From assembly GCF_964213995.1 (NCBI RefSeq), contig NC_135816.1, forward strand, positions 38,192,001 through 38,256,000: a stretch of DNA of 64,000 nt. The letters run 5' to 3'. Position numbers and translations under genes: made by a program. This DNA is from Mustelus asterias (taxonomy: Eukaryota). This document shows, in pieces, positions 1 through 64,000 of the stretch (within the stretch, counting starts at the first letter, position 1; each line of letters opens with the position of its first letter). The notes beneath the pieces were generated by a model. It was not told where the DNA came from, did not search any database, and was given only the letters and a program-made list of their open reading frames with translations.

Positions 1-960
1 AAGTGGAAAGAATCTCTCCACCTCTACCCTATCCAGCCCCTTCATTATCTTATAGGTCTCTATAAGATCCCCCCTCAGCCTTCTAAGTTCCAATGACTAC
101 AAACCCAATCTGCTCAGTCTCTCCTCATAATCAACACCCCTCATCTCTGGTATCAACCTGGTGAACATTCTCTGCACTCCCTCCAAGGCCAATATATCCT
201 TCCACAAATAACGGGACCAATACTGCACACAGTATTCCAGCTGCAGCCTCACCAATGCATTGTACAGATGCAGCAAGACATCTCTGCTTTTATATTCTAT
301 CCCCCTTGCGATATAGGCCAACATCCCATTTGCCTTCTTGATCACCTGTTGCACCTGCAGACTGGGGTTTTGCGTCTCATGCACAAGAACCCCCAGGTCC
401 CTTTGCACAGTAGCATGTTGTAATTTTTTTCCATTTAGATAATAATCTAATTTGCTATTATTTCCTCCAAAGTGAATAGCCTCGCATTTGTCAACGTTAT
501 ACTCCATCTGCCAGACCCTCGACCACTCACTCAGCCTGTCCAAATCTCTCTGCAGACCTTCTACGCCCTCCACACGATTCACTTTTCCACTTATCTTTGT
601 GTCGTCTGCAAACTTTGTTACCCTACACTCAGTCCCCTCCTCCAGATCGTCTATATAAATGGTAAATAGTTGAGGCCCCAGTACCGATCCCTGCGGCACG
701 CCACTAGTTACCATCTGCCAACCAGAAAAGCACCCATTTATTCCGACTCTCTGCTTCCTGTCAGATAGCCAATCCCCAATCCACGCTAACACCCTACCCC
801 CAACTCCATGTGACCCAATCTTCTTCAGCAACCTTTTGTGAGGCACCTTATTAAACGCCTTTTGGAAATCCAAAAACACCACATCCACCGGTTCCCCTGT
901 CAACCGCACTAGTCACATCTTCATAAAAATCCAACAAGTTCGTCAAGCACGACTTTCCCC
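1..960 (-). mobile_element. CR1 LINE 3' part (RT)
   Basis: ORF 97..909: FLDFQKAF, GVPQGSVLGP, KFADD, RDLGV, LEYCVQYW. Confidence 0.92.
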
Positions 961-1432
961 TCATACAGCTCAGCAAGAGGCCCTTTGGCCCATACTGTTT
1001 GTGCTTGCCATCAACCACTTCTCTCTTCTAATCCCATTTCCAGCACATGGTCCATAGTCTTGTATGTGCTCATCAGAATGCTTCTTAAATGTTATGAGAG
1101 TCCCTGTCTCTACCACCATCTTGAGCAGTGTGTTCCAGATTCCTACCACCCTCTGGGTGAAAAAGGTTTTCCTCAGATCCTCTCTAAATCTCATGTCCCT
1201 TACTTTAAATTTATGTCCCCTGCTTATTGACTCATCTACTAAGAGAAAAAAAAGTTTCTTCCTATCTACCCTCTCTATGTCCCTCATAATTATTTACACC
1301 TCAAGCAGGTCCCCTTCAGTCTTCTCTGCTTTAAGGAAAACAAGCCTGGCCTCACCTCATAGCTGAAACGCTCCAATCCAGGCAATATCCTGATGAATCT
1401 CCTCTGCACCCTTTCTAGTGCAATCACATCCT
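961..1432 (-). mobile_element. CR1 LINE 3' end fragment
   Basis: ORF 970..1287 SRGHKFK...FFTQRVVGIWNTL, the typical CR1 ORF2 C-terminus. Confidence 0.85.
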
Positions 1433-2189
1433 TGGACCTTCAGAAGATGAGATTAAAATCCTGGAAGTGGGCCATTGCCAATGCCTTTCAAATTGGTAAT
1501 TGAATTGGTAATTCAAGCGAAGCCCAGAAGATCGAAGAAGGCAGCTGAAAGTTGGTCACTCTATTCTGTGGGCTGTTGGGACTGTAGTACCCCTTTGGAG
1601 CAGTAGTGTTTTGTTCAGCGTAGCTGAAGAGCTGAAGTTGTGCTTGTAAGTTGATGTTTAAGTGTACTCAGAAATCCAGAAAATGGGAGACAAGATTGAA
1701 ACCCCATGAGGTGGGCTGTTGTTGAAGCCATCTGAGTTGGAGTGATTTTTGGGGAGAGTTCCAAGGTGTGATCTTCAAAAGTGAAGATTTGAAGCCTTTG
1801 TGGGAGAGATAGAGACAGAATTTCAGTGAGAATGGTTGACTCAGTGTTCCAACGTTTGGATGGGTTGTTGAAAAATCCATGGACACTGTCTTGGTTGCAT
1901 CTGCCATTTATTGCGCAATGTAGTGTGTTCAACTAGGTCACTTATTACTTCATATGTACCTCATTTAAGCTTGAATGTTAGAGCATAAGATAGATATTGT
2001 AAATTGTTTCATCTTTCTGACCTTGTATAGTAAAGTTTATTATTGTTTGTTCGAAATCTGTGGAATCTTGTGGCTTTTTTCACTAAGCAAGTGCCTTAAA
2101 TCTCACACTTTGTCTACTTTAAACAAAATATTATTGGTTCCTAACTGGATCTCACTAACAACTTGGAGGTCTGGCCAAAGATCGTAATG

Positions 2190-2520
2190 TGCCATTTGTG
2201 TTGCCCGCTGTGGCCTGCAAGCCACCATTGGCAAAGAAATAGAGCATCGCTGTAATCTTGAGAGCCAAGCTCACACGGGGTGCCCAACAAGTCCATATGG
2301 TTGCATGTCTTGATGAATGTATCTTGGTGACCATTTCCCAGACGTCTCTGATGCTGCCTGCTGTTGGTCTTGAGGCATCGGTCATTGGACAATATGATCT
2401 TGCCTTTGCATTCTCTCTTCGTGCTCCTGAAATCAGGTGAATGAGACCAACGGTTATGGTAGTCATTTCACAGCGAGGAGGGTAAACATATGTTGAAAAC
2501 ATGCTTGATCATGGTTCTCA
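2190..2520 (-). pseudogene. Probable PIF/Harbinger (HARBI1-like) transposase N-terminal relic
   Basis: Minus-strand VSLALKITAMLYFFANGGLQATAG resembles the Harbinger HTH region (K-V-T-x-A-L-x-F-x-A-x-G-x-x-Q); degenerate. Confidence 0.45.
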
Positions 2521-3092
2521 TCCATTTAACTAATTATTAGGGAGCCCTTTTAATGTACCCAGAATGAACTCCACACATCCAATAACAACCCTCCTGCTTC
2601 AATCTCCAATCTTTGTAACTGAACATGTATTTTCAGTGAGCCACAAACAATGGTGCATGTTATAATCTAAACCTTATCCTATACTTTGTGTGGGGTCTGT
2701 GGACTGCTTGCTAAAAGGACTGTAACTTTGTGGAGAGTGCAATGGGTGAAAAGTATACAAAGGGAATGTTACTTTCTATTGTGTAAAGTATAAACTGCCT
2801 ACAAAAAGAAAATAGTGTTTAGTCAATGGTGCTTTTTGTCATTTGTTACAGTAAAAGTTTTAAAATGTGAAATCTTGACATGTCATTCTTTAAGCTATTA
2901 ACTGGAGGTTTAAATTTATTTTTAAACATTATTGGCCGCTACAGAGATCATAACAATGTAACCCTGCAACTAACAACCTAAATAGAATTTTCTGTGTTAC
3001 AATTGTTTGTAGATTTGTAGTTTATTATGAGTGGTCCAATACAGCACTTAATTTTTTTCAAATTTTTGTTTTATTAAAATCTTTTAGAACTA

Positions 3093-4945
3093 TGTAGAAT
3101 GTTGTGTGATCCTCAAATCACCGACATCAAAGACTTCCAACAAAGGTAGTTTATTTCTCAGTTCAACAGCCACATACAATACTTGTGCCTTGCCTGAGAT
3201 CCTGGGGTATGTAGCGTGTCATCATGTTCTCACATGACCACTCGGTCTACATCTTCCCCATTTAGTTGAGACACCTGGTGGCATGAGATGCAACAGTGTG
3301 CGCCATAGAAAATTATGTAAAGACCATTGTGTAACATGCAATAAAACAAACTGATAATGGACATCTAATTACACATATATATTGAGGCACAGATCATCCC
3401 GTACCAACTGGTGCATAGCCCTTCCTTTCACCTCCACGCCCCCTCCCCCCTCCCACCCTTTTCTGTTGGAAAGAAAGTTGAACTTCAAAAGTCAATTAAA
3501 GGCTAAGTGGTAATAAAGTCCTGGAATTTTGTATTCAGCCTGCTCAGGCACCCTGAGCATGTGATTACACTGGTAGATGGTGTTGTGGCCTTTCTGTGAC
3601 CAGTGTTCTCACTGGTAGCAGCATGGGACTTTTCATCTCAGTGTTCATGAGGTGCAAGAGTAGCTGCATTGGCTTCTGTCAGAATCTGCACGTCTGCTGG
3701 TGCAGGGGGCTGGTGCCAGAGGCTGGCTGACTGTAGTGGTGTGTTATCTGTTGGTGCTGGTTCTGCTACATGCAGAAAATGACGGCGATTGCTCGTCATA
3801 TGCTAAAAATTGCAAAATTCAGTGACAATGAATTGGCGAGCGTCGTCTGTCACGAGTCTCTGTGGGATGCCATGTGTAGCGACGTGTCTCTTAAGCTTCC
3901 TCATTACTGTTTTACTCATCATGTTTGGCAGGTAGTTGAGTTCAAACCACCCGGAATACGAATCAACTAAGACTAAATGTTGTTTACCATTTCACTCAAA
4001 GACGTTGGTTGCTGTGAATGCCCATGGGAGATCCGGAACCTCATGTAAATGCAATGGTTCCTTTGCTTGACATGACTTACGTGTATTGCATGGTGCGCAT
4101 CTGGAGATTTCCTTTTCCATGTCTGTATATATGGAGTCCGAATACAGTGATTCCTTGACCCTGTATCTGGATGCTTCCAACCCAAGGTGCCCTTGATGCA
4201 GTTATTGTGTGCAGTATCTCTGTAGAGCAGTACGGATGACAAATCACTGACAACACAGTATTAGTCCATATTGTATGAATGGTCAGCTCATGTCTGATGG
4301 CAAAGAATGCGGAGCTTGTGAAGTTCCCTTGAGGGTTCTGGCCGACTCCTGATGATGACGTTGTATAGTTGCCTGCATATGATCTCTGCCTGTAAAGCCT
4401 GTTTGAGTTCCTTAATTTGCGAGAAGACAACACCTCTATTGCCATAATGTCGATGTCTTCCTCATGATCCACCTCATCTGTGGTGGGTAAGAAAGCTCTG
4501 GAACGGGCATCAGTCAAGTACAGATCATTGCCACATTTGTAGGCAATACTGAGGTTGTAGCATTGCAACTTTAGCATCATGCATTGCAGCCATGCAGACA
4601 CAGTGTGGAGAGGCTTCTTTAAGATAGTTATGAGTGGTGATCTGTTTCAACCATTGCAGGGAGACCATATATGCAATCATGAAATTTCTGTCAGGCGGAG
4701 ACTAGAGCAAGAAGTTCCTTTTCGATCTGTGCATAGTGAGTATCAGTGTCAGTGAGAGCCCTTGAAGGAAAGGCTATTGGTCTGCCATTCTGGATGCAGA
4801 CTGCACCAAGTCCATGTTGATATGGGTACAGGTGCTTGAACATCAAAGTATTGTAATAACGGTAGGGTTGCGAGTGCTTGTTTGAGTCTGTTGAAGGCCG
4901 CTGTGCGGTACTTTGACCAGCACCATTCAATGTCCTGGTCTAGCA
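3093..4945 (-). mobile_element. Degenerate Gypsy pol relic (RNase H / integrase) with possible LTR at the left end
   Basis: GLGAVCIQNGRPIAFPSRALTDTDTHYAQIEKELLA, ETDHQPL; multiple frameshifts. Confidence 0.8.
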
Positions 4946-5029
4946 TGATTAAGTAAGAGATTGTTCACTGAATCATTTTGAATTACACCAATGACTATGT
5001 CTAGATTGGAACAATCAATAAATTAGGTT

Positions 5030-7050
5030 TACTGCTCGCGAAGAGGGTTTAAGATTAGTGATTATTTGAAAAGCTCTTGAGAGGTTAAAAAAGCTTTTGT
5101 GATTAAGGGTAGATAAATATTGTCTTCAATTTTGTGTAAAATATTGGTATCGATTATCAGGAGTAATCCTGAAGATTATCTATCAAACAGCCAACACATC
5201 TTTTACAGGCAGGATCCTGACTAACTAATGTCTTTGATTTATTTAAGGAAGTGATAGGCCCAGTGTTGTGTATCTAGATTTCCAAATGCATATGATAAAA
5301 TTTCATGCAATAGGTTACTAGATTTTCCTCAAAACTGTGAGGAGATTCAGGGTAAGACTTGGGAATGGTTAAGTAATTTGCTGATAAAAAGGAATAACAA
5401 ATACTTTGTTAGAGGGGTCAAGTGGGAAGTACTGAATGGGATGCAATAGAGTTGATGTTGGGGGAACTACTGTTTCTAATTTACGACATTAACTTTGATT
5501 GAGAGCCTCAATGTAAATTGTTCAAATTTGCAGATGATACCAAACCAGGAAGGAGAGTGGAATCTAAGGAGGCTGCCATAAATTACAGAATACGTTAAAA
5601 CATATGAGTAAGTAGAACAATGGTAGATAACATTTTAATGCAATAATGTCAACTGCTGAATAAACAAAGGGAAAATGCAAACTCCACCACATTCTCAAAG
5701 GAATTAGGAATGAGAATAAATGCCAGCCTTGCTAACAACACTCTTACCCCAAGAATCATATTCAATTGGTCATGCCTCTATTCCATGAAAGGTATTGAAA
5801 TGACTAAAAGATTAAGTTGATAGGAGTCTAGAGTTTTAGTGTATTTGATTTTTAGTATGTCAAGCCAATGCAGAGTGGCAAAGAATAATATCAGCATATT
5901 GAATTACATGGCCAAAACAGAAATATAAAGTTAGAGGAAGTTGAGATCCAATTGTCAATGCCCTGGTCAGATCATATCTTGAATATTGTTTCCAGTTGTG
6001 ATCACAGTTAAACAGGAGAGACATTCAAATTCAAGAAGCAGTGTAGAGCAGAACCATGAGACTGATCTCTTGCGTCAGAGTCAAGATTAGAGGGAAGGAC
6101 TGGGGAGAATTTGGCTTTCCAGCTTTAAAGTAAAGCAAAAGGTAAACACATATTTATTTAAATTATTGTGACAGTATTCAAATTAGTGGGAGATACATTT
6201 ACTCATGATGACGTTGTATAGTTGCCTGCATGTGATCTCTGCCTGTAAAGCCTGTTTGAGTTCCTTAATTCGCCGAGAAGACAACACCTCTATTGCCATA
6301 ATGTCGATGTCTTCCTCATGATCCACCGCATCTGTGGTGGGTAAGAAAGCTCTGGAGCGGGCATCAGTCAAGTACAGTTCATTGCCACATTTGTAGGCAA
6401 TACTGAGGTTGTAGCATTGCAACTTTAGCATCATGCATTGCAGCCATGCAGACACAGTGTGGAGAGGCTTCTTTAAGATAGTTATGAGTGGCTGGTGATC
6501 TGTTTCAACCATTGCAGGGAGACCATATATATAATCATGAAATTTCTGTCAGGCGGAGACCAGAGCAAGAAGTTCCTTTTCGATCTGTGCATAGTGAGTA
6601 TCAGTGTCAGTGAGAGCCCTTGAAGGAAAGGCTATTGGTCTGCCATTCTGGATGCAGACTGCACCAAGTCCATGTTGATATGAGTACAGGTGCTTGAACA
6701 TCAAAGTATTGTAATAACGGTAGGGTTGCGAGTGCTTGTTTGTCCGTTGAAGGCCACTGTGCGGTACTTTGACCAGCACCATTCAATGTCCTGGTCTAGC
6801 ATGATTAAGTAAGAGATTGCTCACTGAGTCATTTTGAATTACAATGATGTCTAGATTGGAACACATTTAGCACTGAACCCTGAAAGTTTAATTCACACAG
6901 AGTGACCAACACTTAGAATAGTGGAGGCAAAATTCAGGGATCATTTAAAAAACAATTAAAGTGGCAATGACGGAATGGTAGGTTTCTTCTGGATGAAAGA
7001 AATAAGATGAGCCAGTTGATTTTCCTCATCTAGAGATGATATGATTTAAC
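5030..7050 (+). mobile_element. Old degenerate CR1-like LINE, interrupted by the 6205-6863 duplicate
   Basis: tatctagattttccaaatgcatatgataa (YLDF..AYD) and ttcaaatttgcagatgatacc (KFADDT) remnants. Confidence 0.65.
6205..6863 (-). repeat. Near-identical duplicate of 4352-5013 (Gypsy RNase H relic plus flank)
   Basis: Sequence is directly alignable with few substitutions and indels. Confidence 0.92.
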
Positions 7051-9162
7051 TATATTATGCAGAATTGCCTTGATTCTGCAGTTGTTCAGCATTTCTTAGG
7101 GAAGCAATGTTTATCCACAGATGAGGCTGTTCTGCTGGGTGGCAAGGCTTGAGTGACAGCTGTATTTGGGATTCATTTAGTGAATGTGGCTGTACTGCCT
7201 TCTCTGTGTGAGAAAGTCCCCAGGAACCTTTAACATATATATGTGGTTTCACCCCCCCCCCCCCAACAAAATTTGAAGGACATGGTATTGTCCCACTTTA
7301 ACCATGTGAAAGTAGATATCACAGGATGATGTCACTAACTTGTTAAAGTTTCTTGGAATAATTCATGACTTTAACAGTCGTTGTAATTCTTCAACGACAG
7401 CTATATGAAGAGGAAGTCCTGTTGCATTTTCTTGTGCTATTATGGTATATTATACTATTTGTTTTGGGGTGATTCTACACCATGTACCTAAAAGATTTTG
7501 CTGAATTTTCTCAGATTTTAAATATCACCCCAATCACCAAATAACTGCCAGATTTACCAACTAATGTGATTTTTTTTAACTTTTGGGATTTTCTGAAGTC
7601 TTGGACGGTGTACTTGTGTTTCTTTCAGCTGTTTGGAAATATCTAGTGTGGTCTGAGGCATTTTCTCATTTCTAAGATACACAATCATTAACTAAATTAC
7701 AGTGATAATTAAACTGAGTCCTTAGCCTACTGCTTTCTCCTGTGTATTCAAATAGTATTGAGTTTTCCAGCAGGCTAAGAGTTAATAAAACAAGGTGTTT
7801 AGAATGTCTATTTTTACAAAACAAAAAGGAATCAATGTGTAATTCCTGCTGATTTAGAAAGTGACCTTTGGTGCAAATTGTTCAACCTGCACCAAAGGGT
7901 ATAAATCTAATTTTACCCTTACCAAAGAACCTAAGTTAAACAACTCTCAAAAAGTTATGCAATTTTGTCTTTTTTTAAAGTGATATCTTTTGTGGCTTAT
8001 TCATTTTAAACATGTTCATGTTTGTAATGCAAAACATTGTTCACATGATTTAGGAAGAATTGAAAACTATAATACAGATAAATATTGATTAGATATATTG
8101 ATTTATTCAAAACTGCCATCAAGAACATTGTATGACAATATTAGTCAACTGAGAACACAATTTTTCAGGCAATATTATTGGCAATTGCTTCTGATCTAGT
8201 GTAAACAGGAAACTATTTATAATTTACTATCTCTACAGCGGGATTTTATATTGGCTGCTCATGTGATGTCTGCATTCAAATTTTCAAATGAATTCATCAG
8301 TATTTAGGCAAAGTGATCTGGACTCCATTTCAGTTTTAGACCAGATCTTAACATACAAATGGTTTAGGCTGATACAAGACTTCTTCCTTCACTGAGGAGA
8401 AAGAGCCTGAAAGTTTTCCTGGAGGAATTGGTGCTCAAGAAAATGCTTATTTTGAGGTCATAGGGGCACTTTCCTAACAGAGCTACTGTGCAGCAGGTTG
8501 ACTAATTGTGTGACCATGAGTCTCCTCTGTATCACTTATGGAAACAAATGTGAAAATGAGGAAGAGTGCCAATGTAAGGGAAGCAAGTTACTAGTCAAAT
8601 TTAGGCTGTATTATGCATACACCAAGTACACAGCCAGAGTCCACTGACACAACTATAATGCAGTTGGCAAAGTCCTGACCCTCAACTCTCACTTTCTAAA
8701 TACTCTAACGATATGAAGTTATACCTTCTACTTCCTTTCACTGACACAACTTAGCATGTTTTCTCATCAGCTCACTATACGATTCCAAGAATTATTTGTA
8801 TATGTCCAGTTCACCCTTTTATATGAGATGAATCACAGTCTGTTGGTTAGGGTATTCCTTGTGCTTAAATGATCTCTTTAGTCTCTGTTCAAAGGAAAAA
8901 ACTGTATTTAAACATTAGTAGAGAGCTGGTGTTGACAGAGCTAACTTGAGGATAACGCCCTCTAAATAAGTAATGCAGACGCAACCAAAAAAATGGATGA
9001 GGATAGGACGTAGTGATTTTGTACCAGTCAAAAAAGTTAAGAGTTTGCATCTACTTCATCTTGCTAGCACCTAATGCCACATCTGTCTTCAAATGTGGAG
9101 TTGTGGGAAAGTTGGGCATGGATTTGTGAGGTGACAAAAATGTGTTTGCCATTTTGGACTCC

Positions 9163-9444
9163 AAGTTTATTTATTAGTATCACAAGTAGGCCTACATTAA
9201 CACTGCAATGAAGTTACTGTGCAAATCCCCTAGTTGCCACACTCCAGCGCCTGTTCAGGTACACTGTGGGAGAATTTAGCATGGCCAATGCAACTAACCA
9301 GCACGTCTTTCGGACTGTCGGAGGAAACTGGAGCACCCGGAGGAAACCCACGCAGACACAGGGAGAGCGTGCAAACTCCACACAGACAATGGCCCAATCT
9401 TGGGTCCCTGGCACTGTGGGGGAGCAGTGCTGTGCCACCGTGCT
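9163..9444 (-). mobile_element. HE1-like tRNA-derived SINE
   Basis: Shared body GGAGGAAACTGGAGCACCCGGAGGAAACCCACGCAGACACAGGGAGA with the other copies in the window. Confidence 0.85.
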
Positions 9445-11497
9445 GAAGCTTTCACATGGACTATAGAGGCTAGGAGATTTGCTTGAGAAGGCCTTGCTAA
9501 TAGTATTCATACAAATTAGTTTTCAAGGGTCTGTCCCCACACAGGTCCTTTGGCATTCACAAGTCACAGCAAATGGTTGGGAGATAGAAAGGAAACATGT
9601 GGACTTGATCTCTAAGACCAAGAACCCATCTTCCCCTTAGGGAATTGCAAAAGCAAAATATATGTAACAAGAGTAGACATATATTGAAATGCTGGAAGTA
9701 CTGACATGGACAACTCATAGTCTAGCAGAAATGGGGTTTGTACAATAGGTAACTTAGAAGTAAACATATTTACTTCTCCCAGTGAAATGTCTCCTAGTAG
9801 AGAATACACACCCTATCCTATCACCAAGGGCAAGCATCTGGGAGGCCAATAATGTTGCAGAAATAGGGAAAAAAACATTTTTGCACCTTACTTGGGTTGT
9901 TTGATAATGATTAGTTGGTCAGAAAGGACATATGAAAGTTGATGTTGGATAAAGGTGGTAATGCAGATGGAGGGCATTTGATCAGGGCAATTAGATTTGG
10001 GTGAACATAGATCTGTTCTTGTAGGAGCTGAAGGTTACCTTTTAACTGATAATGTTAATCATGTCATGATGAATCAGACTGTCTAAATAGGCAACTGCCT
10101 TGGCCAGTTCTTTCTCATAAAGAACATAAAAATTTGGAGCAAGAGTAGGCTATTTTTGCAGATTCTTATGGCAGAATTTTAGCCGTGGTGCAGAACAGGA
10201 AGTGGGCACAACTTCCACTGTCTTGCATTTTGCTGGTTCCCACGCAATTACAATTAAAATCTAAGGTGCCAGAGGCAAGCATGAGACTCAGGTGTGACCA
10301 CAGGGCAAGGGAAGCTTTGCAGTGTGAAACCTGCTGTTAGCTGACAATGCAGCAGCTATGGACAGACTGCAAAAGAGCCTCCTAGACAAACAGGGAGGCT
10401 GTTCATTGTGACCACCAATATTTCACATTTGTTGCACGTTATTCATGTGTACACTATTGTTATTTTTATTTATATTATTTATCAGGACTAGTTTAGTCAG
10501 AGAACTAAATGTACTGGCATGTCTTAAGGTTGGCAGACATTGTTGTTTTTGGGAGTCAGGCTCATTTTATTGTGGAAGAAAAAATGTGTTTTTTGTGTTC
10601 ACTTTTAATTGAATGTTCACATCAGTGTTCAGTGTTGTGCTCGCCATGGCTGAACTTACAGGTTCAGCTTGCCCTCCCTTCTATGCATCGTAAAGAACAT
10701 TGTCTGAAATCGCTCTCAGAGGGGATAATTGAAATGTTGAGGTGACCTCAAAGCCCTGTAAGGACTCTGTCAACTAACACCCTGCGTTGGACTTGCATAG
10801 AGACAGTATGACACTACCCTTTAGTCCCTCTTTTTATTATCTTGACTGTTCCCACTACACTGCACCACATACAGGAAGCCAGACCCTTCCCCATTCTACC
10901 CCTCCATGCCCCCCACCCCATTCTCTGTCTTCCCTTGGATGCCTCATTAACCCCTCCATGCCTCTGACTGCACTTCATACCCTCCCTCACCACTGTCACA
11001 TGCTTACAGGTGTTTTGGATAAAGGTACTATGCTTGCAAGTAAGTTATTTCAAAAATTTGTGCAAAAGAATGGTATATGCCATGTGTGTACTGCACCATT
11101 TCATCTGGCTTCGAATAGTTTGGTGGAGCGAGCTGTTCAAACTCTGAAGAAGAGATTGAAGAGAATGGCAGGTGATACTCTGAGTACAAAGCTCTCAAGA
11201 TTTTTATTTCCGTATTGTATAATGCCACAATCCACAACTTTGCCCTTTCCAGTGGAATTGCTGTTTGGTAGAAGATCAAAGTCTCATCTGCATTCGCTTC
11301 ATCCAGATCTCAGAGCAAAAGTGAGCAGGAGACAAGAGAAACAGCAGGAGGGGCACGACTACCACGTCAAAGAGAGGCAGTTAACACCAGATGATCAGGT
11401 TTAGATCAGGAACTTTAGTAGTAACCAGAGGTGGTTACCAGGAATAATTTTAAAAGAATTTATCTTGCAACACGGAAGAGTTGTTTGCAGACACCAA

Positions 11498-11625
11498 GGG
11501 TGGGATTTTCCAGCCGTCCATACCCCAAAACCAGAAAATCCCACTTGAAATCAATGGATCTTTACATGGTCTGCCCCCCGCCCGCTGCAATTTCCGTGGC
11601 AGGCGGGACCGAAAAATTATGGTGC
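11498..11625. mobile_element. Short MITE-like element (GGGTGGGATTTTCC terminus)
   Basis: GGGTGGGATTTTCC start with internal inverted GAAAATCCCAC; interrupts the old integrase relic. Confidence 0.45.
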
Positions 11626-11849
11626 AAGATCTTGGGGGTGATTCTCCAATTTCGCTGCACTAATTTTTCAGCGCAGTGGGTTAGGAGAATCTCGCGGCGG
11701 CCAATGCGCAGGATTTGTGCATGTGTTCCTGTCTCATAGCGTCTCCCAGTGCCGGATTTCCAGCAGCATCATATCCACGCCGGGAATGAAGTCTCCGGGC
11801 TCGCTAGGCTCCTACCCCACCCTTGCCAGGAGTATTTCACTCCAGCGGG

Positions 11850-12178
11850 TGATGCGCGTTATCACACACGAGGCTTGAGATGCTCAGGAAATAAAGGCTT
11901 TTATTTGCTGTACAACGAAGCTACTAATTATATACACGATCCCAGACTGAGGGGTCCCAGACAGTGCAGAGACCTTTATACCTCTCCCAGGAGGCGGAGC
12001 CCGACTGGGATGTACCACAATAACTATAATACAAGGTGTAACAGCCCAACCCTAACCCCAACAGCAACAAGTAGAACAACCCATCCCTAACCCCAACAGC
12101 AACACATATACATACTTGTAGTACTGGCCAGACCCTGGCTCAGTACTATCTAGTGGGAACCAACGATGGTTCACCACA
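11850..12178 (-). repeat. 3' LTR of the Gypsy element
   Basis: Direct repeat of 16284-16612; preceded on the minus strand by a polypurine tract at 12179-12192. Confidence 0.95.
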
Positions 12179-12240
12179 TTCACCCCTCCTTTGAAGGCAA
12201 AGGCCGGCGGGGTACAAAAACAGAATAATTTGTCATCAGT

Positions 12241-14823
12241 CTATAAGTTCAGACGGTCAGGGGGACCGCACCGTCGTTGTGACCTCCTCAATACTGGCGA
12301 TGACACCGGAGTAGGCACTCGCGGTGGCTTTCTCCCCAAGGCGATGTCCAACTGTTCCTCCACAGACTCACGGGCCGGTTGACCCTGAGGTGATGGTAAT
12401 CCATGGAGTTCCGACACGCCCTGAAGTGGCGACCATCCTCTGGACTCAGGCAAGCTGTACACGGGAGTCAAAGGGTTAAGTAATGGTCCCGATGCTGCCT
12501 GCGCCGTGTCCGGAGGGGAAACAAGAGTTATGGGGTTTGTAACAGGGGGTATGGGAGCGACAGGGGTTCCTACGTCCCCTGCTGGCGCCAGGTCTCGGAT
12601 CGAGACCGTGTCCTCTCGCCCGTCAGGGTATGCCACATAGGCATACTGAGGGTTGGCGTGGAGGAGATGGACCTGTTCGACCAACGGATCGGACTTGCGG
12701 GCCCTTACATGTCGCCGCAGGAGGACAGGTCCTGAGTACGTCAACCAAGACGGTAATGAGGTCCCAGAGGAAGACTTCCGAGGGAATGAAAACATCCTCT
12801 CATGGGGAGTAGCGTTGGTTGCCGTACACAGGAGTGAGCGTATGGAATGGAGCGCATCAGGGAGCACCTCTTGCCAACGGGAGACTGGAAGGCTTTTTGA
12901 CTTCAACGCCAGTAAGACAGCCTTCCAGACTGTAGCATTCTCACGTTCCACCTGTCCGTTACCCCTAGGGTTGTAGCTCGTGGTTCTACTAGAGGCAATC
13001 CCGTATGAGAGCAGGTATTGCCTCAAGTCATCGCTCATGAACGACGAGCCCCTGTCGCTGTGAATGTAGCTGGGGTACCCGAACAGTGTAAAAAGATCAC
13101 GGAATGCCTTGATAACCGTGGCAGCGGATGTATCAGAGCAGGGAATAACAAAAGGGAATCTCGAGTACTCGTCAATGATGTTGAGGAAGTACACATTCCG
13201 ATCTGTTGAGGGAAGGGGGCCCTTAAAATCGACACTCAGTCTCTCGAAGGGACGAGTGGCCTTGACTAATTGTGCCCGGTCAGGTCGGTAAAAGTGCGGT
13301 TTGCATTCCGCGCATACCCGACAGCTTCTTGTTATGGACCTGACATCCTCCACCGAGTAGGGCAGATTGCGGGCTTTTATAAAGTGGTAGAGCCGAGTGA
13401 CCCCAGGATGGCATAGGTCATTATGGAGAGCCTGCAAACGGTCCTCCTGTATACTGGCGCATGTTCCACGCAAGAGGGCATCCGAGGGCTCATTGAGTTT
13501 CCCTGGACGATACATGATGTCATAGTTATAGGTGGAGAGTTCAATTCTCCACCGCAAGATCTTGTCGTTCTTGATCTTGCCCCTCAGCGTGTTATTAAAC
13601 ATGAACGCCACGGACCGCTGGTCTGTGATCAGGGTGAACCGTTTTCCCGCCAAGTAATGGCGCCAGTGCCTGACGGCCTCCACAATGGCCTGGGCCTCCT
13701 TTTCCACCGCTGAATGCCGAATTTCAGGGCCTTGGAGGGTGCGGGAAAAAAAGGCGACGGGCCTGCCCGCCTGGTTAAGTGTGGCGGCCAGGGCGAAATC
13801 AGATGCATCGCTCTCCACCTGAAAGGGGATGGACTCATCAACAGCGTGCATCGTAGCTTTCGCGATGTCGGCTTTTAGTTTATCAAAGGCCAATCGGGCC
13901 TCTGGTGTTAGGGTAAAAGAAGTGGACTTGATGAGCGGACGGGCTTTGTCCGCGTAATTGGGAACCCACTGTGCATAATAAGAGAAGAAGCCTAAGCATC
14001 TTCTCAGTGCTTTTGCACTAGTGGGCAGGGGAAGTTCAAAGAGGGGACGCATACGGTCTGGATCAGGGCCAATGACCCCGTTTTTCACCACGTATCCGAG
14101 GATGGCTAAACGGCGCGTACGAAACACACACTTCTCCCTGTTGTAGGTCAGGTTCAGGCGAGATGCAGTGCATAGGAAATTCAGGAGATTTGTGTCATGG
14201 TCCTGCTGGTCATGGCCGCAGATGGTGACGTTATCCAGGTACGGGAAGGTAGCCCGCAGCCCGTTCTGGTCCACCATTCGGTCCATAGCACGCTGGAAGA
14301 CCGAGACCCCATTGGTGACACCAAAGGGAACCCTGAGAAAGTGACACAAGCAACCATCCGCCTCAAAAGCCGTGTATTGTCGGTCCTCTGGGCGAATGGG
14401 GAGTTGGTGGTAGGCAGACTGGAGGTCTATGGTGGAGAACACCCGGTACTGTGCAATCTGATTGACCATGTCAGATATGCGCGGGAGGGGATACGCATCC
14501 AACTGCGTGTATCTATTAATGGTCTGACTATAGTCAATGACCATCCGGGGTTTGTTCCCACTCTTGACCACCACGACCTGCGCTCTCCACGGACTAGCGC
14601 TAGGTTGTATGATCCTTTCCTTGAGGAGCCGCTGAACTTCAGATCGAATGAAGATCCGATCCTCAGCGCTGTAACGCCTACTCTTAGTCGCAATGGGCTT
14701 GCAGCCTGGCACAAGATTCTGGAACAGGGAGGGTGTGGTAATCCTCAGCGTCGAGAGGCTACAGGCGCGTTGGGCAATTTGGAGGCTGCTGTTCTCCCAC
14801 TGAAAGCGAAGGGAGTGGCCCAC
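12241..14823 (-). CDS. Gypsy Pol: RT, RNase H, integrase (frameshifted relative to Gag-PR near 14765)
   Basis: 860-aa ORF: RMVIDY, IDLQSAYHQ, PFG, YLDN (RT); SDASD..EKEAQA..TDQ (RNase H); H-H-C-C, VDFKGP, HSDRG, VERENA (IN). Confidence 0.93.
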   Translation of the reverse strand: MGHSLRFQWENSSLQIAQRACSLSTLRITTPSLFQNLVPGCKPIATKSRRYSAEDRIFIRSEVQRLLKERIIQPSASPWRAQVVVVKSGNKPRMVIDYSQTINRYTQLDAYPLPRISDMVNQIAQYRVFSTIDLQSAYHQLPIRPEDRQYTAFEADGCLCHFLRVPFGVTNGVSVFQRAMDRMVDQNGLRATFPYLDNVTICGHDQQDHDTNLLNFLCTASRLNLTYNREKCVFRTRRLAILGYVVKNGVIGPDPDRMRPLFELPLPTSAKALRRCLGFFSYYAQWVPNYADKARPLIKSTSFTLTPEARLAFDKLKADIAKATMHAVDESIPFQVESDASDFALAATLNQAGRPVAFFSRTLQGPEIRHSAVEKEAQAIVEAVRHWRHYLAGKRFTLITDQRSVAFMFNNTLRGKIKNDKILRWRIELSTYNYDIMYRPGKLNEPSDALLRGTCASIQEDRLQALHNDLCHPGVTRLYHFIKARNLPYSVEDVRSITRSCRVCAECKPHFYRPDRAQLVKATRPFERLSVDFKGPLPSTDRNVYFLNIIDEYSRFPFVIPCSDTSAATVIKAFRDLFTLFGYPSYIHSDRGSSFMSDDLRQYLLSYGIASSRTTSYNPRGNGQVERENATVWKAVLLALKSKSLPVSRWQEVLPDALHSIRSLLCTATNATPHERMFSFPRKSSSGTSLPSWLTYSGPVLLRRHVRARKSDPLVEQVHLLHANPQYAYVAYPDGREDTVSIRDLAPAGDVGTPVAPIPPVTNPITLVSPPDTAQAASGPLLNPLTPVYSLPESRGWSPLQGVSELHGLPSPQGQPARESVEEQLDIALGRKPPRVPTPVSSPVLRRSQRRCGPPDRLNL

Positions 14824-16228
14824 CGTACTGTAGGGTTACACTCCTCAAGTGGACCATGAAGTTTAGTCCGAGAAGTATTGGCGCGCAAAGGTGCGGCAAC
14901 ACTAGGAGCTTGAAACGCTCGTAAACTGTGCCTTGCACCGTTAAAGTTACCACGCAACTCCCTAGCACGGTGACAGACCGGGACCTTGATGCCATAGAAA
15001 TTGTCTGTTTGACAGGTTGAATCTGGAGTCCACACCGCTTCACAGCGTCTGGGTGGATAAAACTCTCAGTGCTCCCGCTGTCAAACAGACAATAAATCAA
15101 GTGGTCGTTTACCTGAATGTCCATCATAGACTTGTCAAGTCTATGAGGCTTGGCCTGGTCCAGGATGATCGACGCCACTGTTGGTTCATGAGCGCCACTG
15201 CAGGCAGCTGAGATTGACGAGGATGACCCCTGCTGGTCGTTTGCGGTCGGTGCCGACCAACATGGCCGCTCCCATAGGTCGCACGTGGGTGATGGCGCCA
15301 AACTCAGCGACCCCTGGTGGTCACACATCTCCGACTCCGTCGACCGTAATGGCGTCGTCCTAGCCTCGCACGTGGACGAAACCCTTGACGATGTCGACGA
15401 CGAAGAACCGGGCTCTGAGGAATCGCAGGCCGCACTGCTGTTCCGAGAAGCAGGTTTAGATCGGCACACTTTCGAATAGTGCCCCTTCTTACCGCAGGCG
15501 GAGCACAACACAGATTTAGCGGGACACTGTTGCCGAGTATGCTTCGCTCCCCCACAGAAGTAACACCGCGGGCCGCCCGGAGCTGCTGCCGTCGTCTGGC
15601 CCGAGTGTGAGCACGCCATCACGCAGCATTTCGAACCCGAGGGACGAGGAGGGATTGTCGACTGCTCCTGCCACGTTGTCTCCACGTGGTCTTCAGGATA
15701 CAATACTAGGCTTTTGGAGGCCATCTCCAACATCTCCGCTAGTTCTATTGCCTGGGTGAGGTCAAGGTTACCTTTCTCCAGTAGTTTGAGTCGGATGTAA
15801 GATGATCCGACTCCCGCCACAAACGCATCTCGAGCGAGGTCGTTCATATTCTGCTCTGCCGACACTGCTTTGCAGTTACAGCCCCTGGCTAGCTGTAGGA
15901 GCTCGTTCGCGTATTCCTCCATCGTTTCGCCAGACTGCCGTCGTCGAGTGGCTAAGAGGTAACGAGCGTGTATTTCGTTGGGCGGTTTAATATAACGCTT
16001 CTTAAGAAGCTCGAGGGCCTTTGTGTAGTCGGTGGCCGCACGGATCGCGAGGTAGACGGTGTCGCTTACCCTCGCATGGAGGACCCGGAGTCTGTCATCA
16101 TCTGTGGTGACCGCTGCGGAGGCTGCCAGGTAGTCCTCAAAACATTTCAACCAGTGGTCGAAGGTGTTAGAGGCGCCCACCGCACGTGGATCTAGTGTAA
16201 GGCGTTCAGGCTTCAGTATCTGCTCCAT
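14759..16228 (-). CDS. Gypsy Gag (two CCHC knuckles) plus aspartic protease
   Basis: 489-aa ORF with CYFCGGAKHTRQQC and CSACGKKGHYSKVC zinc knuckles and protease motif LFDSGSTESFI. Confidence 0.92.
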   Translation of the reverse strand: MEQILKPERLTLDPRAVGASNTFDHWLKCFEDYLAASAAVTTDDDRLRVLHARVSDTVYLAIRAATDYTKALELLKKRYIKPPNEIHARYLLATRRRQSGETMEEYANELLQLARGCNCKAVSAEQNMNDLARDAFVAGVGSSYIRLKLLEKGNLDLTQAIELAEMLEMASKSLVLYPEDHVETTWQEQSTIPPRPSGSKCCVMACSHSGQTTAAAPGGPRCYFCGGAKHTRQQCPAKSVLCSACGKKGHYSKVCRSKPASRNSSAACDSSEPGSSSSTSSRVSSTCEARTTPLRSTESEMCDHQGSLSLAPSPTCDLWERPCWSAPTANDQQGSSSSISAACSGAHEPTVASIILDQAKPHRLDKSMMDIQVNDHLIYCLFDSGSTESFIHPDAVKRCGLQIQPVKQTISMASRSRSVTVLGSCVVTLTVQGTVYERFKLLVLPHLCAPILLGLNFMVHLRSVTLQYGGPLPSLSVGEQQPPNCPTRL

Positions 16229-16283
16229 ACTCTCTCTATATCGTTTTTTTTTTCGACGAGAGTTTATTTACAGCAAATAAAAT

Positions 16284-16612
16284 TGATGCGCGTTATCACA
16301 CACGAGGCTTGAGATGCTCAGGAAATAAAGGCTTTTATTTGCTGTACAATGAAGCTACTAATTATATACACGATCCCAGACTGAGGGGTCCCAGACAGAG
16401 CAGAGACCTTTATACCTCTCCCAGGAGGCGGAGCCCGACTGGGATGTACCACAATAACTATAATACAAGGTGTAACAGCCCAACCCTAACCCCAACAGCA
16501 ACAAGTAGAACAACCCATCCCTAACCCCAACAGCAACATATATACATACTTGTAGTACTGGCCAGACCCTGGCTCAGTACTATCTAGTGGGAACCAACGA
16601 TGGTTCACCACA
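16284..16612 (-). repeat. 5' LTR of the Gypsy element
   Basis: Direct repeat of 11850-12178; contains TATAAA (16409-16414) and AATAAA on the minus strand. Confidence 0.95.
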
Positions 16613-17788
16613 GCGGGGTTCAGAATACCTCCCCACTTTCAGGGAGTGAGTGGCCTGACCCCGCTGGAGTGAAGGGGGTACAATCAGGGCCCCCCGGAGA
16701 ATTGGGCGGTTGGTGGGGGGGGGGGGGGGGCGGTGGTGAGGGCCGGCGTTGCGAGGATCACAGTTCACAGTGCTGGCAGGCAATCGAGAGGCCGGCAGTG
16801 CGGGGCTATTGCGTATACGCTGACATATCAGCACATGCCGATTTCAGCCTCTCCCATGGGGGATAGGCCCAACACACTAATTTATAATGATATACACGCT
16901 AGTGAACTCTGCAGTACATAGTGTGTGGGAGATTCTTCTCTGAGCTCCCACTGAAAAATCCAGCGTGAACTACTTAGAATTTTTTTGGGAGAATTCTGGC
17001 CTAAGTTTGTTTACGTTATGACTCAGAGTCAGGAAAAGTTTCAGAGTTAACAACTGTTACAGATAACATGGCAGAAAGTAATGTTGCTGTGGGCAGAGGT
17101 TCCTGTGTTTCCAGGTTTGCCAGTTGACTCTGCTAGGGGAGTGGAAGAGGAATGTTGATGTACAGATTCTCAATCTACCTCTTCACCTACAATTCCAGGT
17201 CAACAAGATTCACCAGTCGTGTGGCATAGGTTGCAACATAACCGCAGAGCTCCTGCCAGACTTTCATATTACTTTTGTTGTATTTCTGTCCTGATGAGGA
17301 ATTAAAATTTAAAGGGAGGAGAAATGTTACAGAGTGGTATTTTCAGTGTCCTTATAAGCCTTGCTCCAATGCAATTGTTTTACTGGCATCTGTTGAGGTT
17401 TCTGAGCATGTGCGGTCTTTGATGGGCTTTTCTGCAAGAGGGTGACCTGTAAGCAAGGCCTGTCTTACTAGTGCTCCTGTTTTCATAGTTATTGTTGTTG
17501 CTAATCTGCTGAGTTAGTGTTAAACTTTATTACTTATTTATATAAAGAAATTCCTTCTTTGAAACAATGCTTTTGACTATCTTAGTTGTGGTCCCAAGTC
17601 TCCACAAGAATAATTTACCACACATCCACTTTAGGCTGTATCATGTGCCCAGACTATCTCCTGCATTTTGATTTCCAGCTGTAGACCCCAGGCCTACACC
17701 TCACCATCTTTTGTTTAAAACTTAGATGCCTGGGCCAGATGGTGGATTGTGATTAAGACTTCCTCTGGTCAGTGACATATCAGTCATG

Positions 17789-17917
17789 AGTTTGTGTCTT
17801 TATATGCCCTGTTTGTGAACAGAACTCCCACTCATCAGATGAAGGAGCAGTGCTCTGAAAGCTTGTGCTACTAAATAAACCTGTTGGACTTTAACCTGGT
17901 GTTGTGAGACTTCTTAG
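17789..17917 (+). mobile_element. Penelope terminal fragment (same family as 35094-36046)
   Basis: gagtttgtgtctttatatgccctgtttgtgaacagaactcccac...aataaacctgttggactttaacctggtgttgtgagacttct. Confidence 0.85.
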
Positions 17918-20900
17918 TGACAGGTGTACAGTGATGCTGACTTCCTCTGGTCAGTGATTCACCAGTAGGCCTGCCAATAAAACCAGCTACCTCTTATCTT
18001 CCCCATTCAGCATGGGTTTGAAGGGAATATGTTCTGTTGTTTTCAAAATGGTTGGGAGTTATTTCAACTAATGGACCTGGAATTATACAATTAATTTTCA
18101 CATTGTATCAGTTGTGATACTCACAAACTCACCTGTTTAGTTCTAATATATGTTATCAGTGGGTTCAGCCCGTGGTTTATTCAAAAACTATTGAGGACTC
18201 ACTTGGCTTTAAAACACAACATTTATACATAACTCAATCCCAAAATTATTTCTGTTGCGAAAATTTTTTTTTTTAAATTCTGAAGTACGACATGAATCTT
18301 TTGGAGTTCCCATATGTTAAAGAATTGCTAGTATCTAATGCTTAGATAAGTGTCGTCAATTGGGCTGCACATGTTTGATAATTCAGTTACTAGAGGTGCT
18401 GCAAGTTCTCAAGTTGCTGTCTCCTTTGGGGAAAGTGACATATGAGATGTCCTGACTAACAAGATTGCAGTGATCTGCTTGATGAAATGGTGTGTAAATG
18501 ATTCTCTGAGCTGGCAATTGTCAACAGAGGGGATTTGAAATTTCCTTCCAACCACATACCATATTGACCTGCATTGGGTCAACCTGGTACTCCATCCCTA
18601 ACAGCATTATGGGTGTACATACACAATTTGGATTGCTGCGGTTCAAGAAGGTGGCTCACCACCACCTTCACTACGGCAATTAGGGATGGGTAACAAATGC
18701 TGGCCTAGCCAGTGATGCCCAAATCCTATGAAATAATACATTTTTAAAAATGAGTAGGTGGCATAAAAGTTCAATACTTTGGTGATTTGGACAATGAGTA
18801 AGAATTTCCTCCAAAGTTAGTGGACAAGTAGTCAGTCAACTTGACTGCTCCCTGCTGAATTGTAGATGGAAAAAACATGTGTCTTCCAACATGGGAGTGA
18901 CTGCTGGGCCACTGTCAGTGGGCACCAGATGTCTGAGATATCATCACAGCTGTTCTTCACCACCCCCTGCTAGAATTCCTTTTCCTTTCAATCTAGTTTA
19001 TGGGTTGACTGAGGTTTGTTCTTGCAGCTGCAGAGTCAAGTGGTGGCAACAAGATTACTGCTGTTGGAGATTTGTACCCAGAGAATGCTGAACTGCAGAA
19101 AACAAGCAAAAACAAAACACTCGTTATCGTGTACAACATTTAGTTTGGCTAGTGAAAAATAGTAGTCAATAAAATGTAATTCTCACAAATCTGACAAACC
19201 TCAGTATGGAGCACCTCTGAAGTGAAGTTCTTATTGAGGTTGCAGGTCTCCCGGTGCTCGTCTTATGTTGGATTACATAGTATCTCAGCATCGAATGAGC
19301 TCAGTGCATGGCCTTCAAAATAGGGTAATGTTTTCCCATGTAGAATTTGGAGTTCAGTGCCCATTTCACTAAACTGACCTCAATTTGGTGGGTTTTGTAT
19401 GGCACTAAATAGGGACCCCTCGTCAAATCATACATTGGGGTAGGTGCCCTATGTCTGGAAGACATCTGGGCTGTGCAATAGTGTTAAGTACCATTCAGTT
19501 AACCTTAACCTACCTAAAAACATAATGCCAACATGCTTGGTATACTTACTTCTTCCTCTATACATAGCATGTTTGCTTGTTATTGCAGCTGTTTGTTCCC
19601 ACTATGTGTTTCTGGATTCAGTCTTTTAGATGGTTTCCACAAGAAAATGGGCTGAGTTTTGATGGAACAACTGACTTTTGACCGTGACTGTCTTTGTTTT
19701 GCAAATGTCATTAGTAAACAGGCACCATGCTGATCTGCTGAATGGAACTGTCGGTCAAATTCAATAAAGGCAACAAAAGCTAAGGAAATTAAACCTTTTG
19801 GGTTTCCTAGTCATGTAATTGATCACATTGCTTACAATGTCAGAACAGCAAAGCAGATTTTGCTAATATTTCCTCAAGTCTTTTGATATCCAGTAAATTG
19901 TTGCATTTGTACAGCAATCAGTATGATATATAACATAAAAAGATAAAGTGAAAAAAATTGTGATGTGGAAGCTTTTATTTTCTTGGGATTCTACTGGAGT
20001 AGCAAGCATTTCAGACCTCCTCTAGTTTTCCAACATTCAAGAAAATCTGTTGGACTTTTAAAATGTTTTTGATAGCTATAAATGTAACCAGTGAAATAGA
20101 ATGATTGCAATATATAAATAAGTTGGCAGAAATATATTTTAACAGAAAATTTAACAGGGATAATTAATTATTCTGCCTCTGCTCTGGAAGAGATGAAATA
20201 TACTGATGTATGACAACACCAAATGCATCATTCTTGTGGGCCCAGGCAGTGATTGTTGGTAAGCTGTTTGTCAGTAGGAACCAGGCCCACATCCACACTT
20301 GCTGGTTTTCTGGATTGTGACCAGGAGTCAAAATCATTGCTGTTCCTTCAATAAATGGAAACAAAAGTCTTACACTATCCTATCTGACATTATTCGATTG
20401 CATTGGTTCAATGAAAAGGCTTATTACCACCTTCATAAGGCAGCAAGTATGGAAAATAAATTTGGACTTGCCAGTGATCCCTACATACCAGAACAAATCA
20501 AAAATGTTCCAGGAGGTGGAATCATGGCTTGATACTTTTTAAATAGGATAAGCTTTTGTATTGTGTTCTGCTTTTACAGGGTTTCAATATACAGCCACAA
20601 TTTATTACTTTAACTGATTTTCCTGACAAAAATAAATTGATGTACTGATTTTTATTGCAGACTTGGATAAATGAGTAGATTTATTTTGCTCGAAGATTAG
20701 TATCATCACTCATATGTATGTTATTTTTGTGTCTCAGAGCCCAATCCTTCTACAGTTTACACTGCAGGGATCTTTAGTCTAAATTGTACCACCATCTAAC
20801 TTGCAATACGTCCTGGTGATAGGCCCCATTTCCACCAGGAACTTCACTGCAGGGAACTTAAATATGATCCTTCCCACCGCCGATCTTTGCTCACTGTTAG

Positions 20901-21436
20901 TCCCAGTTCATTTGTATGTCATGATTCACACCACAGGGAGCCCAACTACAGATTCCAACTATCATTGTCAGTCTGCAGAAGCTGCAGCCTTGTTTATACT
21001 CACAATAAAAGATTGGATTAGATCTAACATTTGTGCATTTTTAACCTCCAACTGGCAATTGTAAATAATTCTATGCTCTGAATCAATCTTAAATTCAAGT
21101 ATACTGACATCTTGGTAGGATTCACACAGGGAGAAATACGGAGACAGTAGAATATAAATGCTAAATTTGCAGCCTTATCCCTTTTTCCTCATTCTCGCAG
21201 TCCATCCTTTCAATCTATTTGTTCTGTCAGCTGCTTTCCGTTCTTCATATGTGACACTTACACAAACACTTTACGGCAAGTGTCATTGGACAGAAAACGG
21301 AAGACGTGCTCAGTTAATTTCTGCAGATATTACCCCAGAGGCACAGAAGCCAAAATGTAATAGTCCAACTGGGATGAGTTAAATTTAGCACATGCCAGCA
21401 CACAAATTGAGAATGAGATGTGATCTTTATGAACTA

Positions 21437-21600
21437 AAAACAGAAAATGCTGGAAAAGCTCAGCAGGTCTGGCAGCATCTTTGGAGAGAGAAACCAAGTT
21501 AACGATTTGAGTCTGTGTGACTCTTCTGAAGAAATCAGCATGAACAGCATTTTCTGTTTTTATTTCAGAATTCCGGCATCCACATATTTTGCTTTTAGTG
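21437..21600. mobile_element. Short quasi-palindromic Penelope-terminus-like repeat (related copies at ~26843-26940, 30605-30685, 31085-31200, 41560-41670, 55040-55125, 62490-62528 + 63931-64000)
   Basis: Shared AAAACAGAAAATGCTGG..CAGCAGGTCTGGCAGCATCT..GAGAGAGAAA motif in inverted arrangement. Confidence 0.6.
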
Positions 21601-23819
21601 ATCAGTATGAATTTGATTCTACCTGTGGTGCCTTTATCCATGAGGCCATTCAAATAACCTACTTAATAATGTGCTTAATGCATTCAGACCTGAAAGCTGT
21701 AATAATAAAATCTCCAATAACAAACATATACACTTGTATTCATTCAGCATCTTTCATGACCTCAAGATCTGCCAAAGCCAATTCACAGCCAATGAAGTAA
21801 TTCAGAGGCAGATGAGTTCTTAATCTAACACTTAAAGTAAAAGAAAAACCTCTGACCGTGTAGTACAGTCTCAATATTACACTAACAGGTTGGCCTAGAT
21901 TTTACACTGAAGTACATAGTGAGGCTGGAACCCACAACCTACTGATTCAGATACAAGAATGTTGTCAACTGAACCAAGACGACACACAATATATTTTCTC
22001 ACCTCAAAGACACTGATTCTTGCTATGACATAGTTTGCTAGGCACCATCAGCACTTCAAAGCAGTCTTTGTATGTTCACCTTGATGATGAGCAGTGATGA
22101 GCCATTCAACTTTGCAGGGCATTACATTGGGACATGTTCTAACACTCAGGGCTGCCAACTCTTATGATTTTATCAGGAGACACACAATTTCTTACTTAAA
22201 GTAAACTCCTCTTGGAGGGTTCTAAAGTCTTGGGATTTTTCACAGGCTACTATGTACTTAGAGAACTAATTTTCTACTTGCACAAATATGAATAATTGTT
22301 TTCAGGTAGGATATTTCTAGAAAATGTTTATTTAACTTCTGGAGTCTTTAAATTGAAAAGTATTTTCCAACATTTTCCTTTTGCTTGCTGCTTGGGGTAT
22401 CAGATTGCGACTGGGTTGCAACTCTGTCTGCTGATCTGTTGCAGAGACCCAAAGGTGCTGCTGTTTTTTTAAATGTGTTTAGCCTCCGACTGTTTCCTAG
22501 AAAACATCACTCATCTCATTTAAAGAGGCAAGTATCCCGCTTTTGGTAAAGGCACAGCATATAGTAATCATATTAACAATTGCAGCTTGACAATGACCAA
22601 ATAGTTTATAAATTTTGCTACACTTTTGCATAATACATGCATAATATGAAAGCTCCTATTACATTCATGTTAGGTAAAGAAATAGAATATTTTATGGTAT
22701 GGATTGATTTATAATCGATTTTTAAAGGTGAAATTCACTTAATTTGACTCCATTTCTATAATTTAAAATAAAATATTGAATATGATTTTCCTACCAAAAT
22801 ATTTTTCTGAATGCAAGGAAAATAATTATTTTAGCATCCAGAGGGTTAAGTGCTAAAGCATGGTCATATCTATGTTATTTCTATCTACTTGTATGGCTTT
22901 CTGTCACTAAGATGGCCCACATTGCTAGGGCTGAGCACCATTGATGACATTTTATCTCAGTGACTCATTATCTGGAAACTCAGTAGCACTGAAGGCCTAG
23001 TATAATTATAAGTGCTTTTATATTTAATGCTCTTGCAGTTATCAAGATACTTGGCCTTTCGCTTCCAGTGTTTACATTGTAAAATCTCCGACTATATCCC
23101 AGTAGTAGAATCACAAGTCCATGAAATTTTGTGTCTACAAATCAGCTGAGAGGGTAAGTGAGACAGTTTTAGAAATGTTAATCTAGGGAACCAGTACACA
23201 GAATTCACACTTCCAATGATCAAAACGGCAGAACTAACAAATTTAAAGGCATGAAACTTGATTTCCTTCCTAATGAGAATGTTAATCAGCCTTAATTTGT
23301 AATGGAAGCAGGAATTAATTGGAGTGAGGACTGTTGGAGATCAAGGATCTTTGAGCACCAGACTCTGGGTCTGCTTTTATAACCATTGGCAAACTGCGAG
23401 ACTGGGTGTAGTTTCATATGACCTGTCAGAGATTAAATAAACCACTCATGAGATTTACAAATAATTGTCAAACTATATTGGTTTATGTTTGAGAAAACAG
23501 TGGTCATGGTTTTTATACTAAATACTTGATTTTTAGGAGATTTTCTCCTGATTTATGAGATGATGTGGTTAACATTACATGACGACTTGATACCTATACG
23601 TAAAGATTTTTCAGAACAAGTCACTCGATGATGATAGGGAGAGGAAACTGTGATCAAGAGTAACATGAGCAATTGCACATTAACATAAGCTGTTGCACAT
23701 TTTCATATCAATGGTACAGTTATTTTGTTTAGCAGATGTTTGGAAAGATTTCAACGTGAAGTTGTGGGATAAATATGTTGGAATTTGGAAGGTGACGGGA
23801 TGTTCAGGGACTTTGGAAC

Positions 23820-24500
23820 ATTGAAACATAGGAGCAGGCCATTAGGCCTTTCAAGCCTGCTCTACCATTCAATAAGATCATGGGGCTGAACTGGTTGTGG
23901 TCTCAGCTCCACTTTGATGTTTTCCCCACATAATCCTTGACTCCAATGTCTATCAAAAACCTATCTAATTCTGCCGTGAAAATATTCAATGACCCAGCTT
24001 CCAGGGGAAGAGAACTCCACATATTAATTATCCTCAGAGATTAAAATTATTTTACTCTCTGCGTCAACAGGGAGACCTTTTATGTTTAAACTGTGTCCTC
24101 CTAGTTCTAGTTTCCCCCACAAGATGAAACATCGTCCCAGTATCCACCCTATCAAATTCCCTCAGGATCTTCTGTTTCAATAAGCTCACTTCTTATTCTT
24201 TTAAATTCTAATGCCTATAGGCCCAACCTGTTCAGCCTTTCTTCATAGGATAAGCCCTTCACTCCAGGAATGAGTCAAGTGAACTTTATCTGTACTGCTT
24301 CTATTGAAATTATGTATTTTTCCAAATAAAAGAGACTAAAACCGTACACAACACTTCAAATGTAGTCTCACTAAGACCTTATACAGCTCCTTTAAAACTT
24401 CTCTACTTTTATATTCCATTCTACTTGCAATAAACACCAAAATTCCATTTGCCTTAATAAGTTGCTGTTCCTGCATGCTAATTTTTGTGATAAAATGTTT
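23820..24500 (-). mobile_element. Degenerate CR1 3' end
   Basis: KANGILVFIASRMEYKSREV..LYKVLVRLHL (ORF 24336..24527) plus CR1 tail. Confidence 0.8.
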
Positions 24501-25104
24501 CCGCCCAGTTTTGAATGTTATATCCACTGGACTACAGAAACCTGCATTATATTAATTGAATATAAATTCCACCAGCTGTGTGGTGGAATTTTGAACCTTT
24601 GTCCCCAGCATGTTAGCCTGGAGACAATATCATGGTGCGATTTGAACTTACATTTGCAGAATATTAGCCTGGGCTTCAGGATAACTAGTCCAGTAACATT
24701 ACCACTACACCACCACCATAATGTGGAATTGGAGATGGTGTGGTCGTTTGCAAATATGGAAGGACCAAGGTTCGTGTTTTTTTTTAATGTGAAGTGTGAT
24801 GACAACAATTTTGAAAGATGAGGGAGACAGTATTTGATGAGAGGGTAACCACAAATATCAGCAGGAGAGTTTATATGATGATCATTGGCCTTCTGACACC
24901 AGTTGGTTATGTTGTATTATTTCCTGCTATTGAATAACATACTAAAGGTATTCCTACATTGTATACCATAAAAAAACTACTTATGTTAGTAGTAAACTAC
25001 TGATTTATATATTGGGATTGGAAGGAAAAGAAAAACTTCTATTTATATATGCTTTTCACAACCTGAAGACATCCCAAAGCACTTTACAGCCAATTAAATA
25101 TTTT

Positions 25105-25388
25105 GGGTGGCACAGTGGTTAGCACTACTGCCTCACAGCACCAGGGACCCAGGTTCAGTTCCTGGCTTGGGTCACTGTCTGTGCGGAATCTGCACATGTC
25201 TGCGTGGGTTTCCTCCAGGTGCTCCGGTTTCCTCCTCCAAGATGTGCATTGGTTAGATGCATTGGCCATGCTAAATTCTTCCTCGGTATACCCGAACAGG
25301 TGCCGGAGTGTGGTGACTAGGGGATTTTAACAGTAACTTGACTGCAGTAGTAATGTAAGTCTACGTGTAACAATAATAAACAAACTTT
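25105..25388 (+). mobile_element. HE1-like SINE
   Basis: GGTGGCACAGTGGTTAGCACT A-box head and HE1 body. Confidence 0.85.
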
Positions 25389-26644
25389 TGTCATTAACAT
25401 GTACAAATGAATTTTTAAGCAAGCTTTGAGAGTTCAGCTATTTCAGTTAGCCACTTCATCTCAAGTATCATGTTAATGAGAATATTTCAGACTGGGATTG
25501 GTACTGGAATGCCTTACTGTCGTAGACAGTGAAATGTTACTCCATTTCAACTTTCTCAGCAAGCTAGCCTAAAAGCAGTTTGTCCTAAAAATGCTAGTGG
25601 TTTTGAATGTTTTAAATCAAAAATGCAAGCACAAACTTGCAATTGTTTAAATGTAGGTGAGATCCTGTAGAAGTCACTGATATAAATGGGGTAGTTTCAG
25701 TAGCTGGATCACATCACCTCTTATCAAACTTGTCCAATTAAAATAAATCCAATAATGTCAGACTGACCTCAGAACTTCCTCTTAGGTCCAAGGTTCATTC
25801 TTGTTGTTTATCTCTAAACCTGTTTCAGTGCCTACTGATATAATTCTCATCTTTGTGTCACAGCAACTCATGGATGTATTAGACCGGAATAATTTTCACG
25901 CTTTAATGATAAATGTGAAATTGATTTCTTGAACTGTAAATGAATTTTTTAAAAAGTTAAAATTAATCAAAACAAAGAATTAAAATGTTGTACTTTATGA
26001 CACATTCATGAAAATGTGATGCTGGCAAATGTGGGAGAAAGTGGCATCATTTAGTAAACTAGTGACAGAGATTTTTAATCAACTTAGCATATTGCATTTC
26101 CTGTATAACTTGTGAAATCAACCATTAAGTTGGAGGCAGAAAAGAAAATGATAGCAATGGCACTTAATTGTGAAAAAGCCAAAACTATGTGAAATTGCCA
26201 CTTGAGTAACAAAAAAATCTGTGAAATTCAGTGTCAAACCCCTGACACAGTATAATGTTTGGCATGTAATTCTTCAGGAGGGCATTTGGTGTTATCACTC
26301 TAGCTGTCATCATGATAATAATACCTGTACAATCCTAATTTCCCAAGGACCTAATCACATCAAAAATTGTATTAATAATCTAGAATGCAAACCTTCATTT
26401 ACTGACACTAGTAACCAATAACAAATGATTCAAAAGTGATTTATAAGAAGAATCTAAAAACTAAAAAAAAAATCACATTTTTTTACTAATCTTCAAATTA
26501 TCACATCTCTTCATTTAATAAGATGCTAGAGATGTTTGCTAATTTGCTACAGGGAATATTCAAATACTAAAAAAATTACCTGAATTTGAAAAAAAAAATC
26601 ATAATTGTTGAAATTGTTACTTCTGAGTATTTTCCCTTAATCAT

Positions 26645-26840
26645 TAAAGGTAAAGTTGCTATAATCCCAGATGACCATAGACTGGTGGTGATATAACCTG
26701 AGGATCACCACACCTCAGGTAAAAGGCAAGAGTGAGAAGGCAGGGGTTCATGAAAACTTTAGCTGGTACAGGAATTGAACCTACACTGTTGGCATTGCTC
26801 TGCCTCACAAACTAGCTGCCCAACATCTAAGCTAAACCAA
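26645..26840 (-). mobile_element. tRNA-derived SINE, second family (related fragment ~29180-29340)
   Basis: Minus-strand B-box-like GGTTCAATTCC; similar sequence at 29300. Confidence 0.5.
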
Positions 26841-27304
26841 CCCTGACAAAGGGTCATCTGGACTCAAAATGTTGGCTCTACCCTCTCTCCACAGATGCTG
26901 TCAGACCTGCTGAGATTTTCCAGCATTTTTCTGTTTTTGTTTTAAACCAACCCCATATTTGCGACCTGGCATCTGTTTGTTGCTAATAAACCTGAGACTA
27001 TAAAGTGACATGCAAATTGAATTAAACCCTTACAAAATTCTGAGCTACATAATCACGTAGACCTGTAATAATTATATGATCTGATGAAGCTATGTTCATA
27101 CTGGAGCTAACCTTTTTTGACTGCAACCTTCAAAATGTGCACTGTTTATTATTATACAACATCTGTAAAACTGATTATTTGTAAATGCCTAGCACTTATT
27201 GAGCAGTGATGGAGAACGCACATAAATTCTTACCTTTTATAGAATTCTAAAAGATGAAGTTGTTGAACTGCAATTTGGAGATCTAGCTTAAATCAGAATG
27301 AACC

Positions 27305-28200
27305 AGGAACATAGGAATACAACTGGGCCATTCAACTTCTTGTGCCTATTCCACCATTCAATGACATAAATAATAAATATCCTAACTCCATTCAGTATCA
27401 TGACTCTGAATCCCTTAATACCCTTGACTCGCAAAAATTTACTGGTCTTAGATTTTAAGTTATTAATTGAACTAGCATCTATCTACTGCTTATAGTGGGG
27501 GACAGTGCCACAATTCTCCCACAGTTTGTGTGAAAAGTATTGCTCTCCTGAATGACCTGGCTCTGATTTTATGGTCATGTATCCTTATCCTCAACTCCCT
27601 AAGTAAAGCAAAGCTTTCTCTCCTTGTTATTCTCGCCTTCTAGTTATAAAGGCTAACATTTTACTAGCTTTTTTGGTTACCTTTGTACCTAACTGCTACA
27701 TTTTAGTGATCTATGTGCATGGACTCCTAAATCTCTTTGGACCTCCACTATGAATAACTTTTTACTGTTTGAAAAATACTTAATCCTTTATTTTGTCCAA
27801 AATGAATGACCTCATAATTAGCTGCATTGAAATCCATCTGCCAAAGTTTCGGCACTACTGGTCACCATCTTCCAATTTGTGCATACACATTTTATCTCAA
27901 TTCTGTATTGCCTACCATCTAACCAATATCCTAACCCAGTCAGTCAATGTTTTGCCTTTGATTCCATTACCTTTATTTCTAGCTAACAGTCTTTTACAAG
28001 GAGCCTTATCAGATGCCTTCTAGAAGTCCATATAAACTACATCTATAGACACTCCCCTGCCTTACTTGCCTTCTCAAAAAAATTATAGTTTCATGAAACA
28101 TGACCAACCCTTTACAAATCCATGTTGGCTTTCTCTAAATCAGTCTTGAGTATGCAGCCATTCAGTCATTATAGATTCTGTTAACTACTAATGTTATTCA
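27305..28200 (-). mobile_element. Highly degenerate CR1
   Basis: CR1 tail (ggaacatagga..ccattcaa) and internal RT remnants. Confidence 0.6.
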
Positions 28201-28295
28201 TCCATATTTCTGATATATATTTATTTATCCAATAGTCATCTTAACTTAATCTTAACTCTTTAAAGAGAGAAATTTCACATATATGGTGGATAATC

Positions 28296-28612
28296 ATAGA
28301 ATAGAATCTTGGATCCCTACAGTGTAGGAGGCCGCCACTTGGCCATCGAGTCTGCACCGACTCTCCGACAGAGCATCTTACCCAAGCCTTATCACCATAA
28401 CCCCACATATTTACCCCACTAATTTGGACACTAAGGGGCAATTTACCATGGCTAGTCCACCCAGCATGCACATCTTTGGACTGTGGGAGGAAACTGGTGC
28501 ATCTGGAGGAATCCGGAGCACCCGGAGGAAATCCACACAGTCACCCAAAGTTAGAATTGAACTGGATCCCTGGCACTGTTAACAGCAGTGCTAACCACTG
28601 TGCCACCGTGCC
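28296..28612 (-). mobile_element. HE1-like SINE
   Basis: Same family as 59495-59831, with (TCTA)n-like tail. Confidence 0.85.
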
Positions 28613-31600
28613 TCTGATTCAGTATTATACTTATTCAGTAATATCCAAAAGGAGAATTAGATTAAATCATTGAAAGAGACTAACATGGAACATTGTGGGG
28701 AAGGGGTAGGAGAGTGGGACTAACTGGATTTCTCTTCAAAAGAACTAGCACATCTTGATGGGCCGAATGCTTCATACTATCCGGCACAATTCTATGATTC
28801 TAGTATATATTTTCCTGCAATGGTGAAATGGGTAATCTGGACTCTAAATTTCATCATCTCTCGTGGCAAATTTGCCTTGATAGCTTACTCCATATTTTCC
28901 TGCCTTTCTACTTCAAAAGATTTGTGAGCTAGTTGAAGGCTTCTAAATTGCAATCATTTTCAGATGTTAGTGGACGCACTAATCTCAAAGTACACATTGT
29001 GTTTTGCAAAAGAAATACTTAAAACTCAATATAAGGTCTGTAAGAAGTAATTGTTTAATAATTAATTTCTCAAACATCCCTGTGTTTAAATCTTGAGCAG
29101 TGATATCTAATAGTCATCTTAATTGTTTAAATAGCCAAATTTCACAAGTACTCCTTCAACAAAATTATCATTTTCTCAATGGACCATAGGCATCTCTCTC
29201 TACTAGAGTGAGACAGTTTCACTCCTTGTAGCTTGAGGGGCACCACTCCACAAGCATGGAGCAAAGTGAGGAGACAGGGCCTCCAAAAATTACCCCACAC
29301 AGTATGGGAATTGAACCTGTGCCATTGGCGTCATTCTGCACCATTTAGTTACTACATTACAACAGTTAGTACATTTCAAAAGTATTTAATTGGTTGTAAA
29401 GCATGTTAGGACATCCAGAGGTCAGGAAAGGTGCTTTCTTGTTCTACTGAGGCAATAGCCCATTGATGTAGAATCAAATGTATTTATCGCCATGAACTCC
29501 AAAATAATCACGTATTTGGATAAGAAATCTGTGAAAATTAGCCATATTGACACTTGTAAGAGATGAGAGATTATTAATATAGATTAGATTATACTTTACT
29601 GCATATCTCATTTATATGAGCTAAACATTTAATGAATGTGGAAATGGTTTGCATGGATTTCCATTGTTCATACACTTCCTGAAAAGCTCACCAGTGCCAT
29701 TTGTTCAATGGTCAAAGTGGCCGCAATGGTGATAGCCATGAAACAACATATAAAAAGGGAGAGTCAACATTGAGATAGTGGCAATCAAAGTGGGATTCTT
29801 GAATGGGAAACATACAATCATTGTAAGTGTGGATGAATCTGTGGGGATTGGAAGAGGAGAGAACATGAGGTTTCTAAAGTCTGTTTTGATAACGAGCTAA
29901 TTTAAATCCTTAAATATTCTGTTGTAACTTCTTTGCTGGGATCCTTTGTATACTATTCATTCATATCATCATAATCAATGTTTAATTGAGCAACAATTTC
30001 ATTAAATATAATCAAATGTAACTCTTAAGAGTAACCAGTCCTAATGCATATTTAAACATACCATTTACTCCAAGCTTTTCAGCTGGTCCTGATCACACGT
30101 GAAAAAAATATTAATGCTAATTTTACAGGAGTTTCAGCAAGCAAGCATAACTGTTGGGTTTAACACCGTGTGTTGATCAATGCCCACTTGTTATTGTTAT
30201 TTAAAGGAAGAGTTTTTACAAATCAAAGGAAACATGCTCTTTGTTTCAGTTCAAAAGGAGCAGCTAAAGTTAAACTCAGTTAAAAATTGTGTCAGTGGAA
30301 TAATGTGTGACCAATTGATTGGGATACATATGAAAAGATGTCATGTCACTTGGGTAAAAGGGAATGTGCCATTTGTTGTTTTCTGTGATTGATAATCCTT
30401 ATTTGTGTTAACAAGCAGTGGGTATGAAAAACTCGGTGACACAGAACTACTTCTTTAAATGTTTAGATCACTCTTTAATAGCAGATAGAAGAATGTGTAT
30501 TAGATCTACAGAGCAAAATTAAAGATTTTCAACTTCCAGATCTGTTATAAAGTAACTTAATTATAACTGTTAGTTCCCCAGAAACCAATAAGGGAAAGTC
30601 AGTAAAAACAGAAAGTGCTGGAAATATTCAGTGGGTCTGGAGAGAGAAACAAAGTTAAAGTTTGAGTCGAATATGACTCTTCAAGCCCCTTTTATTTTCC
30701 ACAGGGTCCATATTAGCGCACTCATTTTCTAACAAGAAGGTTTCACACAACTAGGAGTAATGCTGAAGTAAATCTGATGATTTGGAAGACCTAGTTAGAA
30801 ATAGGAAGTGAAAAGGAAAAATTGTTTTTTAAGCACTATCCCATCTCCCTTACATTGACAGTGGGGAGTCCAAAGAAATACTGGTTTGTAAGAAAGTAGA
30901 TATGGTGTGGTCATTGTAACAGGGTGAGAGATAATGAATTAACTGATTCATTTGTCGTTGTCCTATTGCTCCTGAGCTTAATTGATTAATATTTGTTGTT
31001 GGACAATCTTTTCAAAGCTAAATTACACATAAAGTGAAATTATTTAAGTAACGAACTAGAGCTGTCTGCTACAACAACACGATAGCAAAATACTGCAGAT
31101 GCTGGAAATCTGAAATCAAAAAGAAAATGCTGGAGGTCAGGCAGCATTTTTAAAGAGAATTGATCTTTTGAGTTGATGATGAGCCATCAGCACAACTGGG
31201 GAAAGATAGAAATGAAATAAGCTTTGAGCAAGTGGAGGGCAGGTTGCGGATGCAGAGAATAAACAGGAAGGTCTGTGAGAAGGTGGAGAACAGAAGAGAT
31301 TAACTGACAGAAGATTTTGTGGCAATGGGTAAAATAAAGAAACAAATGACGTGTTCAATTTGGATGTGTCCACATTGGGTGTAAATGGCTGGATGGCAGC
31401 TGCTTAAAGGCAAAATGAATGAGTAAAGAAATAAATGAAACCATGGAAATACATGTTGTAATCTAACATTTAATTTAATGTTGGATCCACAAGGTTATAG
31501 AGTGGAAGTCAAAATACAAGGTGCTATTCCAGAGCTTGCATCAAGCTTTGTTGGAACCCTGTAACAAGCCGAGACAAAAATGTCAGAGTAGGAGCAAGAT

Positions 31601-31734
31601 GGAGAATTGAAATGACAAGCGACAGGAAGCTCAAGGTTCTTCTTGCGGGAGTTGTTCTGCAAAGCGGTCACCCAGACAGCATTTGGTCTCCCCAGTGTAG
31701 AGGAGACCACATGTCTATTATTATCCCTCATTTA

Positions 31735-33180
31735 GGAAAGGGAGTGCATGGCAAGGGATTTCAGGGAGGCTATGATTGTGATCATATTCATGAAAAGTGA
31801 CTCCAAAAAGGAGTCACCCTGCTGTCTGCCAGAGGGAAGATCATTGCAAGATCCTCCTCAGTTGTCTGCTTCCATTGGACAAAGAGCTCCTTCCAGAGTT
31901 GCAGTGCAGTTTCCATCCATGATCTGCACTTCGCGGCAAATCCAAGAAAAATACAAGGACCAACATCTACAAGCCCTTTTTTGACCTCACAAAAGCCTTT
32001 GAGACTCTGTCAACTGCAAGGGCTGATAGAATGTCCTCCTCAAATTTGGCTGCCATCATAAATTGTCACAATCTATGTTATAATGACATGAAAGCCATGA
32101 ACATCACAAATGGAACCACCAGAGACCCTATCTCAGTGCAGACTGGAATCAAACAAGTCTGTATCATCGCACCAACCTCTTCTCCATCTTTCTCACTGGA
32201 ATGACACAACTCAGCTCTAGCAAATTACCCATAGGCATGGATATAATTTACAGAACAGACTGGAAAACTTTCAATCTATGCTACCTTCAATCCAAAACCC
32301 AATTCAATCCAACTTCAGTCATTGAGCTTCAGTATACAAATGATACTTGGTGTGCACTCACTTAGAAACTGACCTCCAGGTCGTTGTCGACTCCTCTGAA
32401 ACAAATGAAAAAATGGGCCTTTGACTAAGCACCTGGAAAACTAAAGTCCTCCTCCAACCAGCTCCTACACCACAATACCTTCCTCCATCAATTAAAATCA
32501 ATAGCAAGATCCTGGAAAACGTGGACCATTTTCCAAAACTTGGGAACCTCCTGTGTACCAGCTCAGCCTTTGGCTGATGGGCAAGAAGATATTTTGAGAT
32601 CAGGATTTTAAGTCCGGCAGTAGCCACACTCCTATATGCTTTGGAGATTTGGACAACCTACAGCAGGCACCCCAAAGCACCGAAGATGTATCATTAGCCT
32701 TCACAAGGTCCTCCAATTTCTGTGGCAAGAAAGACGATCCAACAGCAGCATCCTCTCCCAAGGCAATATGCCCAACATCGAGGCGCAAATCACTCAAAAC
32801 CAGCTCTGCTGGGGAGGACATCACAGCTGCATGCCTGACACCTGGCTCCAAAAGCAGCTGCTCTACGTGGACCTTGGTCATAGCAGCACACTCCCAGGAA
32901 TGATTATGGACTGGTTTACTCGCCAATTCATGGAATTCCCTGGCTTGTGACTGACCAAAATGGAAAAGATTCATTTGAACCAGCACCAAACACATTGAGA
33001 GGCATCATCAGGAACACAGAGGTGACATCATGGTATCAGAGTGCACAACCCTCTCAGCAACTCATCTACCCAACCCTTCAAGCACCATTTGACTGGCAGA
33101 TCGCGCATTGAACTTATCTCAGAACTCATTGAACCAGAATGGAAGCAAGTCGTCCTCGATCCCAAGGATCTTCCCATGAT
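31735..33180 (+). mobile_element. Degenerate RTE-clade LINE
   Basis: FREAMIVIIFMK, DLTKAF, TGIKQ.C.IAPTLFSIF remnants; C-terminal NRSNSSILSQGNMPNIEA. Confidence 0.75.
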
Positions 33181-34084
33181 ACTAAATTGAAAGAAGTGCA
33201 AATAAACTGCTGTTTCTCTTGGAAGGGGTGTTTGAGGCCTTTGGAGCTGACATACTTCCTTTCGAATTTCTAATAGATTTCTAGTTTCCATTAGAATTTG
33301 AGCAAACTTATTCAATGTTTTAACTAATGGCTGACGTAGCCTGATTGTATTATTTAAAGTAGATTTAGTTTTTTGTCGACTGGCCAGTTTTCTGTGCAGT
33401 CCCATTGGATTTATTGAGATTACATTTATTTATATATTAAATACCTTGATGATCCACTGCTCCCAAGGATGAGTCCACACATTCAGGATGAATGCATTTT
33501 TAAATTAATTTTTGGTTGGCTCCATTAATTAGTAGAACAAATTGCTGGCTGATACATTGCCCCAGTAGCCTGCTTCCATCTTGGCCCACAGCCCCCCCAG
33601 GAACAATAATACTCATTGACAGGTTGCTTTGAAATTCCACTTGCGTCTAGGCCTGCTTTCTGCCAAGACCAATTCAATAAATTGAGGTTGCGTTTATTAA
33701 TATCATTAATTAATAGCTGGTCCAGTGCCCCTAAAACCTATCTGTTGACTCCATATCTGAAAACTTAAAAGCTCTAATCAATTGTATAATTCAGAAATTA
33801 CAAATTATTAATGCAATACCTTGTTGTATATGTAACTGGGAAACAATTTTAGGGGCCCCGATTATCCTGGGAGAACTAAAAAATTAGTATAATTTTAAAT
33901 ATGAACAGGTTGGTACTTAGCAAGCTTTACAAATATGAGGCAGGTGTGTGAAAAAGTGACATCAGGATGGAGACATGACAAATGATTTGAATCAGGAAAT
34001 GTGTGAGACTACAGTAAGTAAATGCAGATGCACTGTTGTTTTATATTTTACATTCTAAATTAATAGTGATAACTATTACTGCAT

Positions 34085-35010
34085 TTCATAATTTATCAGG
34101 ACAATCACAAGAATACCAATGCCAGGGGAAACAAAAACTTTGTTTTGTATGAGAAGGGAGTGCTAGTTAGTTGGCAAGTGAACTCTGGTCAAGGCGTTGC
34201 CATGGAGAATGCACCAGTTAATGATGACTGACACTTAACTGCCAAACATTGTTTGAAAATCTAAACCAGGCAGCTTGGCTCTGATTAGTCAGGCATTGCC
34301 CTGAGAAATGAACCAGCGAATGGCTATTACTTATTTTGTTTAGCTGAAATAGGCACAAAGTGTGTATATGTTATTTCTGTCTGCAAAGAACAAGGCCCAG
34401 TGTATTATATATGTAGCTTCCAGTACGTACAAATGTACCACACTGCAAGCCCGACTCTCAATCTTCAATTGGTTGCCGGCATAATTTTCAGCACACTGAG
34501 GATTATTTAGCAAATGTTGCCCAATTGCAAAATCGCATCTAATGTCGGGAACTGTGTTTTGAGTTTTGCAAGCACTGGTTTATTGAGTGTGGTCTATACC
34601 TTTCCCACTGCAAACAGCGGAAAGGGCATGCTGTTTGATACGGTCCACCAGTCTTTGGGATGTATGGCCTACATACTTAGCATCACACCAACACTGAAAT
34701 TCATACACCACATTACTCATTTGGGTGATAGGCAGAACATCTTTTTGGCTTGATAGCAACATTCTACTAGTAATGAATACCACTCATTTTGCTACTGCAT
34801 AGTGGCAGTTTGAAGCATCCAGCTTCATGTGTTGCTCAATTTTTTTGAGATACCTGACCCTCCCAGGGTAATCTGAAGTAGACTGGGCACTTTTCGGGGC
34901 TGAAACTGACAGCCTTAGGCCTGTTCATGTGTTTGCGTGATATACAGCACGAAATGATCTGATCAGAGCAGCCAGTAAATTTTCTTTCTGTAGTCATATC
35001 TCCTGACACC
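34085..35010 (-). mobile_element. Penelope-like element fragment (GIY-YIG endonuclease), family B
   Basis: ORF 34580..34783 SNVVYEFQCWCDAKYVGHTSQRLVDRIKQH. Confidence 0.8.
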
Positions 35011-35093
35011 TCTTGTTGCATCCAATAACACTAGCTAAAGAGAGCATTTTGAAATTGTACTTCAGGTACTTATGCAGCCCTGGGAGAATCCCA

Positions 35094-36046
35094 ACAGGAC
35101 ACGGCGGACAGAGTACCCTTCGTCGTCCAGTACTTCCTCGGAGCAGAGAAGCTACGACATCTTCTCCAGAGCCTTCAACATGTCATTGAAGACTACGAAC
35201 ATCTCGCCAAGGCCATCCCCACACCCTCACTTCTTGCCTTCAAACAACCGCACAACCTCAAACAGACCATTGTCCACAGCAAACTACCCAGCCTTCAGGA
35301 GAACTGTGACCACGACACCACACACCCCGGCCACAGCAACCTCTGCAAGACGTGCTGGATCATCAACATGGATGCCATCATCTCACGTGAGAACACCATC
35401 CACCAGGTACACTGTACATACTCTTGCAACTCGGCCAACGTTGTCTGCCTGATACGCTGCAGGAAAAGATGTCCCGAGGCATGGTACATTGGGGAGACCA
35501 TGCAGACGCTACGACAACGGATGAATGACCACCGCTCGACAATCACCAGGCAAGAGAGTGTTCTCTTCCTGTTGGGGAACACTTCAGCGGTCACAGGCAT
35601 TCGGTCTCTGATCTTTGGGTAAGCGTTCTCCAAGGCGGCCTTCACGACACACAACAATGCAGAGTCGCTGAGCAGAGACTGATAGCCAAGTTCCGCACAC
35701 ATGAGGACGGTCTCAACTGGGATCATGTCACACTATCTGTAACCCCCACGACTTGCCTGAGCTTGCAAAATCTCACTAACTGTCCTGGCTGGAGACAATA
35801 CACATCTCTTTAACCTGTGCTTAACCCTCTCTCCACTCACATTGTCTGTACCTTTAAGATTTGATTACCTGTAAAGACTTGCATTCCAACCATTATTTTG
35901 TAAATCGAGTTTGTGTCTTTATAGGCCCTGTTTGTGAACAGAACTCCCACTTACCTGATGAAGGAGCAGCGCTCCGAAAGCTAGTGGCTTTTGCTACCAA
36001 ATAAACCCGTTGGACTTTAACCTGGTGTTGTGAAACTTCTTACTGT
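35094..36046 (+). mobile_element. Penelope-like element 3' part (GIY-YIG), family A
   Basis: CNSANVVCLIRCRKRCPEAWYIGETMQTLRQRMNDHRS; flanked by 10-bp direct repeat GAGAATCCCA (35084-35093 / 36047-36056). Confidence 0.9.
35947..35987 (+). ncRNA. Minimal type-I hammerhead ribozyme motif in the Penelope terminus
   Basis: CCAC-ttac-CTGATGA-A-GGAGC agc GCTCC-GAAA-GC-TA-GTGG: core boxes, stem II hairpin, CCAC/GTGG stem I. Confidence 0.7.
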
Positions 36047-37113
36047 GAGAATCCCATACCACAGTATGTCATGGATAAGATATATTTTGCACAGTTTTGC
36101 CTTGAAAAGTGGCATTATGTAGGTTCCAGAGGAAACTAGCACTCTACTGTATTAAGGCAATCGGCAAGATGAAAACAGAGGCTTTATAGAAGAATCTATT
36201 CGCAACTTCAAGAACCATTCTACAAACTTACATAGAGATCTCATTGCAACAAAGAAAGTCAGTTAAAATTAGCAATCCTGCCTACATCTTCAACACAAAT
36301 ACCACTAAACTACTGTCACCTACAGTGTCTTAATTCCTATTAAACTCCCAAAACTCATTCCTACCAGCTGTTGAACCGTGATGCAAAATCTTAGAAGTAA
36401 TGATCTCTGCAAACAGCCCAATTGCAATTCTAACAACTTATTGATAACGCTACAAAACATATGTGCATCACCATTGTTTGGTTTTCCACTGTTTCCTCTT
36501 GGTGATTGTATGTCATATATCTTATCTTACCAAATTTAGCATTTCATTGTTATCTCAAGGTCAGGAGTGTGCAAAATGTTTCATGACCATAAAATTTGAA
36601 AAACCTCTTGGTTATTCAAATGACTCATCTCTGGCAGCTGGGCCTGAGGTAGACCTGCTACAGACTTCTGCACTTTTGAATCTGCAGGGATACCTGTCCC
36701 CAAGTCGTTACTGGAGTGTTTATGATATTGTAAGATTGTGGAAGGAGCAAATTAGGTCAAAGAGATCATAAATCATGCTCATTGCAGCCATGTTCCTATT
36801 GCTGGGACTGTCTCAGTATGTCTGAGGCAATGATGCACTTCAGCCTCTGGAATGGAGGAATCTGCTGCAAACATCCCTGAACATGCTATATTCTCTGTGA
36901 TGGACTGTGGTAATGTGAACCTGTCATGTAAAGTTGTGCATATTTGGCTAATGAAATAACTACCCTTTAACTTGCTCACAAAACAACCTAAGCTGATGCT
37001 TGTGATATATGCAGTGCAATTGTAGCATGACGGGATGGAGAGGACTCAGGTCCTTCTTTACAGGATACCTCCCTACATGCAACACAGACATTTGGGTCTG
37101 CAGTGCAGACATT

Positions 37114-37770
37114 GGGGCAACACGATGGCACAATGGTTAGCCTCACAGCACCAGGGACCCAGATTCGATTCCCGGCTTGGGTCACTGTCTTTGCGGAGTC
37201 TGCACGTTCTCCCCATGTCTGCATAGATTTCCTCCGGGTGCTCCGGTTTCCTCCCACAGTCCGAAAGACCATAGAACCCCTACAGTGCAGAAAGAGGCCA
37301 TTCGGCCCATCGAGTCTGCACCGACAACAATCCCACCCAGGCCCTATCCCCATATCCCTACATATTTACCTGCTAATCCCCCTCACCCTCATATTTACCC
37401 GCTAGTCTATGCATCCCGGGACATTAAGGGGCAATTTAACTTGGCCAATCAACCTAACCCACACATCTTTGGACTGTGGGAGGAAACCGGAGCACCCGGA
37501 GGAAACCCACACAAACACGGGGAGAATGTGCAAACTCCGCACAGACAGTGACCCGAGCAGAGAATCGAACCCAGGTCCCTGGAGCTGTGAAGCAGCAGTG
37601 CTAACTACTATGCTACCGTGCCGCCCCCATGCTGGTCAGATGCATTGGCTATGCTAAATTCTCTGTGCACCCGAACAGGCGCTGGAGTGTGGTGACTAGG
37701 GGATTTTCACAGTAACTTCATTGTTTGACAGTGTTCATGTAAGTCTACTTGTGACACCAATAATAAATAT
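37114..37770 (+). mobile_element. HE1-like SINE with a second HE1-like copy inserted in reverse orientation (~37268-37627)
   Basis: Plus-strand head at 37114 breaks at ..ccgaaaga and resumes at 37628 with gctggtcagatgcattgg. Confidence 0.85.
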
Positions 37771-39069
37771 AAAATTTTTGTTCAGCAGATTACCAAGATT
37801 GGCTTCTCAGAAATCCGCTATTTAAATATATATTCCGACCTACAGGGCTAGTCCCAAGGTACAGAGTTTTAGGGGAAAAAAATCAGAACTCCGTTTTCAG
37901 TCAGTGAGAGTGGGACCTGACCCCAGTGCTGTGATTGGAGTAGTGAGTATGAGGGGGACACAATCTGTGATTTGCTGCTCCTCCAATCAAATTCTGTCTC
38001 TCCAATGCTGTTTGCTTCAGCTCCTTGTTCACAAGTTTCCTCCCTTCTGCATTTGCTGCTCTTCCTGAGATAGAACTTTTGATGAATGGGAGAGAAGGGA
38101 CCTGTGATTGGAGGAGCTGGAGCAGCAGCATGGGAGATTCCAGGTGACTGTGGTCTCAACTACATCCTGCTCTCGACATCAGTCACTGCATTACACCACC
38201 TCTAGCTCAGTCCATTCAGGATCCCACTATCCAAGCGCCCAGTGCTGCAACCCCAGCTTGCTGGTGCCTGAGCTCCTACCTCCCAGGGAGGCTCTCACAG
38301 TTTGCTGGTGATGTGGACTTAAGTGGTATGGGCCTAGCTGCTGCTGCGGCCATCCACTGATAAGACCAGCAAGGAGTCGCTGAATCTGGGCAAGGTTGAG
38401 AATTCCACATTGGGGAGGGCTTATAGAAGGAAGAGGAGATAAGTGAGTGGGACTGGATGGGGAGTGAGGGAAAGATTGTGTCTGTGAGGTGGGTGGGAAG
38501 GGAGGCAAGTGTTGCCTGAGTGGGCAGTAGCAGAAGAAGGGAAGGGTTGAGCGAGTGGGGAGGGTGGAGACATGGAAACCGATGGAAAAATTGAACTAGT
38601 GGGAGGCAAACGTAGGGTCGAGTGAGCACGGGTGATGAGAACAGTTAAAGTGAGTGGGGGTGGGTGGAGGAAGGGCATGAACAGAGTGAGGGAAAAAGGG
38701 TTTGGGAAGAGGGCTGCCAAGTGAGTGAATGAGTGGTGGCAGAAGATGGGTGTGTTTTTGTGATAGGGAAATAGGAGCTGATTACAACACGTTTGGTAGG
38801 GGAAGGAGACAGTTTGGTTGAAAAACTTACATGAGTACATAAAATATTTTTATAAAGTACTTTATAAACAGACTTTCATATTTAAATGTTGTATTATTTA
38901 TGATGTGGTCTTTTCTGAATGTTACTATGCTGCTGTTTTGCATTTTCTTTGCTGGCACCTAGGTTCATGTTAATTTTCAAGATTTTTTAATGTATTCATT
39001 CATAGGCTATGGGCTGGCAAGACCAGCGTTTGTTGTCTATATCTAATTGCTCTTCAGAAGGTGGTCATT

Positions 39070-39292
39070 TTTAATTTAAAAAAAAAACTCCATCCTTAAA
39101 TTTACAAAGCCAGTGCTCAATGGACCGGTCAAACCCAACTCCATTCCATGCTTGCTCCATAAACCAAATTCAAGATCCCATTGAACCCAATTCAAGGTCT
39201 TCTCAAGAGAGACAAACAAGATCCAAGCTGACAAGATTTAGACATTGCATCTTCTCTTGGGCTTGATCTTAGCCAAAAGGCCAAGAAGAGAG
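39070..39292 (-). pseudogene. U2 snRNA-derived sequence (near-exact 5' 31 nt followed by diverged U2-like body)
   Basis: Minus strand CTCTTCTTGGCCTTTTGGCTAAGATCAAG vs U2 5' end CGCTTCTCGGCCTTTTGGCTAAGATCAAG. Confidence 0.8.
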
Positions 39293-39559
39293 GAGTTAAA
39301 ATGCAGTCATGTTGGAAAATAGTGCCACGTTCCTTTGCTTCACATGATGTTCTGTTAGTGCATGTTATTCAGAATGACATCCATGTTAACTGCACTGAAT
39401 GTGGGGGTCATTTATTACCATCAAGATTGAATCAAAGTAAACAAAAGGAGAAACTAATAATTCCACCCACGATGTCTAATAATTACACCTACTTCGACTG
39501 ACCTAGAAGTATTTGCATTTCACTACAGATTATTTATTCCTCGTCACAAAAAATGTTTT

Positions 39560-40500
39560 TGTCTTTGGCCATTAATTCTCAGATGAGAGAGTTTGGTTAC
39601 TTCCACCCGAGTGTAGCTAGCATACCTTTGTTGGTGCAACAATCTTTTGTCCTGTGGACATGCTCAAGCTAGCAAAGCCTTTGCTTGATTTAGTATTAGC
39701 ATCTTGGCATGTTTACCTTAAAATGGACTGCTTTGTTGGTGACTTCACCTTTTCATGTGATCTCAGGGATCCATCATAGACATTGGAGATGGAAGAGATT
39801 GAGCCTTTTTTTTTCCTCTTGGTAGGTGCAAGCTTTCTAGGCTTTACTGCCATAGAGAAAATCAGATGTCCTCCTGGTATCCTATTAGGCTGCTCCTGCT
39901 CATTGCCTTGCTTCCCACAAAAGTATTTGACAGAGTGGTCAAAAAGCAGAACACCACAGTTGATTCATACCCATTCTACTCCCTGATCTTCTGAGCCACG
40001 TACTGGGGGATACAGACCTTAGAAAACATCTTGGTCCTGTGGGTCAGTTTGTGTTCTTCCATGCCTGTTTGTGGCTGCTTTCCTAATGCTGTTACTGAAC
40101 TCTTCATCAAGAGACAGGTTGTTACCACAAATCCAAAATAGCAGAATTTGCTGACTTTTTCCAGTGGTGTGTTGAGTCTGATCACTGGCAGATACGCAAC
40201 ACCTTGTCCCATTACTAGTGTTTTCTTGACAATGTGAGTCATGGAACAGACAATCCATGAACCTCCAGAGCTGGTCTAATGTCTGGGCATCATCAGAATT
40301 CTACACTTTTGCCTTGATAGAATGAGTTTACCATCTGGTCATGGTGGCAGGGAAAACACAAGTCAGGAAGGACAACAGAAAAGGGTTAAGATGCAGGCCC
40401 ATTTGTGATCAAGTGTTTTAGGTAGCTCCCTTGAATGGAAAGCAATGTTATCATAGAAGGACCATATGATACCAGGAGGATATCTGATTCTCTTCTAGGC
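39560..40500 (-). mobile_element. Degenerate RTE-like LINE
   Basis: KKTLVMGQGV..LEKVSKFCYFG and LSLDEEFSNSIRKAAT remnants. Confidence 0.65.
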
Positions 40501-43014
40501 CCATCCTGTTCATTGTCAAATATTTTTGTGGGAAGGTAGAGTGGTTAAAAAGCAGAATACTATAGCTGATTCTATTTCCTGATCTTCTGAGCCATTACTA
40601 TCAGAACTACCCCTCCCATTGTCTTTTTAGACAATGTTCCCCAAACTTGGTCACACTGATTAGGTCTGAACTGTTTAATCTCTTTCTTCACTTCAGATTT
40701 CTAATCTTCTACCTCAACTCCCACTTTGATTTCTGAATGTCAACTTTGTCCTTTCATTTCCTCCTTACTGGGCTGAAGTTCCATTTTGGTACCAGAAAGA
40801 CTCCAATAATTTGTTTAAGTGCATTACAAATACAGACCAGTCAGTATCTGTAAAAAGCGATGATTGATTCATATTTCAGGTGTACCATTCACTTAATATT
40901 TTTTATGAGCCTAAAGGATATTCTATTGGCATTCTTTCATTGAATATCCACACACATCCAATTGCTAACAAGAGTTCCTGAATAACCATTGCCAACAGTC
41001 CTACGCTAGCTGCACTGCAGCCACCTATAGCAGTGTTGATTTGGCCAGACAACAATTGCTATGTACTTCAACATATGTCATGGTGTAATAATTTACCTGT
41101 AATTCCATGTCTACAAGCAGTCATCCATTATTTTACATTTGCAGTATATTAGCCCTAAAATTAGAAGTGGGTGGTATTAGTGAGAGAGAGCTGATGGTCG
41201 TTTGCCATTCTCTTCAATGTATTTAAACTGAAAAAACTTTGAGCGAGAGATAAAAAGGGAAACAAATGGATATATTGTACTCTAAATGCATGTGGATGCT
41301 GTTGTATACAAAATGGAACGTCTGACAAGATACTGATTGATAACGTGTAACATGCATTCTGTAGAAAGCCCAATTGTTTTCTAAACCCGCCTAGAAAATC
41401 ACAAAGGAATGGTCGGTACTATTTGGCAACCGTCACACGCAGCAAACTGAGGAAAAAAAACTAAATCCAATCGTTTAGAATGTATTAATAACTTTTATAC
41501 ATCTCGAGGTTGATCATAATTCAGGAAGGGCGAGTATCATTCTACCCTGATAAAGTAAAATACTGCAGCTGGTCTCTGAGGAGAGAAAAAACGTTTAAAG
41601 TCGAGTCCATGTGACTTTAGCATCGAAGTTAGTTTCAGATGCTGCCAGACCTGCTGAGTTTTTCCAACGTTTGGATAATCAGTTTATTTGGTTAATCGTT
41701 CTACGTGTATACACGCAGCTCCTTTCGGTCTTAAATCCCGATACCTTTCCATTTCAAAATCTGACACTAAATGACTAATGATGCACAACTCCTGAAATAT
41801 GCTAAGCTATTGTTTTTAAAAATTGTGGCAAAAGTAGCATTACATCGCGAACAAGCTGATAGACACAGGAAAAGGTTAACTTGTTATTTTTCTGATCAAG
41901 TTCAAAAGGAATAGCTGTATTCCTTAGAATAATGAAAATGGGTGACTTGTGCTACTTTCCATTTCAAAGTATTGAGACAATTAGATTTACCCGTCAGTAC
42001 ATCCATTGAAATCGAAGATAGAAACGTTACAACTGTGATTCGCTTTGGTTATTTTTTTACACTCGGAGTAGGAAAGCAGTCAGCTATTTGCTTGACAAGA
42101 GGAAAAGTAAACGGTGTAGGGAGAGAGCAGGATTAGGCCAGGTGGCTTTTCGGGGTAGCACCATCATGGAATTGATGAAGCCAAGAACCTGTTCCCATGC
42201 CCTAACGTTTTATGATGCGATTATGCGCGTTGGCGCTCACCAAAGCAGTTAAATAGAAAAGACCAGTTTATTAGTACAAAATTCTGCATTTTTTTCAAAT
42301 AATTCGAGGATAGCACTGTCCTCAAATTGCAACCCTTTAACTAAACTACCTTGCCATCCCTTCAGTTGTCTAAATGGATTGCTCACCCAACATCCAGTAT
42401 ATGAGCAGAAATTTCCTCCAATTAAATAACTACCAACTCCGTCCATCTCTCTGGCAACTATAAGAGGCTGAAACAACCTGTTCGTAACTCCGGTGAGCTT
42501 CAACCACATTATCACCCATTTATACATCAACAGCTCATCTGCTGCTTAATATCTATGTATGTTTTGTTACTTCCAAACTTGACTATTTCCAACACTGCTG
42601 GCTAGCCTTCCGTATTCTCCATAAACGTGTCATCCAAAACTCTGTGTCGTTACTTGCACCAAGCCCTGTTCGAGTTATCATCCGTGCGCTCATGAATCTG
42701 CATCGATTCCCTGTTAAGCAACGCCCAGTTCTCAAGTCTTGTTTCTGCCTGCCATCCTTAACTGGGCACATATTTAGACTAATATCTCATGTGGCTCAGT
42801 GGTCACTGTCTAACGTCCCTGTTAGGCGCCTTTAAACCCGTTAAAGGCCCGAAAGAAATGTTCAAGTGAAACACCTTCAGCTGCCCCAAGATGATGTCGC
42901 TTCTTCAGCCTCCTTGTACTATCCAATATTAAGTTACATCAGCTCTAAACAGTAGGACCCGCTCGAGTTGGTTAAGTTCAGGACAAAATGCAATTTTATA
43001 AATTGGCAAATAAA

Positions 43015-43020
43015 TTTATT
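43015..43020 (-). terminator. Candidate wnt8a polyadenylation signal AATAAA (implies ~0.57 kb AU-rich 3'UTR)
   Basis: First minus-strand AATAAA I found downstream of the stop; an alternative is at 42267-42272. Confidence 0.5.
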
Positions 43021-43581
43021 GGAGAATACGAGTCAATTTTCTAGTCTACTTATCCAGAATGTTACAAAACTGAATGTTCTGCAATTTCGCCCCGACCTTT
43101 GCTCATTATTCGAATAAATCCGAGGAGATGCTCGAATGAAAACAAGTTCTTTACAGCAACTGATGCTACATTACTACCTAAATTCCTAGAAGTGTCCATG
43201 TGCAGTTCCGTAACAGTGCGAACGCTTTTGAACTGGTGCAAAATAACGTTAAAAAATAAGTGCATAAGAAAAATTATAATCGTGCAGAAACAAAATGTGG
43301 AATAAAGTCCCATACCCACTTCCATAAACAAACTGCTGGATTCACAAATATAAACTAAACATTCCTTTAGGTTACTTGCAGACTAGAATTTAAAAATTCG
43401 GCCGTAAAAACTTTCAAAACGAACATTAGTTAAAACTTCTTGCTTCCAAAATGTTGCGCAAAATAATCTGCAAACAGGTCACAAGAACGGTGGGCAGTTT
43501 AGTTAAAAATGAACGCAGTGAGTAGCAAGTCATTGAAGTCTTGCGCCGATTTTAAAACCATTAGAGGAGCTCATGGGTCTC

Positions 43582-44139
43582 TCACCAATTCTGGGCCCGA
43601 TTTTTGCGCTTGTTGAAAGGTCTGTGCCTCTCTCGCCGAGAGCAGTAATGTTTGGTTACGATTTGTTTACATTGCTGACATTTGACAGTACAACACCAGT
43701 GGAACTTGCAATTGCAACTGCTGATGATCTCCGTTTCTCTCTCCTCTGGCTTGAGTCCACACTCTCCACACAACCGCCTGCAGCTCCTCCTCTCCCACTG
43801 GGAGAGATTCTTGCCACTTTGGAGACATTCCCTTCCTTCGGTTCCTTGCAATCCCAGTGTGAAGTTCCGGACGCAGTAATCGGGAGAGTCTTCCAAGTAG
43901 ACAAGTTCTGTCCGTGGCACTGCTCTAAACGCATCCGCTATCGCTGCCCGGTTATCCGCGCTATTCCCTCCTTTCATGCGCCGCTTCTCCAAATCGATCT
44001 TCACAGCTTGTTCGTGTTTCACTTTCAGGAAGTTCCCAATATCTCGAAAATCAGCTAACTGGAGCCAGCAAGTCTGGATACTGCAGCTCCCCGACACGCC
44101 GTGACACTTGCAGGTTCGCTTCATGGTCTCTTTGACAGC
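43582..44139 (-). CDS. wnt8a: wnt8a coding exon 6 (558 nt incl. stop)
   Basis: ccttag|GCTGTCAAAGAGACCATG continues into ORF 43582..44124 (Cys-rich Wnt C-terminus). Confidence 0.96.
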   Translation of the reverse strand, partial: AVKETMKRTCKCHGVSGSCSIQTCWLQLADFRDIGNFLKVKHEQAVKIDLEKRRMKGGNSADNRAAIADAFRAVPRTELVYLEDSPDYCVRNFTLGLQGTEGRECLQSGKNLSQWERRSCRRLCGECGLKPEERETEIISSCNCKFHWCCTVKCQQCKQIVTKHYCSRRERHRPFNKRKNRAQNW

Positions 44140-46521
44140 CTAAGGAACATGAATCCACAACACCATGGCTATAATCAGTGCTCATATTAGATCAAAACAA
44201 CTATTGTAGAATTATACATCAATATAGAATTAATTAGCCTCCATCACTGCCACAAATGGGTTACTGATTTGAGAGGTCAGCGCTGTAGCAAGGGAGGCCT
44301 GGTGCGCGGTAGCCAAGTCACTTATTGGCTAAGTAACAAATGTTTATCCATTGTGCTCGCCCCCATTCCAATCAAGACAAATATTTTATCCAACCGTTTG
44401 TCGCTCAAACGAGTATATACATTGATCTGTAAACTGGAGGTTCCAGGCCTGTTCTTCCCCGAACTGGTTGAGCTTAGTTCAAACTGCAGATCACCAAAAT
44501 GGGCAGGGAGAACAAAGTAGCCGAAAAACCCTTTCCCATCCAGATATCCCGGCTGGAAAGTATATGCATAGATAACAACAATGGTTACAATACACAAGCA
44601 GACCACTCGGACATCGTTTTCTTCCCGGCTCCCTAGAAGCAACTCACCTGGCTCCAACTCTTTTGGATGTACCCAATTCTCTTAATATTTGATTGAATCC
44701 AAAGTCAGACAGTATATTCTAGATCCTAACTACTGACTGGCAAAAGAAGCAAGGGCTTCTTAATGCAATCACCTTAAATCGGTGTCATTTGATTTTTGAT
44801 CCTCCCGCCAAAAAACAGTTTCTCCCCATAAACTATCCCAGACTAATGATTCTGAATGTACCTTCAAAGATTGGTGTCTTCTATCCCCCCCCCCCCGTTT
44901 GCTCAATCTGAAGCACCAGACTACTAACATCCGGAATGTAGCACAAGCTCGTCTTGGGAGGAGTAAGGATTCTGAGGAAACGGGTTCGCCACTGGCTACG
45001 TGGCAGGCAGAAAGGGGGTTGTGTTATTTCACTCCAATCCCGGGAAGGCATTGTTCCTACATCCCGAAAGAAATGGTAACTAGCTACCAAAAGCTGGAAT
45101 GACAGTACGAGTATTTCAGTCTTCAATGAAGACGAATTGCCCATACCTTTATCTATTGCTTTATGGGTGCATACCCACAGTTAGTGTTTCCAAGAATGCA
45201 GCATCCGTGAACATTACGATGGGGTTTATTGATATTAATTTGATGTACTGCAAGTGAAAACATCTGTACAGACGTCAGTAGTCGAATAAATCAGAATAAT
45301 TTAAACGATTTGAAAGCACTTTCATTCACGCATATACTTACCCTTCTTCCGGCTTCGTTATTGTGGAGGTTCATGGCAGCTCTGGAATCCTGCCCGGTCT
45401 CCAAAGCATCGACAAATTGTTTAGAAATTCGTTCTCCAAATTCAACATTATCGCTACAACCACCCCAAACCCAGCCTCGTCCACCTGCAAAAACAGATTT
45501 TCAGACACATCAGGCGCATAAATTACTACGAAATTGACTTGAAATAAACAGCGCGTCTAAAGTGGAACACAATAAATGCCTTTCCTTCAAAATAAACCAA
45601 GGAAGGAACTGAAAAGGTCTGACAAGATTGTCCAACCTACCGGCCTCACCACTTCTTGACTCATCGCATCCGCAGTTGTCGAAATCTCCCATACTGCAGT
45701 TTCTTGTCAGGGTATACATGACACCTGCAGAACTTATTGCATGCACGAAGGATGTTTCTCTAGTAGCTAATAGAAAGCACATTAAAATTAATAACCCGAG
45801 TAAAATGCTACCTTGAAACTGAGTTTGGGCGGAGTTCTTACCGCTCCGAAGACCATTGTGCGTGGAGAGTTGCAGTGCGCTTTCTGGACAATTCCAGCGG
45901 TCCCAGGTGAACTGGTGTTTACATTCGTCAATTCCAGATTCAGCTCCAGCAGCAACACTGCTGGAATAGGTCAGAAATGCCTACCAAAAAAAAAGTAACC
46001 TCAATCCGTTCATCAAATACATCAACATCACCTGTATATTTCTTACAAAGCGACGTGAAGCCAGATTTTTAATGTGATACCTGCAGTTTGATACTAAAGT
46101 TTGTTACTTTTGCGCACGTCTTCCTAAAGTTTAAATGGTTGAAAAAATCGAGACGTTACTGGACGCTTAAAGGGAGACTTGTTTATTCTCAGTAATTGGA
46201 AAATGTTACCAGTTGCTAATGGAAGACATACAGGCAATCCGTGAATCCATTAATGTGTCTAAAATATCATAGATTGAGACTTTAAACTTGTTTGTAGTCT
46301 AAGACAACTTCAGTTTACCTTTGGTCCGGTCATCAAAAAGTTGTTTACCGACCTGTAACAAGAACGCAGCAAGAAGTTTAGTTCTGTATAATGGGAATAC
46401 CCCACTTTGCAGTTAGGCACTGGAATTAAAATGTTTGAAGAGGCTCAACTTACCACAACGCTGTTGGAGTTATGCTACTATAAACCAGTGCAAAGCAAAT
46501 AGTTACTTGGGCGAGATTCAT
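43582..46521 (-). CDS. wnt8a: Wnt8a, complete 6-exon CDS: join(46454-46521, 46319-46352, 45842-45980, 45641-45766, 45342-45484, 43582-44139), 1068 nt / 355 aa
   Basis: Manually spliced; all introns are GT..AG and phases are consistent. Protein: [189 protein letters not shown]...[13 protein letters not shown]. It has the Wnt lipidation motif CKCHGxSGSC. 8a-type segments are [32 protein letters not shown] and [14 protein letters not shown]. Confidence 0.93.
45342..45484 (-). CDS. wnt8a: wnt8a coding exon 5 (143 nt)
   Basis: tttgcag|GTGGACGAGGCTGGGTTTGGGGTGGT = [12 protein letters not shown]...[11 protein letters not shown]|gtaag. Confidence 0.95.
45641..45766 (-). CDS. wnt8a: wnt8a coding exon 4 (126 nt)
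   Basis: Lies within ORF 45510..45782: [36 protein letters not shown]; tag acceptor and gtagg donor. Confidence 0.95.
45842..45980 (-). CDS. wnt8a: wnt8a coding exon 3 (139 nt)
   Basis: T-rich acceptor ggtag|GCATTT...; encodes [46 protein letters not shown]; donor gtaag. Confidence 0.95.
46319..46352 (-). CDS. wnt8a: wnt8a coding exon 2 (34 nt)
   Basis: cag|G TCG GTA AAC AAC TTT TTG ATG ACC GGA CCA AAG|gtaaa = (W)[11 protein letters not shown], the diagnostic Wnt8 N-terminus. Confidence 0.95.
46454..46521 (-). CDS. wnt8a: wnt8a coding exon 1 (68 nt, signal peptide)
   Basis: GCTGCCATG start context; hydrophobic [22 protein letters not shown]; ends TG|gtaag so the Trp codon is completed by the first G of exon 2. 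Confidence 0.88.
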
Positions 46522-46582
46522 GGCAGCGGTGTCTCATTCGCTGAAATAGCTCGAAAGTTGAGGGTTGAGAAAGTTGTTCCAC

Positions 46583-46590
46583 TTTATATA
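46583..46590 (-). promoter_or_regulatory. wnt8a TATA box (TATATAAA)
   Basis: Minus strand ggccTATATAAAgtgg lies about 65 nt upstream of the ATG. Confidence 0.7.
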
Positions 46591-48629
46591 GGCCGCACAG
46601 CGGTCAGGAAAATACTTTTGTTGTAAATTAACCAGTTCGGAGCCGGGCAAAGTGTAAACAAGACACATCAACCAATCGTAGACTAGAAAGGCCTAATGAA
46701 TTTCAAAAGGATTGTTAACACATAGCCAATAGTCATTTATTGAATACCTCCATAATTAGGTAGCTTTATGCGTACCCCAAACACCACTTATCCCCTGCTC
46801 ATTTCGGGATGCTTACCTGTCCCTAGCATACTAATAATTATATGGACTAAAATCTAACTTTGGGTTATTCTATCGTGTGGTTGCAAATCATTGCTTTATC
46901 TTTCCTGGAAGTACTGTTAATTGGGAATAATCTAGCATTGTATGGACGGCTTATTTTAACTTGTTTCTGGCAAGTGATTAGAGTTTGGAGTTGTGAATTG
47001 CGGCTTTTCTTAGTTTCGATTGCATTTCAGAAGCTTTGTCCTCTGGCTATCTAGACAGTATATTTTCAAAGTGTGTTTATTCACACGATCAGTTTCATTC
47101 ATTATTGTTGCCTATTTTAAATGGAAAATTATAGTATTTAGAATTGGAGCACACATTGCTCATTCTACAGTAATCACTTGCCCCATTTTGGATACTGCAT
47201 CGTGGCTTCAAGCCCCAGTGCTGATTTTAAGCATAACATTTAAACTGTGTCGTACACAAGATATTAAACCAAATTCCGTGGTCAATTGAAGTGAACGCTA
47301 ATGATCTCATGGCACTATTAAAGTGATGTGGAGATGCTATTAAAAAGTGACCTTGAATTAATATTCTCTCAAAATCAATAGAAAAATGCAAGTTGCAAAA
47401 TGTCTGGTCATGTCACCGCACCTCTATAATTCGTTGTATGGGAAGGATTTGGGACTTCCCGTCCCGATAAAAGGTGCTTCATAGAATCAAATTGTTTGCT
47501 CCAACGTTGTCCAAGGCTAACAAACGCAATTTAAAGCGAGAGCATATTTCTGCAAGGATGTAATCGTTTTTTTAAAAACATCGCACCGACGGCAGCGGCA
47601 TAACACTTATCCAAGGTCATCAAATCAAGTGAGCTAAATTTTGGCAAGTGGTGAGAGACTATTCCAGAAAGCAGTCTCGCACTCTTGACTTCACGCTGGT
47701 TACAGAAGTACTGTAGCTCACTGAAAACCATTATAAAAATTAACAAGTAAGATTTCCATTAGTAATGGGAATGGTCTGTAGAGTAGGTTAGAATGGTGGT
47801 CTTCGATACAATTAGAAGCGTAATCAAAATCTCAGTCTAATTATGTATAAATTCAGTGATGCGATGCACAAAACAATGAGGAATTAGCAGGACCTTGTGT
47901 CAAATCACTGCCGATGGTACAGGTGGAAATTGAAACCGGCGCAGAATCGGCGGAAATTTGTAGAACTTCCGTCAAATGATGGTGACCTTTTAAATTAGAT
48001 TAAAAATGTGTAACCATAGCAATTTAATGCTCTCTAGGTGATGTGAATGACAGTTAAATGGGTATTACTAATAGTAGCGATAGGCAGTCGCAGGCTGGTC
48101 TGGCAACTTATCAACGGGAATCCAGTCATCCCGTAGAGATATATATCCAAGTATTTCCTAATGAACTTGTCGTCAACTCCCAGTAATGCAAGAGAAACGT
48201 GCTGGCTTGTGATGAGTTTTTTTGTAAAATATGATTTTAACAAACTACACGTCAGCTCCAGATATTATTACGCATTAACACCGCAAAACGATCAGCAGCG
48301 ATGGACGATATAAATTGTGTAATAAAGTTTCTGCAAATTGTAGACTCGGCGCTGAGACCTTAGTCTTAGCGATCTCTCGTTATGTTGAGGTTCACTACTC
48401 GCTTTGCTGTAAGCGAACGTTACATGCTCAAAAACAATTAGATCAACTAGTTCATAATTATTCTGGTAAATTTGGGATCCTCAACTAAATATCTCGGGCC
48501 ATGACAAGTGTGTGATTTGGGCAAGTGGTTATTTAAAGTTATCAGTAATACACTTTCATATGTTGACTTTTTAAAACTACACTAATAAAGTTATGAATTT
48601 GTTAAAGCATACAGGGTGCGCCTTATGAG

Positions 48630-49040
48630 AAAAAAGTTTTGTATTTATATAATGCCTTGCACGATCACAGAACAAAGCATTTCACAACCAATTAAGTACT
48701 TTCGAAATGTAGTCCTCCAATGTAGGAATGACTACAACCAAGTTGCTCACAGCAAGCACCCATATTCAGCAATGATGTGGATTTGAGATTACAATCAGAT
48801 CAGCCATGATCTTAATGAACGGCAGAGCAAGCTCGAGGGGGCCTTTTCCTGTCCCCAATTCGTTCAATAGCCAAAATAGTGCCATGGGTTCATCACCATC
48901 CGCTGAAAGGGCCCATGGGACTCCAGCACAATGTCTCAGCTTTAAGAGACAGTTCTTTTACTCTCAGCATTGCACTGGAGTGGCGACTTTGATGGGCATG
49001 TTCATTCTAGAGTGGGACTTCAATCCCCAGCTTTTTAAAC
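48630..49040 (-). mobile_element. DeuSINE (SacSINE1/AmnSINE1-like) with a CR1 tail fragment inserted (~48776-48865)
   Basis: Reverse complement resembles the plus-strand copy at 54121-54550 (tail ..TATATAAATACAA). Confidence 0.6.
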
Positions 49041-51120
49041 TTGGGCTAGCGCCATTACCTGCGCGCAGTTTCACCTTATTCCGTAATGAGTCTACCATAC
49101 TTACTTGAAACTCTCTCAAACCACTCGGCCTCCTAGTTACAGGATACAAAGTACAAAACAGCTCACCCAGTCCACGCAGAAGCAGCCCATGCGGCCTATC
49201 TAGTCAATGTTTCATTGGAGCCTCCTTCATCTAAGTTCCATATTCGCACACTTTCAATTCTAGTCATCACGACTACCTACTTTTGGCCTTTAATCTACTC
49301 CATCTCACTTGACTTGTTCTTGAGACTATACAAATCCCCGCTAGAATCGAATGCTATCCTTCTGAATTCCAACCTATCACAACCATTATCCGGTTTTCAT
49401 AAACCGCGTTAACTCTCCAACATATATTTCAAAGTTCATGTCCTGTTTTACACCTGTGGTTTTTCACATTCGATTATCCTATAAGGTAGCTCTTTCGGCA
49501 TACAGTCTATTTTTCAGAACATAGACTTTACCTCATGTCATTGTTCGAGAATAGAACTTTCAACTGCCTCTCTCACGTTTGTTGGAAATGCCTTCCCAAA
49601 GTCACTACCAAATATAGCATTAATCACCCCTCACCTTTAACAAATGGATCTCATTAAGCTGGTTAGCAATGTTCGTTTATAACCCGTCCTTCGTCACTGT
49701 TTGATAAAAACCGTTACACAAACGTACGCTTACATTAAATCTTGTTGTTTGAACGGTGATGGAATAGTTCAGCAGTTCTAGGCATCATAAAATAGCGAGA
49801 CTGTTAAGCTTTACCTCAGTATTTAATGGTTTTACAAACTCAATGTATAGCCAGACCAACCCGCATACTTACAACAACCTAGGAATACAAAGATTGATCA
49901 TGTTTGCAAGTCGTAACTCTGCTCTTTTGGGTGGACGTTATGCTGTTACATATCAGAGTGCGCCAATTGGATTGTGAAAGATGCAGGGGATTGTAATTGA
50001 GCAGCTGAACCTTATTCGGATGTAATACATCCCACCCGATCAAGCTAATTGAGTGGCGGATGCTTTTCTTCAAATAACTTTAGAAACACAGAATTACGGA
50101 ACATGTTTTAAGTTTGGGTATTAAACGTTTCATCGAGGATTAATTAAGAATCACGGTAGGTCAGGTCCCTTTCCAATGGAGTAGAATATTGTGAAGGTTT
50201 GATTGAAAGGTACTGATACAAATTTGGGGGGTGTTTTAGTAAATCAAAAAATACTTCTTTGATTTACAGATCCGCGGCGTTCAGTTTAGAATAATTGTTT
50301 TACAGCACAGAGCTTTGTGGCAAACTACCTCGATTCTAGTTCAATTTTTTTACAGTAACATTTGTAAACAATCTAAATTCTGTTCTAGACCACGAAGAAA
50401 ATATATTCGATCAACATAACATAAAACGGAAAGGTGGTTACAATTTCAGTTTTAAATGGGTTACTGAATCAATTGAAATCCTTCTGGTCTCAATTCCATG
50501 CTTTTAAACTCGCACTGCGTCAAAATGCTTGTCATATTAGACACAAATATTCAACTTATTCCAGAGAATTGTTTATTAGTATTTTTTTTCGCGTATTTCA
50601 GTACGAAGCATAAAGCTGCTTTGATAGTTGAGGGTCAATAACAAGTCGGCAGGGAGCTGTTCGAAGCTGAGAAGCTTCACGTAAAGCGCAGAACTTGAAA
50701 GCCACGACTATCCCTCGAATCGCACTATTTCTTTCAAACACGTGTGAACTTCTGATCTAATCCTGTTAAAACAAAAACTATATCCTGCCGACGTTAACGC
50801 AAATTGTTCAAAGCAGACCGTATCAAGAGACAAAGGGGTAAATTATAATCTTGTTTTAAACTGGCGGATAGAACCAAGTGGTTTCTGTCCATAGCGCCTA
50901 CTATTAGCACGGAAGATAAATTGAACGTCCATGGGTTATTTCTAGCTGGATTATTTGGGGTTGGACTTTCATGTGGACTTGGTTCAATTTTTAAAAAATG
51001 AACGTTTCAAATCAATTATTTTACTATCAAGAACAAGTCAAAAGATCTATCTCCAGTCTCACGTTTTTTTAAAAAATCCACAGATACAAATTTAATTTGG
51101 TGGGAAGATTGGTGAGATTA

Positions 51121-51411
51121 AAGTAAAAGTAAAGTTATTTATTAGTGTCACAAGTAAGGCTTACATTAACATTGTAATGAAGTTACTGTGAAATTCCCCT
51201 AGTCGCCACATTCTGGCGCCTGTTTGGGTCAATGCATCTAACCAGCACGTCTTTCAGACTGTGGGAGGAAACCAGAGCACCCAGAGGAAACCCACGCAAA
51301 CACAGGGAGAGTGTGCAAACTCCACACGGACAGTGACCCAATCCAGGAATCGAACCTCGGTCCCTGGTGCTATGAGGCAGCAGTGCTAACCACTGTGCCA
51401 CCATGCTGCCC
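51121..51411 (-). mobile_element. HE1-like SINE
   Basis: B-box GGTTCGATTCC on the minus strand; same body as 9163-9444. Confidence 0.88.
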
Positions 51412-52732
51412 ATTTCCACCAGTGGGTCGGGTCAGGCATTCCACTCACACTTAAGTTATTTTTTTGGAGTTTAGGAGATTTGTGCGGGACCTAGAGATGT
51501 TGGCAAGGCTGGCTCCATCTCCAGACAACTCTACAGCACCCTGCACATCCTCTGTAGCTGCTCTATGACATCCACCATCCAAGTACACCTCTATCCACCA
51601 CTTGCTCTGCTACCATCTTCTTTGTCCTCTAGAAGAGAGCTTCTCGGCTCTGATCAAATGGCTAAAATGCTGACAATGCTGGATGTCACTTTTTATATTT
51701 TTGCTCTTCCAATTTCAAGCACTTTTATTTGTCTTATGATGGGTGGATGGAATTTCAAGTATATCTCATAGCAGTCACATTTCAGAGGCTTCTATTTTCT
51801 TCCAGAGATCTTTATTTCTTATCCAGGTTTCTGTGGCCAATAGAAAAATTGATACAATGCAGCATCTTGTGAACTTTTTCCTTGGTACAAGCTTGCATTG
51901 TTTTGTTAACACTTCCCTCACAAAATTACTTCTGGCTAACTTATATTTTTCTGACTTTGGCATTGCATCTTTTTTTCATTCATGGGACATGGGCGTCGCT
52001 GGCTGGCCACCATTTATTTCCATCGCTAGTTGCCCTTGAGGGGCAGTTGAGAGTCAACTACATTGCTGTGGCTCTGAAGTCACATGTAGGCCAGACCAGG
52101 TTAGGACAGCTAATTTCCTTCCCTAAAGGACATTAGTGATTCTGTTATCATATGTCTTTTAAATAGAAAAAACTTGTCTACTTGTTCCAGCGTGACACCA
52201 TCCACTTCAATCTTCAATCTGGTTTATATCAGTAAATTGTGAGATGAACCAAATTGATGGAGTTGCTTAAGATATAAAGGCAAATGAAAGACCAAACAAT
52301 ATCGGAGAAAAGAATGCTTTGAAATTGAGTACAGGAAAAGTTCCAAGCATAAATGTAGCAACAACAAAACATCTAGAAGTCCTTCAAGAAACAGAATGAG
52401 AAGTGATTACAGAAACTTGTGATCAAAATACGTACCAAAGCGCACATTCCGGGTGACTTGATGCATTCAGGTTATCCAAGAAATCTAAAGCGATAGAGTT
52501 CAATCATTTTAGAACTAACTATAAGCTTAATGAGTCATCATTCTTTCTCTTAAATCATATTAGAAAGAAATAATCACACATTTAAAACAGGAATTGGTGA
52601 AAGGCGGACTGGATTTAGATCTGAAGTAGAACAAGACAGGGATATCTGTTATCATTTGTTTTAAATAGAAAAACTTATCTACTTGTTCGAGATAATTACT
52701 AAAGATTGCTTTTAAGTTATATATCCCCTATG

Positions 52733-53060
52733 GGGAGGCAGTAGCACAGTGATCACTGGATTAGTAATCCAGAGACCCAAGGTAATGCTCTGGGGACCTG
52801 GGTTTGAATCCCACCACGGCAGATGATGAAAGTTGAATTCAATAAAAATCTGGAATTAAAGCCTAACGATGACCATGGAACTATTGCCGTAAAAACCCAT
52901 CTGGTTCACTAATGTCCTTTAGGGAAGGAAATCTGTGGTCCTTACCTGGTCTAGGCTACATATGACTCCAGATTTACAACAATATGGTTGATTCTTAATT
53001 GCTTCAGGGATGGACAATAAATGCTGGCGTAGCCAGTGACCCATATCCCATGAACAAAGA
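52733..53060 (+). mobile_element. tRNA-derived SINE with CR1-type tail (related pieces ~24570-24720, ~51970-52140)
   Basis: GGGTTTGAATCCC B-box; body GGTTCACTAATGTCCTTTAGGGAAGGAAAT; tail AATAAATGCTGGC. Confidence 0.7.
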
Positions 53061-53417
53061 AAATCTAGAAGTAAATAGACAATTTACAGATGCTTCATAA
53101 GCTATAAAAAGTGTTTGGTCATGTTTATCACCAAAAGCTAATAGATATGTTGCTGAAATATGACATTGACAGTAAAAATGTCAGATTTATTCCAAACCTA
53201 TAGTGAACATCAGACTAGAAGAGGAACAATCAGATATATTTCAAGTGAGGAGGACAAAGCTGTGTACTGTCACCAAAATTATTCAATCCACACACAAAAC
53301 AAATATTCAGAGAATCAGATATGCTTCCAGGGATAACTGAAGGTACGAACATAACAAACTTGTGGTATGCTGACAACACAGTGCTACTTGCAGAATCAGA
53401 AGAGGCCTTACGAAGTA

Positions 53418-53722
53418 TCATAGAACCATAGAGTTTTACAGCACAGAAGGATGCCCTTTGGCTGGACTGGCCACCAAGCACCTGTCTATTCTAAACCAAT
53501 TTTCCAGCACATAATCCATAGCCTTGTATGCTATGGTGTTTCAAATTCTCATCTAAATGCTTCTTAAGTGTTGTGAGGGTTCTTGCCTCTATCACCCTTT
53601 CAAGCAATGAGTTCCAGATTCTCACCACCCTCTGGGTAAAAAGGTTTTTCCTTAAATTCCCTCTAAATCTACTGCCTCTTAATTTAAATCTCTGCCCTCT
53701 GGTTATTGAGACTTCTACTAAG
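53418..53722 (-). mobile_element. CR1 3' end
   Basis: ORF 53491..53727 TRGQRFKL..FTQRVVRIWNSL. Confidence 0.85.
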
Positions 53723-54120
53723 ATCATAGATCAAGTAAAATCTAGCTGATTAGAATATGGATTGAGTATGAACACCAGAAGACAAAAGCAATGGTTGTTA
53801 GAAGAAACTACAACCTCATGAAGATTAAAGTGGATTTCACAATAGTTAAATATGATGAGGATCATACATAGTTACACAGTTCCATATTGAGCAGTGGTTG
53901 GTGATGGGGATAGTGTCATTCCTGGTGAAGGGTGCTGGGGGTTATGGAGAGGAGGATGAGGTTACAGCAACAACAGATTATTGTCAGCATTGAGAGTCCA
54001 ATCTATCCTGGGACTAGGCTTGTTGTTGGAGCTTGGATTAGATGGGAGAAGGCATGGTATTGGTGTTTCTTGAGTTTCCTTTGTAGACCATGCATTACTC
54101 ATTCCGACTGATGGATATAG

Positions 54121-54550
54121 TGTCAGCCTTGCCTCATTGGCACTTGCATCCGAGTCAGAAGACTTAAGTCCCATTCTAGATATTTGAATGGACAATCTAA
54201 GCTGATAATTAACTGCAGTACTGAGTGAGTGCTTCACTAGTGGAGGTGTTATCTTTTGGATGGGATGCTGAACAGAGACCTCTGTTTTCCTCTTGGGGGC
54301 TATTAAGAACCCAGTATATGATTTTAAGAAGGGCAGAGGAGTTCTGTTGGTGTTCAGGTTTGCATTTATCTCTCAACCAACATCACTGCATGTTTATTTA
54401 TTATTGCTGTTTGTCAGTTTTAGGCCTGCACAATTTAGCAACCTTATTTCCCTATATTACAACAATGATTACACTTCAAAAAGTAACTCATAGGTTGTGA
54501 AATATTTTGGCATGTGATGCTATAAAATGTGCTATATAAATACAAATTTG
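54121..54550 (+). mobile_element. DeuSINE (SacSINE1-like)
   Basis: tRNA-like head GTCAGCC..GAGTCAGAAG, central TTTATCTCTCAACCAACATCACT, tail GCTATATAAATACAA; family identified from memory. Confidence 0.65.
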
Positions 54551-57456
54551 TTTTATTTTCTTCCTATGCTTAGTCTACATGTTTGTTTAGGGGAATGTTG
54601 GATTTTGACACGGCATGGATATGGATCTTCTTGTCACCAGGACTGAGACCTGTGTGAGCTTGCAGTTGTATGGCAAAATTATGCGTGATATATCTTCAAA
54701 TTTGTCCCCCTCCCCCACCCCCACCCTCCAGCTTATATTTTTAATATTTGGGGACTGAAAACATCAAGCCCTGAGGATTTGGTCATTTTGTTCATCTTCA
54801 GTCTTAAGCTTTCTCAACAACATTTTTAAGACATATTAAATGCACAAAGTTCCTCTTGAATTATTTCTAAGTTCTTCTGTATGGCTGGTGTTTTGCCCTC
54901 CTTTTCCACTTTGAAAATGGATTTAATATATATGCCATGTACATTATAGGCTTGCCTACATCTGTTTTTTTAATGAACCCACAGAATGATAGAAGGAAGA
55001 AGGAGTACAATAGATACAGGACCCATATGATTGAGTTAAGGTATAAGAAGGGACCCATCCCCCTAGTAGAGATAACTCTTGTTTCTCTCTCCACAGATGC
55101 TGCCTTGAGTTATCCAGCATTTGAAGTGGCACGGAATGATAATCATGGGAGGCTCCCACTGTCTCCAAATAAATTTGACAGGAAGATGTAGCAGGAGGAG
55201 AAAAGGGAATCATGTTTTAAAAGTTAAAAATTATCTCTTTATCAGTTAGTTTTCAAGAAATTCGACAAGGAAAAAATCAGTGCAGGATCTTGAGGTGGGT
55301 AACGCACCAGAACAGACTGAAGTAAGTCGGAGAGCATCTTGGAAGTGGTGATCGTAAAATAATATAGTTGGAGAGTGACATAAGTAGGACAAAAACTACA
55401 GCAACAGATTGGGAAAGAGGAAATTATGAGTAAATGATAGTGCAACTAAAGGTAAACTGGAAGAAAATCTTGAAAACCGAGGCATTAAAAGTAAAAAAAT
55501 TAGCAAGTTAATTATGGGGCACTATGCATGAATAAAGAACAAAAGGGAAATTAAATCTAATGAAAAAGACATTAAAATGAATAGAGTTGACCTTTTAAAA
55601 TAATAGACCGATTACACTATGGGACAAGAATGGCACCTTGACATTATTATGGAAACTTTCCAGACTAAGCCTTTTTAGAGAGAGTGAGTTTGCATCCTGG
55701 CTCTGTTCCCAGAGGTCTATTTCAAAACTGCTCTGTGCCTATTGAGTAATTATCCCGATGCCAAATGCATAATTGATGTTAGTGGGACTCCTGGTGGCCA
55801 GAATGATTATACCCTCAAAAGAACTTTACGCTAAAATGTAATGTTTTGTCTAAGAACGCTTTCCATACAGGGAAAAATAGCTGGGAAATGTAGATTTTGT
55901 TAAGTTTAAAATAACATAAACAGGACTGTTACTCATTGCTGTGTTAAACACCTTTAAAAGTTGTACTTGAGAAGATAGAGAAGCATTATAGACCACTGTG
56001 TGGTGTTTCCTTGAACAACTTAATCAGCTATGTAAATAAATAATTTGTGGGTTCAATTGAGTACAATGTGTGATGTGTTTTCGTATACTTAAACTTGTGC
56101 AATTTCCAACTTCAGTTGGGTTGCAATGGAAAGGAACATTGAGCAGAGTGTGAAACAAGCAGCTAACTTGCTATGACTTTTTATCTGGTGATAATTATCC
56201 AACGATTTCAATGGAAAGTGAAAATATTTGGCGTAGGGAGTGGAAGATGAATATAATCTCTTGCTGTCCTACAATACTTATACTGCAGCAACTCCGGTCT
56301 CTTCGGTAGCTGCTGTTCCTTTGCTAACCATTGACTGCTGGGTCTTTAGATGTGAAGGTCCTAAGCTTTGGAACTCCCTCCCTGAACCTTCACACATCTT
56401 TCTCATCATTTAAATTTCTCCTTCAAATCTACCTTGTTCGCCAAATGTTTAGTCAGCTGCCCTAATTGATGATGTCATTTTGTGTCTGATTGTGCTCCTG
56501 TGAAACCCCTTGCATTACAGGTGGTTTGTAAATGCAAATTTCTGTTGCTTTTTAAAACAAAATCTTCAGGTGCCACAAACCACTTTATACTGTGAAAAAG
56601 GACCGCAACAATTTCCATCCTCAACCTTCCTGAAGTGAATGCTCCAGCTGCAATGTAAGTAGCTCCTTTACCTACCCTACATATTTCCAATACCCTGACT
56701 CTTGGCAGCAGGCTGAGATAAGGAGCAAAAGCAACCAGAAGTCGTATCCTGCCAGAGATTTGCTGTTGCTACAGGAAAGAAAGAAAACACAGGGAAGCTG
56801 TCGGAAAGTTACTTGTCTGCTACCAAGCAGCTCCTGTGGCAGACTTATGGAATCTTTAGCAAACGCTTCAGAACAGATTCTGACATATCTGTCCTCTTCA
56901 TTCATAAGAATGAATGATGCTTATTTTAAGTTGACTAATAAGAGCAATCCTGGGTTGTGAACAGAAAAATAACTCTACATGTGCACCCTCTTTAAGGAGG
57001 TACAATTAATACAATAAGTTAACAAAGTCCTAATCAAACAAAAAGGAAATGTATGAGTCCGGTTATAACACCGGATTTGACACTCACCTCAGTTCTGTGT
57101 CAATTGTACACTGTAAATGCCCACTGATCAGTGGTGGATTTTCAATGAAACACACCGTGCTGTGGCACAGGGCCCCTGAAACGGTGGAGGGTTCAAAATA
57201 CAGGACAGTCTTTACACTTGAAATAAGGTTTAATAAACCAAACACAAACCCTAAGGGCAACGCTAAATCAGAATACAAAATGCAATATACAAAATAAAGC
57301 AGAATATAAATACAAGTGTTGGGCTGCTCCATGATGCTCCTAGGGGTTCTCACGCCTGACAGGGGTGGAGTCAAGCATAAACAACTATTGGGTAGGTGGG
57401 GGGTGAGGGGGGAAGAGTTCTCTGATTAGTACTGTACATCCTTAACCTGCCAAATA

Positions 57457-58072
57457 ATAGAAACTAGAAGCAGGAGTAGGCCATTCAGCCCTTAGAGGCT
57501 GCTCTGCCATTCATCTTGATCATGGCTGATCATCAAATTCAATATCCTGATCCTCTCTCCCATCTCCTTTGATCCCTTTAGTCCCAAGAGCTATATCTAA
57601 TTGCTTCTTGAAATCGGACAACGTTTCAGCCTCAACTACATTCTGTGGTAGTAAATTCCACACATTCACCACTCTGGGTGAAGAAATGTCTCCTCACCTC
57701 AGTTCTAAAAGGTTTACCCCTTATCTTCAAATTATGACCCCTTGTTTGGGACTCCCCCACCATTGGAAACATTCTTTCTGAATCTACCCTGTCTAACCCT
57801 GTTAGAATTTTATAAGTTTTGATTCTTCTCTTCTCACTCTTGTAAACTCCAGAGAATATAATCCTAACCGACTTAGTCTCTCCTCATGTGACAGACCTGC
57901 CATCCCAGGAATCAGCCTGGTAAACCTTCGCTGTACTCCCTCTATAGCAAGGACATCCTTCCTCAGATAAGGACACCAAAACTGCATACAATACTCCAGG
58001 TGTGGCCTCACCAACACCCTATAAAATTGCAGCACAACATCCCTATCCCTATACTCAAATCCCCTTGCTATG
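57457..58072 (-). mobile_element. CR1 3' part
   Basis: ORF 57802..58137 IARGFEYR..LVRPHLEYCMQFWCPYLRKD..EERLSRLGLYSLE. Confidence 0.9.
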
Positions 58073-58711
58073 ACGGTTTCTCCTCGTGTCTCCATTGCTG
58101 TTTTTGATGAGTGTTTGACGCTTAATTTGAAATTCAACTGAATGAGGCATTTCTGGACTTCAGCACAGTTTCCTCACCTATCCTGCTCACTTACTTTCGG
58201 AAAGTATTTTGCAAGCAAATAATTGGCAGTTACAGCAATTGACTATAGGAGAATACTGAGACATGTCTTGTTTTGTAGAAACAAGTGATTCAAAAATGAA
58301 GTCTGAATTTTTGAGATTTTTTTCAGTCACGGTTCAAGAATCAAACTCTGTGTTGCAACCCATTCTTGAAAACAAAAGGACATTCCTGGTCTCCTGTCGA
58401 TCCTGATCCTCCTTCCCTCAAAACCAGGATAAAGCAAAATGCCGTTTGTTTCTAGCAGAGTTACAATGAGAGACCAGGTCAACACAGCTCCTGCGCAATG
58501 TTACTACTCGGATCATTGATCACATTTTCCTGACCTGACAACATTTGCATCCATGCACTTGTGGCACAGGCTCCATTTGTTGGTGAGTAGAAACCGAACT
58601 GCCATAATACCATCCTGCATCTTTCAGAAGTGGAGCATGTTGAAAACTTTGTGGGTAATGCTGAAATCAGTCAGGACTATTTTTTCTCTCTCTCTGTTAT
58701 CTCCCTGGGCA

Positions 58712-58805
58712 TCTGACGAAGGAGTAGCGCTCCGATAGCGAATGGTGTTTGCTGTCAAATAAACCTGTTGGACTTTAACCTGGTGTTGTTAAAACTCTTA
58801 CTGTG
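58712..58805 (+). mobile_element. Penelope terminal fragment with decayed hammerhead core
   Basis: CTGACGAAGGAGTAGCGCTCCGATAGC...AATAAACCTGTTGGACTTTAACCTGGTGTTG. Confidence 0.75.
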
Positions 58806-59432
58806 ATCTCCCTAGGATGCCAGTTGAGTTTTTTGAAAGTGTACTTCATGTGGAGCCTGGAGCTGCTGAGCTTAGGTTAATGGCAAATCCTTCACCGTTT
58901 TTAATTCATTCAAGGAATGTGGGCTTCGCCAGCATTTATTGCCCATCCCTAATGGCCCTTGAGAAAGTGGTGGTGACCTGCCTTTGTGAACCAGTGCAGT
59001 CCAGTCCATGTAGTGTAGGTACACCCACAGTGCTATTAGATAGCGAGTTCCAGAATTTTGACCTGGCAACAGTGAAGGAAAGGCAATATAGTTCCAAGTC
59101 AGGATGGTGAGTGGCTTGGAGGGGAACTTCCAGGTGTATTCCATGTATCTACTGCCTTTGTCCTTCTAGGTGGTAGTGGTCGTGGGTTTGGAAGGTGCTG
59201 TCTAAGGAAACTTGATGAGTTCCTGCAATGCATCTTGTAGATGGTACACACTACTGCTATTGTGCATCAGTGGTCGCAGGACTGAATATTGTGAATGGGG
59301 TGCCAATCAAGCCCTCGATGGTGTCAAGCTTGTTGAGTGTTGTTGGAGGTGCACTCATCCAGATAAGGGAAAAGTATTCCATTCACTCCTGATATACCTT
59401 GAAGATGGTGGACAGGCTTTGGGGAGTCAGGA

Positions 59433-60741
59433 TGTAAGGTTTGAATAAAACCCTTCTAATTGAAAAATACTCGAGGTCTGACTAGGATCCTCAGTTAGAA
59501 TCATAGAAACCCTACAGTGCAGGAGGAGGCCATTCGGCCCATCGAGTCTGCACCGACCACAATCCCACCCAGGCCCTACCCCCACATATTTACCCGCTAA
59601 TCCCGCTAACCTACACATCCCAGGACACTAAGGGGCAATTTTTAACCGGGCCAATCAACCTAACCCGCACATCTTTGGACTGTGGGAGGAAACCGGAGCA
59701 CCCGGGGGAAACCCATACAGACACGAGGAGAATGTGCAAACTCCACACAGACAGTGACCCGAACCGGGAATCGAACCCGGGACCCCGGAGCTGTGAAGCA
59801 GCAGTGCTAACCACTGTGCTACCGTGCCGCCGAGTTGTGCTTGACCTATAAGGTATGAATAACTAGTATTTATGAATCAAGCAGAATTTATAAAGCAATA
59901 TTTTACATAGATTTAACAAAGAAAAAGTGAAGACAACATATAAGTCTCTCAAGATCCCTGAAATTCTTGGTGTTGTCAGCACAACTGGTGTCTCTCTTTT
60001 TCTTTCAGGTGATATTGAACTGTGTCCAAAAGAGTCGTACCCCAGGAGCCATGGTATCACTGTGCTAACAAAGACACAAATTTTTCAATTTTCATACATT
60101 AGTCTCTCATTATTCAGCAATTCCCTTTTTTGTAGATGGTCCAAATTCGCCCCTCCTTTTGGCTATAGGGTGCAAATCATCCCGTGTCACCCCACCTTTG
60201 GAACCTCTGCTTTTTGGATTGTAAACTGAAACATAGCATTATACCGTTCAGACCACAGACATTTACATTCCATTACAAACAAATGTATATTTCCTTCCAG
60301 ACACACACAAGCTGTAAATAAAGTCACATTCTCATGTCAGCATATTTAACCCACACTAAAGCTGTAAAAATCAACAGATAAGGCCACTTCCTATCATAAT
60401 ATCAGAGAGTAGGTACAGATCAATTAAAGCAATACATGATTTGTTTAAACATAAGGTATCGTCCTAAGTTCACAATGTTTTTAGCCATTCCTTGAAACTG
60501 AATTTAAAAAAACACCTAATTGTATTGAGGGCTGTTAAGACACATACTGCTACTTCAGCTCAAGGCTCAAAAGGAACTCAGTCATAAAACAATTTGGTTT
60601 CTTCACAAACACAAGCCCTCCTGTAAAGCATTCCAACTAGCAGAAATTCAAACTGATTTATTTAATTTAAACTATGATTACAGAATAAAATCCATAGATA
60701 TAACAGATTCTAAAAATTAGTAGAATTATCAAAATCTTACA
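59433..60741. mobile_element. Probable solo LTR (~970 bp without the nested SINE)
   Basis: Termini TGTAAGGTTTGAATAA ... TTATCAAAATCTTACA (imperfect inverted); 4-bp TSD-like AGGA/AGTA; no ORF. Confidence 0.65.
59495..59831 (-). mobile_element. HE1-like SINE (young, CpG-intact)
   Basis: Minus strand GGCGGCACGGTAGCACAGTGGTTAGCACTG (A box) ... GGGTTCGATTCCC (B box). Confidence 0.9.
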
Positions 60742-60792
60742 AGTAGGTGAGTTACTTGCCACAGGATTCCTAGCCTCTGATCTGCTCTTGTA

Positions 60793-61851
60793 AGAAGTCT
60801 CACAACACCAGGTTAAAGTCCAACAGATTTATTTGGTAGCACAAGCCACTAGCTTTCGGAACGCTGCCCCTTCATCAGGTAAGTGGGAGTCCTGTTCACA
60901 AACAGGGCATATAAAGACACAAACTCAATTTACAAAATAATGGTTGGAATGCGAGTCTTTACAGATAATCAAGTCTCAAAGGTACATACAATGTGAGTGG
61001 AGAGATGGTTAAGCACAGGTTAAAGAGATATATATTGTTTCCAGCCAGGACAGTTAGTGAGATTTTGCAAGCCCAGGCAAGTCATGGGGGTTACAGATAG
61101 TGTGACATGAACCCAAGATCCTGGTTGAGGCCGTCCTTATGTGTGCGGAACTTGGCTATCAGTCTCTGCTCAGCGACTCTGCGTGTGTTGTGAAGGCCGC
61201 CTTGGAGAACGCTTACCCGAAGATCAGAGGCCGAATGCCCGTGACCACTGAAGTGTTCCCCAACAGGAAGAGAACACTCTTGCCTGGTGATTGTCGAGCG
61301 GTTTTCATTCATCTGTTGTCGTAGCGTCTGCATGGTCTCCTTTCCTGCAGCGTATCAGGTGGACAACGTTGGCCGAGTTGCAAATGTATGTACTGTGTTC
61401 CTGGTGGATGGTGTTCTCACATGAGATGGTGGCATCCATGTCGATGATCCGGCACATCTCGCAGAGGTTGCTGTGGCAGGATTGTGTGGTATCGTGGTCA
61501 CTGTTCTCCTGAAGGCTGGGTAGTTTGCTGTGGACAATGGTCTGTTTGAGGTTGTGCAGTTGTTTGAAGGCAAGAAGTGGGGGTGTGGGGATGGCCTTAG
61601 CGAGATGTTCGTCTTCATCAATGACATGTTGAAAGCTCCAGAGAAGATGTTGTAGCTTCTCCACTCCGGGGAAGTACTGGACGACGAAGGGTACTCTGTC
61701 AGCCGTGTCCCATGTTTGTCTTCTGAGGAGGTCGGTGCGGTTTTCGCTGTGGTGTGTCGGAACTGTCGATCGATGAGTCGAGTGCCATATCCTGTTCTTA
61801 TGAGGGCATCTTTCAGCGTCTGGAGGTGTCTGTTGCGATCCTCCTCATCTG
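60793..61851 (-). mobile_element. Penelope-like element 3' part, family A
   Basis: Inverted copy of 35094-36046; 9-bp flanking repeat GCTCTTGTA (60784-60792 / 61852-61860). Confidence 0.9.
60846..60886 (-). ncRNA. Minimal hammerhead ribozyme motif in the Penelope terminus
   Basis: Minus: CCACTTAC-CTGATGA-A-GGGGC agc GTTCC-GAAA-GC-TA-GTGG. Confidence 0.65.
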
Positions 61852-62528
61852 GCTCTTGTAGCCAGAGTACTTATCTGGTTAGCCCAGTTAAGTTTCTGGT
61901 CAATGGTAACCCCAGAATGATGACATTGGGGTATTCAGCGATGGTAATATTATTGAATGTCCAGGGGCAATGATTAGATTCTCTCCTATTGGAGATGGTC
62001 ATTGTCCACCATTTTTCAGCCCAAGCCTGGATATTGTCAAGGTCTTTCTGTATTTGGACATGGACTGCTTCAGTATCTGAGGAATTGCAAATAGTGCAAA
62101 ACATTGTGCTCTCAACAGGGACATCTTCACTCTAACCTTATGATGGAAGGAAGGTCATTTATGAAGCAGCTGAAGATGGTTGGGCCTAGGACGCTACCCT
62201 GAAGGACTACTGCAGTGACATCCTGGGTAGACCTGTTTGGTCTCCAACAACCACAACTACGTTCCTTTGTGCTGGGCATGACTTCAACTATTGGAGAGTT
62301 TGTCTCAATTCCAATTCACTTCAATTTTACTCTAGCTCCTTGATGCCACACTCTGTTAAATGCTACCTTGAATTTAAGGGCAATAACGCTTGCTTCACCT
62401 CTGGAATTCAGCGCTTTGTCAATTTTTGGACCAAGAAGTCTGGGGCTGAATGGTCATGGTACAACCCAAACTTGGTATAATAATAAAACCAAAGTACTGT
62501 GGATGCTTGAAATCTGAAATAAAAACAG

Positions 62529-63930
62529 GGGTATACGCAGACATCTTCAACCTCTTTACACCAATCTGAGGTCCCTACCTGCTTAAAGAAGATGGCCATC
62601 ATCCCGGTACCAAAGAAAAGCCAGGCGTCGTGCCTTAATGACTATTGTCCGGTGACTCTGACATCTATCATGAAGTGTTTCGAAAGGTTAGTCATGACGC
62701 AAATCAATTCCGGTCTCCCAGATTGCCTGTTCGACTATTGCTGCAACAGTTCCACAGCAGACTCCATCTCCCTGGCCCTACACTCAACCCTGGAACACCT
62801 AGATAACAAAGACACCTATGTCAGACTCCTATTCATTGACTACAGCTCAGCCTTTAACACCATTATTCCTACAAAACCCATCTCCAAACTCTGTGGCCTG
62901 GGGCTCGACTCCTCCCTCTTTGACTGAATCCTAGACTTCCTAACCCATAGACTGCAATCAGTTAGAATAGGCAACAACACCTCCTCCACAATCACCCTCA
63001 ACACTGGTGTCCTCAGCCCCTTACTATACTCCTTATATACCTATGACTGTGTGGCCAAATTCCCCCCCAACTCGATTTTCAAGTTTGCAGATGACACCAC
63101 CGTAGTGGGTCAGATCTCAAACAATGGTGGGATGGAGTACAGGAAAGCAATAAAGAATCTGGTGAACTGGTGCGACGACAATAATCTCTCCCCCTCAATG
63201 TCAACAAAATGAAGGAGATAGTCATTGACTTCAGGAAGTGTAGAGGAGGACATGCCCCTGTCTACATTAATGGGGACAAAGTAGAAATGGTTGAGAGCTT
63301 CAGGATTTTAGGTGTCCAGATCACCAACAACCTGTCCTAGTCCCTCCATGCTGATGCTATAGTTCAGAAAACCCACCCAACACCTCTATTTTCTCAGGAG
63401 GCTAAGGAAATTTGGCATGTCCGCTACGACTCTCACCAACCTTTACAGATGCACCATAGAAAACATTCTTTCTGGTTGTATCACAGCTTAGTATAGCTCC
63501 TGCTCTGTCCAGGAGCACAAACTGCAAAGGGTCATGAATGAAGCCCAGTCCATCACTCAAACCAGCCTCCCATCCACTGGCACTGTCCACACTTCCAGCT
63601 GCCTCAGAAAAGCAGCCAGCATAATCATGGACCCATGCAACCTGATATACTCTCTTCCACCTTCTTCCGTCGGGAAAAAGATACAAAAGTCTGAGGACAC
63701 GTACCAACCAACTCAAGAACAGCTTCTTCCCCGCTGCCATCAAACTTTAGAATGAACCTACCACGCATTAAGTTGATCTTTCTCTACACCCGAGCTATGT
63801 CTGTAACACTACATTCTGCACTCGCTCCTTTCCTTCTCCATGTACGTTACGCTTTGTCTGTAGAGTATGCAAGAAACAATACTTTTCACTGTGTATCCCA
63901 ACATGTGACAATAATAAATCAATCAAATCA
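62529..63930 (+). mobile_element. Rex1/Babar-clade LINE, 5'-truncated
   Basis: [54 protein letters not shown]; ends AATAAATCAATCAAATCA. Confidence 0.85.
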
Positions 63931-64000
63931 GAAAATGCTGGATAATTCAGCATAGCATGTCTGGCAACATCTGTGGAGAGAGAAGCACAGTTAATGTTTC

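Follow-up and report, generated by a model that had tools for sequence, protein, structure and literature searches.

In LTR elements, the primer of minus-strand synthesis has to end at the base after the LTR, and priming defines that LTR end; during plus-strand synthesis, the primer end is recopied into the primer site. In Tf1, the transcript's initial 11 bases serve as the primer, and RNase H cleavage falls between bases 11 and 12 (PMC7175516, PMC4600332). In the literature examined, self-priming has been shown for Tf1 alone and is a prediction for its chromovirus relatives and for a single lineage of plant Copia elements; for the Tcn1 chromoviruses and the plant TAR (Houba, Osr-1) Copia elements, the prediction was made from the complementarity between primer site and LTR (PMC6317226). 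Almost all chromoviruses carry a chromodomain at the integrase end (PMC2774666).

The locus that is compared here with these systems lies in a 64-kb stretch of DNA from the shark Mustelus asterias, which was analysed as a whole and is referred to as the window. According to its TG...CA LTRs, the target-site duplication, the polypurine tract and the order protease-RT-RNase H-integrase, the element is of the Ty3/Gypsy type (Table 1), and the solved structure nearest to its proteins is that of Ty3. Both LTRs are 329 nt long, which corrects the initial annotation of this DNA, and they differ from each other at three positions. Target-site duplications of 5 bp were found in 66 of the 71 family copies checked. 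In the window copy, gag-protease and pol are out of frame with each other because of a frameshift between protease and RT (14759-14835), and a gag-pol frame of more than 1,300 aa was uninterrupted in 7 of 100 family copies. No chromodomain was found in a Pfam scan of the pol frame in the window, nor among the domains listed for 120 relatives, and Rfam gave no match across positions 16100-16700. Elsewhere in the window, a local direct duplication (4349-4997 and 6202-6853; spacing ~1.85 kb, pieces 93-99% identical) and dispersed short repeats, probably SINE or LINE ends (9188-9399, 17788-17922, 35907-36048, 37270-37723, 51157-51410 and 58713-59831), were observed.

Table 1. Positions of the Gypsy element and of its predicted replication signals in the 64-kb window.
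Feature	Position	Strand	Remark
Gypsy LTR retrotransposon, young copy	16612-11850	minus	LTRs, target-site duplication, polypurine tract, domains
Target-site duplication CCCGC, upstream copy	16613-16617	minus	
5′ LTR	16284-16612	minus	329 nt; TG...CA ends; ends ...GCATCA at 16284
TATA box, conserved	16409-16414	minus	32-33 nt ahead of initiator-like A
Initiator-like TCAGT	16380-16384	minus	predicted transcript start 16382, ~36 nt upstream of arm
Second TATA-like box, not conserved	16362-16368	minus	absent in 5/12 arm types
LTR arm, likely self-primer	16333-16346	minus	13-nt core 16345-16333; predicted cut between 16333 and 16332
Loop, comprising U5 and the remainder of R	16284-16332	minus	predicted template of minus-strand strong-stop DNA (putative role)
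Primer-binding position	16269-16282	minus	begins two bases past LTR end; exact complement of arm
gag (two CCHC fingers) and protease frame	14759-16228	minus	starts at ATG 16228
RT (YLDN), RNase H, integrase frame	12241-14835	minus	without chromodomain
Polypurine tract	12179-12192	minus	directly before 3′ LTR
3′ LTR	11850-12178	minus	329 nt; 3 differences from 5′ LTR
Target-site duplication CCCGC, downstream copy	11845-11849	minus	

After the end of the 5′ LTR (16284), a single A (16283) is followed by TTTTATTTGCTGTA (16282-16269 of the minus strand), which is the exact reverse complement of TACAGCAAATAAAA (16346-16333) across a loop of 50 nt; the latter segment contains AATAAA at 16339-16334. 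The initial annotation had pointed out both this 14-mer, with its match to the LTR segment carrying AATAAA, and the lack of a TGG-type tRNA primer site directly after the 5′ LTR of the window copy, and all its coordinates for the pairing proved correct. Its statement that the pairing is only possible at the 5′ LTR was too strong, since a 3′ copy of the segment or a second RNA molecule could pair there. Within the window, this is the sole perfect inverted repeat of at least 14 bp with a loop of at most 60 nt, and none of 10 shuffles of the window contained a comparable one. The folding z-score for 16265-16346 was −4.5, and in the leader of the window copy the poly(A) signal was predicted to be paired with a probability of 0.91-0.99.

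Sister families were recruited by searching the genome with the gag ends of two ray relatives. At least five were found. In each of them, the LTR is followed by A-TTTTATT and then by bases peculiar to the family, and the family's own LTR has a matching segment that ends in AATAAAA. A search pattern in which only the anchors were fixed matched 6,009 times in the genome, the reversed control not once. From 260 own-genome loci examined, 247 had a readable junction. As the first five pairs were set by the search pattern and 100 loci were picked by arm type, only positions 8-13 are informative; each of these was Watson-Crick paired in 237-245 of the 247 copies, compared with 182 for position 14 and 59 for position 16. 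When the 15 arm/site types with at least two copies were aligned, all core cells (195/195) were Watson-Crick and no G-U was present in the 13-base core. Seven of the 13 core pairs were invariant across these types, six had changed on both sides, and none had changed on one side only. The double-change cells numbered 46, versus 16.6 ± 2.9 in shuffles, which is not to be read as a probability because the types are related and the changes not independent. The four pairs beyond the core were paired in 57.6% and included G-U, which sets a sharp limit at 13 bases. In own-genome copies, the paired segment usually starts at LTR end +2.

Covariation between site and LTR segment, which the initial annotation had put forward for checking, was thus found: arm and site changes compensate each other across families, and complementarity was lost in none of the 15 recurrent types. 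Individual copies could also be inspected. Where both LTR arms were readable (n = 160), arms and site fully agreed in 126; in 12, the arms were alike and the site different (mostly single private changes), 10 sites matched the 5′ arm only, 7 the 3′ arm only, and in 5 all three differed. At locus L371, the site and the two LTRs share one mirrored change, although the background otherwise carries the other allele; at locus L087, arm and site jointly depart from their own family. As a separate observation, the 5′ and 3′ LTR arms of loci L192, L194, L217 and L296 are of different subfamily types, which suggests inter-copy recombination or intermolecular strand transfer.

The nearest named relatives of the element are from rays and a catshark (70-80% identity) and from a sea anemone (62-63%). 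A metagenome scan yielded 80 loci, of which 72 were retained after excluding six in which the match began inside gag and two with too little upstream DNA; many of the metagenome loci come from a single assembly. In 54 of the 72 loci, 12 or all 13 of the core positions formed Watson-Crick pairs in an unchanged register, which none of 285 shuffles achieved. Counted by family (best member), 21 of 30 reached at least 12/13 pairs and 20 reached 13/13; the nine families below this threshold are truncated, decayed, or paired over just 9-11 bases. In the 13 metagenome loci whose end is cleanly fixed by both LTRs, the paired segment again lies at LTR end +2. On a quick tree, the pairing was spread over the main branches with upstream DNA, including a YxDD member (L125), and three metagenome loci clustered with the sea-anemone protein. 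The matches of an integrase search came mostly from one family, and no relatives were found among viral contigs. A tRNA 3′-end site (TGG start) after the 5′ LTR was absent from the window copy, from the 13 metagenome loci with LTR-fixed ends and from the own-genome copies. In several families, the distance from LTR to ATG is just 15-23 nt, which leaves no space for a separate tRNA site. In loci L062, L070, L078 and L109, the primer-binding segment makes up the entire leader (15-18 nt) and ends at the gag ATG, so that the helix could affect translation.

The site differs among families yet always matches the own LTR, and this, together with the short leaders, implies that a host tRNA is not needed. 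Reverse transcription is therefore very probably primed by the element's own RNA in some form, as judged from sequence comparison; the self-priming that the initial annotation had deduced is strongly supported by the covariation in the genome and in the metagenome relatives. A fuller description of this young Gypsy family, in which the primer site pairs with the element itself, the primer is own RNA released by an internal cut and then recopied, and hiding of the poly(A) signal is a side function in sharks, is considered reasonably probable. Transcription would begin at the TATA/initiator pair (16382), and the R segment ending in AAUAAAA would fold onto the primer site. The RNA would then be cut after the A run (between AAA and GCC), probably by the element's RNase H as in Tf1, yielding a capped primer of ~50 nt. 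From there, RT would copy the ~50-nt loop and jump to the 3′ R via the stretch that separates the cut from the poly(A) site. Plus-strand synthesis would finally copy ~13 primer bases back into the site, which would make it an exact complement in each generation. An added advantage for the shark families would be that this helix conceals the 5′ poly(A) signal.

Where the transcript starts decides whether the arm is internal. The initial annotation had listed two TATA-like boxes (16414-16409 and 16368-16362), from which either a Tf1-like or an internal position of the paired segment would follow. Both are present, and as far as promoter motifs go, the conserved upstream box speaks for the internal position and the non-conserved second box against the Tf1-like one. 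In 198 of 247 copies, which represent all 12 arm types, GTATAAA was found 32-33 nt upstream of an initiator-like A. The arm end follows this A at a distance of 50-55 nt, or of 74 nt in a single family. The upstream TATA/initiator pair thus probably places the arm inside the transcript, and the primer would be an internal piece, unlike that of Tf1. That the transcript instead starts at or just before the arm, with the first 13-19 RNA bases as the primer and a single cut, is unlikely but the best of the alternatives: a short primer would be a simple account of the 13-base limit, two shark family groups have an initiator-like CATT 18-19 nt before the arm end, 184 of 247 copies contain the second TATA-like box, and alternative starts are described for Tf2 (PMC5341516). 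Against this geometry, the second box, besides missing from some arm types, lies just ~18-24 nt upstream, the spacing of the upstream TATA/initiator pair is canonical in 12/12 arm types, and several families have a pyrimidine, not a purine, at position −13. In loci L047, L052, L053, L058 and L059, a 13-bp inverted repeat upstream of gag links U3 with the beginning of R, around the TATA box; it could form only at the RNA 3′ end, and shorter forms seem to be present in other families.

The arm usually has an A run at its end, followed by RCC. In 16 of 25 metagenome representatives, compared with 13% of shuffles, the predicted cut is also where a hairpin of at least four pairs begins (one locus is off register by one base). 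A run, RCC and hairpin together suggest that the RNA is cut at the end of the A run. In the RT of Ty3, ~13 bp separate the polymerase and RNase H sites (PMC5371799). Perfect, G-U-free pairing that stops at 13 bases looks like the product of copying rather than of helix selection, although strict selection on the helix alone could also yield perfect pairing without recopying. With a long primer, the plus strand would have an unpaired end if copying did not halt near 13 bases, and this halt is an assumption. To place the first strand jump behind the arm, crossovers were mapped in 55 elements that belong to one subfamily group, by linkage between gag, primer site, loop, arm and U3. Among the LTR sites, the two in the loop, one of them a CpG, broke linkage most (16 and 24 of 54 pairs), and the 21 upstream sites did so in 1-8 pairs. 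The loop signal was not replicated in 81 elements of the window's family, where the loop was no more reshuffled than the other parts. Locus L346 fits a crossover between arm and loop, as a single case.

Because the segment is present in both LTRs, DNA cannot distinguish which copy primes, and the primer could be the 3′ R copy or other element RNA (a short or a second transcript) instead of a folded-back 5′ R. This is improbable, given that a local fold is favoured by the short loop (32-73 nt), by the hairpin that begins where the cut is predicted and by the high pairing probability predicted for the leader.

Even less probable is that the helix is a poly(A) switch, which hides the 5′ signal while something else primes. 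It would be consistent with the predicted pairing of the signal in the leader and with the shark arm types, all of which end in AATAAAA, the sequence on which the searches were anchored. However, 13 of 25 metagenome representatives pair without the canonical hexamer in the arm: in 12 the hexamer is in the arm, in 4 in the loop only, and in 9 in neither. Moreover, the helix sits at the only place where a primer can bind, and masking needs neither the fixed register at LTR end +2 nor the exclusion of G-U. Masking, which the initial annotation had considered beside priming, may be a side function in shark families and is not general, considering that 12/25 relatives carry the hexamer in the arm. 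The local hairpin that had been described around the same signal (16340-16323) exists in the window but is not conserved (86/247 copies, 2/12 arm types).

The notion that a host tRNA, a tRNA half or another small RNA primes and the LTR match is secondary is extremely improbable, as the site lacks the initial TGG, varies by family and matches the own LTR each time, and the longest complement was 7 nt in a screen that spanned just 28 tRNA gene sequences of six amino acids, even though half-tRNA primers are known in Copia lineages (PMC6317226, PMC10886601). Separately, tRNA-Lys(TTT) and tRNA-Thr genes were observed in a tandem cluster with ~1.8 kb spacing (L141-L170, G000:C16, about 97.2-98.6 Mb).

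If priming by the element's own RNA holds, these elements would need no host tRNA. In the RT with which they replicate, asparagine usually takes the place of the third catalytic aspartate. YxDN replaces YxDD in 88 of 121 proteins (P0002-P0122; 28 have YxDD, 5 were unread), in 35 of the 37 metagenome loci whose motif could be read and in 151 of 152 shark copies, and the quick tree requires at least seven switches between the two states. The YLDN motif had no match in the accessible text of the literature searched or of the supplements of PMC6238403 and PMC13524379. As changing YxDD to YxDN blocks transposition of Ty1 (PMC2148107), a reverse transcriptase that has YxDN by nature is interesting to enzymologists. 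More tentatively, and with slightly less than even confidence, it is proposed that self-priming arose independently in a large clade of animal Gypsy elements outside the chromoviruses, in a geometry unlike that of Tf1: an internal cut directly after the A run (in sharks, the poly(A) signal), a long capped primer, exactly 13 bases recopied in each cycle and a single helix that would both start replication and, in sharks, hide the 5′ poly(A) signal. A second abundant animal Gypsy clade of this kind, of which one genome contains at least 6,000 copies with the junction, would show independence from tRNA to be common and would account for elements that annotation pipelines score as "no PBS". In self-priming elements, the target through which tRNA 3′ fragments silence LTR elements (PMC7472051) would also be missing. 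Exact, testable positions of the RNA and cDNA ends follow from the 13-base rule together with the predicted cut.

Gypsy elements of the Mag lineage are compact (4-5 kb), have a single gag-pol frame and two CCHC fingers, and reside in marine animals. By description only, the present elements resemble them in their compact 4-5 kb, their one gag-pol frame, their marine animal hosts and their two CCHC fingers, which were found in 78 of the 92 proteins with an N terminus. In retroviruses, the 5′ poly(A) signal AAUAAA is occluded in a leader helix, as in the poly(A) hairpin of HIV-1. Here, in contrast, the partner strand is the primer site, and the hexamer lies outside the helix in about half of the relatives. 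Pairing with the own LTR in a non-chromovirus animal Gypsy clade was not described in the accessible text of the literature searched (PMC3601003, PMC6934838 and PMC11042837 included), a scope outside which Repbase and GyDB entries and most subscription papers lie. The Tcn1 and TAR elements belong to other hosts and lineages, and the accessible text of PMC6317226 does not place their primer at the poly(A) signal. Closest are Tf1 and Tf2 of S. pombe, Tj1 of S. japonicus and the Tf1/sushi chromoviruses, which likewise are Gypsy elements without a tRNA site and with a primer site that complements their own LTR. Unlike the Tf1/sushi group, the present elements have no chromodomain, a core pairing of at least 13 bases and mostly a YxDN RT; unlike in Tf1, the arm's predicted position is 36 nt into the transcript, and the shark arms carry the poly(A) signal. 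The family appears to work in the manner of Tf1 self-priming and, by its features, would be set apart from Tf1/sushi through the missing chromodomain and a primer that is probably internal.
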